A program made the translations under genes and the position numbers. Positions 1 through 64,000 of a stretch of 64,000 bases of DNA are shown here, in pieces (the stretch's first letter is position 1; every line of letters begins with the position of its first letter). Source of the stretch: Planctomycetota bacterium (GTDB lineage Bacteria > Planctomycetota > MHYJ01 > WSZJ01); contig JBBTCT010000001.1 in assembly GCA_038060895.1 (NCBI GenBank), forward strand, positions 32,001-96,000, given 5' to 3'. The notes under the pieces are model-generated. The model did not search any database. It saw only the letters and a program-made list of their open reading frames with translations, and was not told where the DNA came from.

Positions 1-2
1 CG

Positions 3-251
3 GAGGCGGAACAGCTCCGGCTCTGCTGCGGCGTCGGGTACGGACCGGTGTTCCGGTTCGGGCGCGAGGCCTTCGGCGCACAGGTGAATCGCGCGGCGAA
101 GCTCGGCGAGGATCTCGCGGGAGAGGAACAGGTCTTCGCCACGGAAGAAGCCGTCGCCGCGGCGGGCGCGGGATTCCACTGGCACCCGCGCAAGATCGTC
201 CGCTTCAAGGCGTTCAAATTCCCGTGGCGCGAACTCAAATGGACGGTGTAG
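3..251 (+). CDS. Class III adenylate/guanylate cyclase domain protein, C-terminal part (truncated by window start)
   Basis: Frame is open from base 3: LRLCCGVGYGPVFRFGREAFGAQVNRAAKLGEDLA matches the GxGxG...FGxxVNxAA(R/K)L cyclase motif. Confidence 0.7.
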   Translation, partial: EAEQLRLCCGVGYGPVFRFGREAFGAQVNRAAKLGEDLAGEEQVFATEEAVAAAGAGFHWHPRKIVRFKAFKFPWRELKWTV

Positions 252-1213
252 GGGCGGAAGACACCGTCGGCGCCCGCCGGCGTGCCCGCGCGGTGTGGGG
301 ACTGGTGTTCTGCACGCTGTTCTGGGGCGCGACGTTCTTCCTGATGAAGACGGGGAGCGAGAGGATCGCCGAAAAACTTCCCGAAGCGGATCGCGACTGG
401 GCGCCGCTCCTGTTCCTCGCGGCACGCTTCACCCTGGCTTCGCTCGCCTTCCCGATTGTGTTCCCGCGGCTCTTCAGCGGCGCCCGGAACTCGATTCGCT
501 GGGGTGTAATCGCCGGCGTGCCATTCTCCGTCGGGTTCATGCTGCAGATTTACGGGCTGCGCGAAGTGGACCCCGCCGTCTCCGCTCTTTTCACGAGCAT
601 GTTCGTGGTCTTCACGCCGTTGCTCGGTCGCTTTCTGTTCGGGAAGCGGACCACGGCGGCGGTGGCGCTCGCAATCGCCTGCGCTGTTCTCGGCCTGTGG
701 CTGGTCACCGGCGCGGGAAAATCGGGAATGCCGCACTTCGGCCGCGGCGAGTGGCTGTCGCTCCTCTGCGCGCTCGTGTTTTCCTTCCAGATCCATGCGA
801 CGGACGTCGGGACGAAAAAGTGCGACCCGATCGGGCTGGCATGGCACCAGGTGACGTTCGGGGCGCTGGCGTGCGCCCTGCCGATCCTCCTGGTGCGCCC
901 CTCGGCATTCGCGGCACTGCCGGCGGCGCTTCCCCACCCTTCCGTCTGGCTCGGGATCGCATTCACCGCCATTCTCGCGACCGTCGGCTCAATGGCGCTG
1001 ATGTCGCACTTCCAGCGGTTTCTCTCGCCCAACCACGCCGCCGTCGTCTACACGCTCGAACCCGTCTTCGCGGGGATTTTCTCGGCCATCTTCTTCTCGG
1101 AAGGATTCGGCGCCGCGAAGCTGGTCGGAGGCGGGCTCATCCTCGCGGGCAACCTGGCGTGCGGGATCCGCGGGAACCCCGAAGAGCCCTCGAAGGAACC
1201 CGGAAGCGCGTGA
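224..1213 (+). CDS. DMT/EamA family transporter
   Basis: About 10 hydrophobic segments; FWGATF, RFTLA and YTLEPVFA motifs. Start may be ATG 239. Confidence 0.9.
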   Translation: MARTQMDGVGAEDTVGARRRARAVWGLVFCTLFWGATFFLMKTGSERIAEKLPEADRDWAPLLFLAARFTLASLAFPIVFPRLFSGARNSIRWGVIAGVPFSVGFMLQIYGLREVDPAVSALFTSMFVVFTPLLGRFLFGKRTTAAVALAIACAVLGLWLVTGAGKSGMPHFGRGEWLSLLCALVFSFQIHATDVGTKKCDPIGLAWHQVTFGALACALPILLVRPSAFAALPAALPHPSVWLGIAFTAILATVGSMALMSHFQRFLSPNHAAVVYTLEPVFAGIFSAIFFSEGFGAAKLVGGGLILAGNLACGIRGNPEEPSKEPGSA

Positions 1214-1451
1214 GCGTCACGAGCTGCAACTTCAGCCTTCTCGGCCATCGTTTGATCTCCGCTTCCCGCCGGAGCGCCGCCCCCTGCGTCCGACGGATTT
1301 CGCTCCAGATCACCCGCACCGGCCCGCGGCCACGGGTGTATTTCGCGCCGCGGCCGGAATCGTGCTGCGCGACGCGGCGGTCAAGATCCCGGGCGATCCC
1401 CGTGTAAAGGGTGTCGTCCTTGCACCGAAGCAGATAAACGGTCCAGGGCAT
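1137..1451 (-). CDS. Stand-alone GIY-YIG nuclease (YhbQ/UPF0213-like)
   Basis: MPWTVYLLRCKDDTLYTGIARDLDRRVAQHDSGRGAKYTRGRGPV...ALRREAEIKR, found in the tail of track ORF 1137..2690. Confidence 0.9.
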   Translation of the reverse strand: MPWTVYLLRCKDDTLYTGIARDLDRRVAQHDSGRGAKYTRGRGPVRVIWSEIRRTQGAALRREAEIKRWPRRLKLQLVTLTRFRVPSRALRGSRGSRTPGCPRG

Positions 1452-1568
1452 CCGGGGAGTTATCGTCGCAGAACGGCCCCGCGCTTCAACGATCGCCACA
1501 CGCAACCGGTCGCAGCGCTTCGCTTTGCGCCCAACTGTGCGTTGATTCCGGCGTATCATTCTCATCCC

Positions 1569-2624
1569 TTGAAGCGTCTCCTTGCTTGCCTGCTCACCTT
1601 TTCCCTCGCCACCGGCTGCGGTTCGGGGGACGGCACGGGCGACAAGGGCGGCGGCAAGTGGGGGAAGAAGTCCGGCGCTCCGGCGGAAGCGGTGCCGGTG
1701 AAGACGGAGAAGCTTGGCCGGGGGCCGATCGCCCTTCGGCTTCTCACGACCTCGACGGTGGACCCCGTGCGCCGCGTCGAGATGGTTTCGAAGGCCGCGG
1801 GGATCGTGAAAGAGCTCCTGGTCGTCGAGGGAGCGACGGTTGCGGCGGAGGCCATCCTGGCGCGGCTGGAGGACGAGTCGCTCGCGCTGGCGAAAGTGAA
1901 AGCCGAAGTGAGCGAGAAGAAGGCGAAGGACGACTACGAGCACATGAAGACGCTTCTCGCAGAAAAATACGTGAGCGTGGACGAGTTCCGCAAGGCGGAG
2001 CAGGCGTGGCAGACGGCGAAGCTGGAAGTGGACTCGGCCAACCTGGCGCTGGCGAATGCGACGGTGAAGGCGCCGATTGCCGGGACGGTCACGCGGCTGG
2101 ATCTGCAGTTGGGAAAGCACATCCCGGCGAATGCCGTGTTCGGCGAGATCACCGACCTGTCCGAGCTGGAGTGCGTGATTTACGTGCCCGAAAAAGACGT
2201 GCTCCGGTTGAAGGAAGAGCAGCCGGCCGAAGTGTCGAGCGAGTCGCTGGAGGCGCAATTCAGGGCCGCCGTGAAGCGGATCAACCCGGTGATCGACCGG
2301 GCGAGCGGGACGGCAAAGGCATTCCTGTCGATTTCGGATCCCGAAAAACGGCTGCGTCCGGGGATGTTCATCGATGTGTCGATCGTGCTGGAGCCGCACG
2401 ACAAGGCGCTCCTCGTCCCGAAACGTGCGCTCGTCTTCGACGAGGGGCGGCCTGGTGTGTTCATGAAGAAGGGCGAGGAAGCGAAGTGGTCGGAGCTGGA
2501 GCTGGGGTTCCAGGAGAAGGACATTGCGGAGGTGGTGAAGGGAGCTACGGAGGGGGACGAGGTGATCGTGGTGGGGCAGAGCGGGTTGAAGGATGGGACG
2601 AAGGTGAAGGTGATGGCGGAATGA
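1569..2624 (+). CDS. RND efflux periplasmic adaptor (membrane fusion protein), lipoprotein
   Basis: Lipobox LATGC; lipoyl/hairpin motifs ATVKAPIAGTV and LRPGMF. TTG start chosen from the signal peptide and an upstream TATCAT. Confidence 0.9.
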   Translation: MKRLLACLLTFSLATGCGSGDGTGDKGGGKWGKKSGAPAEAVPVKTEKLGRGPIALRLLTTSTVDPVRRVEMVSKAAGIVKELLVVEGATVAAEAILARLEDESLALAKVKAEVSEKKAKDDYEHMKTLLAEKYVSVDEFRKAEQAWQTAKLEVDSANLALANATVKAPIAGTVTRLDLQLGKHIPANAVFGEITDLSELECVIYVPEKDVLRLKEEQPAEVSSESLEAQFRAAVKRINPVIDRASGTAKAFLSISDPEKRLRPGMFIDVSIVLEPHDKALLVPKRALVFDEGRPGVFMKKGEEAKWSELELGFQEKDIAEVVKGATEGDEVIVVGQSGLKDGTKVKVMAE

Positions 2625-2634
2625 CGGCGAAAGA

Positions 2635-2764
2635 CAAATCCCAAATCCCAACTCCAACCCCAAAACGACCCCGAAATGCCCACCGCCCAACCCAGACTGA
2701 AGTCCGAGGCCACCAAGTCGTTCGGTTGTCTGAAACTGGAGTTGGAGTTGGGATTTGGGATTTG
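2635..2764. repeat. Intergenic palindrome, CCAAAT/CCAACT family, copy 1
   Basis: Perfect 24-bp inverted repeat caaatcccaaatcccaactccaac at 2635-2658 and 2741-2764. Confidence 0.9.
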
Positions 2765-2791
2765 CCTTAAGCGCATTTCCCCCGCTCCCCG

Positions 2792-5700
2792 ATGAAATCC
2801 CTCCCCTCCGGCTTCTTCGGCTTCACTGTCTCCCGCCCCGTCGCGGTCTTCATGATCACGACTGCCTTCGCGGTCTTCGGCGCGGTCTCCTACCGCCGCC
2901 TGTCGCTCAACCTCATGCCGGACATTTCCTATCCCTCGGTGACCATCCGCACGGAGATGGAGGGTGCCGCTCCCGAGGACGTCGAGCGCGGCGTGACGGA
3001 GCCGGTCGAAGAGGCCGTCGGGGTCGTCGGCGGTCTCGTTCAGCTCACAAGCGTTTCACGCGCCGGGACGAGCGACGTCACCCTAGAGTTCGAATGGGGA
3101 ACGAAGATCGAGACGGCTCTTCAGGAAGTCCGGGAAAAACTCGATCACCTGCAGCTGCCGCGGGAAGCAAAGCGCCCCGTGCTGTTGCGTTACGACCCGA
3201 ACCTGGACCCGATCATGCGGATCGGGATCAGCGGGAACCGGGGACTGGTCGCGCTTCGATCGCTCGCGGACGAGGACGTGCGGCGCTCGCTTGAGAGCAC
3301 TTCCGGCGTCGCCGCGGTCAAGGTTCGCGGAGGGCGCGAAGAGGAGATCCACGTCGAGGTTCACCGGGCGGCGCTGGCGCAGCTGGGGCTGGACCCGCGC
3401 GCAGTCGCCGAGCGGCTCGGGCAGGAGAATCTGAACCAGCCCTCGGGGTCGCTCATCGAAGGCGACGTTCAGTACCTCGTGCGGACGCTGAACGAGTTCC
3501 GGTCCCAGGCGGAGCTTGGCGAAATCGTCCTGTCGCGCAAGGACGACCGTGTCGTGAAGCTGAAAGATGTCTCGACGATCCTCCGCGTCTCGAAGGACCC
3601 GAAGATCCTGGCACGGATTGACGGGCGTGAAGCGGTGCTGCTGGACATCTACCGCGAAGCGGACGCGAACATCGTCGGGGTCGCCGACGCCGTGCGCGAG
3701 CGGCTTGAGGGGGTGCCGCCGCCGTGGTGGCAGAAATACGGTAAGGGCGGCGAGGCGGAAGAGGACAGAGACAGGATCCGGCTCCCTGCGGGGATCCAGG
3801 CCACGATCCTCACCGACCAGAGCACCTTCGTCCGCTCGGCCATCGATGCGGTCTACTCGGCGGCGTGGCAGGGCGCCCTGCTTGCCGTCATCGTCCTCTT
3901 TCTGTTCCTGCGGTCGCTCACGGACACGCTGATCATCGGCGTGTCGATTCCCCTTTCGATCGTGACGACTTTCGGGGCGATGCACCTCTGCGGCATCTCG
4001 CTGAACGTGATGTCGCTGGGGGGGCTTGCGCTCGGCGTCGGCATGATGGTGGACGCATCGATCGTCGTGCTCGACTCCATCGCGCGGTGCCGCGACGAGG
4101 GGGACGACCGCGCGACCGCGGCGGTGCGCGGCACGCGCGAAGTCGGGCTCGCCGTGTCGGCCAGCGTGCTCACGACCGTCGTCGTCTTCTTCCCGATCGC
4201 CTTCATCGAGGGAATCGCGGGCCAGATTTTCCGCGATCAGGCGCTCACGGTCTGCATCTCGCTCATGGCCTCCATGGGCGTGTCGCTCTTCTTCGTGCCG
4301 ATGCTGTCATCGCGGGAATGGAAGAAACCCGAAGTGCGGCTCCCGGTGGGAAAGATCTTCACGCTCGACTACGTCCGCCGTGCGCGTGCGGGATTCGCGG
4401 CCCGCACCGTCACGGGAATCGCCGACGGACTTCTTTCGCTGCTCTTGCTCCCCGTGGCGGCCGTCCTCGAGCTTCACATTCAGCCCCTCGTCTGGTTCTT
4501 CTGGGCGCTGACCTGGCTGCTGGTCTGGATCGTTCGCATCCTGGGATTCGTCGCCGGCTGGGCCGTCTTTCCGCTGCTGTGGGTCTTCACAAAGGGAATG
4601 GACCGCCTGAACGTGTTCTATCCCGCCGCCCTGCGCATCGCGCTTCGCAGCAAGCTCATCCTCGCCGCCGCTTCCGTCGCCGTGGCCCTGGGGACCGTGT
4701 CGCTCGTCCCCCGCCTTGAACAGGAACTCATCCCGACCATGCACCAGGGAGAGTTTATTCTCGAAGTGTCGCTTCCGGTCGGAACCCCGATCGAGCGCAC
4801 GGACGCAGAGGTCAGCGCGCTCGAGAAGGCCATCCTCGCTACGCCGGGCGTGGCGCGCGTGGTGTCGGCGGTGGGCGTCGAGGACGACGCGAATCGCCGG
4901 GAGAGCGAGGGCGAGAACACGGCGCGCATCCGCGTCGCGCTCAAGCCCGCCGACGACCTCGAGGCCGCGGAACGCCAGGTCCTCCTCGCCCTCCGCGAAC
5001 GGTTCTCTTCTATTCCCGACGTCACCGTGCAGGTCGCCCATCCCGTGCTGTTTTCATTCCGCACGCCGCTCGAGCTGGAAGTCCGCGGGCACGACCTCGC
5101 GCAGATCCGCCGCTCCGCCCGCGACGCCGAGCAGGCGCTGGCGAAGCTTCCGGGCCTCACCGACGTCCGTTCCACCGTCGGCCGCGGCTCGCCGGAAATC
5201 CGGGTGACCTACAACCGCCCGAAGCTGGCGGAGTACGGGCTCGACATCAACGCGGTGGCCTCGATCGTGCAGAACCAGGTGCTGGGAACGGAAGCGACGA
5301 AGTTATCGGAGGAGGACCGGAAGGTGCCGGTGCGGGTGTCGGGCGAAGACCGGGATACCGGAGAGCTGGCGCGCGTGGCGGCGATCGTGGTGAACCCCGG
5401 GGCGGCGATCCCGGTGCGACTCGGGGCTGTGGCGACCTTTGCGCGGGCGGAGGGTCCGAACGAAGTGCGTCGCGTGGCGCACCAGCGTGCGGCGCTGGTG
5501 AGGGCGAACGTGAAGGGATACGACCTGGCCGGGGCGGCTCGGGAAGCGGAGCGGGCGGTTTCGCGGCTGCCAAGGGGGGAAGACGTGAGCTTCGTGATGG
5601 GCGGGCAGAGCCGCGAAATGCGATCCAGCGCGAACTCGCTGATCTTTGCGATCGTGCTGGCGGTCTTCCTCGTCTACGTCGTCATGGCCGCGCAATTCGA

Positions 5701-6127
5701 AAGCCTGCTGCACCCGTTCCTGCTGATGTTCACGGTGCCGATGGGGCTCGTGGGAACTGTGATCGCGCTCCTCGTGACGGCGACGCCGGTCTCGGTCGTC
5801 GTGGCAATCGGCGTGATCGTGCTCGCCGGCGTCACCGTGGACAACGGCATCGTCCTCATCGACGCCGCCAACCAGGTGCGCGCGACCGGCGCTTCCGCAA
5901 CCGACTCGATCCTCCGCGCGGCCAAAACCCGCCTCCGGCCGGTCCTCATGACCAGCCTCACCACGATGCTCGGCCTCGTCCCGATGGCGATCGGCATCGG
6001 CGACGGGGCCGAACTCCAGGCGCCCCTCGCCATCGCCGTTCTCGGCGGCTTGCTCTCCGCCACGTTCCTCACACTCATCCTCGTCCCCGTCCTCTGGCAC
6101 ACCGTTGAAGCGCGGAAGGACGCATGA
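2792..6127 (+). CDS. RND efflux transporter permease (AcrB/AcrD/AcrF family), subunit 1
   Basis: RPVAV, LMPDISYPSVTI, GMMVDASIVV and RLRPVLMTSLTT motifs; 1111 aa. Confidence 0.95.
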   Translation: MKSLPSGFFGFTVSRPVAVFMITTAFAVFGAVSYRRLSLNLMPDISYPSVTIRTEMEGAAPEDVERGVTEPVEEAVGVVGGLVQLTSVSRAGTSDVTLEFEWGTKIETALQEVREKLDHLQLPREAKRPVLLRYDPNLDPIMRIGISGNRGLVALRSLADEDVRRSLESTSGVAAVKVRGGREEEIHVEVHRAALAQLGLDPRAVAERLGQENLNQPSGSLIEGDVQYLVRTLNEFRSQAELGEIVLSRKDDRVVKLKDVSTILRVSKDPKILARIDGREAVLLDIYREADANIVGVADAVRERLEGVPPPWWQKYGKGGEAEEDRDRIRLPAGIQATILTDQSTFVRSAIDAVYSAAWQGALLAVIVLFLFLRSLTDTLIIGVSIPLSIVTTFGAMHLCGISLNVMSLGGLALGVGMMVDASIVVLDSIARCRDEGDDRATAAVRGTREVGLAVSASVLTTVVVFFPIAFIEGIAGQIFRDQALTVCISLMASMGVSLFFVPMLSSREWKKPEVRLPVGKIFTLDYVRRARAGFAARTVTGIADGLLSLLLLPVAAVLELHIQPLVWFFWALTWLLVWIVRILGFVAGWAVFPLLWVFTKGMDRLNVFYPAALRIALRSKLILAAASVAVALGTVSLVPRLEQELIPTMHQGEFILEVSLPVGTPIERTDAEVSALEKAILATPGVARVVSAVGVEDDANRRESEGENTARIRVALKPADDLEAAERQVLLALRERFSSIPDVTVQVAHPVLFSFRTPLELEVRGHDLAQIRRSARDAEQALAKLPGLTDVRSTVGRGSPEIRVTYNRPKLAEYGLDINAVASIVQNQVLGTEATKLSEEDRKVPVRVSGEDRDTGELARVAAIVVNPGAAIPVRLGAVATFARAEGPNEVRRVAHQRAALVRANVKGYDLAGAAREAERAVSRLPRGEDVSFVMGGQSREMRSSANSLIFAIVLAVFLVYVVMAAQFESLLHPFLLMFTVPMGLVGTVIALLVTATPVSVVVAIGVIVLAGVTVDNGIVLIDAANQVRATGASATDSILRAAKTRLRPVLMTSLTTMLGLVPMAIGIGDGAELQAPLAIAVLGGLLSATFLTLILVPVLWHTVEARKDA

Positions 6128-9100
6128 GGAAGAGCCGGCTGGCGACCCTGAGCGTCGAGAAACCCGTGACCATGATCATGGCGACGCTGGCGCTCATCGC
6201 CGTGGGCACCCTCGCCTACATGCGCCTTCCGGTCCAGCTCCTCCCCTCCGGCTTCACCCCGCCGTTCCTCTTCGTCCGCGTCCCCTTCCGCGACGGCACT
6301 CCCCGCGAAGTCGAGCGCTTCGTGACGCGTCCGGCCGAGGAAGCGCTCTCGACGGTGCGGAACATCGAGACGATCAACTCGCGAAGCGGCGCGAACGAAT
6401 CGCGGATGTGGATCGCGTTCCGCAACGGCACCGACATGGACGACGCGTACGCCGAGGTCCGCGACCGCATGGACCGCGCCATGGCGGAAATGCCGGCCGA
6501 CGTCGAGCGCTATCACGTCTACAAGTTCAACCCGAACTCCGACCCCGTGATGGAAATCGCGGTTTCGTACCCGGAGGACGAGGAGGACCTGCAGCGGCTC
6601 GAGCAGAAACTGCGCCGCGAGCTGGAACGGCTCCCGGGAGTCGCGAGCCTGGAGTTCGAAGGCCTCGTGGACGAGTCCATCCGCATCGAGATCGACCGGG
6701 ACAAGGCGAAAGCGGCGGGCGTCAACCTCTACCAGCTTGTCCAGCGCCTCCGCTCCGAAGATTTCACAATGGGCTCAGGCACCATCACGGAAGGCGGCGT
6801 CGAGCACACGCTCCGCTCGGTCGCGACGCTCGAAGGGCCGGCCGCCGTCGCCGCCCTCCCCGTGCGCCCCGGTGTTTCCCTTGGCGACGTGGCGGACGTC
6901 CACCCGGCGCTGTCCCTCCGCGACGTGATCAGCCGCATCGACGGGAAGCCCTCGATCTCGATCGAGATCTTCAAGGAAAGCGAAGCCAATACGGTCGAGG
7001 TCTGCAATGCCGTCCGAAAGGTGATCGAAGAGGAACTCCCCCGCGATCCGGAACTCGCCGGGACGAAGTTCTTCGTGCTGGAAGACTCCGGCAGGCTCAT
7101 CAGCAGCTCGATCGAGACCCTCGAGCAATCCGCGCTCCAGGGCGCGTTCTTCTCGCTCGTCATCCTCTGGATCTTCCTCCTGCGCCTCCGCCTGTCGCTC
7201 ATCATCAACGTCGCCGTCCCCGTCTCGATGCTCGTGACGCTGGTCGTCATGCACTTCACCGGCGAAAGCTTCAACATCGTGACCCTCATGGGCCTCACGC
7301 TCTCGATCGGGATGCTCGTGGACAACTCCGTCGTTGTCTCCGAGAACATCGACCGGCTGCGCCAGCTGGGAGTGCCGCCGCGCGAAGCCGCCGTCCGGGG
7401 CGCTTCGGAAGTCGCCCTCGCCGTGACGCTCTCGACCCTCACTTCCGTAGTCGTCTTCCTCCCACTCGCCCTCATGTCCGGCGACGGCATGATGCAGTTC
7501 TTCATGGGCCGCCTCGCCATCCCTCTCTGCGTCTCGCTGGGCGCCTCCCTGCTCGTATCGCTCGCCCTCATCCCCGCCGCCACCCTGTTCCTCGCCGGGC
7601 GCCGCACCCCGAAACCGCTGGCCCCGATCCGCTGGGTCGCCTCCGCCACAGGCGCGGGCGCCGGCTGGTGCCTCCGGCACCGCCTCGAAGTCGTCCTCGT
7701 CGCCGCAGCCGTCTGCGTCTCGATCATGTACCCGTTCGAGAAGATGGAAAAGTCGATGGAGCCCAGGGAACAGCGGCACGACCTCGAGGTCTTCTTCCGC
7801 TTCACCACCACCGGCTCCCTTGCTGAAAACGACCGCGCCATGCGCCTCATCGAGTCGGCCGTAACCCCTCACATGGCGGAACTCCAGGCGACCAACCGTC
7901 GCGTCCGCTTCCGCGAATCCTGGGGCCGCATGACGCTGTACCTCGACAAGCGGTCCCGCACCGATGAAGAGCGCGAGAAGCTGCTCGAGCAATTCAAGGG
8001 TTACATTCCCGTCATCGCGGGCGTCGAGGCGTCGTCCTCCTGGCGAGGCGGCCAGGGACGCGGCGGACAGGTTGATTTCCAGATCGTGGGGGATGATTCG
8101 GAAGCGCTGGCGGAGTTGTCCGAGGAAGTGAAGCGCCGCCTCAAGCTGCTTCCCGGCGTCGCGGACGTGACGACGGATCTCGAGTCCGGCTCGGATGAGA
8201 TCCGGGTGAAGGTGAAGCGCGAGCGTGCGAGCCGCGCGGGGATCGAGTCCTGGGTTGCCGCAGGAACGGTCTCGACGGCGCTTCGCGGCGCGCGGCTGCC
8301 CGATCTTCGAGTCGGGGGGCGCGAAGTGCCGCTGATCCTGCAGTTCCCCGAGGACGACCGCGAAAACCTGGCGCAGCTCGCGCAGATCTCTCTCTACCCG
8401 CCCGGCGGCGGCGGCCCCGTGCCGCTGGGTGCGCTGGCGGATTTCGAGTTCGCCAGGGGATTCGCGGCGATCAACCACGAAAATCGGAAGACGTCGATGG
8501 GCGTGCACGTGGTTGCGAAAGGCGACGACGTCTTCGGCCTCTCCGAAACGGTCAAGTCAGAGCTCGAACGGTTCCGATGGCCCCAGGGAACGTCGTACGA
8601 CATGGGCTCCTGGTCCCGGCGCTGGAAGGGAGAGCAGGGCGACTACACCTTCTCGCTCATCATGTCCGTGATCTTCGTCTTCCTCATCATGGGAATCCTT
8701 TTCGAGTCCTGGGTCCTTCCCTTCTCGGCCCTCGCCTCGATCCCCTTCGCCATCGTCGGCGCCTACTGGTTCCTGTGGGCCACCGACACGGCGCTGGACC
8801 TCATGGCGATCATCGGGATGGTCGTCCTCGTCGGCGTCGTCGTGAACAACGCCATCGTTCTGATCGACCGCATCAACCAGATGCGCGAAGAAGGCATGGA
8901 ACGCGCTGCCGCCTGCCGCGAGGCCACCGTCTCGCGCTTCCGCCCCATCTGGATCACGGCGCTCACCACGATCGTGGGCCTGATCCCGATGGCCTTCGGA
9001 GACGCGGGCGTGGCGGGCGTCCCCTACGCGCCGCTCGCGCGCGCGGTGGGAAGCGGGCTGCTGGTCTCGACGGTCTGCACGCTCTTCGTCGTGCCCGTCG

Positions 9101-9165
9101 TCTACACGCTCCTGGACGACGTGCGGGAAGGGGCGAGGAGGCTGGCGGCCAGGCTCAGAGCGTGA
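6124..9165 (+). CDS. RND efflux transporter permease (AcrB/AcrD/AcrF family), subunit 2
   Basis: KPVTM, GMLVDNSVVV and RFRPIWITALTT motifs; ATGA overlap with the upstream RND gene. Confidence 0.95.
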   Translation: MRKSRLATLSVEKPVTMIMATLALIAVGTLAYMRLPVQLLPSGFTPPFLFVRVPFRDGTPREVERFVTRPAEEALSTVRNIETINSRSGANESRMWIAFRNGTDMDDAYAEVRDRMDRAMAEMPADVERYHVYKFNPNSDPVMEIAVSYPEDEEDLQRLEQKLRRELERLPGVASLEFEGLVDESIRIEIDRDKAKAAGVNLYQLVQRLRSEDFTMGSGTITEGGVEHTLRSVATLEGPAAVAALPVRPGVSLGDVADVHPALSLRDVISRIDGKPSISIEIFKESEANTVEVCNAVRKVIEEELPRDPELAGTKFFVLEDSGRLISSSIETLEQSALQGAFFSLVILWIFLLRLRLSLIINVAVPVSMLVTLVVMHFTGESFNIVTLMGLTLSIGMLVDNSVVVSENIDRLRQLGVPPREAAVRGASEVALAVTLSTLTSVVVFLPLALMSGDGMMQFFMGRLAIPLCVSLGASLLVSLALIPAATLFLAGRRTPKPLAPIRWVASATGAGAGWCLRHRLEVVLVAAAVCVSIMYPFEKMEKSMEPREQRHDLEVFFRFTTTGSLAENDRAMRLIESAVTPHMAELQATNRRVRFRESWGRMTLYLDKRSRTDEEREKLLEQFKGYIPVIAGVEASSSWRGGQGRGGQVDFQIVGDDSEALAELSEEVKRRLKLLPGVADVTTDLESGSDEIRVKVKRERASRAGIESWVAAGTVSTALRGARLPDLRVGGREVPLILQFPEDDRENLAQLAQISLYPPGGGGPVPLGALADFEFARGFAAINHENRKTSMGVHVVAKGDDVFGLSETVKSELERFRWPQGTSYDMGSWSRRWKGEQGDYTFSLIMSVIFVFLIMGILFESWVLPFSALASIPFAIVGAYWFLWATDTALDLMAIIGMVVLVGVVVNNAIVLIDRINQMREEGMERAAACREATVSRFRPIWITALTTIVGLIPMAFGDAGVAGVPYAPLARAVGSGLLVSTVCTLFVVPVVYTLLDDVREGARRLAARLRA

Positions 9166-9272
9166 AAACAATCCGGTGAGTCAGGCTGCGTCGGCCCTGT
9201 GAGGGTAGTTTGAAACGTTTTCGTGGTGCGGGCCGACTCCGCCCGACACGCCGGATTGTTTTCACGCTCTGA
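9155..9272. repeat. Long hairpin / MITE-like inverted repeat overlapping the RND stop codon
   Basis: Perfect 22-bp inverted repeat tcagagcgtgaaaacaatccgg (9155-9176 and 9251-9272); the stem continues imperfectly for about 21 more bp. Confidence 0.85.
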
Positions 9273-9421
9273 AGCTCCCGTTCCATCGAGCTGCCGCCCG
9301 GAAAGCCGACAGCCCTCCATGAATTCTGAACGTTCAGCATTCAATTTTCATGGATCTGAATATTGAGTTGGTATCGCTCAATGTTCAAGGTGGTTCGAGG
9401 ACGTCAAACCGCTGAGACAAC

Positions 9422-11179
9422 CTACTTCGGCGCCCACTTCTCCTTCACCTTCTTCACGATCGCCTCCCACCGCGAGTCCTTGCGCATCTTCGCCAGGTCG
9501 GTGTCGTTCTTTTCCATGTGCACGATCGCGTTGCCGTCTTTCCCGTACCCGGTGTCGATGGCCTTGTCGAGCGCTTCGAACGCCTTGTCGAGATCGCCGA
9601 CGAGCGACCAGCAGCAGGCCTCGTTGTAGTAGGACCCCGAGACCTCGGGGGATTCCTTCCAGGTGTCGCAGAGCTTGCGGTATTCGGCGGCGGACTCGCG
9701 CAGGAGAGGTTCGAAGCCGGACTGCTTGGCCTCGATGATCGCCATTCCCGCCTCGTAGAGGACCTGCGCCTTGAGATACTGGTCGCGCGCCGCCTTGATC
9801 GTGACCTTGCGGAGCCCCTCGATGAAGCCCGCCTCCTTGCGAAGCGCCAGGAAGATTTTCGCGCCGTCGACGCGGGGATCGAAGAACGTGACGATGGCCT
9901 CGACGCCGTCATCCATCATCTTCTGGACCAGCTCCCACATCCTCGGGAAGTCCTTCTTCGCGGCGTAGAGGTAGATCCTCAGCCGGCGCCAGCGCTCGTT
10001 CTTCTCCTCGAGAGTCCTGGCGGTCTCGATGTCCTTCTCCGCGCGGTCGAAATCTCCTTCTTCGATGAAGACGCGGGCGCGCTGGCAGTACCCGTTGAAC
10101 GACACGATCACCCCTTCCTCGCGCTCCTTCCCGTTCTTCGCGAGGGTCGTCTTGTCGGTGAGCATTTTCTGGAGCTGGGGGTCGATGGCAAAGCGCTGCC
10201 AGGCCTCGAAGTCGCGGAGCGCGCCGGACCAGTCGTGGAGCTTCAGGCGGAGGTCGCCGCGGCGCAGAAGGGCTTCGGGGAAATTCGAGTCCCAGTTGAC
10301 GGCGTTGTTGAGCGCGGACTCGGCCTCGGCGAGCTTGCCGGTCCCTTCGAGTGCGAAGCTCCTCAGGTATGAGGTCGCGGGGCCGCCGGGCGCCGCGGCA
10401 TCGGCGGCGGTGCACGCGGCCAGCGCCTCTTCCCATTTTGAATTCTTCACGCAGACCATCGCCTTTGCGAGCCGGGCCCACGCGAGCTTCGGCGTCTCGG
10501 ACAGGATCCGGTCCAGCTCGCGCGCGGCCGAAGCGTGGTCATCGGCGTTCGAGACGAGCGCCATCGTGGCCGCCGTCCCCGGGTCGTCCGTGTTCGCCTT
10601 CACCGCCTGCGCCGCGGTATCGCGCGCCAGCGCGTTGCCGTAGTCGTATTGCGCCATGGCCTTGAAGCGCCAGGTGAGCGGGATGGAGCTGTCGTTCTGG
10701 CCGGCCTTGTCGAAATACTCCTCGGCCTTGTCGGGATGGCCGGCGAGCAATTCCTGGGTGCCGGCGCCGACGTAGCTCCATGCTCCTTTCAGCGCGCGGC
10801 GCTTGAGCCGCTCCGCTTCGTCCCATGCGGCGGAGCGGTCGAGATAGACGTCGAGCAGCACGACGATCCGGTACCACGAAGCCGCGGGCTGAAAGTCGTC
10901 CTTGATCGCGTCGGCGCGGGCGAAATCCGCGAGCGCGAGCGCGGGCTCGGTGTAGCGGCGCTCCCCGCCGCGGCCGATGAACGCGTCGATGCAGGAAGGA
11001 TCGAGCTTGATCGCCTGGTCGTACAACTCGATCGCCGCCTTGCCGTGCTTTCCCTTCGCCTGGTCGCAGAGCGCCCGGGCCTCGACCTCCGGCTTCGGCT
11101 TCGAATCCTGCGCGAAGGCCGGGCAGGCGGCCGCGACGAGAAGCGCGGCGCCTGCGAACGCTCCGCTGAGGCGCTTCAT
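9422..11179 (-). CDS. Exported tetratricopeptide repeat protein
   Basis: Signal peptide MKRLSGAFAGAALLVAAACPAFA; multiple TPRs; C-terminal YYNEACCWSLVGDLDKAFEALDKAI...DTDLAKMR end domain. Confidence 0.85.
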   Translation of the reverse strand: MKRLSGAFAGAALLVAAACPAFAQDSKPKPEVEARALCDQAKGKHGKAAIELYDQAIKLDPSCIDAFIGRGGERRYTEPALALADFARADAIKDDFQPAASWYRIVVLLDVYLDRSAAWDEAERLKRRALKGAWSYVGAGTQELLAGHPDKAEEYFDKAGQNDSSIPLTWRFKAMAQYDYGNALARDTAAQAVKANTDDPGTAATMALVSNADDHASAARELDRILSETPKLAWARLAKAMVCVKNSKWEEALAACTAADAAAPGGPATSYLRSFALEGTGKLAEAESALNNAVNWDSNFPEALLRRGDLRLKLHDWSGALRDFEAWQRFAIDPQLQKMLTDKTTLAKNGKEREEGVIVSFNGYCQRARVFIEEGDFDRAEKDIETARTLEEKNERWRRLRIYLYAAKKDFPRMWELVQKMMDDGVEAIVTFFDPRVDGAKIFLALRKEAGFIEGLRKVTIKAARDQYLKAQVLYEAGMAIIEAKQSGFEPLLRESAAEYRKLCDTWKESPEVSGSYYNEACCWSLVGDLDKAFEALDKAIDTGYGKDGNAIVHMEKNDTDLAKMRKDSRWEAIVKKVKEKWAPK

Positions 11180-11937
11180 TTGGGCGGCGCCTCCGCCCCC
11201 TGCGTGGGCACGACCACGACGCTGCATCCCGCCGACTCGAGCTCCCTCTGGAACTTGCGCGCCTCGTCCTCGGGGACGCCCTCAAGAACGTCGTTGGGCA
11301 GATTGTTAAGCATCGAGTCCGCGATGGCATCGGTCGGGAGCTTCTTCCGGATCACGGCCCTCGCCTCCGCACGCCGGCTTTCGTCGAAACCTTCGATCCG
11401 GACGGTCCAGAACGAAGCCTGGAAGAGTGCGGACGGGAACGCCTTTCCTTCGGCCTTGACGAGCGACTTGATCCGGATCAGCGAAGGCCGGATTTCTCTC
11501 GCCTCGACTTTGCCGTCCATAGCGGCCATCTGCATTTCGCTGATGTTCTTCTGGAATTCCTGCATGTACACCGGATCGCCGATTTTCGGCCCGTACGTCA
11601 CCTCGATGTAGGCGTCGATGAGCTGGCGCGCCTCGGTCTTCTCGTCCGCGGTCAGGTCCGACGGGTCGATGCACTGCTTGGTGATCGACCACGCGAGCAT
11701 CCCTTTCCATTTGAGCGCCACGACGCCGACGCCGATCGCGCCCACGACGCCGAGAATCACCGCGATGATGCAGCAGCCCTTGAAGCAGCCGCCGGACTTC
11801 TGGGGCATCGGCGGCGGAGCCTGGAAAGACCCGGGCTGGAAGGGGGACGCGCCGGGGGAAGGGGCAAACATCGCCTGCGGCGGGTTCAGGGGAGGCTGGG
11901 GCGGCGGCGGTGACGCAGGCGGAAACGGGTCAACCAT
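11176..11937 (-). CDS. Membrane protein with Pro-rich N-terminus and C-terminal ribosomal L7/L12-CTD (ClpS-fold)-like domain
   Basis: Pro-rich head, GCFKGCCII transmembrane segment, C-terminal LPNDVLEGVPEDEARKFQRELESAGCSVVV. Confidence 0.7.
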   Translation of the reverse strand: MVDPFPPASPPPPQPPLNPPQAMFAPSPGASPFQPGSFQAPPPMPQKSGGCFKGCCIIAVILGVVGAIGVGVVALKWKGMLAWSITKQCIDPSDLTADEKTEARQLIDAYIEVTYGPKIGDPVYMQEFQKNISEMQMAAMDGKVEAREIRPSLIRIKSLVKAEGKAFPSALFQASFWTVRIEGFDESRRAEARAVIRKKLPTDAIADSMLNNLPNDVLEGVPEDEARKFQRELESAGCSVVVVPTQGAEAPPK

Positions 11938-11963
11938 GCTTGTCTTTCCTGAATGCTTGGGGG

Positions 11964-14786
11964 TTACGGTACGAACCAGACCTCGCCGTTGTCGCCGGAG
12001 ATCGCGGCGCCCGCCGGACCCTGGGTCGCGGGAACCTTGACCGCCTGCCCGGCGCGAAACGACCACCGCGTCGAGCCGTCCGCCGCGCCGATCGCGCGTA
12101 CGAACCCGTCTTCACAAGGCACGAGCGCAAGCAGGTCGCCCAGGACGGGCGGCGCACAGGCGTCCGCAGGCAGGTCCGCAGTCCACAGGACGCCGCCGTT
12201 CGAGAGATCATAGCAGGCAAGCCGGCGCTTCGAAAGCAGCGCCACGCCACGCGTCAAGGCCGCCGCAACTCCACCGTAAACAGCGCCAGGACTCGGCTTC
12301 GTCCATCGCACAGCGCCGTCTGCACCGATCAGCGTGACCGCGCCGTCGGTTGTGGCGCAGAAGAGACCCTCGGAAGCAGCAGCGGCCGCCGCGCACGGCG
12401 AGGACAGTTTCGTCGTCCACGACACGCGTCCCGGCGTCCCCGAGACGACGCTTCCGTCCGCGAGCGCCACGGCCCAGGACGTCTCTCCGAGCGCGAAAGG
12501 GCCGTGCACGACCGCGCTGGACAGCTCCGCGCGGCCCAGCACGCTTCCCGTCGCCGTCTCGATCGCCGCGACGCCGCCTTCGGCCGGCGCGGCAAATACG
12601 GTCGAACCGTCCCCCGACGGCGCCAGCACGCCGCGAAGCCCGCTTCCCGCCGACTCGCGCCAGAGGAGCGTTCCCTCGGAGGCGTCGAGGGCCCAGATCG
12701 AGCCGTCCTGCGCGCCGGCGAGAATTGCGCCGCGAGCGGCAACCGGCGGGGTGATCCAGGGAAGGCTCGCAGCGCGGGCGCGCCAGAGGGCGTGACCGTC
12801 GCCGGAAGCGAGGGCGACCATGGTCCCGTCGGCGCTAACGATGAAGACGCCCGCGGCCGTCGTGGCGGCGCGCAGTCGGACGGCGGCGGATGCGCGGGCG
12901 GTCCATCGGGGCGCGCGCGGAAGGAGGATCGAAACGACCTCGGGCTGCGGGGACGCGACGAACATGAAAACCGGCTCGTGGCCGTCGAGCGTCGCGCGCA
13001 GCACGAGCGGGTCGCCGTCGGGAACTTCCACGAGGCAGGGAGAAAGTCCGGCTTTCACGCCGCCGGCCTCTACGGACGCGAGGGCAGGCGAAGTCTCCAC
13101 CCGAACGGCGACGCCGGCCTGGGGGGCGCGCCCGAACTCCGCTCGCAGTCTTTCGGCGGTCTTTCGCGCGTCGGCGACACGCCCGTCCTTCACCGCCGTC
13201 CGGTACTCCGAAAGAAGCGCCGCCGCGCCCGCCCGGTAACTCACGATCTTCGCCAGGCGATCCTTGCACCTGGCGGCCAGAGCGGCCTCGCGATTCTCCT
13301 CCGCCCACTTCAAAGCCGTCTGCACCGCCCCCGTCTCGTCGTCCAGTCCCATTCGTTCCAGCGTGTCGATCCGCCCCTCCGCAAACGCGCGCAGCGCCTC
13401 CGCCGCTTCAGCGTCCGCTTTTCCGCCAGCCAGGTCCTCCGCCGCACGCCGCGCCGCCTGCGCGGGACTCGACCACGGCCACGCGCGCGCGAACTCGTCG
13501 TACAGTCGACGCGCTTCGGCAGGACGTGAAGCGCGTGCCTGCTCGTCGACGGCGGTGAAACGGTGGCGCGCGAGGAATTCCCAGGTCGCGGCCCCGGCGA
13601 GCGCCGCGAACAGAACGGCGGCGGCGAGCCAGCCCCAGCGGGCGCGGGCGCGGGGGCGCGGCTCGGGGGGCAGAAGCGGCGGAGGGCGGTGGGCGATCGC
13701 CTGCGCGGCGTTGCGCGCCATCAGGCGCGAGGTCTCCTCTTTCTTCAGAAATCCGGGCGGCGACGCGGGGTTCGTGTCGGGCTTCGGCTCGAAGGTCGGC
13801 CCGTCCGTGAACGCCGCGGGCTTCGGCGTCGCCTGCCTCGACTCAGGTTCCGCGCCGGGCGCCCGCGACGTTCGCTTTTCCTCCTCCCAATCCACGTCGG
13901 GCACGGACTCGAGGCCGAAGCGCGTCATCGGCTGCGGAGGAAGCTGGGCGGGCTTTGGCGCGGGGGAAGACGCGAGCGATTCCGGCGCGCCCGGAGACAG
14001 CGCGGGCGCCGGCGCCGGTCCCGCGCCGAGGAAATCCCGCTTCAGTTGCTCCGTCGGCGTCGCGACCGCGACGACGCGGCCGCCGGGAAGGATTCGCCCG
14101 ACGCTGACGAGGTACGAAATGGCCTTAAGCGTCTCGAAGCGGAATTTGGGGGACACCTCGACGACCTGTTCGACGCCGCGCCGCCCGTCGCAGAGTTCGA
14201 TGATCTGGAGCGTCCTGTCGTCGAGCGGGAGTTCGCTCTTTCCCGGGTTCGGTGGCGCCTTCGAAAGGGCGAGGTCGGCGCGGGGAACCCTGGTCCCGAA
14301 CGCCTCCCACTCGGAAGCGCGCCGCGATCCTTCCTCGAGGAGCGGCGGAATCGGGAAAGGGTGCTCCGTCACGGGTCCGGCCTCCTCAAACAACTCCTGC
14401 GGCGGCGGCCCCTCGACAAACGAGGATTGCGCTTCGGTGAGCAGAAACAGGTCGAGAATCTCCTCCTGGATCTGCGAGCGGATCGCCTGGCGGATTTCGT
14501 CCTCGGTGATCTGGGCCATGAGGTAGAGCAACTCGCCGAAGCGAAGATTCGACTTGAGCTGTCGCTCCAGCACGAGATCAAGCTGGCGCTGGGAAATCTT
14601 CCCGGCCTTGAGCAGAACCTGCCCGATCCTGACGCCCCGCCGCTGCCCGCTCGCGACGAGCCGGACGCCGCTTCGCGCCGCGTACAGGTCCACGCGCCGC
14701 TCCCCGTCGCGAACGGTCAGCGTCCCCTCACGGCCGCTCTCGGCAAGGCCGTGCAGCAGAGTCGCAAGGGGAGGGGGAGCTGTCAT
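11964..14786 (-). CDS. DUF4388/MshEN-like + TM + PEGA-like + PQQ-like beta-propeller protein
   Basis: N-terminal LATLLHGLAESGREGTLTV and RIGQVLLKAGKIS...RFGELL; one TM; VRVETSPALASVE; repeated W-containing propeller blades. Confidence 0.8.
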   Translation of the reverse strand: MTAPPPLATLLHGLAESGREGTLTVRDGERRVDLYAARSGVRLVASGQRRGVRIGQVLLKAGKISQRQLDLVLERQLKSNLRFGELLYLMAQITEDEIRQAIRSQIQEEILDLFLLTEAQSSFVEGPPPQELFEEAGPVTEHPFPIPPLLEEGSRRASEWEAFGTRVPRADLALSKAPPNPGKSELPLDDRTLQIIELCDGRRGVEQVVEVSPKFRFETLKAISYLVSVGRILPGGRVVAVATPTEQLKRDFLGAGPAPAPALSPGAPESLASSPAPKPAQLPPQPMTRFGLESVPDVDWEEEKRTSRAPGAEPESRQATPKPAAFTDGPTFEPKPDTNPASPPGFLKKEETSRLMARNAAQAIAHRPPPLLPPEPRPRARARWGWLAAAVLFAALAGAATWEFLARHRFTAVDEQARASRPAEARRLYDEFARAWPWSSPAQAARRAAEDLAGGKADAEAAEALRAFAEGRIDTLERMGLDDETGAVQTALKWAEENREAALAARCKDRLAKIVSYRAGAAALLSEYRTAVKDGRVADARKTAERLRAEFGRAPQAGVAVRVETSPALASVEAGGVKAGLSPCLVEVPDGDPLVLRATLDGHEPVFMFVASPQPEVVSILLPRAPRWTARASAAVRLRAATTAAGVFIVSADGTMVALASGDGHALWRARAASLPWITPPVAARGAILAGAQDGSIWALDASEGTLLWRESAGSGLRGVLAPSGDGSTVFAAPAEGGVAAIETATGSVLGRAELSSAVVHGPFALGETSWAVALADGSVVSGTPGRVSWTTKLSSPCAAAAAASEGLFCATTDGAVTLIGADGAVRWTKPSPGAVYGGVAAALTRGVALLSKRRLACYDLSNGGVLWTADLPADACAPPVLGDLLALVPCEDGFVRAIGAADGSTRWSFRAGQAVKVPATQGPAGAAISGDNGEVWFVP

Positions 14787-14794
14787 GAGGGAGC

Positions 14795-15742
14795 CTACTT
14801 GGCAACGTTCTTGGTCAACTTGATCATCTGCCCGTTGGGCGGAAGCGGCAGGACTTCGACCTTGTCCATGAAGGAGCGCATCAGGTCGAACGACATGCGC
14901 GACTTCGATTCGTCCTTGAACTGGGCGCCGCAGGTGTAGGAATAGACGGCGACGATGAGCTCTTCTCCGCTCGAAAGCGCCGCGACGTGATAGGCCGAGG
15001 TCCCGGGTGGCGAATTCGAAACCATCATCGTGCACGCTTCGTCAACCGCCTGCTCGAGCCCCTGCTGGTCCTGCTCGGCGAATTTCATCCGACCGGCCTG
15101 CGCCGCCATCATCGTCCGCACCCACTCGAGGTCGTCCAGCTCACACGGGACGCGGATCTCCACGGCCTTCCACTTGCGCGGCGGATAGGCTTTGACGCCG
15201 CCCGCCCCGTCAGCCGCAAAGAACGACCCGCAGCGCGGGCAGCGGTACTTCCCTTCCACCCTGATCTCCAGCACTCCCGCACAAGTCGGGCACTTGAACT
15301 GCACGGGATAGGAGACCGCAGGCTTGGCCGCGACGGCCGGCGCCTGTGAAATTGCGGGTGCGGAAGCGGCCGGCGCGAGCGACTTCACGACCGCCGCCGT
15401 CGCGGCCGCCTCGTTCGGGTACAGGTCCACGAGCGCTTCGAGCCCGAGCATCTTGAAAAGCGTGACGACCTTCGCGGGGACGGAGATGAGCTTCATGTCG
15501 CCGTCCTTGCCGCGGTACTTGTCCACGAGCTTGATGATCAGCCCCATCCCGGTTGAATTGATGTAGGCGATTTCGGCGCAGTCGAGGAGCAGGTACTTCA
15601 CGCCTTCCTTGAGGAATTTTTCTATCTGCTCTTCGAACTGGGGGACGGTGGAGGCGTCGATGGAGCCCGCGAGCTTGGCGATGACGCCGTTGGCGCCGTC
15701 CGGCAGATTGAGCGGGCGGGAATTGACCTGCAGCTTCGACAA
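14795..15742 (-). CDS. STAS anti-anti-sigma domain + Zn ribbon + degenerate RsbW-like HATPase domain fusion
   Basis: LAGSIDASTVPQFE...YINSTGMG (STAS); CPTC..CPRC; LEQAVDEAC...LMRSFMDKVE (RsbW-like). Confidence 0.8.
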   Translation of the reverse strand: MSKLQVNSRPLNLPDGANGVIAKLAGSIDASTVPQFEEQIEKFLKEGVKYLLLDCAEIAYINSTGMGLIIKLVDKYRGKDGDMKLISVPAKVVTLFKMLGLEALVDLYPNEAAATAAVVKSLAPAASAPAISQAPAVAAKPAVSYPVQFKCPTCAGVLEIRVEGKYRCPRCGSFFAADGAGGVKAYPPRKWKAVEIRVPCELDDLEWVRTMMAAQAGRMKFAEQDQQGLEQAVDEACTMMVSNSPPGTSAYHVAALSSGEELIVAVYSYTCGAQFKDESKSRMSFDLMRSFMDKVEVLPLPPNGQMIKLTKNVAK

Positions 15743-15891
15743 AGGCGTGGCTCCGGAGAAGAGGCGGGAGCGATGGTCCGGATGATGGGAGCGAGTGTCA
15801 AGGGGAAGAGGCCGACCGCGGATTGCGTCACCATCGCTTCAGAAATGGTTCCTTGCCCGACGGTGCCCTTGTCGGCGTAGAATCGCCCTCC

Positions 15892-16995
15892 ATGCGCTGG
15901 GCTTTCTGGCGAAAAGAACCTGACCCTCCTCCGCGGACGCTCACCCGGCGCACGACGCGGAAGGACTCCGGCATCCGTCCGCCGGCCGCGCCGAGTCCGG
16001 GGAGCGAAGGGCCGCAGGAGACGATCGACGACCTGGCGCCGATGGAGGAAGCGCCTGCGGAGCCGAAGCGGAAGTCGAAGGCGCCGGCGGCCGCCGATCC
16101 CGGCGCCGGGCTTGGGTCCACGGCGACGCCGTCGAGCGGCGTTCCCGCGCTGGGCCGATCCACCGAGCGGCTCGGCGACCTGCTCGTGAAGAGCGGGGCG
16201 ATTTCCTCCGACGCGCTCGAAAAGGCTCTCGACACGCAGCGAGAACTTCGCGCGGACACCTACCTCGGCGAAATCCTCATCCGCGAGAACGCCATCGACG
16301 AGGAGAAACTCGCCGAGACGATTTCGCAGCAGTACCGGATCCCGCTCATCCGCATGGATGGCCACGAATTCAAGAAGGACCTGCTCAGCCTCCTCACCGC
16401 CGAGGACGCCTGGCGTCTGCGCGCGATCCCGACCGACAAGCTCGGCCGCATTCTCTCGGTCGCGATGACCAATCCGCTCGACGAGCGCGCCACCGCCGAA
16501 CTCGCCCGCATCACGGGCCTCAAGATCAAGCCCCTGATCGCCGTCGGCTCCGAACTACGACGCGCTCTGGACTTTGTCTATCCGGGAAGGGCGCCTTCGA
16601 CGATGCCGCGGCCGCGGACGACGCCGCCCGCGGTTAAACCCGCCGGTTCGCCCGGCACTTCCGCACGCTCCGGCGGTAACACCGGCCGCATCGTCCCCCG
16701 GGCTCCCGAGACCAGCACCAGGATCTCCCAGCTCGCCCCCGGCGCCAATACCATCCTCCGCCGCGCCACCAAACCCGCCGAGCAGCCCGTCGCCCCCGCG
16801 GAGGCGCAGGCGGATCGACTTCAGGCGGAAGCCGTGACCGACGAGGTCTTCGAAGGCGGCACCTCCACCAACCCCGAGTACATCCTGCGCCGCGTCCCGG
16901 AGCCCGGCCACCGCCGCCGCGCGACGCCCGCGACGCCGATCGGCGACGCCGAGTTTCTTCTCTTCGTGGGTTCGCTGCCGCGCGTCCGAAGCTGA
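15892..16995 (+). CDS. Stand-alone MshEN / GspE-PilB N-terminal domain protein (no ATPase domain)
   Basis: RLGDLLVKSGAISSDALEKALDTQ...YLGEILIRENAI and AIPTDKLGRILSVAMTNPLD; no Walker A motif. Confidence 0.8.
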   Translation: MRWAFWRKEPDPPPRTLTRRTTRKDSGIRPPAAPSPGSEGPQETIDDLAPMEEAPAEPKRKSKAPAAADPGAGLGSTATPSSGVPALGRSTERLGDLLVKSGAISSDALEKALDTQRELRADTYLGEILIRENAIDEEKLAETISQQYRIPLIRMDGHEFKKDLLSLLTAEDAWRLRAIPTDKLGRILSVAMTNPLDERATAELARITGLKIKPLIAVGSELRRALDFVYPGRAPSTMPRPRTTPPAVKPAGSPGTSARSGGNTGRIVPRAPETSTRISQLAPGANTILRRATKPAEQPVAPAEAQADRLQAEAVTDEVFEGGTSTNPEYILRRVPEPGHRRRATPATPIGDAEFLLFVGSLPRVRS

Positions 16996-17017
16996 AAAGA
17001 AAACAGCAACGTCGGGT

Positions 17018-18076
17018 TCAGGGAGAGGACGATTCCGAAGCGGCAACGACTCCCCAGTGCGTCGCGAATCTGCCTGCCGCCGCGGCATCCCGCGCTTTCC
17101 CCCCGAACCATCCGCTCTTCACGTCGAGCAGATACCACGCCGAACGCTCCAGCGCCGCCGGCCCGCCGGCAGGGTCGTCCGCGCTTCCTGCAAGCGCCGA
17201 CAGCGTCCGCCATGCCGCCAGGCGCGCCCGGGCGGCGCAGCGGCGCGGGGCTGCGTCGCCGGCGAGCGCGGCGCAGAAGAGCCACGCCCAGGCTTCGGCG
17301 GGGGTCGTTTCGCGCGCCCGGATGATCGCCTCCTCCGGCGCCGCCGCGGGCGCCAGCGCCGCGAACGCGCCCGCCGCTGCCGCCGGGGAGGGCGCTCCGG
17401 CCGGCCGGCCCGTCGCCGCGACCACTTTCGCCCAGTGCGCGAACGCCGGGATCGCCGCTTTCGCCAGCGCGGTCGCTTCGAGGTGCGTTTCCGCAGGGAC
17501 GACCGGCACGAATCCCTCGACGTGCGCGCCGAACGGAAGGGTCAGGGAAGCCCCTTCGGCCGAGTGAAGCGGCAGCCAGGCCGAGCGCTCGAGCGGGTGC
17601 GGGGCGAGGGCGAGGGAGCCGAGGGCATCGCCGCGTTCCGCCGAGCGGCGCGCGACGCCGAGAGCGAGCAGGTCGCCTGAGACATCTTCGCGCCGGAGGG
17701 CCCGCGCGTGCGCTGCGAGCAGCATGATTTCGTCCCGGAAGCCGGCGGCTGCGATCGCAGGCCACGCATGGGCCTGCGCGAGCCGGTCTGCGAGGTCCCC
17801 CTCCCGATCCTCCGGCAGGACCTCGGCCGAAATCCATCCCGCCAGCGCGATCATGCCGGCCGCGTCGGCAGCGGCGAGATTCTCGATCCGCTCCCGCACT
17901 GCCAGGTGCGGCTTCGCCGCCCGCTCTCCGGCCGCTTCCCGAAGCGCGCCAAGGTCCGCCCACCGCCCCTCGCGCGCGAGCAAGTCCGCCTCGGTGAAGA
18001 CGTGGCGCCAATCGGACTCGGTCGCCCTCGAGAGAGTTTCGCGGGCGTCGAAGGAGGATCCGGAGTCGTCGGTCAT
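17018..18076 (-). CDS. Hypothetical protein (DUF6183-like, tentative)
   Basis: 352-aa Ala-rich ORF directly downstream of PTS IIA; RARLAAWRTLSALAG and SGWF motifs recall DUF6183. Confidence 0.55.
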   Translation of the reverse strand: MTDDSGSSFDARETLSRATESDWRHVFTEADLLAREGRWADLGALREAAGERAAKPHLAVRERIENLAAADAAGMIALAGWISAEVLPEDREGDLADRLAQAHAWPAIAAAGFRDEIMLLAAHARALRREDVSGDLLALGVARRSAERGDALGSLALAPHPLERSAWLPLHSAEGASLTLPFGAHVEGFVPVVPAETHLEATALAKAAIPAFAHWAKVVAATGRPAGAPSPAAAAGAFAALAPAAAPEEAIIRARETTPAEAWAWLFCAALAGDAAPRRCAARARLAAWRTLSALAGSADDPAGGPAALERSAWYLLDVKSGWFGGKARDAAAAGRFATHWGVVAASESSSP

Positions 18077-18100
18077 GGCACGCCGCGCGACGCGCGGCCT

Positions 18101-18601
18101 CTACTCCAAAGTCTGGAAAACCCGGATGATTTCGTGCTCGTTCTTCGCGTCCAGCAGGCGCTGCCGCGATTCTTCCTTGAGGATGAGCGACCCGATCTCC
18201 TTGTAGATGCTCAGGTAGGTCTTGTCGTCGTACGGGGGGGCGACCATGGCGAAGAAGAGTTTGACCGGTTCCCCGTCTTGCGCCTCGAAGTCCAGTCCCT
18301 CGGAACACCGCGCGAAGGCGATGATCATCTCCTTGGCCTGCATCGTCCGCACGTGCGGGATCGCGACGCCCATGCCGACCGCCGTGGTGCTCTTCCGCTC
18401 GCGGTTTACCAGGTCCGTCAGCAGCTTCGACTTGTTCCCGGTCTTTCCCGAGCTGTCCAGCAGGTCGCACAACTCCGAGAGCGCCCCTTCCTTGAGATCC
18501 GCCCGGTGTTTCTCGATCGAACAGCCCTCCGGCGGCTCGGTAGGACGTGTCGCGAGTTCGATCTTGATCTGGGCAGGTTTGAGGTAGCGCGCGAGGTTCA
18601 T
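18101..18601 (-). CDS. PTS EIIA-type 2 (Ntr/Fru) domain protein
   Basis: REERKSTTAVGMGVAIPHVR-type motif (RERKSTTAVGMGVAIPHVR) with the phospho-His; DGEPVKLFFAMVAP. Confidence 0.9.
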   Translation of the reverse strand: MNLARYLKPAQIKIELATRPTEPPEGCSIEKHRADLKEGALSELCDLLDSSGKTGNKSKLLTDLVNRERKSTTAVGMGVAIPHVRTMQAKEMIIAFARCSEGLDFEAQDGEPVKLFFAMVAPPYDDKTYLSIYKEIGSLILKEESRQRLLDAKNEHEIIRVFQTLE

Positions 18602-18738
18602 GGAAGCGGCACGTGATAACTCAATGGACCGTCGACTGTCGACGTTTTCCTCTTGCGCGCTTCGCGCGGGCGGGCGGGCGGGCAACGACAGAACGGCCAC
18701 CGAAGTTGGGAGGCCGTCTTTCTTTGCCCGCTCGCCCG

Positions 18739-19128
18739 CTATCCCTTCGGCAAATCAGCCCGCGCTTTGATCCGCTCCATGCAGGCCGACCAGGTATTCA
18801 GCAACTCCGCAGCCTGGGCGGGGTCGCTTCCTTCAACGGTCGAACTGATGACCAGACGCGTTCCGGTTTCCAGCGGGTCGCACCAGAATTCCACGCGCGC
18901 CCCGGGCGTAAACTGGATCGCGAAAATCGTCGGCGGCGCCCAGAGCACGACCTGGCCCTTCGTGGAGGCGCTGGTCCAGCGGAAGCGCACTTCGCCGTTG
19001 AGCCGCGGCTCGAAGGTCACCTCTCCCGCCCCGAACCACCGGCGCACCTCCGCCGGCATCGTCAGGATCAGCCAGAGCCGGTTCGGCGGCGTCGCAATGT
19101 TGTCCTCGACCAGGATTTTCCTGATCAC
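18739..19128 (-). CDS. SRPBCC/AHSA1-like ligand-binding protein
   Basis: [22 protein letters not shown]...GTRLVI...W. GTG start overlaps the hbd stop (GTGA). Confidence 0.75.
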
Positions 19129-19991
19129 TTCGCGGCGCCGCTCTCGTACGCGTAAAACCCGCGTCCCGATTTGCGGCCGAGGTGTCCGGCGGCGACCATT
19201 TTCTTGAGAAGCGGGCACGCGCGGTACTTGTCGTCGCCGAGGCCGCGGTGGAGGACGTCCATGATGGCGAGGCAGGTGTCGAGGCCGATGAAGTCGGCGA
19301 GGGCGAGCGGGCCCATGGGGTGGTTCATGCCGAGTTTCATGATGCCGTCGATCGACTCTTTGGAAGCGACGCCTTCGTGGAGCGCGAAGATTGCTTCGTT
19401 GATCATCGGGAGGAGGATGCGGTTGGCGACGAAGCCGGGGTAGTCGTTGGCTTCGAGGGGTGTCTTTCCCATTTTCTTCGCGAGCTCGACGGTCGCTGCG
19501 GCGGTCGCGTCGGACGTCGCGTGCCCGCGGATGACCTCGACGAGCGCCATGAGGGGGACCGGGTTCATGAAGTGCATCCCGATGACGTCGGCGGGGCGTT
19601 TCGTCGCGGCGGCGATGCGCGTGATGCTGATGGAGGAAGTGTTGCTGGCGAGGATTGCGCCGGGGCGGCACTTTGAATCCAGGTCACGGAACAGGTCGAG
19701 CTTGATCTTCTCGTCCTCGATGACGGCTTCGATCGCGATGTCCCATGTGAGGGCGTTCGAAAGGTCGGTCGCGGTCCCGAGGCGTTCGAGGGCGGCGCCC
19801 TGGTCGGCGGCGGAGAGCTTCTGCTTTTCGACGAGCTTCGCGAGCGACTTCTTGACGGTCTCGAGGCCCTTGGCGACGAACTCCGTCTTCACGTCCACCA
19901 TCGTGACGCGAAGGCCGGACATGGCCGCGACCTGGGCGATGCCGTTCCCCATCTGTCCGGCGCCGATGACGCCGATGTGCTTGATGTCCAC
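19125..19991 (-). CDS. hbd: 3-hydroxybutyryl-CoA dehydrogenase
   Basis: [37 protein letters not shown] and HPMGPL motifs. Confidence 0.93.
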
Positions 19992-20022
19992 GTAGTCTCC
20001 CTGGCTCTTAAACTCTGAAGAC

Positions 20023-21204
20023 CTACACCGTTTCCACCCCCATCGCCACCGCATTCCCCCCGCCCAAACACAACGTCGCGCACCCCGTCTTCGCCTTCCT
20101 CTGTTTCATGGCATGCAGCAGCGTCACCAGGATCCGGCACCCGCTCGCGCCGATCGGATGCCCCAGCGCCACCGCTCCCCCGTTCACGTTGACCTTCGCG
20201 GGGTCGAGTTCCAGTTTCCTCGTCACCGCCACCGCCGCCGCGCTGAATGCTTCATTGATTTCCACCAGGTCATACTCCCTCACGGCCTTCTTCGTCTTCG
20301 CCGCGAGATTCGCCACTGCTTCCACCGGCGCCATCATCACCCACTCCGGCGCCACGCCGCCCGTCGCATATCCGGTAATCCGAGCAAGCGGCTTCAACCC
20401 GATCTCCTTCATCTTGCGCTCGCTCACCACCACCACTGCAGCCGCGCCGTCGTTGATCGACGACGAATTCCCCGCCGTCACGCTTCCGCCGTCCTTTTTG
20501 AATGCCGGCTTCAGCCCCGACAGCTTCTCGAACGTCGAGTCGGCGCGCGGGCTCTCGTCCACCTCGACCCGGATCGTCTCCTTCTTCCCCGCGATCTCGA
20601 CCGCGATGATCTCTTCATTGAACAGCCCCTTCGCCTGCGACTCGACCGCGCGCCGGTGCGACTCCGCCGCGAACTTGTCCTGGTCCGCGCGCGACACCGC
20701 GTACTTCTCGGCGACGAGCTCCGCCGTGTTGCCCATGTGGAAGTCGTTGTAGATGTCCCAAAGCCCGTCGTTCACCATCGCATCGACCAGCTTCCCGTGC
20801 CCGAGCCGCTGCCCTTCGCGCGCCTGCGGCAGCAGATACGGCGCCCTCGTCATGTTCTCCATCCCGCCGGCCACGATCAGATCCGAGTCGCCCGCACGGA
20901 TCGCCTGCGCCGCCAGCATCACGCTCTTCAGGCCCGAACCGCACACCTTGTTCACCGTGAAGCTCCCGATCCGGTCCGGGATTCCCGCGCCCCGCGCCGC
21001 CTGACGCGCAGGGTTCTGGCCGAGGCCCGCCTGAAGCACGCAGCCGAAAATCACCTCTTCAACCGCCTCAGCCGGAATGCCCGCGCGCCGAAGGGCCTCC
21101 TTGATGGCGATGGCGCCCAGCTGGGGCGCGCCGAGGCCCGTGAAGGCGCCCTGGAATTTTCCGATCGCGGTGCGGCAGGCGGAGGCGATGTAGACGTCGG
21201 CCAT
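20023..21204 (-). CDS. atoB: Acetyl-CoA C-acetyltransferase (thiolase)
   Basis: [21 protein letters not shown] and CLGGG thiolase motifs. Confidence 0.93.
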
Positions 21205-21659
21205 GGAAGTGCCTCTGAAAGGTGGCGGGGAATTCATTCTAGCCCGAACGGCGAGGGCGGCAAGGCCGGCGAGGCGCGAAGGGTTGGCAAATCGCGTGGG
21301 GAATCGAACGATTTACGGGAGCTGTCAAGGGCATTCGAAAATTATTTTCGCTGTGCAGCCCTGCACGTCGGCGGATTGCGTTCGTCAAGGGCTTAAAGCA
21401 ACCGAATCTCACGCAACGGATATTTCCGGATTTTCCTCGTGGCAGCCAATACTTGATCTGATTGCTCAACATCCGCCCGAATGCCACTCCGGACCCGCTT
21501 TCCAACGAAGCGCCGTCACCCCACGATCCGGAGAATCGTGTCCTATGCTCTAGTCCAAGGGACAGGAAGGAAGCCGTGAAAGGGAACACGGCTGCCAGCA
21601 CTCCTGGGGAACTGGTTGAGATTCACCCGCCACTGGCCGTTAACTAGGGGATCGATTGC

Positions 21660-22514
21660 ATGAAACGCCTCGCCTGGGCACCCGGCCTCGCGGCCGCCGC
21701 GCTCGCCGCCGTGTCACTGTATTCCCCCAGCCCCGCGGGCGCAGACGGCAACTCGCCCCCGCACCTGACCTGGTGCTCGCTCCTGACCGAGACGCTTCGA
21801 AACCAGACCCTCGCCGGCCAGACGACCAACGCGGCGGGCAAGGCGCTCAACGCCTGCGTCGCCGACAAGGTGATCCTGTGGCAGGAAGACGGAAACGTTT
21901 TCTCCGAGAACCGCACCGTCTGCGGCCAGCACGTCACGATCCAGCTCAAGCACGCCTACGGCTGGAGCGACACCTACGTGAAGACCAAGTTCGGCTCGAC
22001 GTCGCCGACGGCCGAGCGGTACTACAACAACATCGTTTCCAGCACGGGCTTCGTCCGCATCAATAGCGTCGTCGATTTCGCCCCCGGCGACATCTTCGCG
22101 GTCAGCTACAAGGACGACCCGAACTCGAACTACCCGTCGACGACCGGCCACTGCGGCATCGTCAATTCGGTCGGCCCGATCCACACCTACACGTTCACTT
22201 CCAACGGCGTCACGATCCGCTTCCGCGACTTCGAGGTCTTCGACTCAACCAGCGCGGTCCACTCGATGGACAACCGTATCTTCCAGGCCGGCGAGCTCGG
22301 CACCGGCAGCCCGTACACCGAATGGGCCGGCGCGGGTCGTGGATACATGAGGATCTACGTCGACGCGAGCGACAACTTCCTGGGCTACACCTGGAGCATG
22401 ACGGGCACGAAGTCGCAGCCGCCCGGGACCCCGCCGACGTGGAACTACTACAACAGTAACTTCAAGGCGGAAGCGGTGCGGCACTTTGCTGTGGGACGGG
22501 TGACGGTGCCGTAG
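21660..22514 (+). CDS. Secreted protein with putative papain/NlpC-P60-like Cys-His-Asp fold, paralog A
   Basis: Signal peptide; TVCGQHV, PGDIFAV, TGHCGIV and VFDST motifs. Confidence 0.65.
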   Translation: MKRLAWAPGLAAAALAAVSLYSPSPAGADGNSPPHLTWCSLLTETLRNQTLAGQTTNAAGKALNACVADKVILWQEDGNVFSENRTVCGQHVTIQLKHAYGWSDTYVKTKFGSTSPTAERYYNNIVSSTGFVRINSVVDFAPGDIFAVSYKDDPNSNYPSTTGHCGIVNSVGPIHTYTFTSNGVTIRFRDFEVFDSTSAVHSMDNRIFQAGELGTGSPYTEWAGAGRGYMRIYVDASDNFLGYTWSMTGTKSQPPGTPPTWNYYNSNFKAEAVRHFAVGRVTVP

Positions 22515-22734
22515 GTTGAGTCTGGTCACGCAGGAACTAACCTCGATGTCTTCCACGTGCGCCTCGAGGCGTCAGCACGAGGTTGCGTGACTTGCCAGGG
22601 AGCCGGCTACTTCTGCCTCTGCCGCTGCACACAGCATAAAACTCTTAAAGTCTTACAATTCTTATGCATGCCGCGGTACACTGCGAGCTGCGCCCTAGCC
22701 TGAACCCCGCAGGGCGCCATCCGAGAGGCACGAT

Positions 22735-23571
22735 ATGCGCCTCGCACGCATCTTCCCCGCCATCGCGGCCTCCGCCGCCCTCGCCGCCCTCATGGCCACC
22801 GCCGCAGGCACCCCTCCGCCGCACGTCACGCGCCTCGACACCCTCGTCGCCGACCTCCGCGCGCAGACACTGGCCGGCCTTCGCTTCAATGGCACCGGCG
22901 ACACGCTCAACGACCACGTCAACGGCCACCTCGCGCTCTGGAAGGAAGACGGCAACCCGTTCGCCGAAAACCGCTCGCTGTGCAACCAGGTCGTCACGAT
23001 CGCGCTCAAGAAGGGCTGGGGGACAACCGACGCCGCCTGGAAGGCGAAGACCGGGTACGACTATCCCTCGAGCGAACATTTCTACTCTTCCATCCGCGAC
23101 GGGAAGGGCTTCGTGCGGATCACCGCGCTGGACGACGTCCTTCCCGGCGACGTGATCGCCCTCTGGTACGTCGACGACCCTTCCAGCAGCTATCCGTCGA
23201 CGACGGGGCACACGATGGTCGTGCGCACGCTCGCTCCCGTGATCGTCTACAAGTTCCCGAAGAAGAGCACGACGGTCCGCTTCCGCGACCTCGAGGTCTA
23301 CGACTCCAGCAACTCCGGCCACTCGATGGACACGCGCAGTTTCCTCGCGGGCGAACTCGGGGGGGGAAGCGCCGCGACGGAATGGAAAGGCGCGGGGCGC
23401 GGGTGGATGCGGATCTACGTCGACGGTGCGGGCAAGTACCTCGGCTACACGTGGAGCATGACCGGGACCAAAACGCAGCCGCCGGGGACGCCGCCCTCGT
23501 ATACGTACTACAGCAAGAACTTCAAATCGGAAGCGCTTCGGCATTTCATCGTCGGCCGGTACCTGCCTTAG
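22735..23571 (+). CDS. Secreted protein with putative papain/NlpC-P60-like Cys-His-Asp fold, paralog B
   Basis: Signal peptide; SLCNQVV, PGDVIAL, TGHTMVV and VYDSS motifs; collinear with paralog A. Confidence 0.65.
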   Translation: MRLARIFPAIAASAALAALMATAAGTPPPHVTRLDTLVADLRAQTLAGLRFNGTGDTLNDHVNGHLALWKEDGNPFAENRSLCNQVVTIALKKGWGTTDAAWKAKTGYDYPSSEHFYSSIRDGKGFVRITALDDVLPGDVIALWYVDDPSSSYPSTTGHTMVVRTLAPVIVYKFPKKSTTVRFRDLEVYDSSNSGHSMDTRSFLAGELGGGSAATEWKGAGRGWMRIYVDGAGKYLGYTWSMTGTKTQPPGTPPSYTYYSKNFKSEALRHFIVGRYLP

Positions 23572-24605
23572 GACAACCCGTACCCCCCGATCACCGTCCG
23601 CCACTTCACGCTGCCTGCCCCGACCGGCACGGCGTGCATGACGACCTCGGGCTCGGCGAGGTGCGCGACGAACAGCGTTTCGTCCTCGACGGCCATCGCG
23701 GCGTACGGCGCGCCTTCCACAGCGATTTCGCCGACCGACTCGCCGGTCTCGCCGTCGAGAACCGCGATCTTCGCGTTCATGTCGAGGTAGAGCCGTCCGT
23801 TCCACTCCACCATCGACGCGGCGGTGCCCATCTTGCGCGACCAGCGTGGCTCGCCGGTAAGCGCCTCCAGCGCGCCGATGGCGCCCCCCGAGGAGGACGT
23901 CCAGAGCGTCTTCCCGTCCGTGACGAGCCGCTTCACTTCCGCGGGTCCGTCGGCGCTCCAGAGCTCCGATCCGTCGCCCAGATCCAACGAGCGCACGATG
24001 CCTGCAGGCGTTGCGACGTAGATCGCAGTGGGGGCGAGGACGTGGGCGGCAGCGTCGGAGATCCAGCGGCCGGGCCAGTTCTTTGAAAGCTCGGTCAAGG
24101 TCCCGTCGCTGGTGATCTGGAAGAGGAGGCGTTCGTGGGGGACGAGGACGGCGCGGAGGTCGGAGGGGTACTTGTGAAGAGCGACGCGGGTGTCGTCGAC
24201 GATTTCGCCGGAGGCGGGGTCGACCTGGAGAATGTTGACGGGGGCCTCGCTGACGAGCAGCCGGCCTGCGTGGAAGCACGGGACGCAGATGCCGCGGCCG
24301 CGAGGGAGGTGCCAGGCCTGGGTGCCTGAGCCGCGGCGAAGGGCGTAGAGCACACCGTTGCTGCGGCCGACGTAGACGTTGGCGAGGTCGGCGCACGCGG
24401 GGCCGAGAAGGTCCAGGGAGCTGTCGCCGCCGCCGAATTCCCAGCGGAGGGCGCCGGTCGCGCGGTCGAGGCAGACGAGGTGGTCGCTGTAAGCGGGACC
24501 GGCGTCGTTGGAGCCGAAAGTGAGGACGTCGTCGCGGCCGACGAGAGTGCGGCGGAAACCATGGAGAAACTCGGATTCGCGGGCTTGAGTTTGGAAGTCG
24601 GGCAT
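23568..24605 (-). CDS. PQQ-like beta-propeller repeat protein (no signal peptide)
   Basis: Repeated blades LDRATGALRW, LDLGDGSELW and LEALTGEPRW. Confidence 0.75.
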   Translation of the reverse strand: MPDFQTQARESEFLHGFRRTLVGRDDVLTFGSNDAGPAYSDHLVCLDRATGALRWEFGGGDSSLDLLGPACADLANVYVGRSNGVLYALRRGSGTQAWHLPRGRGICVPCFHAGRLLVSEAPVNILQVDPASGEIVDDTRVALHKYPSDLRAVLVPHERLLFQITSDGTLTELSKNWPGRWISDAAAHVLAPTAIYVATPAGIVRSLDLGDGSELWSADGPAEVKRLVTDGKTLWTSSSGGAIGALEALTGEPRWSRKMGTAASMVEWNGRLYLDMNAKIAVLDGETGESVGEIAVEGAPYAAMAVEDETLFVAHLAEPEVVMHAVPVGAGSVKWRTVIGGYGLS

Positions 24606-24836
24606 GGGAGTAATCGTACAACGGGGAGTGCGCCGCCGCGCTTTGCTCGAATACGGGCACCGATGCATTGAATGTTGACGAAATCGCACCGAATTCCGGA
24701 AGGCGCAGCCGTCCTGACTGTTTCCCCAACCTCACGCTTTTTAAGGGTTTAAGACATTCTCCGGGAAACCGCCTCCCGCGGCACGCCGTTCGTAATTACC
24801 TCAACCGGCGGGGGCCACGACTGACCGGAGGTTGCC

Positions 24837-25577
24837 ATGCGCGTCGCTTCTTTCGCACTTTCCCTCGCGATCGCTTCCCTCTTCGCCCTCCCTGTCGCGG
24901 CCGATCCGACCGCGCCACTCGATGCAAAGTCCCGCGTGGCGGCGCTCCAGGTCGCGCTCAAAGCGACCGACGAACCCGCGAAGAAAACCGCCATCGAAAA
25001 CTGCGGCGCCACGCCGCACGCTGCCACTGCTTCCGCTCTTGCTGCCGTTCTCTCGAAGGAATCCGACGCGCTTCGCATCGCGGCTGCACAGTCGCTGGGG
25101 AGAATGAAGGGGATCCCCGAGGCGGTCCAGGTCCTTCACGGCGGCATTGGCGCGAACCTGAAGAAGCCGGCGGTGCTGGAAGCGATCTTCGCCGCCGTCG
25201 GGGCGCTCGCGGACCGGGGTTCGATCGCGGTCTGCCGCGATTTCGCGGTGCAGTTCGTGTCGTCGAAGGAAGCGGCCTTTTCGGCGCCGGTGAAAGCGGC
25301 GCTCGAGGCGCTGGGGCAGATCCGGCACAAGGACAGCGTGGATGCGCTGGTGACGGCGCGGGCGAAATTCGCGACGAATGCCGGCGCGATCCTCGCGGAC
25401 ACGATGGCGGTGGCCGAAGGCGCGGCGGGCGCGGCGCAGGAGAAGCTGACCGGCGGCAACGGCGCGAGGGCGGCGGTGTTCGCGAAGTGGTGGAAGTCGC
25501 ACGGGTCGGAGTTCAACGACGACCTGACGCCGCGGCCGGTGGGGATGAGGCGCGGCGGCTACGACGGAGGCTACTGA
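24837..25577 (+). CDS. Exported HEAT-repeat protein, paralog A
   Basis: Signal peptide; LRIAAAQSLG and ALEALGQIR repeats; KLTG...KWW end motif; GGAGG RBS. Confidence 0.75.
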   Translation: MRVASFALSLAIASLFALPVAADPTAPLDAKSRVAALQVALKATDEPAKKTAIENCGATPHAATASALAAVLSKESDALRIAAAQSLGRMKGIPEAVQVLHGGIGANLKKPAVLEAIFAAVGALADRGSIAVCRDFAVQFVSSKEAAFSAPVKAALEALGQIRHKDSVDALVTARAKFATNAGAILADTMAVAEGAAGAAQEKLTGGNGARAAVFAKWWKSHGSEFNDDLTPRPVGMRRGGYDGGY

Positions 25578-25578
25578 A

Positions 25579-26304
25579 ATGAATCGACTCCTCGTCATCC
25601 TGGCACTCCTGCCGGCGGCGACGGTGTTCGCGGAAAACGCGGCGCCGACCAACGCAGAGGCGCAGGCCGCGATCGGCAAACTGCGCGACACTTCGAAGCC
25701 CCGTGACGAGTCAGGGTGGAAAGCGGCCATCGCGGAGGCGGCGAGGTGCCGTCACGCTTCCGTCGTATTCGAGCTCTCTGCGTTCCTGAAGTCGGACAGC
25801 GAGGCGCAGCGCGTGTCGGCGGCGGAAGCACTGGGGACGATGCAGGGTCTGGCGGAGCCGGCGAAAGCGCTGGTGGCGGCGATCGCCCCGAACGTCGCGC
25901 GCGTCGCGACGCTCGAGGCCCTTCTCAAGGCGCTCGGCGCGCTGGGCGATCCGGCCGCAGTGCCGACGCTCAAGGCTGACGCGCTGGCGTGGCTTTGCGA
26001 AGCGGGCGCCGACCGGGGCCGCGCGCTCAACGCCGCGGCGGAGGCGCTTGGCGGGATCCGCTGCAAGGGGTCGGTGGAAGCGCTGATCGAGTTGAAGGCG
26101 AAGTGTTCGGGCGGGCCGGGGCAGCCGACGGCGGTGAGGAATGCAACCGCAACGCGGATTCACGCCTCGCTGACGAAGCTCACGGGAGTGACGGTGCTTC
26201 CCAAGGGAGATCTGGCGAAGTGGTGGGCTGGGCTCGCGCCGAAGTTCAACGAAGACCTGACACCGGTCCCGGGTGGAGGGCCCATGAAGGGGATGAAGAA
26301 GTAA
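25579..26304 (+). CDS. Exported HEAT-repeat protein, paralog B
   Basis: Signal peptide; RVSAAEALG and AAEALGGIR; KLTG...KWW...FNEDLTP tail shared with paralog A. Confidence 0.75.
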   Translation: MNRLLVILALLPAATVFAENAAPTNAEAQAAIGKLRDTSKPRDESGWKAAIAEAARCRHASVVFELSAFLKSDSEAQRVSAAEALGTMQGLAEPAKALVAAIAPNVARVATLEALLKALGALGDPAAVPTLKADALAWLCEAGADRGRALNAAAEALGGIRCKGSVEALIELKAKCSGGPGQPTAVRNATATRIHASLTKLTGVTVLPKGDLAKWWAGLAPKFNEDLTPVPGGGPMKGMKK

Positions 26305-26382
26305 CGTAACGGTCGGGAGATGGCAGGCGGGAGCGATCCAATTTCAATCGCGGCGCGTATCTGGTGCATGCACAATTCGAGC

Positions 26383-26961
26383 ATGCGCCTCACACTCTTC
26401 GCCGCGCTCGCTGCGTTTATCGCCGGCTGCGGCGACTCCCGGAATGAACAGAAAGGACCGGTTCCCATGCCCGCCAACGTCCAGACCGCCACGTTCTCGG
26501 GAGGTTGCTTCTGGGGCGTGGAGGACCTGATCCGCAAGGTCGAGGGCGTCGTGGACACCGAGGTCGGCTACACGGGCGGCCATCTCGAAAACCCGCGCTA
26601 CGACGACACGCACGACAGCGCCTCAGGCCATGCAGAAGCGGTGCAGGTGAAATTTGATCCTGCGAAGGTGAGCTACGAGCATCTGCTGCAGCTCTTCTTC
26701 CGGCTCCACGATCCGACGACGCTGAACCGCCAGGGGAACGACAAAGGGACGCAATACCGTTCGGCGATCTTCTATCACAACGAGGAACAGAAGAAGATCG
26801 CGGAGAAGGTGAAAGACGAGGTGAACAAATCCGGAAAGTGGAAGAATCCGGTCGCGACGACGCTCGAGCCGTTCACGAAGTGGTGGCCGGGAGAGGAGTA
26901 CCACCAGGATTACCTGCAGAAGAACCCGCGGGGGTACACGTGTCATTACTGGCGGGATTAG
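26383..26961 (+). CDS. msrA: Peptide-methionine (S)-S-oxide reductase with lipoprotein signal
   Basis: GGCFWG, GHAEAV, RQGNDKGTQYRS and EEYHQDYL motifs; lipobox FIAGC. Confidence 0.95.
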   Translation: MRLTLFAALAAFIAGCGDSRNEQKGPVPMPANVQTATFSGGCFWGVEDLIRKVEGVVDTEVGYTGGHLENPRYDDTHDSASGHAEAVQVKFDPAKVSYEHLLQLFFRLHDPTTLNRQGNDKGTQYRSAIFYHNEEQKKIAEKVKDEVNKSGKWKNPVATTLEPFTKWWPGEEYHQDYLQKNPRGYTCHYWRD

Positions 26962-26966
26962 CGGGG

Positions 26967-27059
26967 GAAAAAGGCCAGGACACCTCCAAATCCCAACCTG
27001 AATTGCCGGGTTGGGATTTGGAGTTGGAGTTGGGATTTGGAGTTGTCCTGGCCGTTTTT
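26967..27059. repeat. Intergenic palindrome, CCAAAT/CCAACT family, copy 2
   Basis: aaaaaggccaggacacctccaaatcccaac ... gttgggatttggagttgtcctggccgttttt, between convergent genes. Confidence 0.85.
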
Positions 27060-28156
27060 CACCTCGCGGCAGCCCTCCACACCAGGTGATACCCACTCTC
27101 GGTCTCGACCATCTCCCACGTCTCGGCCTTCATCCCTTTCACCTTGTCTTCCAGCTTCTTCCCGTACGCCGCGATCTGCTCCATCGAAATCAGGCCCTTC
27201 TTCTCCTTCGTCGCCGCGTCGTCTGACTCCTCCAGCGCTGCCTCGAGCGTCAGTTCCTTCTTCTTCAGCTTCGCGAAGCGCGCGTCGGCGATGGACTTCG
27301 CCTGCATCTTGTTCCTCGTCACTTCCGCCGGCGACTTGGCCGTTTTCCAGGCGATGTAGACGTGAAAGTAGTCAGGCGGCGGAGCCGGGCGGCCCTTCGG
27401 CGGGGCGAGGGCGTGGTCGGGGGTCTTGGGGAGCGTCCTGACGTCGCCCTTTTCCGCGGGGTCGAGGATGAAATTGATCGCGTCGTTGATGTAGATCGCG
27501 TCGGGCAGGTCGTGCCCCAGCTCGCTGACTTCGCGGAACGCCGTTCCCGGCGCGAACTTCTCGACGGCCTTCCTCGCCTCTGGCGCGAGCGAAAAGTTCG
27601 CGTCCTGCACCCCGAGGAAAACGACCGCGCGAAGTCCTTTCCAGTCTCCTGACTTTCCGCCCGGCACCGCCGGCGCTGCACAGATGACGGCTCCCGCAAA
27701 GAGCTGCCTGTTCTTCGGCGCGAGAATGCACGTCATCGCGCCGCCCGCGGAGAAGCCGTGGACAATCACGCGCTTCGCGTCGACCTTGTAAGTCGCGATC
27801 GCGTAGTTCGCGACGTCGATGATTCCCTTCTCGTCCTTCGCCGTGTTGTAGCCGTACCCGGGGCCGGTCTTGTCGCTGGCCTGGTAGGCGACCCAGACGT
27901 CGCCGCGATGCTCCGCGACTCCCTGGCCGAACTGGAGCATCGAAGCAGGGTTGCCGCCGTGGCCGTGAAGCGAGAGGACCATGCCGGGGGCTTCGCCCGG
28001 CTTGATGGATTTCGCGACGTAGACCTTGCAGAGCACGCCGGACTCGAGTGTGACGACGTCGAACTCGCCTTCTTTCTCAACCGACTTCGCTTTTGGTGTC
28101 TGCGCGAAAGCGGGAAGGGAGAGGAACAGTGCGGCGAGGAGACAGAGAGGGCGCAT
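27059..28156 (-). CDS. Exported alpha/beta hydrolase fused to a parvulin (PpiC)-like domain
   Basis: LHGHGG, GFSAGG, GVQD and GHD triad motifs; C-terminal HVYIAWK...TRNKMQAK...VETESGYHLV. Confidence 0.75.
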   Translation of the reverse strand: MRPLCLLAALFLSLPAFAQTPKAKSVEKEGEFDVVTLESGVLCKVYVAKSIKPGEAPGMVLSLHGHGGNPASMLQFGQGVAEHRGDVWVAYQASDKTGPGYGYNTAKDEKGIIDVANYAIATYKVDAKRVIVHGFSAGGAMTCILAPKNRQLFAGAVICAAPAVPGGKSGDWKGLRAVVFLGVQDANFSLAPEARKAVEKFAPGTAFREVSELGHDLPDAIYINDAINFILDPAEKGDVRTLPKTPDHALAPPKGRPAPPPDYFHVYIAWKTAKSPAEVTRNKMQAKSIADARFAKLKKKELTLEAALEESDDAATKEKKGLISMEQIAAYGKKLEDKVKGMKAETWEMVETESGYHLVWRAAAR

Positions 28157-28166
28157 GCGGGATTCC

Positions 28167-29351
28167 TTATTTCTGCACGACCTCACTCTGAAACACCCCG
28201 AACATCTTCGCGAACTTTTTCTCCACCAGCTGGACCTTGAAGGTCCCCGCCGCGCCCTGCAACGGGCCCTTCCAGTCGTCGATCGTCCCCTGCGGGCAGA
28301 TGCTGAGGTTTCCCTGAAGCACGGGTTTTGGCGCGCTGCCGCTCCACACCGTGATCTCGGGAGTGAGCTTGACGGGAGAAATGTTGACGTATTCTTCGCC
28401 GCCGGAGCCCCAGGCGTGGACCTCGACACCCTTCATGGCCAGCACGCCCTTGTCCAGGCTGCACGCGAACGTGATCTTGAGGTCCATCCCCCACGCGGCC
28501 GCCGCCGTCGCGCCGGGATTCACTTCGATCGGGGACATCGTGCCCTTGCGCATCTCCGCTTTCTGGCCGCCGGCGGAAGCGCCGACTTCGCCGCCGACCA
28601 GTTCGTAACTGCCGGCCGGGAGCGTGAAAGCCTTGTACTTGCCGACGACGTTGAACGCGAGGTCTCCCGAGCGGAAGACGGCGGCGAGCAGTTTGCCCTG
28701 GGTCTTGTACCCCGTCACCGCGTCGAGCTTCCCTGTCTCGCCCTTGTACGGACGCACCCAGAGGCGCCGGCCCGAGGGCGCGACGCGCAGCTCGTTCAGG
28801 ACGCCGCCGAGCACGACCACCTTTGACAGCGGAGTCGCGTAGGGAGTCGCGCCCACGGCGACGGCGTCCCTGCCGTAACCGTCGTACATCCCGTCGTTGC
28901 TCTGGTCGATCAGGGCAATCACCTCGCCGCCGACGCTGCCTCTCCAGTAGCCTGCGCGCTCGAAGTTCCAGGTCTTCTTCTGTATTTTTCTGAAGAAGCG
29001 CGCCAGGTAGGGCGCCGAGAAGCCGTCGGCGTACGTGAGCACGAGCTGGGCCGTCGCGCCGTCGCTCTTCAGTTTTTCGTGTTCCTTGCCATCGCCGACG
29101 GTATCAACGCCGATTGCGAAGTCGGTCGGGAAGACGGCGACGCCGTTTCCGCCTTTGGTCGGAAGTGCGAGCGTGGCGCCCGTGACGGGGGTCTCGGCGC
29201 CGTGGAAGCAGGTGAAGGGAAAATCCTTCGGGCACGGGACATACGCGAGGTCGGCGGATTTCCAGCCGTCGCCTTCGGGTTTACCGGCGTCGGGGTTATC
29301 GGCCCGTGCGGCGAGGGCGAGCAGGGAGATGAGGAGGACGGCGCGCAGCAT
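28167..29351 (-). CDS. Exported hypothetical protein
   Basis: Signal peptide MLRAVLLISLLALAARA; GGAGA RBS; DQSNDGMYD Ca-loop-like motif. Confidence 0.75.
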   Translation of the reverse strand: MLRAVLLISLLALAARADNPDAGKPEGDGWKSADLAYVPCPKDFPFTCFHGAETPVTGATLALPTKGGNGVAVFPTDFAIGVDTVGDGKEHEKLKSDGATAQLVLTYADGFSAPYLARFFRKIQKKTWNFERAGYWRGSVGGEVIALIDQSNDGMYDGYGRDAVAVGATPYATPLSKVVVLGGVLNELRVAPSGRRLWVRPYKGETGKLDAVTGYKTQGKLLAAVFRSGDLAFNVVGKYKAFTLPAGSYELVGGEVGASAGGQKAEMRKGTMSPIEVNPGATAAAAWGMDLKITFACSLDKGVLAMKGVEVHAWGSGGEEYVNISPVKLTPEITVWSGSAPKPVLQGNLSICPQGTIDDWKGPLQGAAGTFKVQLVEKKFAKMFGVFQSEVVQK

Positions 29352-29486
29352 GACTTCTCCTATGAATTGGATAGGCTTTGCCGATGCGAAGGAGCATGCA
29401 TAACCAGACTCCCACGCTTCAAGGACGCCCGCCCCGCGGAAACGTAACACCGCGTTTTCCGCCGCTCTTCGCTTAGCATTCCGCCC

Positions 29487-29918
29487 ATGAGACTCCTCCC
29501 CGCACTGTTCGCCGCCGCGTTGCTCGCCGGCTGCGCTTCAACGGACAAACCGGCCGCGACCGTCGGCCTGGTGAAAATCCCGGTGACAGACGTTGCGAAG
29601 GCGTCGGCGTTCTACCGGGAAACACTCGGCCTCAAGGAAGAATTCGCGGTCCCTGAATTCGGGTGGGCGCAGTACGAGACCGGCGCGGTGCCGCTCTGCC
29701 TCTACGTGCCGGGCAAAGGTGGCGGAAGCGGCGTCCCGGGCCATTGCGACAGCGTGCATCTGGTAGTGGGGGATGCGACGGCGTTTCATGATGCGGTCGC
29801 GAAGCGGTGCAAGTCGCCGGTGGGGGCGGTGATGAAAAGCGAGGATGGGAACGTGTTCTTTGAAATCCGGGATCTGGACGGGAACACGATCAAGGTGATG
29901 CAGGAAGAACGGCGGTAG
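29487..29918 (+). CDS. VOC/glyoxalase family lipoprotein
   Basis: Lipobox LLAGC; IPVTDVAKASAFYRETLGL and IRDLDGNTI motifs. Confidence 0.85.
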   Translation: MRLLPALFAAALLAGCASTDKPAATVGLVKIPVTDVAKASAFYRETLGLKEEFAVPEFGWAQYETGAVPLCLYVPGKGGGSGVPGHCDSVHLVVGDATAFHDAVAKRCKSPVGAVMKSEDGNVFFEIRDLDGNTIKVMQEERR

Positions 29919-29937
29919 GCGTTTGAAAAACGACTTG

Positions 29938-30056
29938 AACCACAGAGTCACCGAGAGAACGGCGTCCTCGAACAGTCGAATCCATGCCGGCGGAGCCAGC
30001 GCGATCTCGGCTCGTGAAATGAAGTTGTTCTCCGTGCCTCTGTGACTCAGTGGTGA
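29938..30056. repeat. Intergenic imperfect inverted repeat (CACAGAG type)
   Basis: aaccacagagtcaccgagag ... ctccgtgcctctgtgactcagtggtg. Confidence 0.6.
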
Positions 30057-30103
30057 GCCTTTGACGTTTTTCTTCGCAGGTCAACCCAGGTGAGGAACTC
30101 GTC

Positions 30104-32410
30104 GTGCGAAACGGTTTCGTCCAGGTTCAGGCAGCATTCCTCGCCGCGCTCTGCGGCTGCGGAGGCGGCGAACACGCCTCCGACAAGCCCGCGCCCATCG
30201 AGATCACGATCGACCGCGACGACATCGACGTGACGACGGACGTGCGCGTGAAGCCCGGCGTGTACCGGATCTCCGATGCGAATGGCGACGGCGTGCTGCG
30301 CGTGAAGACGGACGGTGTGACGGTGGACCTCACGGGCGTAACGCTCGTGGGCGCCCCCGACGGCGCGATGCCGGACTCGTTCGAGGGCATTGCGGTGCGC
30401 GTTGACGGCGCGGCCGGCGTGCGGATCAAGGGCGGCACGATGCGCGGCTACCGCGGCGGGATCTACCTGAAGGACTGCAAGGGCGTGTTCGTCGAGGGCG
30501 CGGACGTTTCCGACAACCGCGCGCAGCGCCTGAAGTCCACGCCCACCCGCTGCGACGACGGCGCGGACTGGCTCGGTCCGCACTTCAATGACAAGAACGA
30601 GTGGTGGAGCGAGTACGGCGCCGGGATCTATCTCGACAACTGCCAGGTTTGTGCCGTCACCGGTTGCCGCGGGCGGCGTACGCAGAACGGGATCATTCTG
30701 CGCGACACGACCGACTCGTTCGTGACGGACAACGACATGAGCTGGATGAGCGGCTGGGGAATCGGGATGTGGCGCTCGTCGAAGAACGAGATCAGCCACA
30801 ACCGCTGCGACTACGGTGTGCGCGGGTATTCGTACGGCGTGTACGACCGCGGGCAGGATTCGTCGGGGATCCTGATGTTCGAGCAGTGCTCCGACAACGT
30901 CATCGCGTACAACTCCGCGACGCACGGCGGCGACGGGATTTTCATGTACGCCGGACACGAGACGACGCAGCGCACGGGCGAAGGCGGCTGCAACCGCAAC
31001 CTCCTCTACCGGAACGATTTCTCGCACGCGGTCGCCAACGCGATCGAGTGCACGTTCTCCGACGGCAACCGCTTTATCGAAAACAGGCTCGACGATTCCA
31101 ACTACGGGATCTGGGCCGGGTATTCGTTCAACACGATCATCGCGGGCAACATCTGCCGCGACGCGCGCATCGCCGGTGTCGCGATCGAGCACGGGTTCGC
31201 GAACCGGATCGAGGGAAACGTCTTCGAAAGATGCTCGACCGGCATCGAAGCCTGGTGGGACGACGACGCAGATCTCATGGGCGGCGTGTACGGAAAGAAA
31301 CGCCACTGCCGCTCCGAGGACTACGAAATCACCCTCAACCGCTTCCGCAATTGCAAGCTCGGCCTCCGCCTCGGCCAGACCGGCGACGTCGCCGTGCAGA
31401 GCAACGAATTTGAACGCTGCGGCCGCGTCGCCGACTTCAAAGGGACCTGCCCCGATTTCCGTTTCGATTTCAACCGCGTCCTCGGCCAGTCGCCGGGCTG
31501 GTTCCGCAACGACACCGGGTCGAAGATCGAGATCGGCCCGTGCCTCTGGAAGGACGGGAAGCCCGCAGACACCGACGACGTCGTGTACTCGCTCGGCCCG
31601 GAGTCGCTGAACCTCGATTTCACGGCGATTTCGCACAAGGAGAAGGAGCCGGAGCTGCACGGCAAGATCGACGCAATGCTGCCGAAGGACGCGAAGCGCG
31701 GGATGAAGACGATCGTGGTGGACGAGTGGGGGCCGTGCGACCCGGCGGTGGCGAAGATTTTCCCCGCGCGGCAGACAGCGTGGGAGCAAGCGGAGTTCTT
31801 CGTGTTCGGGCCGGAAGGGACGTGGAGGGCCGTCGAGAAGAACGTGGCGGACCTGAAGGAAGACGGCGGAACCGTGCCCGGAAAAGTGATCGTCGTTGGT
31901 TTCCTGAACGCAAGCGTGGAAGAGTTCTCATTCACCATCGAAACGTCCGCGGGCGCACGGCTGAAGGCGTCCGGCGTCCTGCTTCGGGCGTCCTGGGACG
32001 TGGAGTTCCGCTCGTGGCAACCCGGCGACGGCGAGCACGGCGGCTACGCGACGAAACTCAATGACGCCGGCTGGGCGAAACTGATGGAGGAGCGCCCCGC
32101 CGTCAACGCGAAGCTCACCTCGCTCCGCACTCCCTGGGCCGCCCAGCCGATCCCGCACGACCACTTCGCCACGCGCGCCCGCACGACGATGACGTTCCCC
32201 GCAGGGAAATGGCGCTTCACTACGACCAGCGACGACGGCGTGCGCGTCCTCATCGACGGAAAGAGGGTCATCGACAACTGGACGTGGCACGCGCCGGCGC
32301 CGGACGAAGCCGTGGTCGAGCTCACGGCAGGCGCGCACGAAATCCTCGTCGAGCATTTCGAGATCGACGGGGCGGAAGCGCTTGACTTCGGGATCGAGCC
32401 TGCGAAGTAA
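30104..32410 (+). CDS. Lipoprotein with right-handed parallel beta-helix (NosD/CASH-like) repeats and C-terminal PA14 domain
   Basis: GIYL/GIIL/GIGM..N beta-helix repeats; FTTTSDDGVRVLIDGKRVIDNW PA14 motif. Confidence 0.85.
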   Translation: MRNGFVQVQAAFLAALCGCGGGEHASDKPAPIEITIDRDDIDVTTDVRVKPGVYRISDANGDGVLRVKTDGVTVDLTGVTLVGAPDGAMPDSFEGIAVRVDGAAGVRIKGGTMRGYRGGIYLKDCKGVFVEGADVSDNRAQRLKSTPTRCDDGADWLGPHFNDKNEWWSEYGAGIYLDNCQVCAVTGCRGRRTQNGIILRDTTDSFVTDNDMSWMSGWGIGMWRSSKNEISHNRCDYGVRGYSYGVYDRGQDSSGILMFEQCSDNVIAYNSATHGGDGIFMYAGHETTQRTGEGGCNRNLLYRNDFSHAVANAIECTFSDGNRFIENRLDDSNYGIWAGYSFNTIIAGNICRDARIAGVAIEHGFANRIEGNVFERCSTGIEAWWDDDADLMGGVYGKKRHCRSEDYEITLNRFRNCKLGLRLGQTGDVAVQSNEFERCGRVADFKGTCPDFRFDFNRVLGQSPGWFRNDTGSKIEIGPCLWKDGKPADTDDVVYSLGPESLNLDFTAISHKEKEPELHGKIDAMLPKDAKRGMKTIVVDEWGPCDPAVAKIFPARQTAWEQAEFFVFGPEGTWRAVEKNVADLKEDGGTVPGKVIVVGFLNASVEEFSFTIETSAGARLKASGVLLRASWDVEFRSWQPGDGEHGGYATKLNDAGWAKLMEERPAVNAKLTSLRTPWAAQPIPHDHFATRARTTMTFPAGKWRFTTTSDDGVRVLIDGKRVIDNWTWHAPAPDEAVVELTAGAHEILVEHFEIDGAEALDFGIEPAK

Positions 32411-32419
32411 GCGACCGCG

Positions 32420-35400
32420 CTAGTACTTGTCCACGTACTTGAGAAGCTCGCCCAGGATTCCGAGCAACAGGGCCTTCTCCGCGTCGGCGAGGGCGGGCCA
32501 GGACTGCGACGCCAGCCACGCCGTGCTGCCGGGCTCCGCGGCCTTCGCCGCTTCGAGATCGGCGCGCCCCTCGGCGTCGCGCCCCGCGCGCAGGCGCATG
32601 AGGCCGCGGTGAAACAGCGCCCGGGCGCGAGCGGCCGCTTCCTTCTCGCCGCACAGGTCCAGCGCCCGTGCGTACAGCGCTTCGGCTCTCGCGCCGTCGC
32701 CGAGAAGAAATGCGCCGCCCGCGGCCGCGAGGAGTTCGGGGAGAGTCTCGTCGCGGGGCTTGAGCAGCCTCGGGGCGGCCTCGCCGCTGAAAACGCGGAG
32801 CTTGCGGACGCGGACGGCGGAGTAGAAGGGCGTCACGGCGGGGGGGGCCCGGGAGGACAACCGCCCGAAGACTCCCTGCCCGCGAGGGATGGGCGTACCG
32901 AGCGGGATCGCAATGTCGGGCGGAGGATTGTCGCCGTCGAAGTGGAGGCGCGCGCGCTCATCTCCGGGCACGACCTCGAGCGAAACGCGGTACCACGTAT
33001 CCGGGGAGGGCTTCCACGAATCCGGCGGCGGGCCCATGCGATCGGTCGGTGCATCGCCGCCCTCGCGCGCGAGGCGAATGGAGAAGACGGGGAGATTGGT
33101 CGAGCCGTCGGGCTTCAATTGAATCGCAAGCTGGTGGCTTCCGACCGCGAGGCCGAAATGGAAACGGCTCTCCCATTCGATCCGCGGGATCTGCATTTCC
33201 CATTCGAAGCGGATCGGCCCGCCGGCGTACTCGAACGCGAGGCCGGCGTTGAAGGCGTCGGAGCGGTGGGCACGGATCTCGAGCGCGTCGCCGGAGGGCG
33301 CGCAGGTGAGCGGCATCTCCGTCGCGAACGATTTCCCGTCGAGGAAGCGATCGAGGCGGATGCGCTCGGTCAGCGCGGACGCGGCGGAGGACCACGCAAG
33401 GCGGTGTTCCTCACGGCGCCGCTCGACCGGGTCGAGCCCCGGCATCGCCAGCAATTCGGAAGAGATCCTCGCGAGCGCCGCCCAGTCCCCCGCTTCCTGA
33501 AGGCAGTTCGCCAGCGCGCGCACGACTTCCTCCGCGCGGTCCTTCACGGAATCCAGCGCCTGCGCCGCTTCCGACCACCGCTTCTGCTCCATCAACGCGA
33601 GGGCCAGGCCGTGGAAATCACCGGCCTCGCGGGAAGCGACTTCGGCTTCGCTCACCAGTCCGAGGGCGAGGAGCTCGCGACCGGCGGGAAGGGCCGGGCC
33701 CGCAGCGGCAGCGGGAGCGAGGGCGGGCGGTGCGGGTTCGCGCTTTCCGGCGCCGAGGATGCGCAGCATCCGGGACCCCGAGACCTGTTCGTTGAGGAGG
33801 ATCTCGTCGTCCCCGTCGCCGTCGACGTCGGCGATGCCCGCGACGCGGACGCGCCCGCGGGCGAGCGTGCGGGGCGAAGAGGCGGGGGCGTCGAGCGAGA
33901 GAAGACTCACGAGGAAATCGTCGTGCTCGCCCGAAATGCTCCTGGCCTGCGTGACGAGCCAGGTCCGGCCGCCGATCTTCGCCTTGTCCAGGTAGACGTA
34001 GCGGTACGGAAGCTGTGCCGGGGGCGCAAAGAGGACGGGCTGCCCGATTTTCCCGGCGGCTTCGATGCGCAGTTCGTGAATTCCGTCGTCGATGACGGGA
34101 AAATCCCGGTCAACGCCGGCCTCGCGCAGCACCTTGCGGTCGGCCTCCGGGCAGAAGCTGACGAACAGGACCCTTCCGTCCTCGAGCCTCAGGAACCGCA
34201 GCGCCAGGCAGTGCGCGAACGCTTCGAGGCGCTTCCACTCCCGCGCCTCCCCGTCCCAGCGCACCAGCCAGATCTGCCAGTGGTTCCACGCTCCCAGGCT
34301 GACGAGCACTTCGGGGCCCGGCTCCGGGTGGAAATCGCCGGCGAGAAGCGCGTCGATCTGGCTGATGCCTCCGTTCGACTTCGAGAGCTTCGTGTCGCTC
34401 ACGACCTCGATCGATCCGCCCGGCGCGAGGCGCACGACCATGAAGCTGCGCGTGAAGTAATGGATGCCGGCCAGGAGCTCGACGCGCCCGTCTCCGTCGA
34501 TGTCGGCCACATGAAGAGCCGAGATTCCCGCGGTGAGGTCCACGCGGCCGCGGGGCAGGAAGCGGCTGCCGTCGAAAGTCCAGGCCGCGAGGTAGCCGGT
34601 GTGTTCGTTCGCGTTGCCACAGCCGATGACGACTTCGGGGCGCATGTCGCCGTCGAGATCGGAAACGAGCAGGCCCGACTCCCGTGCGTTGGCGAGCGGC
34701 GGAAGTTCCAGCGACGCCGCACGCCGGAACGCCGCCCCGGTCCCCCGGTAGTACGCCAGCTCCCCGCCGTCCATGACCAGCATGTCCACGCGCCCATCCC
34801 CGTCGAGGTCCTTCAGCGCAAACTTCTCTCCCGGCGACCGCTGCTCCGTGACGGGAAGCAACCCGGCCAGCACCCCCGCCGCGGCCCGGGCTTCCGCCAC
34901 CGTCTCCGCCCGGGACCGCGCGTCCGCCATGACCGCTTCGTACGCCGCCAGCGCGTTCGCGTGCTCACCCCGGTCGTCGAGAATCCGTGCGATCCGGAAG
35001 CGCGCCTCGGGTGCGCGCGGCGATTCGGGAAAACGGTCGAGCAGGGCGCGAAACGCGCCGCTCGCGCTGGCCGCGACCGATTTCTCCTCGTAGGCGGCGC
35101 CCATCTCAAAGAGCGCTTCCGCCGCGACGTCCCGGTCGGGCGCGGTGTCGATCGCGGCGCGCCAGGCGCGGGCGAATTCGAGTTGCGCGGCGGCGCGTGC
35201 CTTCGCGTCGCCTCCCGCCGCGAATGCGCGCCCGGCTACGAGGCGCGCGCGGGCGAGAGCGTGCTTCTCCCCCTTCGAAGCGGCCTCGCCGTATTTCGCC
35301 ACGTGCGCCAGCGCAAGGTCGCGCGCTTTCGACGCGTCGCCGGCTGCCAGCGCGGCTTCGGCTTCCTTGAGCAGCAGCGCGGAAGCGGTCTCGCGGCCGG

Positions 35401-36565
35401 CCCGCTCTTCGCGCGCCCTCCGCTCGTCGAGATTTCGCCGAAAGGAGGGCCACGCCGCGGCGGCCACGATGGCGAGAAGCGCCACGAACGCGACGGAGGC
35501 GACGGCGCGGTGGCGCCGCAGCGACTTCATCGCGAGGTAGGCGAAGCTCGGCGGGCGCGCGCTGATCGGCTCGCCATCGAGCCAGTGCGTCAGGTCCTCG
35601 ACCAGCGCCGCGGCCGTCGCGTACCGGCGCTCGCGGTCCTTCTCCAGGCATTTCAGCACGACAGTCTCGAGGTCCGCGTCGATCCGCCGGTCGATTTTCC
35701 GCGGGGCCGGCGGCTCAGCCGTCAGCACGGCATTCAGCAGCTCGCCGAGGTTCGCGCCATCGAACGGCGGCCGCCCCGTCAGCAGTTCGTACAACGTGGC
35801 GCCGAGCGCGTAGATGTCCGCACGCGCGTCCACCGCTTCCCCTCGCGCCTGCTCCGGCGGCATGTACGCGGGCGTGCCAACGAGGACGCCGGTGATGGTG
35901 AAGTGGCTTGCGGACTCGATCGGCCGGGCGAGGCCGAAGTCCATGACGTAGACGTGCCACGCCGGCGTCGCGCCGGATTCCGGACGACCCGCGGCCGATT
36001 GCGCGCGCCGCGCGACCATCACGTTGTCCGGTTTCAGGTCGCGATGCACCACGCCCTGCTCGTGCGCGTACGCCACCGCCCGCGCCGCGTCCCGCACGAG
36101 CATCGCCGCCAGCCGCTGGTCGCCGCGCGGCGTCTTCCGAAGCGTCTCCCCGTCCACGAACTGCATCGCGATGTACTGCCGTTCCCGGTCTTCGCCGACC
36201 TCGTGAATCGCCGCGATGTTCGGGTGCGACAGCGCCCCGGCCGTCTGCGCTTCGCGCCGGAACCGGGCCACGTCTTCCTCGCCGAATCCTTTGAGAAATT
36301 TCAGAGCCACCCACCGCCCGATCTGCGTGTCCCACGCCTTCCAGACCTCGCCCATCCCCCCCGACCCCAGCAGCTTCACGCGCACGAATTTCCCGAAGCG
36401 CGCATCGGCGCCAGCCGCCTCGACTTCGGCAGGCGCCGGGAGCGAGGGGCCGGGGCGTGAAGCGGCCCCCGCGGTGCCGCGGAGGACGGTGGGCAAGTTC
36501 GCGGCGGAGCCCGGGACCAGGGTCCTCGCGTCAGAAACGGGCTCGCCGGAAGGGGGGTCAGTCAC
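32420..36565 (-). CDS. Membrane Ser/Thr protein kinase with extracytoplasmic TPR and FG-GAP repeats
   Basis: LGSGGMGEV, VALKFL, HRDLKPDN, DFGLA and GTPAYMPPEQ motifs; TM segment; DLDGDG repeats. Confidence 0.93.
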   Translation of the reverse strand: MTDPPSGEPVSDARTLVPGSAANLPTVLRGTAGAASRPGPSLPAPAEVEAAGADARFGKFVRVKLLGSGGMGEVWKAWDTQIGRWVALKFLKGFGEEDVARFRREAQTAGALSHPNIAAIHEVGEDRERQYIAMQFVDGETLRKTPRGDQRLAAMLVRDAARAVAYAHEQGVVHRDLKPDNVMVARRAQSAAGRPESGATPAWHVYVMDFGLARPIESASHFTITGVLVGTPAYMPPEQARGEAVDARADIYALGATLYELLTGRPPFDGANLGELLNAVLTAEPPAPRKIDRRIDADLETVVLKCLEKDRERRYATAAALVEDLTHWLDGEPISARPPSFAYLAMKSLRRHRAVASVAFVALLAIVAAAAWPSFRRNLDERRAREERAGRETASALLLKEAEAALAAGDASKARDLALAHVAKYGEAASKGEKHALARARLVAGRAFAAGGDAKARAAAQLEFARAWRAAIDTAPDRDVAAEALFEMGAAYEEKSVAASASGAFRALLDRFPESPRAPEARFRIARILDDRGEHANALAAYEAVMADARSRAETVAEARAAAGVLAGLLPVTEQRSPGEKFALKDLDGDGRVDMLVMDGGELAYYRGTGAAFRRAASLELPPLANARESGLLVSDLDGDMRPEVVIGCGNANEHTGYLAAWTFDGSRFLPRGRVDLTAGISALHVADIDGDGRVELLAGIHYFTRSFMVVRLAPGGSIEVVSDTKLSKSNGGISQIDALLAGDFHPEPGPEVLVSLGAWNHWQIWLVRWDGEAREWKRLEAFAHCLALRFLRLEDGRVLFVSFCPEADRKVLREAGVDRDFPVIDDGIHELRIEAAGKIGQPVLFAPPAQLPYRYVYLDKAKIGGRTWLVTQARSISGEHDDFLVSLLSLDAPASSPRTLARGRVRVAGIADVDGDGDDEILLNEQVSGSRMLRILGAGKREPAPPALAPAAAAGPALPAGRELLALGLVSEAEVASREAGDFHGLALALMEQKRWSEAAQALDSVKDRAEEVVRALANCLQEAGDWAALARISSELLAMPGLDPVERRREEHRLAWSSAASALTERIRLDRFLDGKSFATEMPLTCAPSGDALEIRAHRSDAFNAGLAFEYAGGPIRFEWEMQIPRIEWESRFHFGLAVGSHQLAIQLKPDGSTNLPVFSIRLAREGGDAPTDRMGPPPDSWKPSPDTWYRVSLEVVPGDERARLHFDGDNPPPDIAIPLGTPIPRGQGVFGRLSSRAPPAVTPFYSAVRVRKLRVFSGEAAPRLLKPRDETLPELLAAAGGAFLLGDGARAEALYARALDLCGEKEAAARARALFHRGLMRLRAGRDAEGRADLEAAKAAEPGSTAWLASQSWPALADAEKALLLGILGELLKYVDKY

Positions 36566-36574
36566 AATGAGATC

Positions 36575-37348
36575 CTACTCCCCAACCTCCGCTTCCAGCG
36601 ACTCCACCCACTTCTCGACGTCCTCCCTCTTCACCCAATCCCGCGGCGCGACTTCGAGCGCCTTCCGGCAATCGGCCAGCGCGCCTTTCGCGTCTCCCAG
36701 CGCCCTCGTCGCGCTCGCGCGCAGGAACCATGCTTCCGGGTCCGTGCCGTTCCTCGAGATCGCTTCGCCCGCGTCCGTCTTCGCGCCTTCGTGATTCCCG
36801 GTGCGGAAGCGGACCTCGCTGCGTCCCCGCCAGGCGCGCGGCGGCTTCGGGTCGAGCTCGATCGCTCTGTCGTACGCCGGGAGCGCCGAGGCGAAATCGC
36901 CCTTGAGCCGGAGCGCGTCCGCGCGGCAGGCCCACGCGGCGCCGTCCGCCGGGTTGAGTTTGATCGCCTCCGCGTAGTCCGCGAGCGCGCCGTCCAGGTC
37001 CCCGCGCATCGCCTTCACCGCGCCCCGCGTCGCCCACGCACCGCGCGACCCGCCCGCGATCGCCGCTTCGCAGTCCGCCTGCGCCCCGGCGAGATCGCCG
37101 GCCGCGTATTTCAGCGTCGCGCGGACCTCGAGCAGCGCAACGTTCCCAGGCCGGTCCGCCAGCGCTTCATCGTAGTCCGTGATGGCCCGCCCGTAGTTCC
37201 CGAGCAGCACCATCTCAGCTGCATGTTTTGTTTTCGCCGCGACGCGCGCATCGCGCGACCGCGCGCGCATCATGAGGGCAAGAGCGACGATGACTCCCGC
37301 GCAAGCCAGCGCCAGCGCGGTGGTCAGCCAGGGAATTCGTCTGGGCAC
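36575..37348 (-). CDS. Membrane-anchored TPR protein
   Basis: N-terminal TM; GDLDGALADYAEAIKLNP-type TPRs; co-oriented with the kinase. Confidence 0.85.
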   Translation of the reverse strand: MPRRIPWLTTALALACAGVIVALALMMRARSRDARVAAKTKHAAEMVLLGNYGRAITDYDEALADRPGNVALLEVRATLKYAAGDLAGAQADCEAAIAGGSRGAWATRGAVKAMRGDLDGALADYAEAIKLNPADGAAWACRADALRLKGDFASALPAYDRAIELDPKPPRAWRGRSEVRFRTGNHEGAKTDAGEAISRNGTDPEAWFLRASATRALGDAKGALADCRKALEVAPRDWVKREDVEKWVESLEAEVGE

Positions 37349-37371
37349 GCTCAGCTCTCCCGACTGCCCTT

Positions 37372-37797
37372 TCACTTCCCTACGCCACAGCACTTCTTGA
37401 ACTTCTTCCCGCTCCCACACTTGCACGGATCGTTCCGCCCCGGCTCCGCCGCCGCGATCTTCACCGGCAGCCTCTTCGCCTGGTCCTCCCGCGCCAGCGA
37501 CTCGCCGCGCTTCACGGCTTCCTTCGCCATCGCGTTCGCGTTCGGCAGCAGAAGCGCCTTCCCGGCCCACTCGAGGAAACCGCCGATCATTTTCGGCGCG
37601 TCGTCGAGCCGCGCTTTTTTCATGCGCGGGATGACGCTCTGAAGCGCCTTGTCCACCGCAGGACCGTTGAGCTCGGAAGCCTTGCAGCCGGTGGCTTCGA
37701 GGAACGCGTTGAGGATGTCGGGCATGTCGCGGCCCATGTAGGACCACGGTGACGAGAGAGTGTGCGCGATGAAGTCGCCGACGATCTTGTCGTTCAT
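37372..37797 (-). CDS. SEC-C metal-binding motif protein
   Basis: C-terminal PGRNDPCKCGSGKKFKKCC. Confidence 0.85.
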   Translation of the reverse strand: MNDKIVGDFIAHTLSSPWSYMGRDMPDILNAFLEATGCKASELNGPAVDKALQSVIPRMKKARLDDAPKMIGGFLEWAGKALLLPNANAMAKEAVKRGESLAREDQAKRLPVKIAAAEPGRNDPCKCGSGKKFKKCCGVGK

Positions 37798-37814
37798 GGT
37801 GAAGATGGCTCCAC

Positions 37815-37846
37815 GAAGTAAGAACGGCCTCCGCGATCGGAGGCCG
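37815..37846 (-). terminator. Probable intrinsic terminator downstream of tRNA-Thr
   Basis: Stem cggcctcc/ggaggccg followed on the minus strand by TTCTTACTT. Confidence 0.55.
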
Positions 37847-37868
37847 GTGTTGCTCGACAAAGTCCGGT

Positions 37869-37908
37869 GCCCTTCGACTCGCCCGCCTGCGGCGGGCTCG
37901 CTCAGGGC
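37869..37908. repeat. REP-like element CTTCGACTCGC...GCTCGCTCAGG, copy 1
   Basis: gcccttcgactcgcccgcctgcggcgggctcgctcagggc; an inverted relative lies at 44918-44944. Confidence 0.7.
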
Positions 37909-37938
37909 TTTTTGAGGCTCGCGGAGCGAGCCCCTAAA

Positions 37939-38010
37939 AGCTGGCCATGGGGATCGAACCCACAACCTGCGCTTTACGAAAGCGCTGCTCTACCATTGAG
38001 CTAGGCCAGC
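37939..38010 (-). tRNA. tRNA-Thr(CGT), CCA not encoded
   Basis: Reverse complement GCTGGCCTAGCTCAATGGTAGAGCAGCGCTTTCGTAAAGCGCAGGTTGTGGGTTCGATCCCCATGGCCAGCT forms a full cloverleaf with anticodon CGT. Confidence 0.97.
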
Positions 38011-38089
38011 AATTGTCTCGGAATCTTAGAGGGAAATCGGTGCGAGTCAAGGGCGCCGTGACGTCCGGCGGCAGTACCATTCCTCGCGC

Positions 38090-39631
38090 ATGCACGCCGA
38101 GACCGCTTACCTTTTCCGCCACGCTCTCCTGCGCGACGCCGCGTACCAGCTCCAGCTCCCCGGCGACCGAGCGCGGATGCACGAGATCGCATTTGAGGTG
38201 CTCGAAGATTTCGCCGGCGGCCGGCCGCCGGAGCCGCCGGGCGCGGCCGAGGAAAACTCGGCCGTCACTCCCCACGCAGCCGATCCCTTTGCGTTCGAGC
38301 TCGCCACCCATGCCCGCCTGGCGCGCACAGCCGCGTCCGCGGACAGGACGGCGATGGACGCCGCGCTTCGCCTCTACCTCCGGCGCGGCGCCGAGCATTC
38401 AGAACGGGTTTTTCAGTCAGAAGCGGCCGTCAGCCTCTGGCAGCAGCTCGCGGAAGTTCAGCAGGGCGTGGAATGCGCCGAGGCGCTTCGAAGGGCCGCA
38501 GCCGCCGCCCACCAGGCCGGATGGACCCGGCTCGCGGAGCCGCTCTATCGCCGGGCGGCGGCGATGTTCCGGGACTTTTGCGCGCGGCGGAACGAGGGAC
38601 ATGCCCTGATCGGCGTCTCCGACCTGTGCCGCATGACGGCCCGGGTACCCGAGGCCGAGAGGGTGCTGGAAGAGGCGCTCGGGATATTCCGGGAGATCGG
38701 CGACAAGCGCCTGAAAGGTGTCGTTCTCGGAAGTCTCGGGAGCATTTTCCGGGCGACCGGGCGACCCGGGCGGGCGCTCGCGAATTACGAGCAGGCGCTG
38801 TCGCTCCATGTCGAGACGCGCGACCGCCACAGCGAGGGCGTCTGCCGCGCGAGCCTGGCCCGGGCGTGGCAGGATGCGGGACGCCTTCTGGAGGCGGAGG
38901 AGGGGCTCGAGCGGGCCCTTGCGATTCACCGCGAGCTGGGAGAGAAACGCTTTGAAGGCATCGTCCTGGGCAGCCTTGGGGTGCTCCGCCAGAAGACGCG
39001 ACACTTCGAGGAAGCAGAACGGACTTACCGTCACGCGCTGGCGCTGCTCGGGGAAACCGGTGACCGGTTCTTTGAAGGCGTTGCGCTCGGGAATCTCGCG
39101 GGGCTCCTCGTGTTCCTGGGCCGTTTCGAAGAATCGGAGGCGCTGCTTGTGCGCGTGCTTCCTTTCCACCGGGAATACGGCGACCGGCGCGGCGAGGGCA
39201 TTGCGCTGGGGCGTCTGGCCAGCGTGTCCCAGGGGATGGGTCGGCTCGAGCATGCGGAGAAACTCGCGCAGGAAGCGGTCGCCATTCATCGTGAAGTCGG
39301 GAATCGGGCGCACGAAGCGTCGGACCTCGAGGTGCTGGCCTTCATCGTCGAGGAATCGGGCCGGCATGAGGAAGCTCTGTCCTGCCTGAGGCAAGCGGCG
39401 GAGATCTACCGGCGGATCGGCGACCGCGATGGCGAAGGCGGCAATTCCTGCGACTTCGCCACGCTGCTCGTGGCGTCGGGTCGTGTGGACGAAGCACGCG
39501 CGGCGTGGTCCCGGGGCGTCGCGATTCTGCTGGAACTGGGCGACCGGGGCCAGGTCGAGCGGAAGTCCGCGCGCCTGCGCGATGTGTGCGCCGGGGCGGG
39601 AGTTCCTCCCTTTCAAGCGCCGGACGCATGA
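38090..39631 (+). CDS. TPR protein starting with a STAND-type winged-helix motif, paralog 1
   Basis: Starts MHAETAYLFRHALLRDAAYQLQLPGDRARMH; about 40-aa MalT/LGN-like repeats (GEKRFEGIVLGSLG...). Confidence 0.9.
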   Translation: MHAETAYLFRHALLRDAAYQLQLPGDRARMHEIAFEVLEDFAGGRPPEPPGAAEENSAVTPHAADPFAFELATHARLARTAASADRTAMDAALRLYLRRGAEHSERVFQSEAAVSLWQQLAEVQQGVECAEALRRAAAAAHQAGWTRLAEPLYRRAAAMFRDFCARRNEGHALIGVSDLCRMTARVPEAERVLEEALGIFREIGDKRLKGVVLGSLGSIFRATGRPGRALANYEQALSLHVETRDRHSEGVCRASLARAWQDAGRLLEAEEGLERALAIHRELGEKRFEGIVLGSLGVLRQKTRHFEEAERTYRHALALLGETGDRFFEGVALGNLAGLLVFLGRFEESEALLVRVLPFHREYGDRRGEGIALGRLASVSQGMGRLEHAEKLAQEAVAIHREVGNRAHEASDLEVLAFIVEESGRHEEALSCLRQAAEIYRRIGDRDGEGGNSCDFATLLVASGRVDEARAAWSRGVAILLELGDRGQVERKSARLRDVCAGAGVPPFQAPDA

Positions 39632-41040
39632 CCTCAGCAGAAATCGCCTATTTGTTCAGACACGCCCTCCTGCGCGACGCCGCGTACCAACTCCAGCTCC
39701 CCGGCGACCGCGCGCGACTGCACGGGCTGGCGTTTGCGGCGATCGAGGACGCCTGCGGCGGCCGGCCGGCGCCGCTGCCGCCCCTGGACTACGTCCGTGC
39801 CGCCGCGTTCGCGGGCCACTCGACCGACGCGGTCGCCGCAGAACTCGCCGGGCACGCCCGCCGCGCCGCGTCGCCGGGCCTCCTCCCCGCCGAACGCCTC
39901 TACCTCCGGCGCGCCGGCGAGGTCGCGGAGGCCGCATACCGGCACGGCGCCGCGGCCGAAGCCTGGCTCGCGTTCGCCGGGGTTTCCGGAGGAATGGAAC
40001 AGGCGGAGGCGATCCGCCGTGCGTCCATTGCCGCCAACAGCGACGGCCGCGCGAAAGACGCGGAAGCCCTTCTCCTCCGCGCGATCGACGCCTTCCGGCG
40101 CGCCGGCGCCGCGCTCCAGGAAGGCGTCGCGCACAACAACCTCGCCGCGACCTTGTATGAGACCGGCCGGGGAGCGGAAGCCGAAGCGGAGTACCGGCTG
40201 GCGATCGGCCTCCTGCGCGCCTCCGGGGAAAAGTCGGTGGAGGCAGTGTGCCTGAACGGACTGGCCAGCCTGTGCGCCGGGCTCGGCCGCATCGAGGAAG
40301 CGGAGCGGCTGTACCGGGAGGCTCTGGACCTCGCGCGCGCCATCGGGAACTCCAGGGTGGAGGGAATCATCCTCGGAAATCTCGCGAACCACCTCGGCGC
40401 AACCGGGCGTCCCTCCGAGGGCGAAGCCGTCATCCAGGAAGCGATGGTGCTGCACAAACGCACCGGCAACCGGCGCTTCGAGGGCCTCGCCCTCCTGAAC
40501 ATCGGCACGTTCCGCCAGGAGGGCGGCCGGTCGCAGGAGGCGATCGAAATCTTCGAGAGCGCCCTCGCCGTCTTTCGCGAGACCGGCGACCGCCGGAGCG
40601 CCGGCGCCACCCTCGCGAATTTCGCGGCCGCTCTCTTCAGTTGCGGCGACCGCGACGGCGCGCGGCGGCACCTGGAGCAGGCACTGGCCATCCATCGCGA
40701 GGTCGGCAACCGCCGATCCGAAGCGCTCACCCTCGGCAATCTCGCAATCCTCGATGGCCTCGCGGGACGACCCGCCGCCGCCGAAGATCTCTTCCGCCGC
40801 GCCCTCGCCCTCCATCGCGACCTCGGCAACCGCCGCTACGAGGGCTTCACGTGGTGCGACTACGCGGTCTTCCTCACCTCCCCCCGCCGCATCCCACAGG
40901 CGCGCGCCGCCTGGGCCTCAGGGGTCGCGCTTCTTCGTGAAGTCCGGGACTCGGGGACCCTCGAGCGGAAGACTGAGGAGATGCGGAAGAAGTGCGAGCA
41001 GGAGGGTATCGAGCGGCTGGACGCGGAGGTGGAGTCATGA
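39628..41040 (+). CDS. TPR protein starting with a STAND-type winged-helix motif, paralog 2
   Basis: Starts MTSAEIAYLFRHALLRDAAYQLQLPGDRARLH; ATGA overlap with paralog 1. Confidence 0.9.
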   Translation: MTSAEIAYLFRHALLRDAAYQLQLPGDRARLHGLAFAAIEDACGGRPAPLPPLDYVRAAAFAGHSTDAVAAELAGHARRAASPGLLPAERLYLRRAGEVAEAAYRHGAAAEAWLAFAGVSGGMEQAEAIRRASIAANSDGRAKDAEALLLRAIDAFRRAGAALQEGVAHNNLAATLYETGRGAEAEAEYRLAIGLLRASGEKSVEAVCLNGLASLCAGLGRIEEAERLYREALDLARAIGNSRVEGIILGNLANHLGATGRPSEGEAVIQEAMVLHKRTGNRRFEGLALLNIGTFRQEGGRSQEAIEIFESALAVFRETGDRRSAGATLANFAAALFSCGDRDGARRHLEQALAIHREVGNRRSEALTLGNLAILDGLAGRPAAAEDLFRRALALHRDLGNRRYEGFTWCDYAVFLTSPRRIPQARAAWASGVALLREVRDSGTLERKTEEMRKKCEQEGIERLDAEVES

Positions 41041-41247
41041 GCCGCTCGCGAAGCTGCGTTTGTTGCCGGGCCCGGGCGCGTACGTGCTGAATCCCGGACA
41101 GAGATCACATTCGATTCAGGCCTCGAATCGCAACTTCGGATAGGCAGAAGCGCCCGCGGAGGCAATCCGTCGCGGCGTCCGTGTCCGGCGGCATGATGCA
41201 TTCGGGTGTGACGTGAGACTCAGCCACGCGCCGCTTATCATCCTCTC

Positions 41248-42756
41248 TTGAATTCAGAAACCGCTTACCTGTTCCGTCACGCCATCGTGCGCGACGCCGC
41301 CTATCAACTTCAGCTCCCGGGCGTCCGCGCGCGGCTGCATGGGCTCGCGTTCGCGGCAATCGAAGAGCTGGCCGGCGGCCGGCGCCCGGCGCCGGCTCCC
41401 GTCGGCTCGGGGGAGGGTGGCCGGCTGGCGCCGCACCCGAGTGACGCCTTCGCCGAAGAACTCGCGGAGCACGCCGCAAACGCCGGGGGTGAGGGCATGC
41501 TCGCGGCGCAGCGGCAGTACCTGCGCCGCGCCGCGGAGGCCGCCGACCGAAGGTCGCGCAACGACGCCGCCGAACGACTCTGGCGCCGGCTTGCAGAGCT
41601 GTCAACGGGGACGGAAAAGGGCGCCTCGCTCTGCCGCGGCGCCGCGGCCGCGCGGGTCGCCGGCCGGACGCGAATCGCGGAGCCGATGATCCTGGAGGCG
41701 CTCGCCCTCGCGCGGGCAACGCGTGACCACGCGCTGGAGGCCGTCGCGCGCTCCAGCCTCGGAAACCTCTTCGCGGAAACGGGCCGGACGCGCGAAGCGA
41801 TCCACGCCGCCCGCCGGGCGCTGGTCATGCAGCGGAAGTCCGCCGACCTGCTGGCGGCGGGCGCCACCCTGGGCAACCTCGCGACGCTTTTCCAGGGCGT
41901 GGGCCGCGTGCGCGACGCGGAGCGGCTGTTCGAGGAATCGCTCGAGCTCCTGAAGAGCGACCCGGAGCGGCGGGCCTTCCCGCTTCTGAACCTGGCCGGC
42001 CTCTACAAGCAGACGGGGCGGCTGCGCGAAGCGGAGTCCCTCCTGGACGAGGCGCTGGCGCTTCATCGCCGGCACGGAAACCGCCGCCGCGAAGGAATCG
42101 TGCTGGCGAGCCTCGCGAACCTCTACGGGGAAACCGGCCGGCCCGAGCTGGCCGAGCGCGTGTACCGGGAATCGCTGTCGATCCATCGCGAAACCGGCAG
42201 CCGCCGCTCCGAGGGCGTCGCGCTCGCAAACCTCGCGGGCCACCTGCGGGAAACCCGCCGCTACGCCGAGGCGGAACCCGCCTACGAGCAGGGGCTCGCC
42301 ATCCTCCGCGAAGTCGGCGACCGCCGGCAGGAAGGCATGGTCCTCGCCAATTTCGCCAACCTCCTCCAGGAGTCCCTGCGCTTACCGGAGGCCCGCGCCG
42401 CCTACGAAAAAGCGCTCGCGATTCACCGGGAGCTCGGCAACCGCCCCTTCGAGGGCATCACGCTCGGCAACATGGCCGGGTTGCTTCACGACACGGGCCG
42501 GGACGTTGAGGCCGAGGAGGCCTACCTCCAGGCGATCTCGATTCATCGCGATGTCGGGAGCCGGAGATTCGAAGGGGTGCACCTCGTGGAGTACGGCGTG
42601 TTCCTGCTGAAGCGCGGGCGGGTGCCCGAGGCGAGGGCGAACTGGATCGAGGGATCGGCCATCTTGAAGTCGATCGGGGACACCACGACGCTGGAGGAAG
42701 AAACCGGCGCGATGAGAGAGGAATGTGCCAGGGCCGGGATTTCCGCGTTTGAGTAG
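41248..42756 (+). CDS. TPR protein starting with a STAND-type winged-helix motif, paralog 3
   Basis: TTG start; NSETAYLFRHAIVRDAAYQLQLPGVRARLH; same repeats and C-terminal cap as paralogs 1 and 2. Confidence 0.9.
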   Translation: MNSETAYLFRHAIVRDAAYQLQLPGVRARLHGLAFAAIEELAGGRRPAPAPVGSGEGGRLAPHPSDAFAEELAEHAANAGGEGMLAAQRQYLRRAAEAADRRSRNDAAERLWRRLAELSTGTEKGASLCRGAAAARVAGRTRIAEPMILEALALARATRDHALEAVARSSLGNLFAETGRTREAIHAARRALVMQRKSADLLAAGATLGNLATLFQGVGRVRDAERLFEESLELLKSDPERRAFPLLNLAGLYKQTGRLREAESLLDEALALHRRHGNRRREGIVLASLANLYGETGRPELAERVYRESLSIHRETGSRRSEGVALANLAGHLRETRRYAEAEPAYEQGLAILREVGDRRQEGMVLANFANLLQESLRLPEARAAYEKALAIHRELGNRPFEGITLGNMAGLLHDTGRDVEAEEAYLQAISIHRDVGSRRFEGVHLVEYGVFLLKRGRVPEARANWIEGSAILKSIGDTTTLEEETGAMREECARAGISAFE

Positions 42757-42819
42757 GAACGGCCAGCACGGAGAAGAATGAGTACGATGTCGGCATGCGC
42801 GAGTCCGGGGAAGTAGAGA

Positions 42820-43206
42820 CTACCGGGCCGGGGCCAGCATCCGGGCTTCGCGGGAGAGCAACCACTTCCCTTCCGAGTCTTTTCTGAAGAGCCAAAGCGT
42901 GTGTCCCTCCACGCGGACTTCCGGCGCGCCGTCGGCGGCCGGGATGGTCAGCGCGACCTCTCCCCACGCGTGGCCGGCGCCGCCGTAGGCGGCGACCGCC
43001 TGGAGTTCGCAGCGGAACAGGACGCCGCCGGGACGCGGTTCGCGCGTCGCCGCCCAGGCTTCGCGTCCCTCGGCCGGAGACCGGCCGGGAGCGAGAAAGA
43101 CGGCATTCGGGGCGACGAGCGCGAAGAGCTTCTCCGCATCGTCCGCTTCCATGGCGCGAATCCAGGCATCGACGGCCTCACGGAGGCCCTTCTCGTCGGG
43201 CATCAT
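42820..43206 (-). CDS. NTF2/SnoaL-like (SgcJ/EcaC, DUF4440) protein, paralog B
   Basis: DEKGLREAVDAWIRAMEADDAE...AVFLAPG...FRKDSEGKWLL. Confidence 0.85.
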   Translation of the reverse strand: MMPDEKGLREAVDAWIRAMEADDAEKLFALVAPNAVFLAPGRSPAEGREAWAATREPRPGGVLFRCELQAVAAYGGAGHAWGEVALTIPAADGAPEVRVEGHTLWLFRKDSEGKWLLSREARMLAPAR

Positions 43207-43207
43207 G

Positions 43208-43603
43208 TCAGACCTCCATCGCCATCATGTTCGCGGCGAGCGCGATACGCCAGCCGCCGCCGCGGAGACGGCGCAGGACGTTGAGCGAGTCGCCGTACGC
43301 CCGGAACGGCGCCGCACCCGGCTCGCGGACGACCTCGGAGCGCTCGCGCGTCCAGACGTGCGCCCAGTCGCCAAAGACCGAAATGTCGCGGATGTCGAAG
43401 GTGGCCTTGAAGCTGCGGCCCGGTTTCACTGCGCCGAGCACGAACGCGGCGTACTCCTTGCGGCTCCGGAACGCCGGGAGCCCCGCGATGAGAAGGACCC
43501 CGTCCTCCGCGATCAGCGCAAACACCGCGTCATAGTCAGACGCCTCCGCCGCGCGGGCCCAGGAGGCGATCACTTCACGGACGGCAGTCTCGTCGGCGGT
43601 CAT
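43208..43603 (-). CDS. NTF2/SnoaL-like (SgcJ/EcaC, DUF4440) protein, paralog A
   Basis: MTADETAVREVIASWARA...GDWAHVW...LRRLRGGGWRIALAAN, in the tail of track ORF 43208..44725. Confidence 0.85.
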   Translation of the reverse strand: MTADETAVREVIASWARAAEASDYDAVFALIAEDGVLLIAGLPAFRSRKEYAAFVLGAVKPGRSFKATFDIRDISVFGDWAHVWTRERSEVVREPGAAPFRAYGDSLNVLRRLRGGGWRIALAANMMAMEV

Positions 43604-43687
43604 GCCGGGGATTCTATCCTCCGGCGCAGCGCCGGAAGGACTGAAAGGGCTTCGGCAGAAACGACCGCCGGGCGACAATCCCCCCTT

Positions 43688-44812
43688 ATGACCTCGACGC
43701 GCCTCGTCGCCGCTGCAGCCGCTGGAGCACTTGCCGGCGCCGTCCTCACTTCCCTCGTTCTCCGGTACCGGCAGGACATGCGCTCGCGCGACGAAGCGGA
43801 GCAGCATAAAGCCCAGGCTGCGGACGTCGCGGCAGCCGAGGAGGCAAAGCGTGCGGCGCTCAAGGCGGAACTGGCGAAGAAGGCCGAGGAGCTCGACGAC
43901 GCGATGCACGCCATAGGGTCGCTTCAGGCCCGCGAGCGCAAGCTCCACGAGCAGCTCGATGCGACCGGGAAAGGCGGCAACCCTGGCGGACCGCAGCCGA
44001 AGAAACCGGCGCGCAAGAGCTGGAAGGAAATCGCGGGGAATCTGGCGAAGGTGCGCGGGCTCGTGGCGGGTTTCAAGCTGCAGGACTGGCCGGAAGAAGC
44101 GTGGCCCCTGTCCGCGGAGCTGCGCGAAGCGCTGATGGCGCTCGCGACGGAGCTGGGGCTTTCGATGGACGAGGTGCTGGCCTCGCCGGACGGAATCCAG
44201 GCGCTGTTCCTTGAGTTGCTGGCGCAATGCGAGCCGCCGCCGGACGCCATGCAGATGGCGGCGTTGCGGGACGCGCTGAAAGGATCCGAGGCAGACTGGG
44301 CGAAGTATCTCGCGGAGCGTGGGACGATGTCCGCCCTGGAACAGCGTGCTGCGCTCGTGGCGATGTCCGACGGCGAACTCGCGGCGCTGAGGGCGGGCCT
44401 CACTCCCGGGCAGGTCCAATGGATGGACGCCTTTCAGGTCTTCGACGACGTCGGCAAGGGCGGCCCACAGTCGTGGTTCGACGGCAACCGCGCAACCGTC
44501 GCGGACCGCCTGGCCACCAACTGGTCCCAGACGCTCAAGCTCGACGACGCCCAGAAGGCCGCGATCGCGCCGATCGTCGCCGAGTTCGTGGAAAAGTCCG
44601 CGATGAACAGCTACGAAATCTGGAAGCGGGAAAACGCGGGAGAAATCCTGTCCGGCCAGGACCGCTTCAAGGCCCAGCTCGCCCTCATGCTGGAGACGCA
44701 GAAGAAAATCGCGGCCGCCGGGCAACTCTCGGCGGACCAGGTGAAAGCAATGAAAGGCTGGGCGACCGTGTACGGCTGCAACGTCGCCGATTGGGAGCCG
44801 CCGAACAAATGA
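43688..44812 (+). CDS. Membrane-anchored coiled-coil hypothetical protein
   Basis: N-terminal TM, coiled coil, then helical LTPGQ / LDDAQ / LSADQ motifs. Confidence 0.75.
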   Translation: MTSTRLVAAAAAGALAGAVLTSLVLRYRQDMRSRDEAEQHKAQAADVAAAEEAKRAALKAELAKKAEELDDAMHAIGSLQARERKLHEQLDATGKGGNPGGPQPKKPARKSWKEIAGNLAKVRGLVAGFKLQDWPEEAWPLSAELREALMALATELGLSMDEVLASPDGIQALFLELLAQCEPPPDAMQMAALRDALKGSEADWAKYLAERGTMSALEQRAALVAMSDGELAALRAGLTPGQVQWMDAFQVFDDVGKGGPQSWFDGNRATVADRLATNWSQTLKLDDAQKAAIAPIVAEFVEKSAMNSYEIWKRENAGEILSGQDRFKAQLALMLETQKKIAAAGQLSADQVKAMKGWATVYGCNVADWEPPNK

Positions 44813-44872
44813 GGCTGCGTGACTTGTGAGGAAGAGGTTTGGAACCTCACGCGTTGTTCGTGTGAGGTCGTT

Positions 44873-44917
44873 AGCCTTCGCCAGCCTTCGCCAGCCTTCG
44901 CCAGCCTTCGCCAGCCT
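44873..44917. repeat. 10-bp tandem repeat (agccttcgcc) x4.5
   Basis: Directly visible, intergenic. Confidence 0.95.
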
Positions 44918-44944
44918 GACCTGAGCGAGCGAAGCGAGTCGAAG
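44918..44944. repeat. REP-like element CTTCGACTCGC...GCTCGCTCAGG, copy 2 (inverted)
   Basis: gacctgagcgagcgaagcgagtcgaag is the reverse complement of cttcgactcgcttcgctcgctcaggtc. Confidence 0.7.
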
Positions 44945-45027
44945 TGCCTCCCCTCCCCACGCCGCATGCCTTTCACCAATCCTCCCCGACCTATAGAATC
45001 CCCGCCGGGATCACTTCGAGGGAATTC

Positions 45028-45963
45028 ATGTTCGATCGCGACACCGGCACGCGCGTCGGCCGCCGCCTTTACCTCGGCTGGGACGTCGGCGGATGGCTCG
45101 GCAAGACGGACGGACTCGCCGCCTACGTCTTCGGGCACAGCGGGGCGCTTCTCCGCGCCATCCCCGGAAGAACCGTTTCGCTCTGGAAGGAATTCGACGG
45201 GCGCAAATGGACGCTCGAGAAGTTTATCCGGCTCCTCGATCCGCAACTCAACCTGGACCGTTTCGACCGCGTCGTCCTCGCCATCAACGCACCCCTCGGC
45301 ATGCCTCAACGATTCCTCCGCGCCGTCACCTCAGAGATTTCGAAAGTGCCCGAGCCCGAGTACAACGTCGAGAAACTCGCCGAATCGCGGCTGGCCTTCC
45401 GCGTGACCGACAGGCTGGTCGCGAAGCGGTTCGACGTAAAAGTACTGTCGCCGAGCCTGGACCGCGCGACGAACAACGGCTCAAAGGCCCGGTCGGCTTG
45501 CGCAGAGTTCATCCGCGAGCTGCCAAAGATGGCCGTGCCGCCGTTCCGCAAGGACGAGCCGGGCGTAACGCGCTTCGTGGCCATCGAAGTGCTGCCGGAC
45601 GTCTGGTGGTCGGAAAAATGGATCAACTTCACGAGCGCGTGCATCCCGGAAAGCGAGCGGCGAGGGGAAGCGCGCGACTCGGCGACGTGCGCCCTGAACG
45701 CGCTCTGGTACGACATCGCCGTCTCCGGGATTCCCACCAGGAGGTTTCCTCTCCTGCCGCCCGTCGACCCTGTGGCGACTCCCGCCCCCGAGGTCGTGGC
45801 AAAGGTCCTGCGACCGGAGAATCTCGGGGAGTACGAGCCGGAGGAAACGCCGGGTGATCGCGACGCGATCCTGCAGGAAGGCTGGATCTATGCGCCGGAC
45901 CTCGAGCGGGTCGCGACGCCCCTTCCCGGAAACGCCACGGATGGCGCGATCGTGACGCCGTAG
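45028..45963 (+). CDS. DUF429-like predicted RNase H-fold nuclease
   Basis: YLGWDVGGW, LAINAPLGMP, AFRVTDR, IEVLP, RDSATCAL and EGWIY motifs. Confidence 0.75.
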   Translation: MFDRDTGTRVGRRLYLGWDVGGWLGKTDGLAAYVFGHSGALLRAIPGRTVSLWKEFDGRKWTLEKFIRLLDPQLNLDRFDRVVLAINAPLGMPQRFLRAVTSEISKVPEPEYNVEKLAESRLAFRVTDRLVAKRFDVKVLSPSLDRATNNGSKARSACAEFIRELPKMAVPPFRKDEPGVTRFVAIEVLPDVWWSEKWINFTSACIPESERRGEARDSATCALNALWYDIAVSGIPTRRFPLLPPVDPVATPAPEVVAKVLRPENLGEYEPEETPGDRDAILQEGWIYAPDLERVATPLPGNATDGAIVTP

Positions 45964-46059
45964 CACTTCAAGGGCCCCCGAATTCTGCCGTCAAGCTTGG
46001 CTCGAGGTCCCTTCCCTGCTACATTTCCCCCCACGACCGCCCCTCAAGAAGGAGATCCC

Positions 46060-47352
46060 ATGCGCCGCTTCGCCGTGATCGCTTCCGCCGCCCTTTTCGC
46101 CGGCCTCATGCTCGCGCCCTCCACGGCGCTTGCGCAGGGCATGCCTGCCGAACTTCCCGAGAAGATCAACAAGGCGATCGACAACGGCGTCGTCTGGTTG
46201 AAGGCGCGCCAGAAGAAGGACGGGGTGGAGAGGAATTCGTGGGGGACGGGGAACAACCCGCTCTATCCCGGCATGGCGGGAAAGGGGCACCCGATCTACA
46301 TCGGGACCACGGCGTTCGCGCTTTACACGCTTCTTGAGTGCGACGTCGATCCCGAGGATCCGGTGATCGTCAACGGCCTGGACTTCATCACGAAGAACCT
46401 CGACAAGAGCTTCAGCGTGGCCGGCGCCAAGGCCGGCGGCGCCGGGAACATGCAGTGCACGTGCTACGAGTGTGGCGTGCTGCTAATGATGGTCGAGTCG
46501 TATTACGACGCGAAGTGGGAGAAAACGATCCGGGCGCAGAAGAAGGATCCCAAGAAGGAAAAGAGGCCGCCGGTGAAGCTGGACGGCGAGCACGAGACGT
46601 GGTGCAAGGGCGCGGTGTCGTTCCTGGCGGGGACGCAGTCACGCCCCGGCGGATGGCGTTACGGACCGCCGGCATTTCCATCTCCGGTCGGGATCGACCA
46701 GGACACGTCTTCAACGCAGATCGCTCTCCTCGGCCTCGTCTCGGCCGTGCGCATGGGGCTCACCGTTGACTCGAAGATTTTCCACACCGCGGTGATCACC
46801 ACGCTCGAGAACCAGGCGAAGACCGGGCCGCCCGCGAAGGCGAAACCCGCGGGAGTCGGCGGGACGATGGTGCTCGAAACCGACATGTGCCGGGGCTGGG
46901 CCTATACGCCGAACGCCGGGGACTCGAAGGACCAGGTTTGCTCGGGCGGCATGACGGCCTCGGGCGTGTGCAGCCTGATCATCATCAAGAGCCAGATGAA
47001 GGGACACGCACTCTTCAATAAGGACCTGGCAGCGCGGGTCGAGAAAGGCATCTTTGACGGTCTCGCTTGGATCGACGCGAACTGGACGGTGAGTTCGAAC
47101 CCGGGCGGTCACCGGAGCCACTACTACTACCTGTACGGTCTCGAACGCGTCGGGATTCTTGGCGGCATCGAGACTATCGGCGGCAACGCCTGGTACGTGC
47201 AGGGCGCCCAGTACCTGGTGGACAAGCAGATCCAGGACGGGCACTGGGACAGCGGGACGGAGCTGGAGCCGAGGGACGTGTTCGATTCGTGCTTCGCGCT
47301 GCTGTTCCTGAAAAAGGCGACGATGCCTGTCGGGGTGACGCTGACAAGGTAG
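46060..47352 (+). CDS. Exported prenyltransferase/squalene-oxidase repeat (alpha/alpha barrel) protein
   Basis: Signal peptide; AIDNGVVWLKARQ, QSRPGGWRY, YYYLYGLERVG and QIQDGHW motifs. Confidence 0.8.
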   Translation: MRRFAVIASAALFAGLMLAPSTALAQGMPAELPEKINKAIDNGVVWLKARQKKDGVERNSWGTGNNPLYPGMAGKGHPIYIGTTAFALYTLLECDVDPEDPVIVNGLDFITKNLDKSFSVAGAKAGGAGNMQCTCYECGVLLMMVESYYDAKWEKTIRAQKKDPKKEKRPPVKLDGEHETWCKGAVSFLAGTQSRPGGWRYGPPAFPSPVGIDQDTSSTQIALLGLVSAVRMGLTVDSKIFHTAVITTLENQAKTGPPAKAKPAGVGGTMVLETDMCRGWAYTPNAGDSKDQVCSGGMTASGVCSLIIIKSQMKGHALFNKDLAARVEKGIFDGLAWIDANWTVSSNPGGHRSHYYYLYGLERVGILGGIETIGGNAWYVQGAQYLVDKQIQDGHWDSGTELEPRDVFDSCFALLFLKKATMPVGVTLTR

Positions 47353-47530
47353 GGAGTTGGGAGCATTGAGTGTTGAGTAGTGAGCAGCAGGGAGTGGGTA
47401 GCTGGCTTTGCGAACGCGAGTTCGGCATTCAACAGAAACGGCCCCGGGTGAACCCCGGGGCCGATTTTTTGCCATGACTACTCACTACGCACTCACCCCT
47501 GCTCCCTACTCAACACTCAAAACCCAACAC
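47353..47530. repeat. Degenerate heptamer-unit palindrome between convergent genes
   Basis: ttgagtgttgagtagtgagcagcagggagtg ... cactcacccctgctccctactcaacactcaa. Confidence 0.75.
47439..47470 (+). terminator. Intrinsic terminator
   Basis: 10-bp stem cggccccggg/cccggggccg with a 5-nt loop, followed by ATTTTTT. Confidence 0.85.
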
Positions 47531-47537
47531 TGGCCGA

Positions 47538-48344
47538 TTACTTGTACTTCGCTTCGTTCGCTCTCCACCACGGGTTCCACAGCGACATCTGCTGCGGTTG
47601 CGTCTTGCCACTGAGACCTTTCGGCGGATCGTCAACCAGCTTCTCAAGTGCCTGCGACATCGCGATGAACGCTTCGAACGACCCTTCCGGACGCGCCACC
47701 TGCTGCGACGGGCCCAGCCATTTGTTCAGGCCAGCCCATAGTTCCCGGATGATCTCCTTGTTTCCCTTGAAGGGCCCCGTAGCGTCCGCGGCCGCTTTCG
47801 CGACGAAAGGAGAGGTATCCGTGAGGTCTTCGACAAACGGTCCAGCCGCCGCCGGGTCCTTCACGACGCCCAGCGTGTCGTACATCGCAGTCAGGAGCTT
47901 GAGATTCGATTCCCACGCCGGAAGCTCTTTTTCCTTCTTCGGCTTCGTCGTCCCGATCAGCTTCTTGTAGTACGCCGTCTGGGATTTCAACCCCTGCACC
48001 GCCACCACCGGGTCTCCCAACGTCGAAATCTTCTCCGCCGCCAGCATCTTCACGTCCACGTCCGAGTCCGCCAGCGCCTTCGCCAGCGACATCGTGATCT
48101 TCTTCGACCGCACGTTCATGTGCTTCAACTGCGCAGCCTCAAGGCTGTGGATCGCTTCTCGCTTCCCCATCATGTCCTTCGTCTTGAACTTGATGTCGGC
48201 TTCCTTGATCGCAATGTCGTCGCCCGCCTCGTGCGAGAGGCAGACCTTGCCATCCTTGCAGTTGGCGCAGTCTTCGGCGATCGAGACGGAATCCAGCGCG
48301 ACGGTGAACGCGGCGGCCGTAAGCCATCGTGAGAACATTTTCAT
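47538..48344 (-). CDS. Exported HEAT-repeat-like protein with N-terminal CxxC-x4-CxxH motif
   Basis: Signal peptide; CANCKDGKVCLSH; ALADSDVDVKMLAA; W..WW end motif. Confidence 0.7.
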   Translation of the reverse strand: MKMFSRWLTAAAFTVALDSVSIAEDCANCKDGKVCLSHEAGDDIAIKEADIKFKTKDMMGKREAIHSLEAAQLKHMNVRSKKITMSLAKALADSDVDVKMLAAEKISTLGDPVVAVQGLKSQTAYYKKLIGTTKPKKEKELPAWESNLKLLTAMYDTLGVVKDPAAAGPFVEDLTDTSPFVAKAAADATGPFKGNKEIIRELWAGLNKWLGPSQQVARPEGSFEAFIAMSQALEKLVDDPPKGLSGKTQPQQMSLWNPWWRANEAKYK

Positions 48345-48508
48345 CTCCCGGCAGAGGAATGTGTGGTCGCAGGACAGAGTGCAGTTTTTGGCGGGCGGAG
48401 TCAACGACGGAGGATGCCGGATTCGTGGAAAAGAAGGCACGCCGATTGCTTTCATTGAAGACGTACACTCGAAGCGGCGTTCCGGGGCATCCCAAGGGAG
48501 AAGTGTCC

Positions 48509-49609
48509 ATGAAACCGATCACGACTGTCCTCCTTGCAGGACTTCTCGTCTCCGGGTGCGTGCACCGCAGGATCACCGTCGTCGAGTCCTCTTCCCAGCC
48601 GGAAGTCTATGACGAGGAAGAGGTTTACGTCGACGAAGAGGCCTACGTAGAGGAATACGAGCCGGTCTGGGACGGCCACACGCTCGTCGTCGTCGAATCC
48701 CATCACCACGGCAACGGTTGCGGCCACTGGTACCACCACGGTTGCTGGCACCTGTTCCCCGAACACCACGTTTATGCCGACTTTGGCTACTCCTGGTACG
48801 GCGACACCGGCGGCTTCTACTACGCCGGCGAGCCCTGCGCTCGCATCTGGGATGGCCTGGCCTTCCTCTTCCTGCGCGGCCACGTCCACGGCCACGGCTG
48901 CGGCCATCACTACCATCACGGCTGCTGGAATTCCTTCTCGAAGGATTACGTCCATGTCGAACACGGCCGCAGGCACTTCAGCTCTTCCCCGCCCCTTCTC
49001 CGTGTCACGGTCTCGCCGTCGCGAATCGAGGATGGCGGTGGCGAGCGAAAAGCTGCGAGGTCGGCCGCGGCTCCGGCTCGGGTTGAGCGAAGCTCTTCGG
49101 GTAGAAAGTCTGAAGCGCCGGTTGTCCGGCAGCAGCAGGGACAGGCCGGGCGGAGCTCGCAGCCCCAGCGGATCGAACAGCCCAAGCGTCAGGACGCGCC
49201 CCGGCGGATCGAGCAGCCCGGGCGCCAGGAAGCGCCCCGGCAGATTGAACAGCCCAGGCGTCAGGACGCGCCGAAGCGGGTCGAGCAGCCGAGGCGTCAG
49301 GACGCGCCCCAGCAGATCGAACAGCCCAGGCGTCAGGACGCGCCGAAGCGGATCGAGCAGCCGAAGCGTCAGGACGCTCCCCAGCGGATCGAGCAGCCGA
49401 AGCGTCAGGACGCCCCGAAGCGGATCGAACAGCCCAAGCGTCAGGAAGAGCCGAGGCGGATCGAGCAGCCCAAGCGTCAGGAAGCGCCGAAGCGGATCGA
49501 ACAGCCCAAACGGCAGGAAGAGCCGAAGCGGATCGAACAGCCCAAACGGCAGGAAGAGCCGAAGCGGATCGAGCAGCCGAAGCGTCAGGACCCGCCGAAG
49601 CGCCGCTAA
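48509..49609 (+). CDS. His/Cys-rich lipoprotein with C-terminal 12-aa tandem repeats
   Basis: Lipobox LVSGC; GGAGA RBS; two copies of HxHGxGCGHxYHHGCW; RIEQPKRQDAPK repeats. Confidence 0.8.
   Translation: MKPITTVLLAGLLVSGCVHRRITVVESSSQPEVYDEEEVYVDEEAYVEEYEPVWDGHTLVVVESHHHGNGCGHWYHHGCWHLFPEHHVYADFGYSWYGDTGGFYYAGEPCARIWDGLAFLFLRGHVHGHGCGHHYHHGCWNSFSKDYVHVEHGRRHFSSSPPLLRVTVSPSRIEDGGGERKAARSAAAPARVERSSSGRKSEAPVVRQQQGQAGRSSQPQRIEQPKRQDAPRRIEQPGRQEAPRQIEQPRRQDAPKRVEQPRRQDAPQQIEQPRRQDAPKRIEQPKRQDAPQRIEQPKRQDAPKRIEQPKRQEEPRRIEQPKRQEAPKRIEQPKRQEEPKRIEQPKRQEEPKRIEQPKRQDPPKRR
49169..49600 (+). repeat. Coding tandem repeat, 36 bp x 12
   Basis: Unit about cggatcgagcagccgaagcgtcaggacgcgccgaag, in frame, with no spacers. 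Confidence 0.95.
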
Positions 49610-49616
49610 GCCGGCG

Positions 49617-50471
49617 CTACTTCTTCATGTCCTTCGGCGCCATCCCGAACTCGTAGTGCTCGTTACCGGGGTAATAGATGCTGCCCTCGCGCCAGTAAGA
49701 GTCGCGAAACAGCGCGAGCTGCTCGGGCGTGAGTGAAGACGCAAGGGCCTCGTAGGTTTTCAGCCGCTCGGCGTGAACGGCCGCCGCGAGCTTGGAGGCA
49801 ACCTTGTCGGGGCCGAGGAGTTCCTCGAGCGAGGTCTCCCCGGTGTGAATCCCCATCGCCTTCTCGGGCGGCAGCTTGCTCAACTCCATCACTTCGCCCA
49901 TGACTTTCCCGAGCATGAGACGCATCACTTCGTTTCCAGGCTTTTCGTAGAGGCCCGCTTCGTCCGCGCTGAAGTACTGCGCATAAAAGGCCTGCAGCGA
50001 TTCAGTGAGCCGTTTCGCTTCATCCTTCGTCGCCAGGTTGACGGCCGTAATCTGCCCGGGCTCGAGTCCCAGTTCCTTTGCGGCCTCTTCCGAAATCTCC
50101 TCTCCGAGCGGCAGGACCTTGCCCAGCTTCTTCATGATTTCCATCATGCGGGCGTTCGCGGCGTTTTCCTTCTCCTTGTCGGGATCCTTGGCGGCCTTGT
50201 CAGGATCCTTCTTCTTGTTCCCGGCATCCTTTTTCGCCGCCAGAAGCGCAACCTCCAGGTCGCCGACCTTCTTCTCGAGGTCGTCCGCCCTTTGTTTTTC
50301 CTTCAGCAGGCCGGGATCCGCCGCCGGCGGCGCGCCCGCGACCGGCGCGGGAATCTCAGCGCGGGCAACGACCAACTGGGCGCGAAGCGCCCGGTTCTGC
50401 AGGAACAGGACCAGGGAGAAGGCTCCGAACGCGAGGGCGAGGACAGCCAGCACTGCGGCAACGCGGTTCAT
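49617..50471 (-). CDS. Membrane-anchored coiled-coil hypothetical protein
   Basis: MNRVAAVLAVLALAFGAFSLVLFLQN TM; coiled coil; LEPGQ and LTPEQ motifs. Confidence 0.75.
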   Translation of the reverse strand: MNRVAAVLAVLALAFGAFSLVLFLQNRALRAQLVVARAEIPAPVAGAPPAADPGLLKEKQRADDLEKKVGDLEVALLAAKKDAGNKKKDPDKAAKDPDKEKENAANARMMEIMKKLGKVLPLGEEISEEAAKELGLEPGQITAVNLATKDEAKRLTESLQAFYAQYFSADEAGLYEKPGNEVMRLMLGKVMGEVMELSKLPPEKAMGIHTGETSLEELLGPDKVASKLAAAVHAERLKTYEALASSLTPEQLALFRDSYWREGSIYYPGNEHYEFGMAPKDMKK

Positions 50472-50597
50472 CGTGTTCCCTTTGGATGGTCGAGTTCGCG
50501 AATCGTTCCCGGGAAGTATACGCGAGCCAGAGAACCGGTGATGGACCCAGCCCCCGCGTTGGACGTTGCAGCAGGAGTCGCTACACTGCGCTTCCCC

Positions 50598-51506
50598 ATG
50601 ACCGCCGACACTCCCGAAGACAAGGGCTCGGTGGCGGAGGCTCGCCCTTCGCCGCCGCCGGTTCCGCCTTCCCCGGCGCCTGGCAATCCTGCGCCCGAGG
50701 CCCCCGCCCCGCGATTCGACCTGGAAACGGCCCTCGCTGAAGTCGAACGCCTGTCGCTCGACGCAAAACAGCACGCCGCCACCAAATCGACCGCCGAGCG
50801 CCAGGCAGCCGACCTGTCGACGCTTCGAAAATTCCACGAGAAGGCCCACTCCGAGATCGAACGGCTCAAGAATGACAAGGCCATCCTCGCCGCAGAGAAG
50901 GAGAACATGCTCAAGCAGGTCGCCGAGGCGGTGACGGACCGCCGGCGGCGAGAGCAGGCGGAAGCGGACGCCGAGCGGATGAAGCACGAGACGCGGAGGT
51001 ACGAGGGGGAGAAGCTTTCGCTGGAAAAAAAAGTTGCGGAGTCGGACGCGCTCAGGGCCTCGCTTGAGAAGGCGACGGCCGAGGTCGAACGACTGAAACG
51101 GCGCGTGGGCGAGTTGGAAGCTGCGGGCCCCGGCGCCAAAGACGGGGCCGGCGAGCACTCCGGGGAGTTGTTTCCCCAGCCTCCGACGCCGCGCCTGCCG
51201 TTCAAGGCGGCGCTCCCTGAAACGCAGGTCATGCCTCCCTATCTGCCCGAAACGTCTCGCGCCCCTGACTTCGTCCCGGAACCGCCTCCCGCGGCGCCTC
51301 CACCGCCCGTGCGAAAAAGCAATCCGCCGGCCACGGCCAAGTCCGGCACGCACGCGAGCGGCGCTTCGGAAGTGCCGGGGCGGATCCGCTATAGCTGCGT
51401 CGGTTGCAGCCGGAAGCTGGGAGCGCCGGCGGACTTCGCGGGAACTTACGGGACTTGCAAGTTCTGCGGGCACCGGATGAAAGTGCCGCTGGCGTCAACG
51501 AGGTAG
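50598..51506 (+). CDS. Coiled-coil protein with C-terminal Zn ribbon
   Basis: Long heptad region; IRYSCVGCSRKL...GTCKFCGHRMKVP. Confidence 0.7.
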   Translation: MTADTPEDKGSVAEARPSPPPVPPSPAPGNPAPEAPAPRFDLETALAEVERLSLDAKQHAATKSTAERQAADLSTLRKFHEKAHSEIERLKNDKAILAAEKENMLKQVAEAVTDRRRREQAEADAERMKHETRRYEGEKLSLEKKVAESDALRASLEKATAEVERLKRRVGELEAAGPGAKDGAGEHSGELFPQPPTPRLPFKAALPETQVMPPYLPETSRAPDFVPEPPPAAPPPPVRKSNPPATAKSGTHASGASEVPGRIRYSCVGCSRKLGAPADFAGTYGTCKFCGHRMKVPLASTR

Positions 51507-51552
51507 TCCGGGCCGTTCATTTCCGCCTCCTCCTTCGATTATGCTACGGCTC

Positions 51553-52269
51553 ATGGTCATCAGCGTCGCGTGCCCCGCATGCCGGAGGCCGCTTCAGTTC
51601 CCCGACAACGCCGCCGGTCGCGTCGCTGCGTGCCATTGCGGGCAGCAGATGATGCTGCCGTCTACTCCCGTGGCCCCGCCCGCCGGCCCGCCCGGGCGCA
51701 TGAGCAGCCAGGCGGCGCCGCGCCCGCGAAGCCCTGTCCCGGCCCCGCGAAGACCAGGCGGAGGCTCGGGAGCGGCGCCGATCGTGGTCGCGATCCTGCT
51801 GCTCCTGGGCGGCGTCGCGGGGTTCGTGTTCTTCAGGCGCGGAAAGGCGCTGGAATTTGCTAAGCAGAAGGAAAACGAGATCGCCGCGCGCGAGGCTGAA
51901 AAAGCGAGAGCCGACGCCGCCGAAAAGACCTACGTCCTGCTCCGCGTCTCGATCGAAGACTCGGTGCTGCCGGCGGAGAATCGCGGCGAGGGCCCCTCTC
52001 AGTACATCGGACTGCGCGTCGAGGTCGTGAACCACGGTTACGCGTCCGTCACGATCGACCCCGTCTTCTTCACGCTCACGGCCGACGGCGCGCGCTATGG
52101 CCGGGACTCCGGAGTCGCGGAGAAATTCGAAACGATGGACCTGAAGGACGGAGAGAAGATCTCGGTGCCTCTCGCGTTCGAGGTTCCCGACAGGCACAAG
52201 CCGTTCATCGTGGAATTCAAGCCGGCCCGGCCCGAGAAGTGCAACGTGAGGTACGGCGACGCGAGGTAG
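51553..52269 (+). CDS. Zn ribbon + TM + DUF4352-like beta-sandwich protein
   Basis: VACPACRR...CHCGQ; TM; VEVVNHG...FTLTADGARY...LAFEVP. Confidence 0.7.
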   Translation: MVISVACPACRRPLQFPDNAAGRVAACHCGQQMMLPSTPVAPPAGPPGRMSSQAAPRPRSPVPAPRRPGGGSGAAPIVVAILLLLGGVAGFVFFRRGKALEFAKQKENEIAAREAEKARADAAEKTYVLLRVSIEDSVLPAENRGEGPSQYIGLRVEVVNHGYASVTIDPVFFTLTADGARYGRDSGVAEKFETMDLKDGEKISVPLAFEVPDRHKPFIVEFKPARPEKCNVRYGDAR

Positions 52270-52275
52270 GCGCGA

Positions 52276-53076
52276 CTACTTCGAAATCCGCGACGCTTCT
52301 GAAGTCATTCGCTTCACACCGCCCGCCGAGTCCGGGTCGGGAATGAGCGCGGTCGAGCGCAGCTTCCGCGGAAGAGCGCGCGGCTTCTCTCCGGCCCCGA
52401 CCGGCATCGACGACTGCGGGAACGCCTTCGACGCTTCCAGGTCGAAATAAAAACCCAGGAAGGGGTCCGCCCTGTCCGGGTCGTAAACCTCGAGGTTCCA
52501 TTCGTAGAGGGCCGTGGCCATCGTCCTGTCCCAGAGCAGCGACAGCGGCGGACGCTGGTCGCCCGCATCGACCTTCGCCTGGTCGCCTTCGCGTACCCCG
52601 AGCGGGAGCCCGGCCTTGAGCCGCTCGTCCACCTCCCGGGTCGCGCGCTCGTCGCTGCCCACGCGCCAGACACGGCGCTTCAGGGCAAACAGCGGTTTCC
52701 CTGCCCGCTGCGCCGCGCGGCCCGGTTCCGCGTCCACAGCCTTTTCCGCTGCTTCGTCGCGCACGAGGTACCACTCGACCAGCTCCCGCTCCGGCCGCGC
52801 GCCGGACTCCGGTGGCATGAAGGCAAGCCACGCGGCAACGTCGAGCCGTCCGGAATTCTTCAGCCAGAGCCGCTGCCCGCCGCCCTCCGTCGCCACCGCT
52901 TCCTGCCAGTCCTCCGTGAAGCGCTTCATGGCCGCATCGACGTTGCGGGCCGCACGCTCGGAACTGTAGGCACGCTGTCCGTCTTCGCCGGGGGTAGTCG
53001 GAGGCTTTGAAGGTTCGGGATCCGGGTTTCCGGTGGTGCAGCCGGCGAGGAGCAGGACGAGGGGGAGGAGTCGCAT
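52276..53076 (-). CDS. Hypothetical lipoprotein
   Basis: Lipobox LLAGC; 266 aa. Confidence 0.75.
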   Translation of the reverse strand: MRLLPLVLLLAGCTTGNPDPEPSKPPTTPGEDGQRAYSSERAARNVDAAMKRFTEDWQEAVATEGGGQRLWLKNSGRLDVAAWLAFMPPESGARPERELVEWYLVRDEAAEKAVDAEPGRAAQRAGKPLFALKRRVWRVGSDERATREVDERLKAGLPLGVREGDQAKVDAGDQRPPLSLLWDRTMATALYEWNLEVYDPDRADPFLGFYFDLEASKAFPQSSMPVGAGEKPRALPRKLRSTALIPDPDSAGGVKRMTSEASRISK

Positions 53077-53132
53077 GGGTGGAAGAGGATAGCGCGGGGA
53101 CGGGCCAAATTGAACCGGGGAAGTTCGAAGCG

Positions 53133-54899
53133 TCAGCCGCTGCCCCGGATTTCCCTCAGGAACACGTCCCCGTACTCCTCCAGTTTCCGCTGCCCCACGC
53201 CGTGCACTTCGAGAAATTCCTCGCGGCTCTGCGGCCGGCGCGCGGCCATGTCGAGAAGTGCCTTGTCGCTGAAGACGACGAATGCGGGGACTCTCTTTTC
53301 ATCCGCGAGTTTTTTGCGAAGTGCGCGCAGGCGCTCGAACAGCCCGGGGTCGGGCATCGCGTCGGTGGGCTCGGGCGCCGGGCGCTCAGGCTCATACGGC
53401 TCGGGGTCGAATTCGGCGCGGCGCTTCCGAACTTTTTGTTTCGGCGGCTCGTACGTCCCGTGCGCCGCCGCCTCCGCTGCTCCCACGATGTCCCGTTTCA
53501 GGCAGCTCCCGCACGACGTTTCGCACACCGGGATCACCTCCGCGAAGTACGCCGCCAGACGCTTCCAGAGGCAGGAACGGCCGTCGGCGAGGTCCATCAT
53601 GCGGCGGACGGCGAGGCGCTGCTGCTCGGCGACCTCGGGATCCTGGACGTCGGAATTTTCGAGGAGCCGGTCGAGGGAAAGAACGTCCGCCCACGAATAG
53701 AACAGGACGCAGTCGGCGGGGGCGCCGTCGCGCCCCGCACGGCCGATTTCCTGGTAGTACCCCTCGATCGAGCGCGGCATGTCGCGGTGCAGGACGAAGC
53801 GGACGTTCGACTTGTCGATCCCCATCCCGAACGCGATCGTCGCGCAGACGACGTCGAGGTCGTCCCGGCTGAATTTCTCCTGCGTCTTCGCGCGCTTTTC
53901 CGGCGTCAGCCCCGCGTGGTAGGGCGCGGCGCGGACGCCTTTCGATTCCAGAAACTCCGCGGTCGATTCGGCCGCCTTTCGCGAGAGGCAGTACACGATC
54001 CCGGACTCGCCGCGCCGCGATCGGATCAATTTCAGGATCATGTCGCGGACGCCGTCGCCCCCGCCCTTCTTGACGGCATACAGGTGCAGGTTCGGACGGA
54101 AGAACGAGCCGCGGATTTCGAGGGGGTCCTGAAGCGCGAGCTGCTCGATGATGTCGTTCTTCACGCGCGGGGTCGCCGTGGCGGTGAGAGCGAGCACGGG
54201 GATTCCCTTGAAGCGCTTCTTCAGTCCGGCCAGATTCCGGTACGACGGCCGGAAATCGTGCCCCCACTCGCTGATGCAGTGCGCCTCGTCCACGGCGACG
54301 AGCTTGAGGTCGAGTGAATCCAGAAGGCGCCCGACCGAAGCGTCGATCCCTTCTGGCGCGGCGTACAGCATCTCGAACTCCCCTGCGCGGAGCTGCGCCG
54401 TGCGCCGGGAGCGTTCGGCGGGGTCGAGCGAAGAATTCAGGAACGTCGCGCGGATTCCGACTTCGCCCATCGCGTCCACCTGGTCTTTCATGAGCGAAAT
54501 CAGCGGCGACACCACCAGCGACACGCCGCCCAGGAGGCGCGCGGGGATCTGGTACGTCACCGATTTTCCGGCCCCGGTCGGCATGACCCCGAGGCAGTCG
54601 CGCCCGGAGAGCGCAGCCCGGATGATCTCCAGCTGGCCCGGGCGAAACGTCGGATAGCCGAAGATTTCCTTCAGCGCCCCGAGCGCCCCGTCGTCTCCTG
54701 GTTCCTCCCGCTCTTTCTTCGCGCGATCGCCTGCTTCGCGCAGCAGCGAAAGAGCCTCCGCGGAGAACAGGAGGGGCGCTTCGCGATACAAAGACCGGAG
54801 CGACGCGAGGCGCTCGGAGACCCGCGTCGCCCCGCCGGTGGAGAGTGCGCGGGCTTCGGCGAGAACTTCGGCGACCGATCGGGGCGGGGCTTCCGGCAT
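53133..54899 (-). CDS. recQ: RecQ-family ATP-dependent DNA helicase with HRDC domain
   Basis: [34 protein letters not shown] and [10 protein letters not shown] motifs; [13 protein letters not shown]. Confidence 0.95.
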
Positions 54900-54964
54900 C
54901 CCGGGTATCTTGGCGGGCTCTCGCCGCGAACGCAAGTCACCCGCCCCGATGCTATTGTGCGCGC

Positions 54965-56770
54965 ATGAACAGCCGCCTCTCCTTCACGATCCTGATGCTG
55001 GCCGCTTCCATCGCCCACGCCGACCCCTGGTTCACCAACGCCGCGAAAGCCGCGGGACTGGACGGCGTGGCTTCAAAAGACTGCGTCCTCACCGATCTCG
55101 ACGGCGACGGCTGGTGGGACCTGTGCGTCGACCGGGAGCGGCTCTTCCTCAATCGAAAGGGCAGATTCGAAGAGCTGAAGGACAGCGGGATCGAGTTCCC
55201 CGAAGTCAACGTTGTCCCCCTGAAGGACGGCGCGGCGGACAAGGCCAACGCGAAGAAGCAGAAGTTCGTGCCGGCCTACCTGTACTTTGCGGACGTAAAC
55301 AACGACGGCGCGACCGACGCGATCTGGGGCGTGCACTCGAACTGGGAGTCGTTCGAGGAGGCGAGCCGCGAGTGGGTCACGGTGAAGGAATGCGACCACG
55401 GGTTGCGAAGTCGCGTGTACCTCAATGACGGGAAGGGGCATTTCGCGCTCGCCGGCGCGTCCGGGTTCTCCGGGCCGGAGTCGTACGGCCCGGCGTCATC
55501 GCTCGCGATCTGCGACATCGATCGCGATGGAAACCTCGATCTCTTCGAAGGACGCGAATATCGCCAGTACGGCGTGCTGTACGGCTGCGGGCCGGACCGG
55601 CTCTGGAAGGGCGACGGCCGGGCCGGTTTCGAAGACATCACGAATAAAGCGGGGATGTGGCTCGAAGCGGCGCCCGGGACGGAGAAGAGCGCGCGGCCGA
55701 GTTACGGCGTGACGCACGCGGACTGGAACAACGACGGCGCGATGGACCTGATGGAGCTGGCTTATGGGCGGCAATGGAACGTGCTCTGGAAGAACCTCGG
55801 CGACGGGACGTTTGAAGACGTCGGGATCGCGACGCGCTTCGCAGGCGACGACATCACCCACGGCAAGTACCCGCCACAGGCGAAACGCCCGCCCGAGCAG
55901 CCATTCCGCTCCAACGGCAACACCTTCGACTGCGCCGTCGGCGATTACGACAACGACGGCGACCTGGATTGCTTCCTCGGCGAAATCGCACACGCATGGG
56001 CCGGCGAAGCGAGCGATCCGCCGAGCCTGCTGATCAACGAAGGAGCGAAGGGCGACTGGGCGTTCAGGCGGGTGCCGGTCTGGGACGCGCTTCCGAAGCG
56101 CGAATTCCGCGACAAGCAGAACTACCAGTACGCGGACCTGCACGTCGCCTGGGGTGACGTCGACAACGACGGGTGGCTCGACCTCCTGCTCGGGGGAAGC
56201 GACTACCCCGACGGGCAGTTTCTGCGGCTGTACCGCAACCTGGGCGACGGCAGGTTCGAGGAAGTCACCGAGAGGGCCGGCTTCAATTGGGAAGGGTGCG
56301 GCGACCTGTCGCTGGGCGACGTGGACCGCGACGGCGACCTCGACATCGTCGCGGGCCGCTCCTTCATGCGACTCAGCCAGGAGCACCGCGACAAGTTCAT
56401 GGGCGGGCTGAAGACGAACGACATCGGCCTGTTTCTCAACGCAGAGGCCGGGCGCAACGGGAACCACTGGCTCAACGTCCGCCTCGTCGGCAAGACCGCC
56501 AACCGGGCCGGAATCGGTGCGCGCGTCACGGTCGTCGCCGGAGGCGTCACCATGACGCGCGAGATCCGGTGCGGCAGCGGCCTCGGGAACCACGAGGACC
56601 CGCCCGAGGCGCATTTTGGTTTGGGCGAGGCAGCGAAAGTTGATTCGCTCACGGTGCGCTGGCCCGACGGGAAGCTCAGCGTTCAGAAATTCGAAGGGAT
56701 ACCGGCGGATCGATTCGTGACCGTACGGCAGGGCGAGGAGAAGCCGGATCTGCAGGAGCGCCGGAAGTAG
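54965..56770 (+). CDS. CRTAC1 family protein (FG-GAP repeats + ASPIC/UnbV domain)
   Basis: Multiple DxDxDGxxD repeats; [10 protein letters not shown]...GIGARV...HFGLG. Confidence 0.9.
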
Positions 56771-56815
56771 ATGGACTGAGAAGTCCGTCACCACTTCGAA
56801 CCTGCACTCCACCCA

Positions 56816-58090
56816 TTACTTCCCGCCCGGCAATTTGATCCGCTTCACCATCTTCGGCGTGTCGTTCGCCTTGATCTTCACGTCGGCCGTGTTCACGAAC
56901 CAGTTGTTCTTTGCCTTGCCGGCGGCCTCGATGCCGCCCAACGCAAGAATCGTGCAGTCCTCGAGCGTCGTTCCGATCTTCACGTGGCCACCGGCGTGCA
57001 CCACGCAGGCCATCGCGTCTTTCGCGATCGTCACCGCGCCCTTCGCGAGAATCACCGACTTCGAGATCTTGTTCGCCTTGAAGTCTCCCGAGCAGATGAC
57101 CACGCTCTCGTCGATCACGTCGAATTCCGCGCTGTCGCAGAGAACCATCGAACCTGCCTCGACCTTCTTCCCCTTCGCCGCGGCCACCAGCGAGATCTGT
57201 CCCTTCAGCCCGCCCTTGATCGCCGTCACGGTCGGGACCGCATCCTTCAGCGCCATGGCGAGCGCGCCTTCGGCCGCCTTGGCGCCACCGGGCGACATCT
57301 CGACGCCGTACATCCCGAAATACTGCTTCACCGCGCTGCGCAGCTTCGGCCGGTGCTCCGTGTCCTTCCCGGCATCGGCCAGCCACGACGCCGCTTCCAC
57401 CCACACGGAATCCGCGGTCGCCGGCACCAGCGCCGCCGCCCACTCGTAGAGCTTCGACATCTCCTTCACCGGCCAGCCGTCCTTGTTCGAAGGGTCGTCC
57501 GTCATGATCAGCCTGGCTTCGTAACCAAGGGAAATGAACTTGTCGCGCAGCGCCTCCGCCTGGAACGGCGGCGAGTAGGAGCACCCTTTGTCGTTCAGGA
57601 TCAGCACGGGGACGCTGTTCCCGGCCGCCTTCGGCTCCTGGTTCGAAGTGGACGGCTGCAGGATGACGAACCCGCTCAGCAGGTCCGGGTTTTCCGCGAC
57701 GAATTTGAACCCCTTGATCGCCCCTTCGCTGTACGCCACGCAATAGACGCGGCTGGTGTCATACCCGTATTCGGCCGTCACTTTTTCGAGAAGCGACGGC
57801 ACATCCGCGGCGCCCATGCTTCCGTCCAGGCACAGCGCCATCTGCGGCGTCGGGCCTTTCGAGCTCTGCCAGAGGTGTCCGTAGTCTTTCGCCTGGTGCG
57901 GCCCGGGCGGAAAGGTGATGTAGAGCGCGTACTTGCCCGCCTCCGCTTTTTTGAACCCGGAGGGCACCACGAGCTGGTACCTGCGTCCCTTGTGGTCGCC
58001 GTCGACGAGGCCGATTTTCACGTCCTGGGCTGAAGCGGGGATTGCGAGGATCGCCAGAAAGAAGATGCTGAGCGGCCGTGGGATTCGCAT
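56816..58090 (-). CDS. Exported degenerate alpha/beta-hydrolase-like domain + C-terminal beta-helix
   Basis: Signal peptide; RVYCVAYSEGA; SVVICSGDF / SVILAKGAV / CTILALGGI repeats. Confidence 0.65.
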   Translation of the reverse strand: MRIPRPLSIFFLAILAIPASAQDVKIGLVDGDHKGRRYQLVVPSGFKKAEAGKYALYITFPPGPHQAKDYGHLWQSSKGPTPQMALCLDGSMGAADVPSLLEKVTAEYGYDTSRVYCVAYSEGAIKGFKFVAENPDLLSGFVILQPSTSNQEPKAAGNSVPVLILNDKGCSYSPPFQAEALRDKFISLGYEARLIMTDDPSNKDGWPVKEMSKLYEWAAALVPATADSVWVEAASWLADAGKDTEHRPKLRSAVKQYFGMYGVEMSPGGAKAAEGALAMALKDAVPTVTAIKGGLKGQISLVAAAKGKKVEAGSMVLCDSAEFDVIDESVVICSGDFKANKISKSVILAKGAVTIAKDAMACVVHAGGHVKIGTTLEDCTILALGGIEAAGKAKNNWFVNTADVKIKANDTPKMVKRIKLPGGK

Positions 58091-58305
58091 GATCGTCTCC
58101 GTGGGCGTTTCGGTAGAATGACGCGTTCGAACGGGCGGGAATAAAGGGTAGCATCCCGGCGTCAGGCTGTCGGGGGGACATTCAATCTCCCCCGAATTTG
58201 TAAAACGTCCCGCTTTGCACGCACCTTCTGAACAAGCAAAGTGTTCATAATAGTCCGGAACGAAACGCCTCCGGCGGCGTCCTATGCGCCAGAGGGACAA
58301 ACTTC

Positions 58306-59664
58306 ATGACTGGGGGTTCTGCCGTGAAATCCTGGATCGCTGCTGCGTTCGTCGCCGCACTGTCCGTCGCCGCTTCCGCCGACGCCGTTCTCATGAAGAC
58401 GGGCGAGCGGTACATCGGGGATGTCACCGAGGAAGGAGACTCTCTGCGCGTGAAGAACACCGCGTTCCCCGACGGCGTCGTCGTCAAGAAGGCGGATGTG
58501 AAAGTGGTTTACCCGAAGCCGGAAGTGATGCTTGAAAAGCTGGAAGCGTCGCTGGCGGCCGCGATGGCGAAGTACGAGGAGGGCAAAAAGGCGTCCGACC
58601 CGAATCCCTTCATGAAGTCCGCCATGGAACTCCTGTTCGATCCCGAGCTTGAGGCGCAGGAAGCGTCGGAGGTCTACCCCGCGGAGAAGAAGAAATTCGA
58701 CGGGCTGACGACGCGGATTCACGAGCTGCGGAAGATGTGCCGGGACGGCCAGCGGATGGATGGGCCGCCCCCGGTGGAGAAGAAGCCGGACCCGCCCCCG
58801 ACCAAGAAGCCCGATCCCGCGAAGAAACCGGACCCCGCGAAGCCACCGGATCCTCCGAAGAAGCCGGATCCGGTGAAGCCTGAGCCGAAGCCGCAGGGAC
58901 CTCCCGGCGATCCCGCGACGATCCTGGAAACGATCCGCTCCGGCGGCGCGGTGGAACTTTCAGGGACGCTCTCGGGGCTGGACATCCCGAAGGAAGAACG
59001 CCTCGCGACGCCGATGATGGAACGGCTGAAGACAGAGGCGGACCCGCAGGCGAAGGCAGCGCTGAAGGATGCGCTCGGCAAGTATCCCGGTTACATCGTC
59101 GTGCGCAGCGCCGACAATGTGCTGAAGTCCAAGGGCGTGACGGACGCGTTCCGTCGCGACTGCGTCGACATCCTTTCGACCAAGAAGGAAGACAAGGCGA
59201 TCTCCATGATCTCCGATTTCGCATTCGCCGCGGAGATGCGCGAAATGCGCGAATACGCCCGCGGCCCGCTCGCCGCCTACGGCAACGCATGCCTGAAGCC
59301 CACGAGCCGCTACATTCACGCCTCGGACGCACGCACCCGCACGGACGCGGTCGATTTCATCGCTTCGATCGATACTCCCGAAGCCTACGGCGCGCTTACC
59401 TGCTGCCTGCTCATCGGGACGTCGAAAGAACTCCTCGCGGCCGGCGGGTTCGACGTCCCGCTCCGCGACCACGCCTGCGAGCTGATGGTCAAGGGTGGCG
59501 ACAAGGCCTGCCCGGCGCTCATCGGCGCGCTCTCCAACGGGAACCTCCGCAAGTGGGCCTGCTTCTGCCTCCTCAAGATCAGCGGCGAGGGCTACGCGGA
59601 GAGCGACCTGAAGAGCTGGACGGCGTGGTGGAAGAAACGGGCGTCGGAGAGCAGCGGGAAGTAA
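58306..59664 (+). CDS. Exported HEAT-repeat protein with KKPDP linker
   Basis: Signal peptide (start may be GTG 58324); DAVLMKTGERYIG; Pro/Lys linker; WTAWW end motif. Confidence 0.75.
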   Translation: MTGGSAVKSWIAAAFVAALSVAASADAVLMKTGERYIGDVTEEGDSLRVKNTAFPDGVVVKKADVKVVYPKPEVMLEKLEASLAAAMAKYEEGKKASDPNPFMKSAMELLFDPELEAQEASEVYPAEKKKFDGLTTRIHELRKMCRDGQRMDGPPPVEKKPDPPPTKKPDPAKKPDPAKPPDPPKKPDPVKPEPKPQGPPGDPATILETIRSGGAVELSGTLSGLDIPKEERLATPMMERLKTEADPQAKAALKDALGKYPGYIVVRSADNVLKSKGVTDAFRRDCVDILSTKKEDKAISMISDFAFAAEMREMREYARGPLAAYGNACLKPTSRYIHASDARTRTDAVDFIASIDTPEAYGALTCCLLIGTSKELLAAGGFDVPLRDHACELMVKGGDKACPALIGALSNGNLRKWACFCLLKISGEGYAESDLKSWTAWWKKRASESSGK

Positions 59665-59750
59665 GGACAACGACAACCCCAAATCCCAACCCCAACTTCA
59701 AAACGGCCGATTTGGGGTTGGAGTTGGGGTTGGGACTTGGAGTTGCCCTT
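59664..59750. repeat. Intergenic palindrome, CCAAAT/CCAACT family, copy 3
   Basis: caaccccaaatcccaaccccaacttcaaa ... tttggggttggagttggggttgggacttggagttg, between convergent genes. Confidence 0.85.
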
Positions 59751-61347
59751 AGCTCTTCCCCACCACCTCATCCGCCCAATCTTTCGCCCCAAGCGGCTTC
59801 CCCGTCGCCCGCTTCACCAGCTCATCCCACTTCCACCGCGCGCCGGGCGCGAACACCGCTTTCCTTAACCACTCCCCCGCCCGCTTGTTCCCGATCAGTC
59901 TCTTCCCCGCCACGCTTTTGCGGATCGCTCCCTCAAGCTGGCTCGCCATCAGGTCGCCTAGCAGGTAGTTGTGGTAGTAGACGGGGGCGCACGCAATGTG
60001 CATCTTCGACGCCCAGTCGGGCGCGCTCCTTCCTTCCGGTTTCGGGACGCGCTGGAGGCGGCCCACGAGCTCCCACCAGAGCGAATCCAGGTCGCGTTCA
60101 GGGTCCTCGTATAGCGCGCGTTCGAAGCGGCACATGACGAGCGCCCAGCGGGCGAAAACCAGCAGCGCACGCCGGCGGTCGCGGGCGATGAGGGCGGTGA
60201 GGCGCTTGACCTCGGCCGCCGGCAGATCCCGCACCTTTCCGAGCCAGTCGGCGGACTGCACCTGGCGGCCCATGAGAAGAGCGATCGATTCCGTGGTGAG
60301 CGTGTGCGATGGCGTCCGGAGCGCCCACGGCAGCTTCTGGTCGATGTACTTGTCGTAGACGGCGTGGCCCAGTTCGTGAAGAAGCGTCTCCATCCACCGC
60401 GCCGAAGGAGTCAGGTTGCAGAGGATGCGCACGTCCTGCTTCTGGTCGATGTTCGTGCAGAACGCGTGCTGGCTCTTCCCCTTCGCGGGCCAGAGCGAGC
60501 TGCGCTTCAGGATGTCCCGGACTTCCATCCCGAGTCCGTCATACGTGGTAAGCGCGAGATCGACGAGGTCGCTCTTCTCGAAGAGTGCGTTGAGGTTGAG
60601 TTCGCGGGAGCGCGGGACCTGCTGGAAGAAGGGGTCCGAGTAAAACCAGGGCGGGGGATTCGCCTCCGTCACTCCGAAGCGAGCGCAGAGCTCCGCGTCG
60701 ATCCCGGCCTTCTCAAGGATCCAGGGCTGCTCCGTGCGCGCTTCGAGGTCGTCGAGAATCCGGTACAGGTCGTCGATGTCGATTTCCTGCGCGGCGAGCT
60801 GGAGCCGGTAGAAGTCCGGAAATCCGCCGGCCTTCGCGTTTCGATTGCGGATCCGCGCCAGCTCGCGGACGTCCTCGTGCACCTGGGCGCCAATCTGCTT
60901 CGAGGCCTCCCATGCGTCGCGTCGAAGCGCGAGGTCCGTCGAGTCCGAAAGAATCTCGGCGATCCGGTTGTCGCCGACTTCTTCGCCGCGCAGGTTTGCG
61001 CGGAAGTTGTTGTACACCGACTCGATCTCGACCTGGAGCCCGATGATCCGCTTCATCAGGGCCGGCTCTTTGCGCTCGCGGAAAAATGCGAGCCAGGTCA
61101 TCTCGAGATGGCGCGCCGTCAGCGCGTCCTTCGGCGGCGCCGTGCGCCAGGACTCCAGTTGCTTGCGCGCCCTGGCGTCCGCATAAATCCTGGCGGACTT
61201 CCGCTCGAGCGATTCGACCTGCCGGCTCCACTTCTTGAGCCCCGTCGTCTGGTGCTTCCAGCTCGCCAGCCCGGCCTGCTTATGAAGCGGCTCGACCTTG
61301 CGGCGGTGAGCTTCGAGAAATTGCGTGAGGTCGGCCGTGGGGGGCAT
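59749..61347 (-). CDS. M2/M3-family zinc metallopeptidase (peptidyl-dipeptidase/oligopeptidase-like)
   Basis: LLHELGHAVY, LTTESIA and HIACAPVYYHNYLLG motifs. Confidence 0.9.
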   Translation of the reverse strand: MPPTADLTQFLEAHRRKVEPLHKQAGLASWKHQTTGLKKWSRQVESLERKSARIYADARARKQLESWRTAPPKDALTARHLEMTWLAFFRERKEPALMKRIIGLQVEIESVYNNFRANLRGEEVGDNRIAEILSDSTDLALRRDAWEASKQIGAQVHEDVRELARIRNRNAKAGGFPDFYRLQLAAQEIDIDDLYRILDDLEARTEQPWILEKAGIDAELCARFGVTEANPPPWFYSDPFFQQVPRSRELNLNALFEKSDLVDLALTTYDGLGMEVRDILKRSSLWPAKGKSQHAFCTNIDQKQDVRILCNLTPSARWMETLLHELGHAVYDKYIDQKLPWALRTPSHTLTTESIALLMGRQVQSADWLGKVRDLPAAEVKRLTALIARDRRRALLVFARWALVMCRFERALYEDPERDLDSLWWELVGRLQRVPKPEGRSAPDWASKMHIACAPVYYHNYLLGDLMASQLEGAIRKSVAGKRLIGNKRAGEWLRKAVFAPGARWKWDELVKRATGKPLGAKDWADEVVGKS

Positions 61348-61351
61348 ACCC

Positions 61352-62464
61352 TTACTTCTTCTTCGTAATCCGCCCCGCGATCTTCGCCTTCACGAACTTC
61401 TCGAGAATTCTCTCCGCTTCCTTCATCGGGACGTCCTTCACGACCGGGATCACCATGCGCGCCGCCAGCTCCTTGGCTTCCTTCGCCGGGCAGCCGCGCA
61501 CCTCGGCGATGATCTTCGCCGCGACCTCCTGGTCCTTCGCCCCGGGGATGCGGTTCAGGAAGACGCTTGCGAGCTCCTCGTCTCCGCCGCCGACCTCCTC
61601 CACCTCGTCGAGATCCGCCGAGGGCTTGATCATGCCTCCCGGTTTCACGGGACTCGGTCCCTTGGGCGCCGGGCCCTTCATCGGATACCCCTTCTTCACG
61701 GGCGCCGGCTCCGCAATCTCCTCGATGTCGTCGAGCGGGGCGATGTCATCCAGAGGCTGGACGTCGTCGATGGGCGAGACGTCGTCCAGGTCGAGCGTCG
61801 GCACTTCGTCAAGCAGGTCAACGGTGCCGAGATCCTCGTCGTCGCCGCCCTTCTTGGCCGCCACCGGCGCCGGCTTCTGGGCCGGTTTCGGGGGAGGCGC
61901 CGCGGGCCTCGCGGGCGCGGCCATCGGCTTCGCTGCGGCCGGTGCGGGCTTCGCCGGAGCAGGCGCCGCGAATGACCTCGTCGGAGCCGGCGCTGACGCC
62001 GCGGCCGCAGCCGCTTCAACCCCGGCAGGCGCGGGCTTGGGCTTCCCCACCCTCCGGAACACGAAGGTCTCGCCGCACGCCGGGCACACGAACGCGTTGT
62101 TGTCCCAGATGAACGACACCGCCGTGACCAGGTTTCCACCGTCCGCCGTTCCGAAACTCGGCTTGATCGGCCAGTTCACCTTCGGAATCCGGTCCTGCGG
62201 CCTCGCCGTGATCCGGAATTCGATCCCGGCATTCGACAGGTCCATCATCTTCGGCTTCAGGATGCGCACGTCCTGCTTCGTCAGCCGCGACAGGAAAATG
62301 ATCGGCGCAGATTTCAGGATCTGTTCCGCCACCTTCGTCTCCAGCGTGAACATCTTCGCAAATCCCGACGTCGCTTCCGCGATCTTCGAATCCTTGGACG
62401 CCTCGATCACGATGCTGAACTCCGCGTCCTGTTTCGACAGGTCGGCGGTCTTCTGCTGCGACAT
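61352..62464 (-). CDS. Protein with two L7/L12-CTD (ClpS-fold)-like domains, a CPACG knuckle and an acidic linker
   Basis: N-terminal AEQILKSAPIIFLSRLTKQD; C-terminal AKEAKELA...VVKDVPMKEAERI; LDD repeats. Confidence 0.7.
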   Translation of the reverse strand: MSQQKTADLSKQDAEFSIVIEASKDSKIAEATSGFAKMFTLETKVAEQILKSAPIIFLSRLTKQDVRILKPKMMDLSNAGIEFRITARPQDRIPKVNWPIKPSFGTADGGNLVTAVSFIWDNNAFVCPACGETFVFRRVGKPKPAPAGVEAAAAAASAPAPTRSFAAPAPAKPAPAAAKPMAAPARPAAPPPKPAQKPAPVAAKKGGDDEDLGTVDLLDEVPTLDLDDVSPIDDVQPLDDIAPLDDIEEIAEPAPVKKGYPMKGPAPKGPSPVKPGGMIKPSADLDEVEEVGGGDEELASVFLNRIPGAKDQEVAAKIIAEVRGCPAKEAKELAARMVIPVVKDVPMKEAERILEKFVKAKIAGRITKKK

Positions 62465-62576
62465 GGAGGGCTCCTGATCCTTGGGACGGGAATAAGTGGA
62501 AGAGGGAAAAGGCTAGCAATGGGTCAAGGGGGGGTCAAGAAAGGGGAAGGTGAGGTGATTGGCATAAGTTCGGGGG

Positions 62577-62720
62577 AAAAACGGCCAGGACAAATCCCAA
62601 ATCCCAACTCCAACTCCAACCCCAATTCTCTCCCGGCATTGTGAGTTGGGAATTGGGGTTGGAGTCCACCTACGCGCTTCGCGCTTCGGCGGACAAGTTG
62701 GAGTTGGAATTTGTCCTGCA
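62577..62720. repeat. Intergenic palindrome, CCAAAT/CCAACT family, copy 4, with a nested GC hairpin
   Basis: caggacaaatcccaaatcccaactccaac ... gttggagttggaatttgtcctg, interrupted by ccacctacgcgcttcgcgcttcggcggac. Confidence 0.85.
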
Positions 62721-62723
62721 CCC

Positions 62724-63689
62724 TCAAATCCAGCCCTGCTTCCGGTACCACCGCGCCGTTTCAAGCAGCCCATCCACGTGCCCGATTTTCGCCGCCCACC
62801 CGAGTTCCCTCTCCGCCGCCCCCACCTCGCACGCCCATCCCTCCGCCAGCATCTCCGCTGCCTTGTCGCGGTTGAAGATCGACCTCCCCCCCGTCAGCGT
62901 TTCTGAGATCGCCGCCCCGATCCGCACCGCCGCCGGCGGAATTCCCAGCGCCAGCGCAGGCGCCCCCACCGCTTCCTCCACCCGGTCCGCCAGGCCCCTT
63001 GCCGTGATGACCTCCGCGTGCGCCAGGTGGTACTTCTGCCCCCCCTTCCCCCGGTCCGCCGCCGCCAGCAGCCCCGCCGCCAGATCGCGAACATGCACCA
63101 GCGAGAGGCGCTGGGCGGGATTGGGAAGCGGCTTGAGCCGCCACGAAACGACGCGGAAGATCTCGAGCACCGCTTCGTCCCTCGGCCCGTACACGATCGG
63201 CGGACGCGCGACGATGACCGGCAGGCTCTGCGCGTATTCCGCGCAGATCGACTCCGCCGCGGCCTTGCTTCGTCCGTAGGCGGAGACCGGGAGGCAGGGA
63301 TCGCCGGCCGACGACGTCCGGCCGCCCGCGCACGGACCGACCGCCGCGAGCGACGTCACCGCCACGATGGACTTCAGCGGACGCTTCGACTTCCCGCACG
63401 CCATCAGCAGCTTCCGCGTCGCCCCCGCATTCCCCTCCGTGAATTCCGCTTCGGTCCGCGCCTTGATCACGCCCGCGATGTGAATCACCGCGTCCGCGTC
63501 GTCCAGCGCCGCTTCCAGCCCCAACCCCCTCACGACATCGCCGGGAGCCAGCTTCACGTCACGGTCCTGGAGCCAGCGCAGCTTGTTCGGGTCGCGCACC
63601 AGCGCGGTCACGGCGTCGCCGCGGGCGAGGAGCGCGTCCACGACGTGCGAGCCGACGAAACCCGTGCCGCCGGTAACGAGGAAGCGCAT
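62724..63689 (-). CDS. NAD-dependent epimerase/dehydratase (extended SDR)
   Basis: VTGGTGFVGS, YGRSK and RPPIVYGPRD motifs. Confidence 0.9.
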   Translation of the reverse strand: MRFLVTGGTGFVGSHVVDALLARGDAVTALVRDPNKLRWLQDRDVKLAPGDVVRGLGLEAALDDADAVIHIAGVIKARTEAEFTEGNAGATRKLLMACGKSKRPLKSIVAVTSLAAVGPCAGGRTSSAGDPCLPVSAYGRSKAAAESICAEYAQSLPVIVARPPIVYGPRDEAVLEIFRVVSWRLKPLPNPAQRLSLVHVRDLAAGLLAAADRGKGGQKYHLAHAEVITARGLADRVEEAVGAPALALGIPPAAVRIGAAISETLTGGRSIFNRDKAAEMLAEGWACEVGAAERELGWAAKIGHVDGLLETARWYRKQGWI

Positions 63690-63747
63690 CGGCCCATCCT
63701 AGCGGCGCGCGCGCTGTACACTCAAGGGACTCATCGGAGACCTCCTC

Positions 63748-63897
63748 ATGCCGGAACCGTCAGGATTCGAAAAGGAACCAAAACGGGCCAGCGTCCGGCG
63801 CGACAGCAGCCGGGCGGCGCGGGCCAAGCGCGACCTGCTTCGGACGCGTCGAATCGCCGGGAAGAAACGCACGAAGTCCCGGCATCCGAACCCCTGA
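63748..63897 (+). CDS. Small basic hypothetical protein (49 aa)
   Basis: GGAGA RBS; MPEPSGFEKEPKRASVRRDSSRAARAKRDLLRTRRIAGKKRTKSRHPNP. Confidence 0.55.
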   Translation: MPEPSGFEKEPKRASVRRDSSRAARAKRDLLRTRRIAGKKRTKSRHPNP

Positions 63898-63953
63898 GCG
63901 CCGCGCCCCCCTTCCTTGCGCCCCCTCGGCCAATCGGTTACAACGCGCGGGCC

Positions 63954-64000
63954 GTGGACATCTTCAAAAAGGCCCTGGACTGGCAGGACGCCCGCGTCGC
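63954..64000 (+). CDS. 5' end of a gene, possibly an alpha-oxoamine synthase (SPT/BioF/Kbl family); truncated by window end
   Basis: GTG start, MDIFKKALDWQDARV; only 15 codons are visible. Confidence 0.35.
   Translation, partial: MDIFKKALDWQDARV

What the first reader, a model, noticed from the sequence alone, without database searches (positions are those of the whole stretch)
38090..42756. Array of three 'headless' STAND-type TPR sensor genes, each starting at the same internal ATPase motif
Seen: three tandem 470-513 aa paralogs all begin within 5-6 residues of AYLFRH(A)(L/I)(L/V)RDAAYQLQLPGxRARxH. They continue with divergent ~40-aa TPRs and end in a shared cap (EAR..W..G..IL...GD....E......R..C...G). 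None has a Walker A/B or effector domain. The starts look genuine: TACCAT lies 9 nt before ATG 38090, TATCAT lies 6 nt before TTG 41248, and gene 2 is ATGA-coupled to gene 1. Known: YxFxHxLxRDxxY...R..LH is the winged-helix signature in the middle of MalT/AAA_16-type STAND proteins (cyclase- or LuxR-associated), between the ATPase and the TPR sensor. Inference: this is a diversified family of stand-alone sensor halves. They could plug in trans into a separately encoded ATPase/effector (a split NLR-like system), act as decoys, or serve as cassettes recombining into a full-length gene through the conserved 5' block. This is my best candidate for an undescribed system here.
Basis: partly seen in the sequence, partly recalled or inferred. 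Interest (0 to 1): 0.8.

Follow-up and report, generated by a model that had tools for sequence, protein, structure and literature searches.

The report
Split cyclase receptor: one head, many tails
The three genes belong to a family of about fifty detached, fast-diverging sensor "tails" that appear to plug into one separately encoded cyclase-ATPase "head", which would be a modular receptor design not described for this protein class.

Summary
The three genes (38090-39631, 39628-41040, 41248-42756, + strand) are 3 of 59 loci in this 5.4-Mb Planctomycetota genome, 52 of them intact. All start 6-7 codons before Y[LVIF]FRHALLRDAAYQLQLPGDRARLH and continue as a ten-pair TPR superhelix.

The missing half exists. 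A single-copy 802-aa gene elsewhere (G000:C15:117791-120196) encodes two cyclase domains like those of human soluble adenylyl cyclase, followed by an AAA_16 STAND ATPase. It stops in the wing of its winged-helix domain, exactly where the tails begin.

Four results link head and tails:
- 44 head orthologue clusters end at the same place and carry no TPR.
- Another genome has the unsplit 1103-aa form.
- Head and tails co-occur (15 and 16 of 301 genomes, 15 shared).
- A co-fold puts tail residues 4-41 onto the head's partial winged helix (ipSAE 0.65, best control 0.00).

Heads are 83-87% identical between congeners; tails are at most 49-50%. The variation sits on one face of TPR helix A.

Best reading (0.75): a split STAND cyclase in which interchangeable sensor tails complete one head in trans. 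Binding, ligands and output are inferred. I found no description of this in print.

The parts
38090..39631 (+). Tail gene 1 (513 aa): N-terminal docking block, helical arm, ten TPR pairs and C-terminal cap.
   Evidence: ORF. Pfam finds TPR only. AlphaFold model pLDDT 94.2, all-alpha, 24 helices. RNA-library contigs lie on 38392-38702, 38713-38947 and 39391-39555 with no mismatch (a weak hint only).
38090..38212 (+). Docking block of tail 1 (residues 1-41). It corresponds to the second wing strand and last helix of a STAND winged-helix domain, plus the next helix.
   Evidence: Invariant F9, H11, R15, A18, P24 and H31 in 56 tails. In the co-fold, residues 4-22 and 27-41 touch head residues 728-769 and 787-793. 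The block aligns to an internal position of the fused orthologue and of P0122.
38075..38080 (+). TACCAT, a -10-like hexamer 9 nt before the ATG of tail 1; candidate promoter of a leaderless mRNA.
   Evidence: Sequence. Across the family, 25 of 52 tails with an assigned start have TANNNT ending 5-9 nt before the start, against 0.5% expected from composition and 5.8% of crude control ORF starts.
39628..41040 (+). Tail gene 2 (470 aa). Its ATG overlaps the stop of tail 1 (ATGA), so it is probably translationally coupled.
   Evidence: An RNA-library contig lies on 40216-40521.
39628..39753 (+). Docking block of tail 2 (residues 1-42).
   Evidence: Alignment.
41248..42756 (+). Tail gene 3 (502 aa, TTG start).
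   Evidence: An RNA-library contig lies on 41912-42139.
41248..41370 (+). Docking block of tail 3 (residues 1-41).
   Evidence: Alignment.
41236..41241 (+). TATCAT, a -10-like hexamer 6 nt before the TTG start of tail 3.
   Evidence: Sequence and family statistics.

Best explanation
The three genes are sensor 'tails' of a split STAND (NLR-like) signalling protein. The other half is encoded once, outside the window, at G000:C15:117791-120196.

That 802-aa 'head' has two tandem class III cyclase domains arranged as in human soluble adenylyl cyclase, then a P-loop AAA_16 NTPase, a helical domain and about two thirds of a winged-helix domain (WHD). It stops after the first strand of the WHD wing.

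Each tail starts with the missing piece: the second wing strand (AYLFRH, including the invariant His) and the last WHD helix (ALLRDAAYQLQ). A short helical arm follows, then ten 40-residue TPR pairs and a conserved C-terminal cap.

Proposed mechanism:
1. A tail docks on the head by fragment complementation of the WHD, rebuilding a complete STAND receptor.
2. About 50 tails with different TPR groove surfaces compete for the one head. Each brings a different ligand specificity, most likely for peptides or proteins.
3. Ligand binding by the docked tail controls the NTPase switch, and through it cyclic-nucleotide synthesis.
4. In this genus the signal may be read by the cNMP-binding Ser/Thr kinase encoded next to the head.

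Shown here: the complementary end points, the unsplit orthologue, the co-occurrence and the conservation pattern. Supported by a model only: docking. Inferred: ligand diversity, regulation and output.
For: **Family size and starts**
- The genome holds 59 tail-type loci and 2 internal occurrences of the motif in full-length proteins.
- 52 of 59 have ATG, GTG or TTG 6-9 codons before the motif.
- 15 of 59 have an in-frame stop within 11 codons upstream of the motif, so they cannot be longer.
- In a 1.84-billion-protein library the first 110 residues match 304 representatives at E<=1e-10. In all 150 of the 150 listed, the match starts within the first 75 residues (within the first 12 in 125).

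**The head**
- Pfam finds Guanylate_cyc twice plus AAA_16 and no TPR.
- It is single-copy; the next best match in the genome is 25-27% identical.
- It ends '...EGVLIPADGPQTAAAKS'. That aligns to the residues just before YLFRH in the full-length paralogue P0122.
- 44 orthologue clusters are 58-100% identical. 42 of them are 773-808 aa and 2 are partial. All carry only PF00211 and PF13191, and none is fused to TPR, although lengths up to 1404 aa were searched.
- All 20 of 20 aligned orthologues end 1-14 residues after the conserved EGV..P wing strand.

**Unsplit form**
- Genome G030 encodes an 1103-aa orthologue in which the head end and the tail start are contiguous: '...ERERVILPEAMRGAAGAEAAYLFRHALMRDAAY...'.
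- On the TIGR03903 profile the head covers positions 382-814 and the tail 828-1054.

**Co-occurrence**
- The head is found in 15 of 301 phylum genomes, in one copy each. The tail N-terminus is found in 16 of 301. The two sets share 15; the sixteenth is an 85%-complete congener.
- Tails are multi-copy in every genome with the split form.

**Conservation**
- The head's partial WHD (residues 720-793) is 64% invariant, against 32% for the whole protein. 26 of 36 predicted interface residues are invariant.
- Tail residues 1-40 are the most conserved part of 52 paralogues.

**Co-fold of head 395-802 with tail 1-220**
- ipSAE 0.65 (runs 0.64, 0.66, 0.65) against a best control of 0.00. Partner pLDDT is at least 85 and the runs share at least 64% of contacts.
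- That mark was reached by 58 of 80 solved complexes and 2 of 110 mismatched pairs.
- Tail Y7 and F9 touch head 789-791; the tail helix at 12-22 lies on head helix 747-759.
- Folded alone, head residues 749-766 and 787-802 have pLDDT below 50.

**Diversification**
- Paralogues are 43% identical at the median and 58% at most.
- The best match of tail 1 in three congeners is 49%, and tails at the syntenic locus are 40-50% identical. The head is 83-87% identical and the flanking DNA 72-84%.
- The hypervariable repeat positions 3, 6, 13, 15-17 lie in helix A around a conserved Asn10.
- The fold resembles the peptide-binding LGN/Pins TPR domains.
Against: - No experiment shows binding. The co-fold reconstitutes what is one domain in single-chain relatives, so its pass may reflect likeness to solved winged-helix folds rather than real affinity. 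It also used my own alignments.
- The co-occurring genomes form only two lineages (own genus g1 and family f61) plus one fused case. Shared descent from one fission event could explain much of the co-occurrence.
- One head against about 50 tails raises an unsolved stoichiometry problem.
- Head and tails are mostly unlinked. Only one tail lies near the head in this genus, and none in the f61 loci I examined.
- The cNMP-kinase neighbour is conserved only within the genus.
- Expression rests on short contigs from RNA libraries, which may contain DNA.
- The one recent tail pair I could measure gives dN/dS of 0.42-0.45 in the TPR region. Positive selection is therefore not shown, and fast divergence could be relaxed constraint.
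- The conserved C-terminal cap, absent from the fused orthologue, is not explained by this model.
Confidence: 0.75

Rival explanations
1. The tails are decoys or competitive regulators. They use the WHD fragment to interfere with the roughly 20 full-length cyclase-AAA_16-TPR proteins of the same genome, or with each other, rather than forming productive receptors with the head.
For: The genome has many full-length Guanylate_cyc-AAA_16-TPR paralogues. One of them, P0122, carries the identical 13-residue motif. Tails outnumber the head by about 50 to 1.
Against: Full-length paralogues already have a complete WHD, so there is no vacancy to fill. The rival does not explain why a head truncated at exactly the complementary point is conserved in 44 clusters. 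It also does not explain why the head's partial WHD is its most conserved part, or why tails occur only where that head occurs. After the motif the tails differ from P0122: QLQLPGDRARLH against SLLPKKDRARLH.
Confidence: 0.1
2. Head and tails are independent leftovers of an old gene fission. The tails now work as ordinary TPR scaffold proteins and the head as a constitutive or otherwise regulated cyclase, with no physical contact between them.
For: The genes are mostly unlinked. Co-occurrence covers only two lineages and could be inherited. No binding experiment exists.
Against: A relic would not be expected to remain the most conserved part of both partners across two classes. Six N-terminal positions are invariant in 56 tails, and 64% of the head's partial WHD is invariant. 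The head's partial WHD is modelled with pLDDT below 50 when alone, yet lies in the confident interface of the co-fold.
Confidence: 0.08
3. The tails are silent cassettes. They recombine through the conserved 5' block into an expression site behind the head, producing full-length variants in a subpopulation.
For: A conserved 5' block is shared by all copies. In one relative (G218) unequal crossing-over inside an array has made chimeric tails.
Against: The 5' block is only about 77% identical in DNA over about 138 nt, with free synonymous variation. Only 3 high-identity patches lie outside it among 1326 pairs. 52 of 59 copies have their own start codon, and 25 of those 52 have a -10-like box. 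The gene downstream of the head is an ECF-sigma-like gene, not a tail. None of the 44 head clusters is fused to TPR.
Confidence: 0.03

Closest known systems
Full-length soluble adenylyl cyclase (ADCY10, sACfl) of mammals
   Same: The head has tandem C1-C2 cyclase domains. The top 24 Foldseek hits of the head model are all human sAC (best E 2.8e-24, TM 0.72 on the target, about 456 columns). phmmer aligns both domains of the fused orthologue to sAC at E 4e-16. According to passages I read in PMC12802110, sACfl also carries a predicted STAND domain with a P-loop after C1-C2.
   Different: sACfl is one polypeptide. Here the chain is cut inside the winged-helix domain and the sensor part is multiplied about 50-fold. 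Bicarbonate or calcium regulation was not examined. Sequence identity is only about 21%.
Single-chain bacterial Guanylate_cyc-AAA_16-TPR STAND proteins (own-genome P0122; the 1103-aa G030 orthologue; Rv0386-type mycobacterial cyclases, recalled)
   Same: Same domain order and the same winged-helix motif at the NOD-sensor junction. The G030 protein has the same two-cyclase N-terminus as the head (41% identity).
   Different: In those proteins everything is in cis, with one sensor per ATPase. They also lack the C-terminal cap (...C.KAGVPPFDE) that the tails share. For Rv0386 I saw only search listings.
MalT and other STAND proteins with TPR-like sensors
   Same: A P-loop NOD, a helical domain, a winged helix with a conserved His and a C-terminal repeat sensor. 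Pfam TPR_MalT matches the tails.
   Different: Only tail 3 passes the TPR_MalT cut-off (50.8 against 45 bits); tails 1 and 2 do not (37.8 and 43.8). There is no DNA-binding effector. The MalT motif comparison is recalled and was not tested here.
Plant sensor/helper NLR networks (NRC)
   Same: Many diversified sensors signal through a few conserved helpers (abstract of 10.1101/090449, seen in the listing). The logic resembles many tails and one head.
   Different: Plant sensors and helpers are each complete NLRs that communicate between proteins. Here the sensors have no ATPase at all and would complete a single domain of the head.
Anti-phage STAND systems (Avs, bNACHT) and Pycsar cyclases
   Same: In those systems STAND NTPases with repeat sensors recognise phage proteins (abstract and two passages of PMC12803255). 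The head's cyclase domains match PycC models weakly (best E 2.3e-17).
   Different: They are single-chain receptors. The PycC match is generic class III cyclase homology, and no Pycsar-type effector was found beside the head. A defence role was not tested.

Membership tests
STAND NTPase (head plus tail taken together) | P-loop NTPase with Walker A (GxxxxGK[ST]) and Walker B | tested here: met
   AAA_16 is matched in the head at E 5e-11. 'GEPGLGKT' and 'E.ED.HW.D' are invariant in 20 orthologues. The motif definitions are recalled.
STAND NTPase (head plus tail taken together) | Winged-helix domain with a conserved His after the helical domain | tested here: inconclusive
   The domain is divided. 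Its helices and first wing strand are in the head (720-793); the second strand, the invariant His11 and the last helix are in the tail. In the fused orthologue it is one piece. No structure shows the His at the nucleotide.
STAND NTPase (head plus tail taken together) | C-terminal repeat sensor on the same polypeptide | tested here: not met
   The head has no TPR in 44 of 44 clusters. The tails have no NTPase.
Soluble adenylyl cyclase type (C1-C2 pseudo-heterodimer) | Two tandem class III cyclase domains forming one catalytic core | tested here: met
   Pfam finds two Guanylate_cyc stretches. Foldseek's top 24 hits are human sAC. Asp30 and Asp80 in domain 1 and Asn340 and Arg344 in domain 2 are invariant. 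The roles of these residues are recalled.
Soluble adenylyl cyclase type (C1-C2 pseudo-heterodimer) | Bicarbonate-responsive cAMP synthesis | not testable with these tools
   Needs an enzyme assay. Substrate specificity (ATP or GTP) was not resolved.
MalT-like TPR region (PF17874) | Score above the Pfam gathering cut-off (45 bits) | tested here: inconclusive
   Tail 1 scores 37.8, tail 2 scores 43.8 and tail 3 scores 50.8 bits.
TIGR03903 TOMM system kinase/cyclase fusion protein | Score above the NCBIfam cut-off (705.75 bits) | tested here: not met
   The head scores 66.5 bits and the tail 24.1 bits. I used the profile only to show that the two cover consecutive positions.
Pycsar (PycC cyclase plus cNMP-activated effector) | PycC-family cyclase next to a cNMP-binding TM or TIR effector | tested here: not met
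   PycC matches are weak (best E 2.3e-17 over one cyclase domain). The neighbour is a cNMP-binding Ser/Thr kinase, conserved only within the genus.

The most novel reading that the evidence does not exclude
These bacteria run a germline-encoded receptor repertoire. One invariant cyclase-NTPase signalling head is armed, by fragment complementation of its winged-helix domain, with any of dozens of independently transcribed, rapidly diversifying TPR sensor tails. A single second-messenger output would then report many different protein ligands, such as phage or other non-self proteins. That is a prokaryotic counterpart of sensor/helper immune networks, achieved by splitting one domain.
Probability: 0.3. 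Interest if true: 0.9.

Novelty: new variant of a known kind. Interest (0 to 1): 0.82.

Why it matters
STAND/NLR proteins are normally described as single chains in which the sensor holds the ATPase in check. This would be a natural system in which the sensor is a separate, exchangeable subunit. The cut lies inside the winged helix that carries the conserved His, and the sensor gene has multiplied to about 1.5% of the genome.

If it holds, three things follow:
- It offers a simple way to study how a sensor controls a NOD, because heads and tails can be mixed in vitro.
- It shows a new route by which bacteria could build a large recognition repertoire.
- It provides a tractable bacterial relative of the poorly understood C-terminal STAND region of mammalian soluble adenylyl cyclase. 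No regulator of that region was identified in the work I read (PMC12802110, passages).

It also flags several hundred proteins in public databases, annotated only as 'tetratricopeptide repeat protein', as parts of a signalling system.

Tried and rejected
- **Frameshifted ATPase remnants upstream.** Rejected. A tRNA gene lies 79 nt upstream of tail 1, tail 2 overlaps tail 1, and 15 of 59 copies have an in-frame stop within 11 codons of the motif.
- **Fused relatives of the tail among long proteins.** A search with tail residues 1-130 among proteins of 899-2565 aa gave none at E<=0.001. The tool itself rates this as weak evidence.
- **Recent gene conversion or mosaics among the 52 own tails.** Only 3 HSPs of at least 88% identity and 45 nt lie outside the 5' block, and there are no intragenic repeat HSPs.
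- **Orthologues of the window's tails in congeners.** None exceeds 50% identity.
- **Conserved neighbours of the head.** The cNMP-kinase and ECF-like genes are shared only with G229. In G168 the neighbours look different, judged from ORF starts only (that script crashed before printing L045 and L046 and I did not repeat it).
- **Foldseek of the tail.** It gave only generic TPR superhelices (LGN/Pins, OGT) and no STAND sensor.
- **Read laying over the window array.**
  - All four runs were contigs, so starts, strands and levels cannot be read.
  - RNA-library contigs cover parts of all three genes. One (38018-38176) spans the start of tail 1, so it gives no support for a leaderless start. It may also come from the tRNA precursor or from DNA.
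  - Two short-sided joints in X2 (side 20) are too weak to use.
  - Parts without RNA cover say nothing.
- **Habitat.** Only coded groundwater and aquifer metagenome runs hold the stretch. I draw no conclusion from the small shares.
- **Earlier notes of this scan.** Three look-ups found nothing related.
- **Literature.** Six searches found no description of a split head/tail STAND or of this TPR family: followed by reading passages of PMC7159879. Supplementary files were not seen, so a mention there cannot be excluded.
- **dN/dS.** Saturated for most pairs. The one usable recent pair gave 0.42-0.45 in the TPR region.
Full report
**1.

The window carries three + strand ORFs at 38090-39631 (513 aa), 39628-41040 (470 aa; ATGA overlap with gene 1) and 41248-42756 (502 aa; TTG start). 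They are 41-43% identical overall. The first 31 residues or so are nearly invariant, and the genes share a C-terminal cap.

Pfam sees only TPR families and no NTPase or effector. A tRNA-Thr(CGT) gene on the - strand (37939-38010) lies 79 nt upstream of gene 1, so there is no room for an ATPase remnant. The neighbouring genes look unrelated: a Ser/Thr kinase with FG-GAP repeats, a TPR protein, a SEC-C motif protein and a DUF4440/SnoaL protein.

**2. The array is a sample of a very large family**

The window lies in a 5.4-Mb assembly of 47 contigs, 86.5% complete. Six-frame translation of that genome contains 61 matches to the 13-residue motif. Of these, 59 are of the tail type, followed by QLQLPGDRARLH or a close variant. 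The other 2 are internal to full-length proteins.
- 52 tails are intact (417-588 aa, median 505), 6 are fragments and 1 is disrupted.
- They lie in 32 places: 12 arrays holding 39 genes, and 20 singletons. Together they make up 81,384 nt, or 1.5% of the genome.
- 52 of 59 have a start codon 6-9 codons before the motif (28 GTG, 20 ATG, 4 TTG). The consensus is M-[NH]-[AS]-E-x-A-YLFRH.
- 15 of 59 have an in-frame stop within 11 codons upstream of the motif.
- 25 of the 52 with an assigned start have a TANNNT hexamer ending 5-9 nt before the start codon, 18 of them at exactly 6 nt. These account for 25 of the 27 such hexamers in the 40 nt upstream.
- For comparison, base composition predicts 0.5%, and 219 of 3776 (5.8%) crude control ORF starts have one.

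That spacing is what a -10 box of a leaderless mRNA would show. This is an inference, and the reads I could lay do not test it. The same arrangement is seen in tails of a distant family. The remaining copies are mostly coupled to an upstream tail, as gene 2 is here.

**3. The family is conserved as 'headless' proteins elsewhere**

A search of 5.8 billion proteins found 533 relatives at E<=0.001 among the 8000 candidates scored. Where they are named, they are 'tetratricopeptide repeat protein' from Planctomycetota metagenome genomes. Most are 430-530 aa and cover 99-100% of the query. Among the 23 sequences I fetched, many begin MHAETAYLFRH....

In the 1.84-billion representative library the first 110 residues match 630 proteins at E<=0.001 and 304 at E<=1e-10. 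In all 150 of the 150 listed the match begins within the first 75 residues, and within the first 12 in 125. The longest is 798 aa and carries an extra C-terminal APH-type kinase domain. In an alignment of 56 tails the only invariant columns are F9, H11, R15, A18, P24 and H31.

**4. What the motif is**

The genome has some 20 full-length Guanylate_cyc-AAA_16-TPR proteins. In one of them, P0122 (1078 aa), the same 13 residues sit at position 574. That is 333 residues after the start of AAA_16, where a STAND protein has its winged-helix domain (WHD).

**5. The missing half**

Only one AAA_16 cyclase gene in the genome lacks TPRs: G000:C15:117791-120196, - strand, 802 aa from its ATG. It has two Guanylate_cyc stretches and AAA_16 and no close paralogue; the next best match is 25-27% identical.

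It ends '...LLLESQREGVLIPADGPQTAAAKS'. Laid beside P0122, that corresponds to the residues immediately before YLFRH. So the head stops where the tails start.

This end point is not an accident of one assembly.
- 44 clusters of orthologues are 58-100% identical. 42 of them are 773-808 aa and 2 are marked partial. All have only PF00211 and PF13191.
- The next hits fall to 30% identity or less and are 1000-1400-aa proteins with TPRs.
- The search covered lengths of 441-1404 aa, so a fused head-tail of about 1280 aa could have appeared. None did.
- In an alignment of 20 orthologues (52-86% identical to the first), every one ends 1-14 variable residues after the conserved EGV..P strand.

**6. Independent links between head and tails**

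(a) *Unsplit form.* Genome G030, from another family of the phylum, has an 1103-aa protein with the same two-cyclase N-terminus (41% identity to the head). In it the two parts are continuous: '...ERERVILPEAMRGAAGAEAAYLFRHALMRDAAYHLHLPSARACLH...', followed by TPRs.

(b) *Profile continuity.* On the 1267-position TIGR03903 profile the head covers 382-814 and the tail 828-1054. Both scores are far below the family cut-off, so this shows order along the architecture, not membership.

(c) *Co-occurrence.* I searched 301 genomes sampled across the phylum.
- The head (E<=1e-100) is present in 15, always as one gene.
- The tail N-terminus (E<=1e-8) is present in 16. These are the same 15 plus one 85%-complete congener.
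- The carriers are the window's genus (4 genomes), 11 genomes of family f61, and G030 with the fused form and a single weak tail match.
- The 2 same-order and 10 same-class genomes listed have neither.
- Exact motif-coding patterns number 17, 60, 26, 11 and 22 in five carriers, against 0 for the reversed control.
- Kin are not independent: this amounts to about two lineages plus the fused case.

(d) *Conservation.* Invariant positions in the head make up 24% of each cyclase domain, 39% of the NTPase, 28% of the helical domain, and 64% (47 of 74) of the partial WHD at 720-793. In the tails, residues 1-40 are the most conserved segment. That is what one would expect if a single surface has to fit about 50 partners.

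(e) *Co-fold.* I folded head 395-802 with tail 1-220.
- It scored ipSAE 0.65 (runs 0.64, 0.66, 0.65) against 0.00 for the best of three controls. Partner pLDDT was at least 85 and the runs shared at least 64% of contacts.
- That mark was reached by 58 of 80 solved complexes and 2 of 110 mismatched pairs in the tool's calibration, which holds only roughly for my alignments.
- The confident interface is head 728-769 and 787-793 with tail 4-22 and 27-41. Tail Y7 and F9 touch head 789-791, which is consistent with strand pairing in the wing. The tail helix lies on head helix 747-759.
- Because this is one domain in single-chain relatives, the pass may come from likeness to known folds. It supports binding and does not show it.
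- Modelled alone, the head is confident in the cyclase and NTPase parts but has pLDDT below 50 at 749-766 and 787-802. The tail alone has pLDDT 94 overall but 75-78 in its first 20 residues.

**7. Nature of the head**

Sequence and fold both point to the soluble adenylyl cyclase type. The fused orthologue's two cyclase domains match human ADCY10 at E 4e-16. The head model's top 24 Foldseek hits are all human sAC catalytic cores (best E 2.8e-24, TM 0.72 on the target).

Asp30 and Asp80 in domain 1, and Asn340 and Arg344 in domain 2, are invariant. From recalled knowledge of class III cyclases, that fits one composite active site. The Walker A sequence is invariant too. Full-length mammalian sAC likewise carries a predicted STAND domain with a P-loop, for which no regulator was identified in the work I read (passages of PMC12802110).

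**8. Nature of the tails**

The model has helices at 3-20 and 24-41, a Pro-rich loop, two arm helices, and then 20 helices forming ten TPR pairs. Its nearest solved folds are the peptide-binding LGN/Pins and OGT TPR superhelices.

I stacked seven 40-residue repeats across the 52 paralogues.
- The scaffold is conserved: R1, R2, E4, G5, L8, G9, N10, L11, A12, L14, G19, R20, A24, E25, A31, L32, R36, G39.
- Positions 3, 6, 13 and 15-17 in helix A, and 21 and 27 in helix B, are hypervariable (2.9 bits or more).
- By helical periodicity, positions 3, 6, 10, 13 and 17 share one face. Variable residues therefore surround a conserved Asn on the helix that lines a TPR groove (an inference from periodicity).

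**9. Evolutionary behaviour**
- Own paralogues are 43% identical at the median and 58% at most.
- Between congeners the head is 83-87% identical and the DNA flanking this array is 72-84% identical.
- Tails at the syntenic position, however, are only 40-50% identical to the window's tails. The best match of tail 1 anywhere in three congeners is 49%.
- I found no recent gene conversion in this genome.
- In G218 an array shows a recent tandem duplication with a chimeric copy. One pair is identical in the TPR region (0 of 194 synonymous sites differ) but has dS 0.64 in the first 110 residues. Another pair is identical in the N-terminus and has dS 0.16 and dN/dS 0.42 in the TPRs.
- New tails therefore arise by unequal crossing-over and then diverge fast. 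Positive selection is not demonstrated.

**10. Output**

In this genus the head is flanked, divergently, by a Ser/Thr kinase with a cNMP-binding domain. A tail gene lies 1.5 kb further on, and an ECF-sigma-like protein with a PDZ domain lies downstream. The kinase and ECF gene are shared with G229 but not with the f61 loci (one search is partial). The kinase as reader of the signal is a plausible inference for this genus only.

**11. Expression**

Contigs from two metatranscriptome libraries of one sample lie without mismatch inside all three genes. DNA can be present in such libraries, so this is a weak hint.

**12. Verdict**

I rate the split one-head/many-tails receptor at 0.75. The decoy (0.10), independent-relic (0.08) and cassette (0.03) readings are less likely.

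The kind (STAND cyclase) is known. The organisation is not described in anything I could search (supplementary files not seen). It combines a cut inside the WHD, a single conserved head and dozens of diversifying tails.

Three things remain unexplained: the stoichiometry, the conserved C-terminal cap that the fused form lacks, and the patchy distribution across two classes.

Noticed in passing
window 37939-38010 (- strand): A tRNA-Thr(CGT) gene is divergent from tail 1, with only 79 nt between them. In congeners the left and right flanks of the array are conserved (72-84% nt identity) but lie on different contigs, and assemblies tend to break at the conserved 5' blocks of the tails.
   Followed up: partly
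G000:C15:120364-121746 (L030:12365-13747, +): A 460-aa Ser/Thr kinase fused to a cyclic-nucleotide-binding domain lies divergently next to the head gene. It is conserved at 84% identity in G229 but not found in the f61 head loci. It is a candidate reader of the cyclase signal.
   Followed up: partly
all tails, last ~45 residues (tail 1 residues 469-508; window 39494-39613): A conserved C-terminal cap (W..G..L, then ...C.KAGVPPFDE; A469, W473, L480, C500 and G504 are nearly invariant) is shared by tails of both lineages. It is absent from the fused G030 orthologue and from full-length paralogue P0122. Its role is unknown.
   Followed up: no
L056 (G218:C2:732500-745000): An array of eight tails contains a recent tandem duplication (one pair is 100% identical) and a chimeric copy whose N-terminal 110 residues and TPR part have different closest relatives. 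This is evidence of unequal crossing-over within arrays.
   Followed up: yes
P0040 (798 aa, from a metagenome): This tail has the usual N-terminus, but its C-terminal cap is replaced by an aminoglycoside-phosphotransferase-type kinase domain (PF01636).
   Followed up: no
G000:C2:15066-16924 and six other loci: Seven tail remnants are present: 25-164 residues remain after the motif in six, and one is disrupted. They include a head-to-head pair of 5' blocks on C2. This indicates turnover (death as well as birth) of tails.
   Followed up: partly
G000, about 20 loci (e.g. C22:372574-375810, C19:75771-79040, C1:343385-347701): The same genome also keeps many single-chain Guanylate_cyc-AAA_16-TPR proteins of 1000-1700 aa. 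One of them has the identical 13-residue winged-helix motif.
   Followed up: partly
genome-wide control in G000: 5.8% of crude long-ORF starts have a TANNNT hexamer 5-9 nt upstream, about ten times the composition-based expectation. Leaderless genes may be common in this organism generally.
   Followed up: no
window 32420-36565 (- strand): A 1381-aa Ser/Thr kinase with FG-GAP repeats and TPR-like regions lies two genes upstream of the array. No link to the tails was seen.
   Followed up: no
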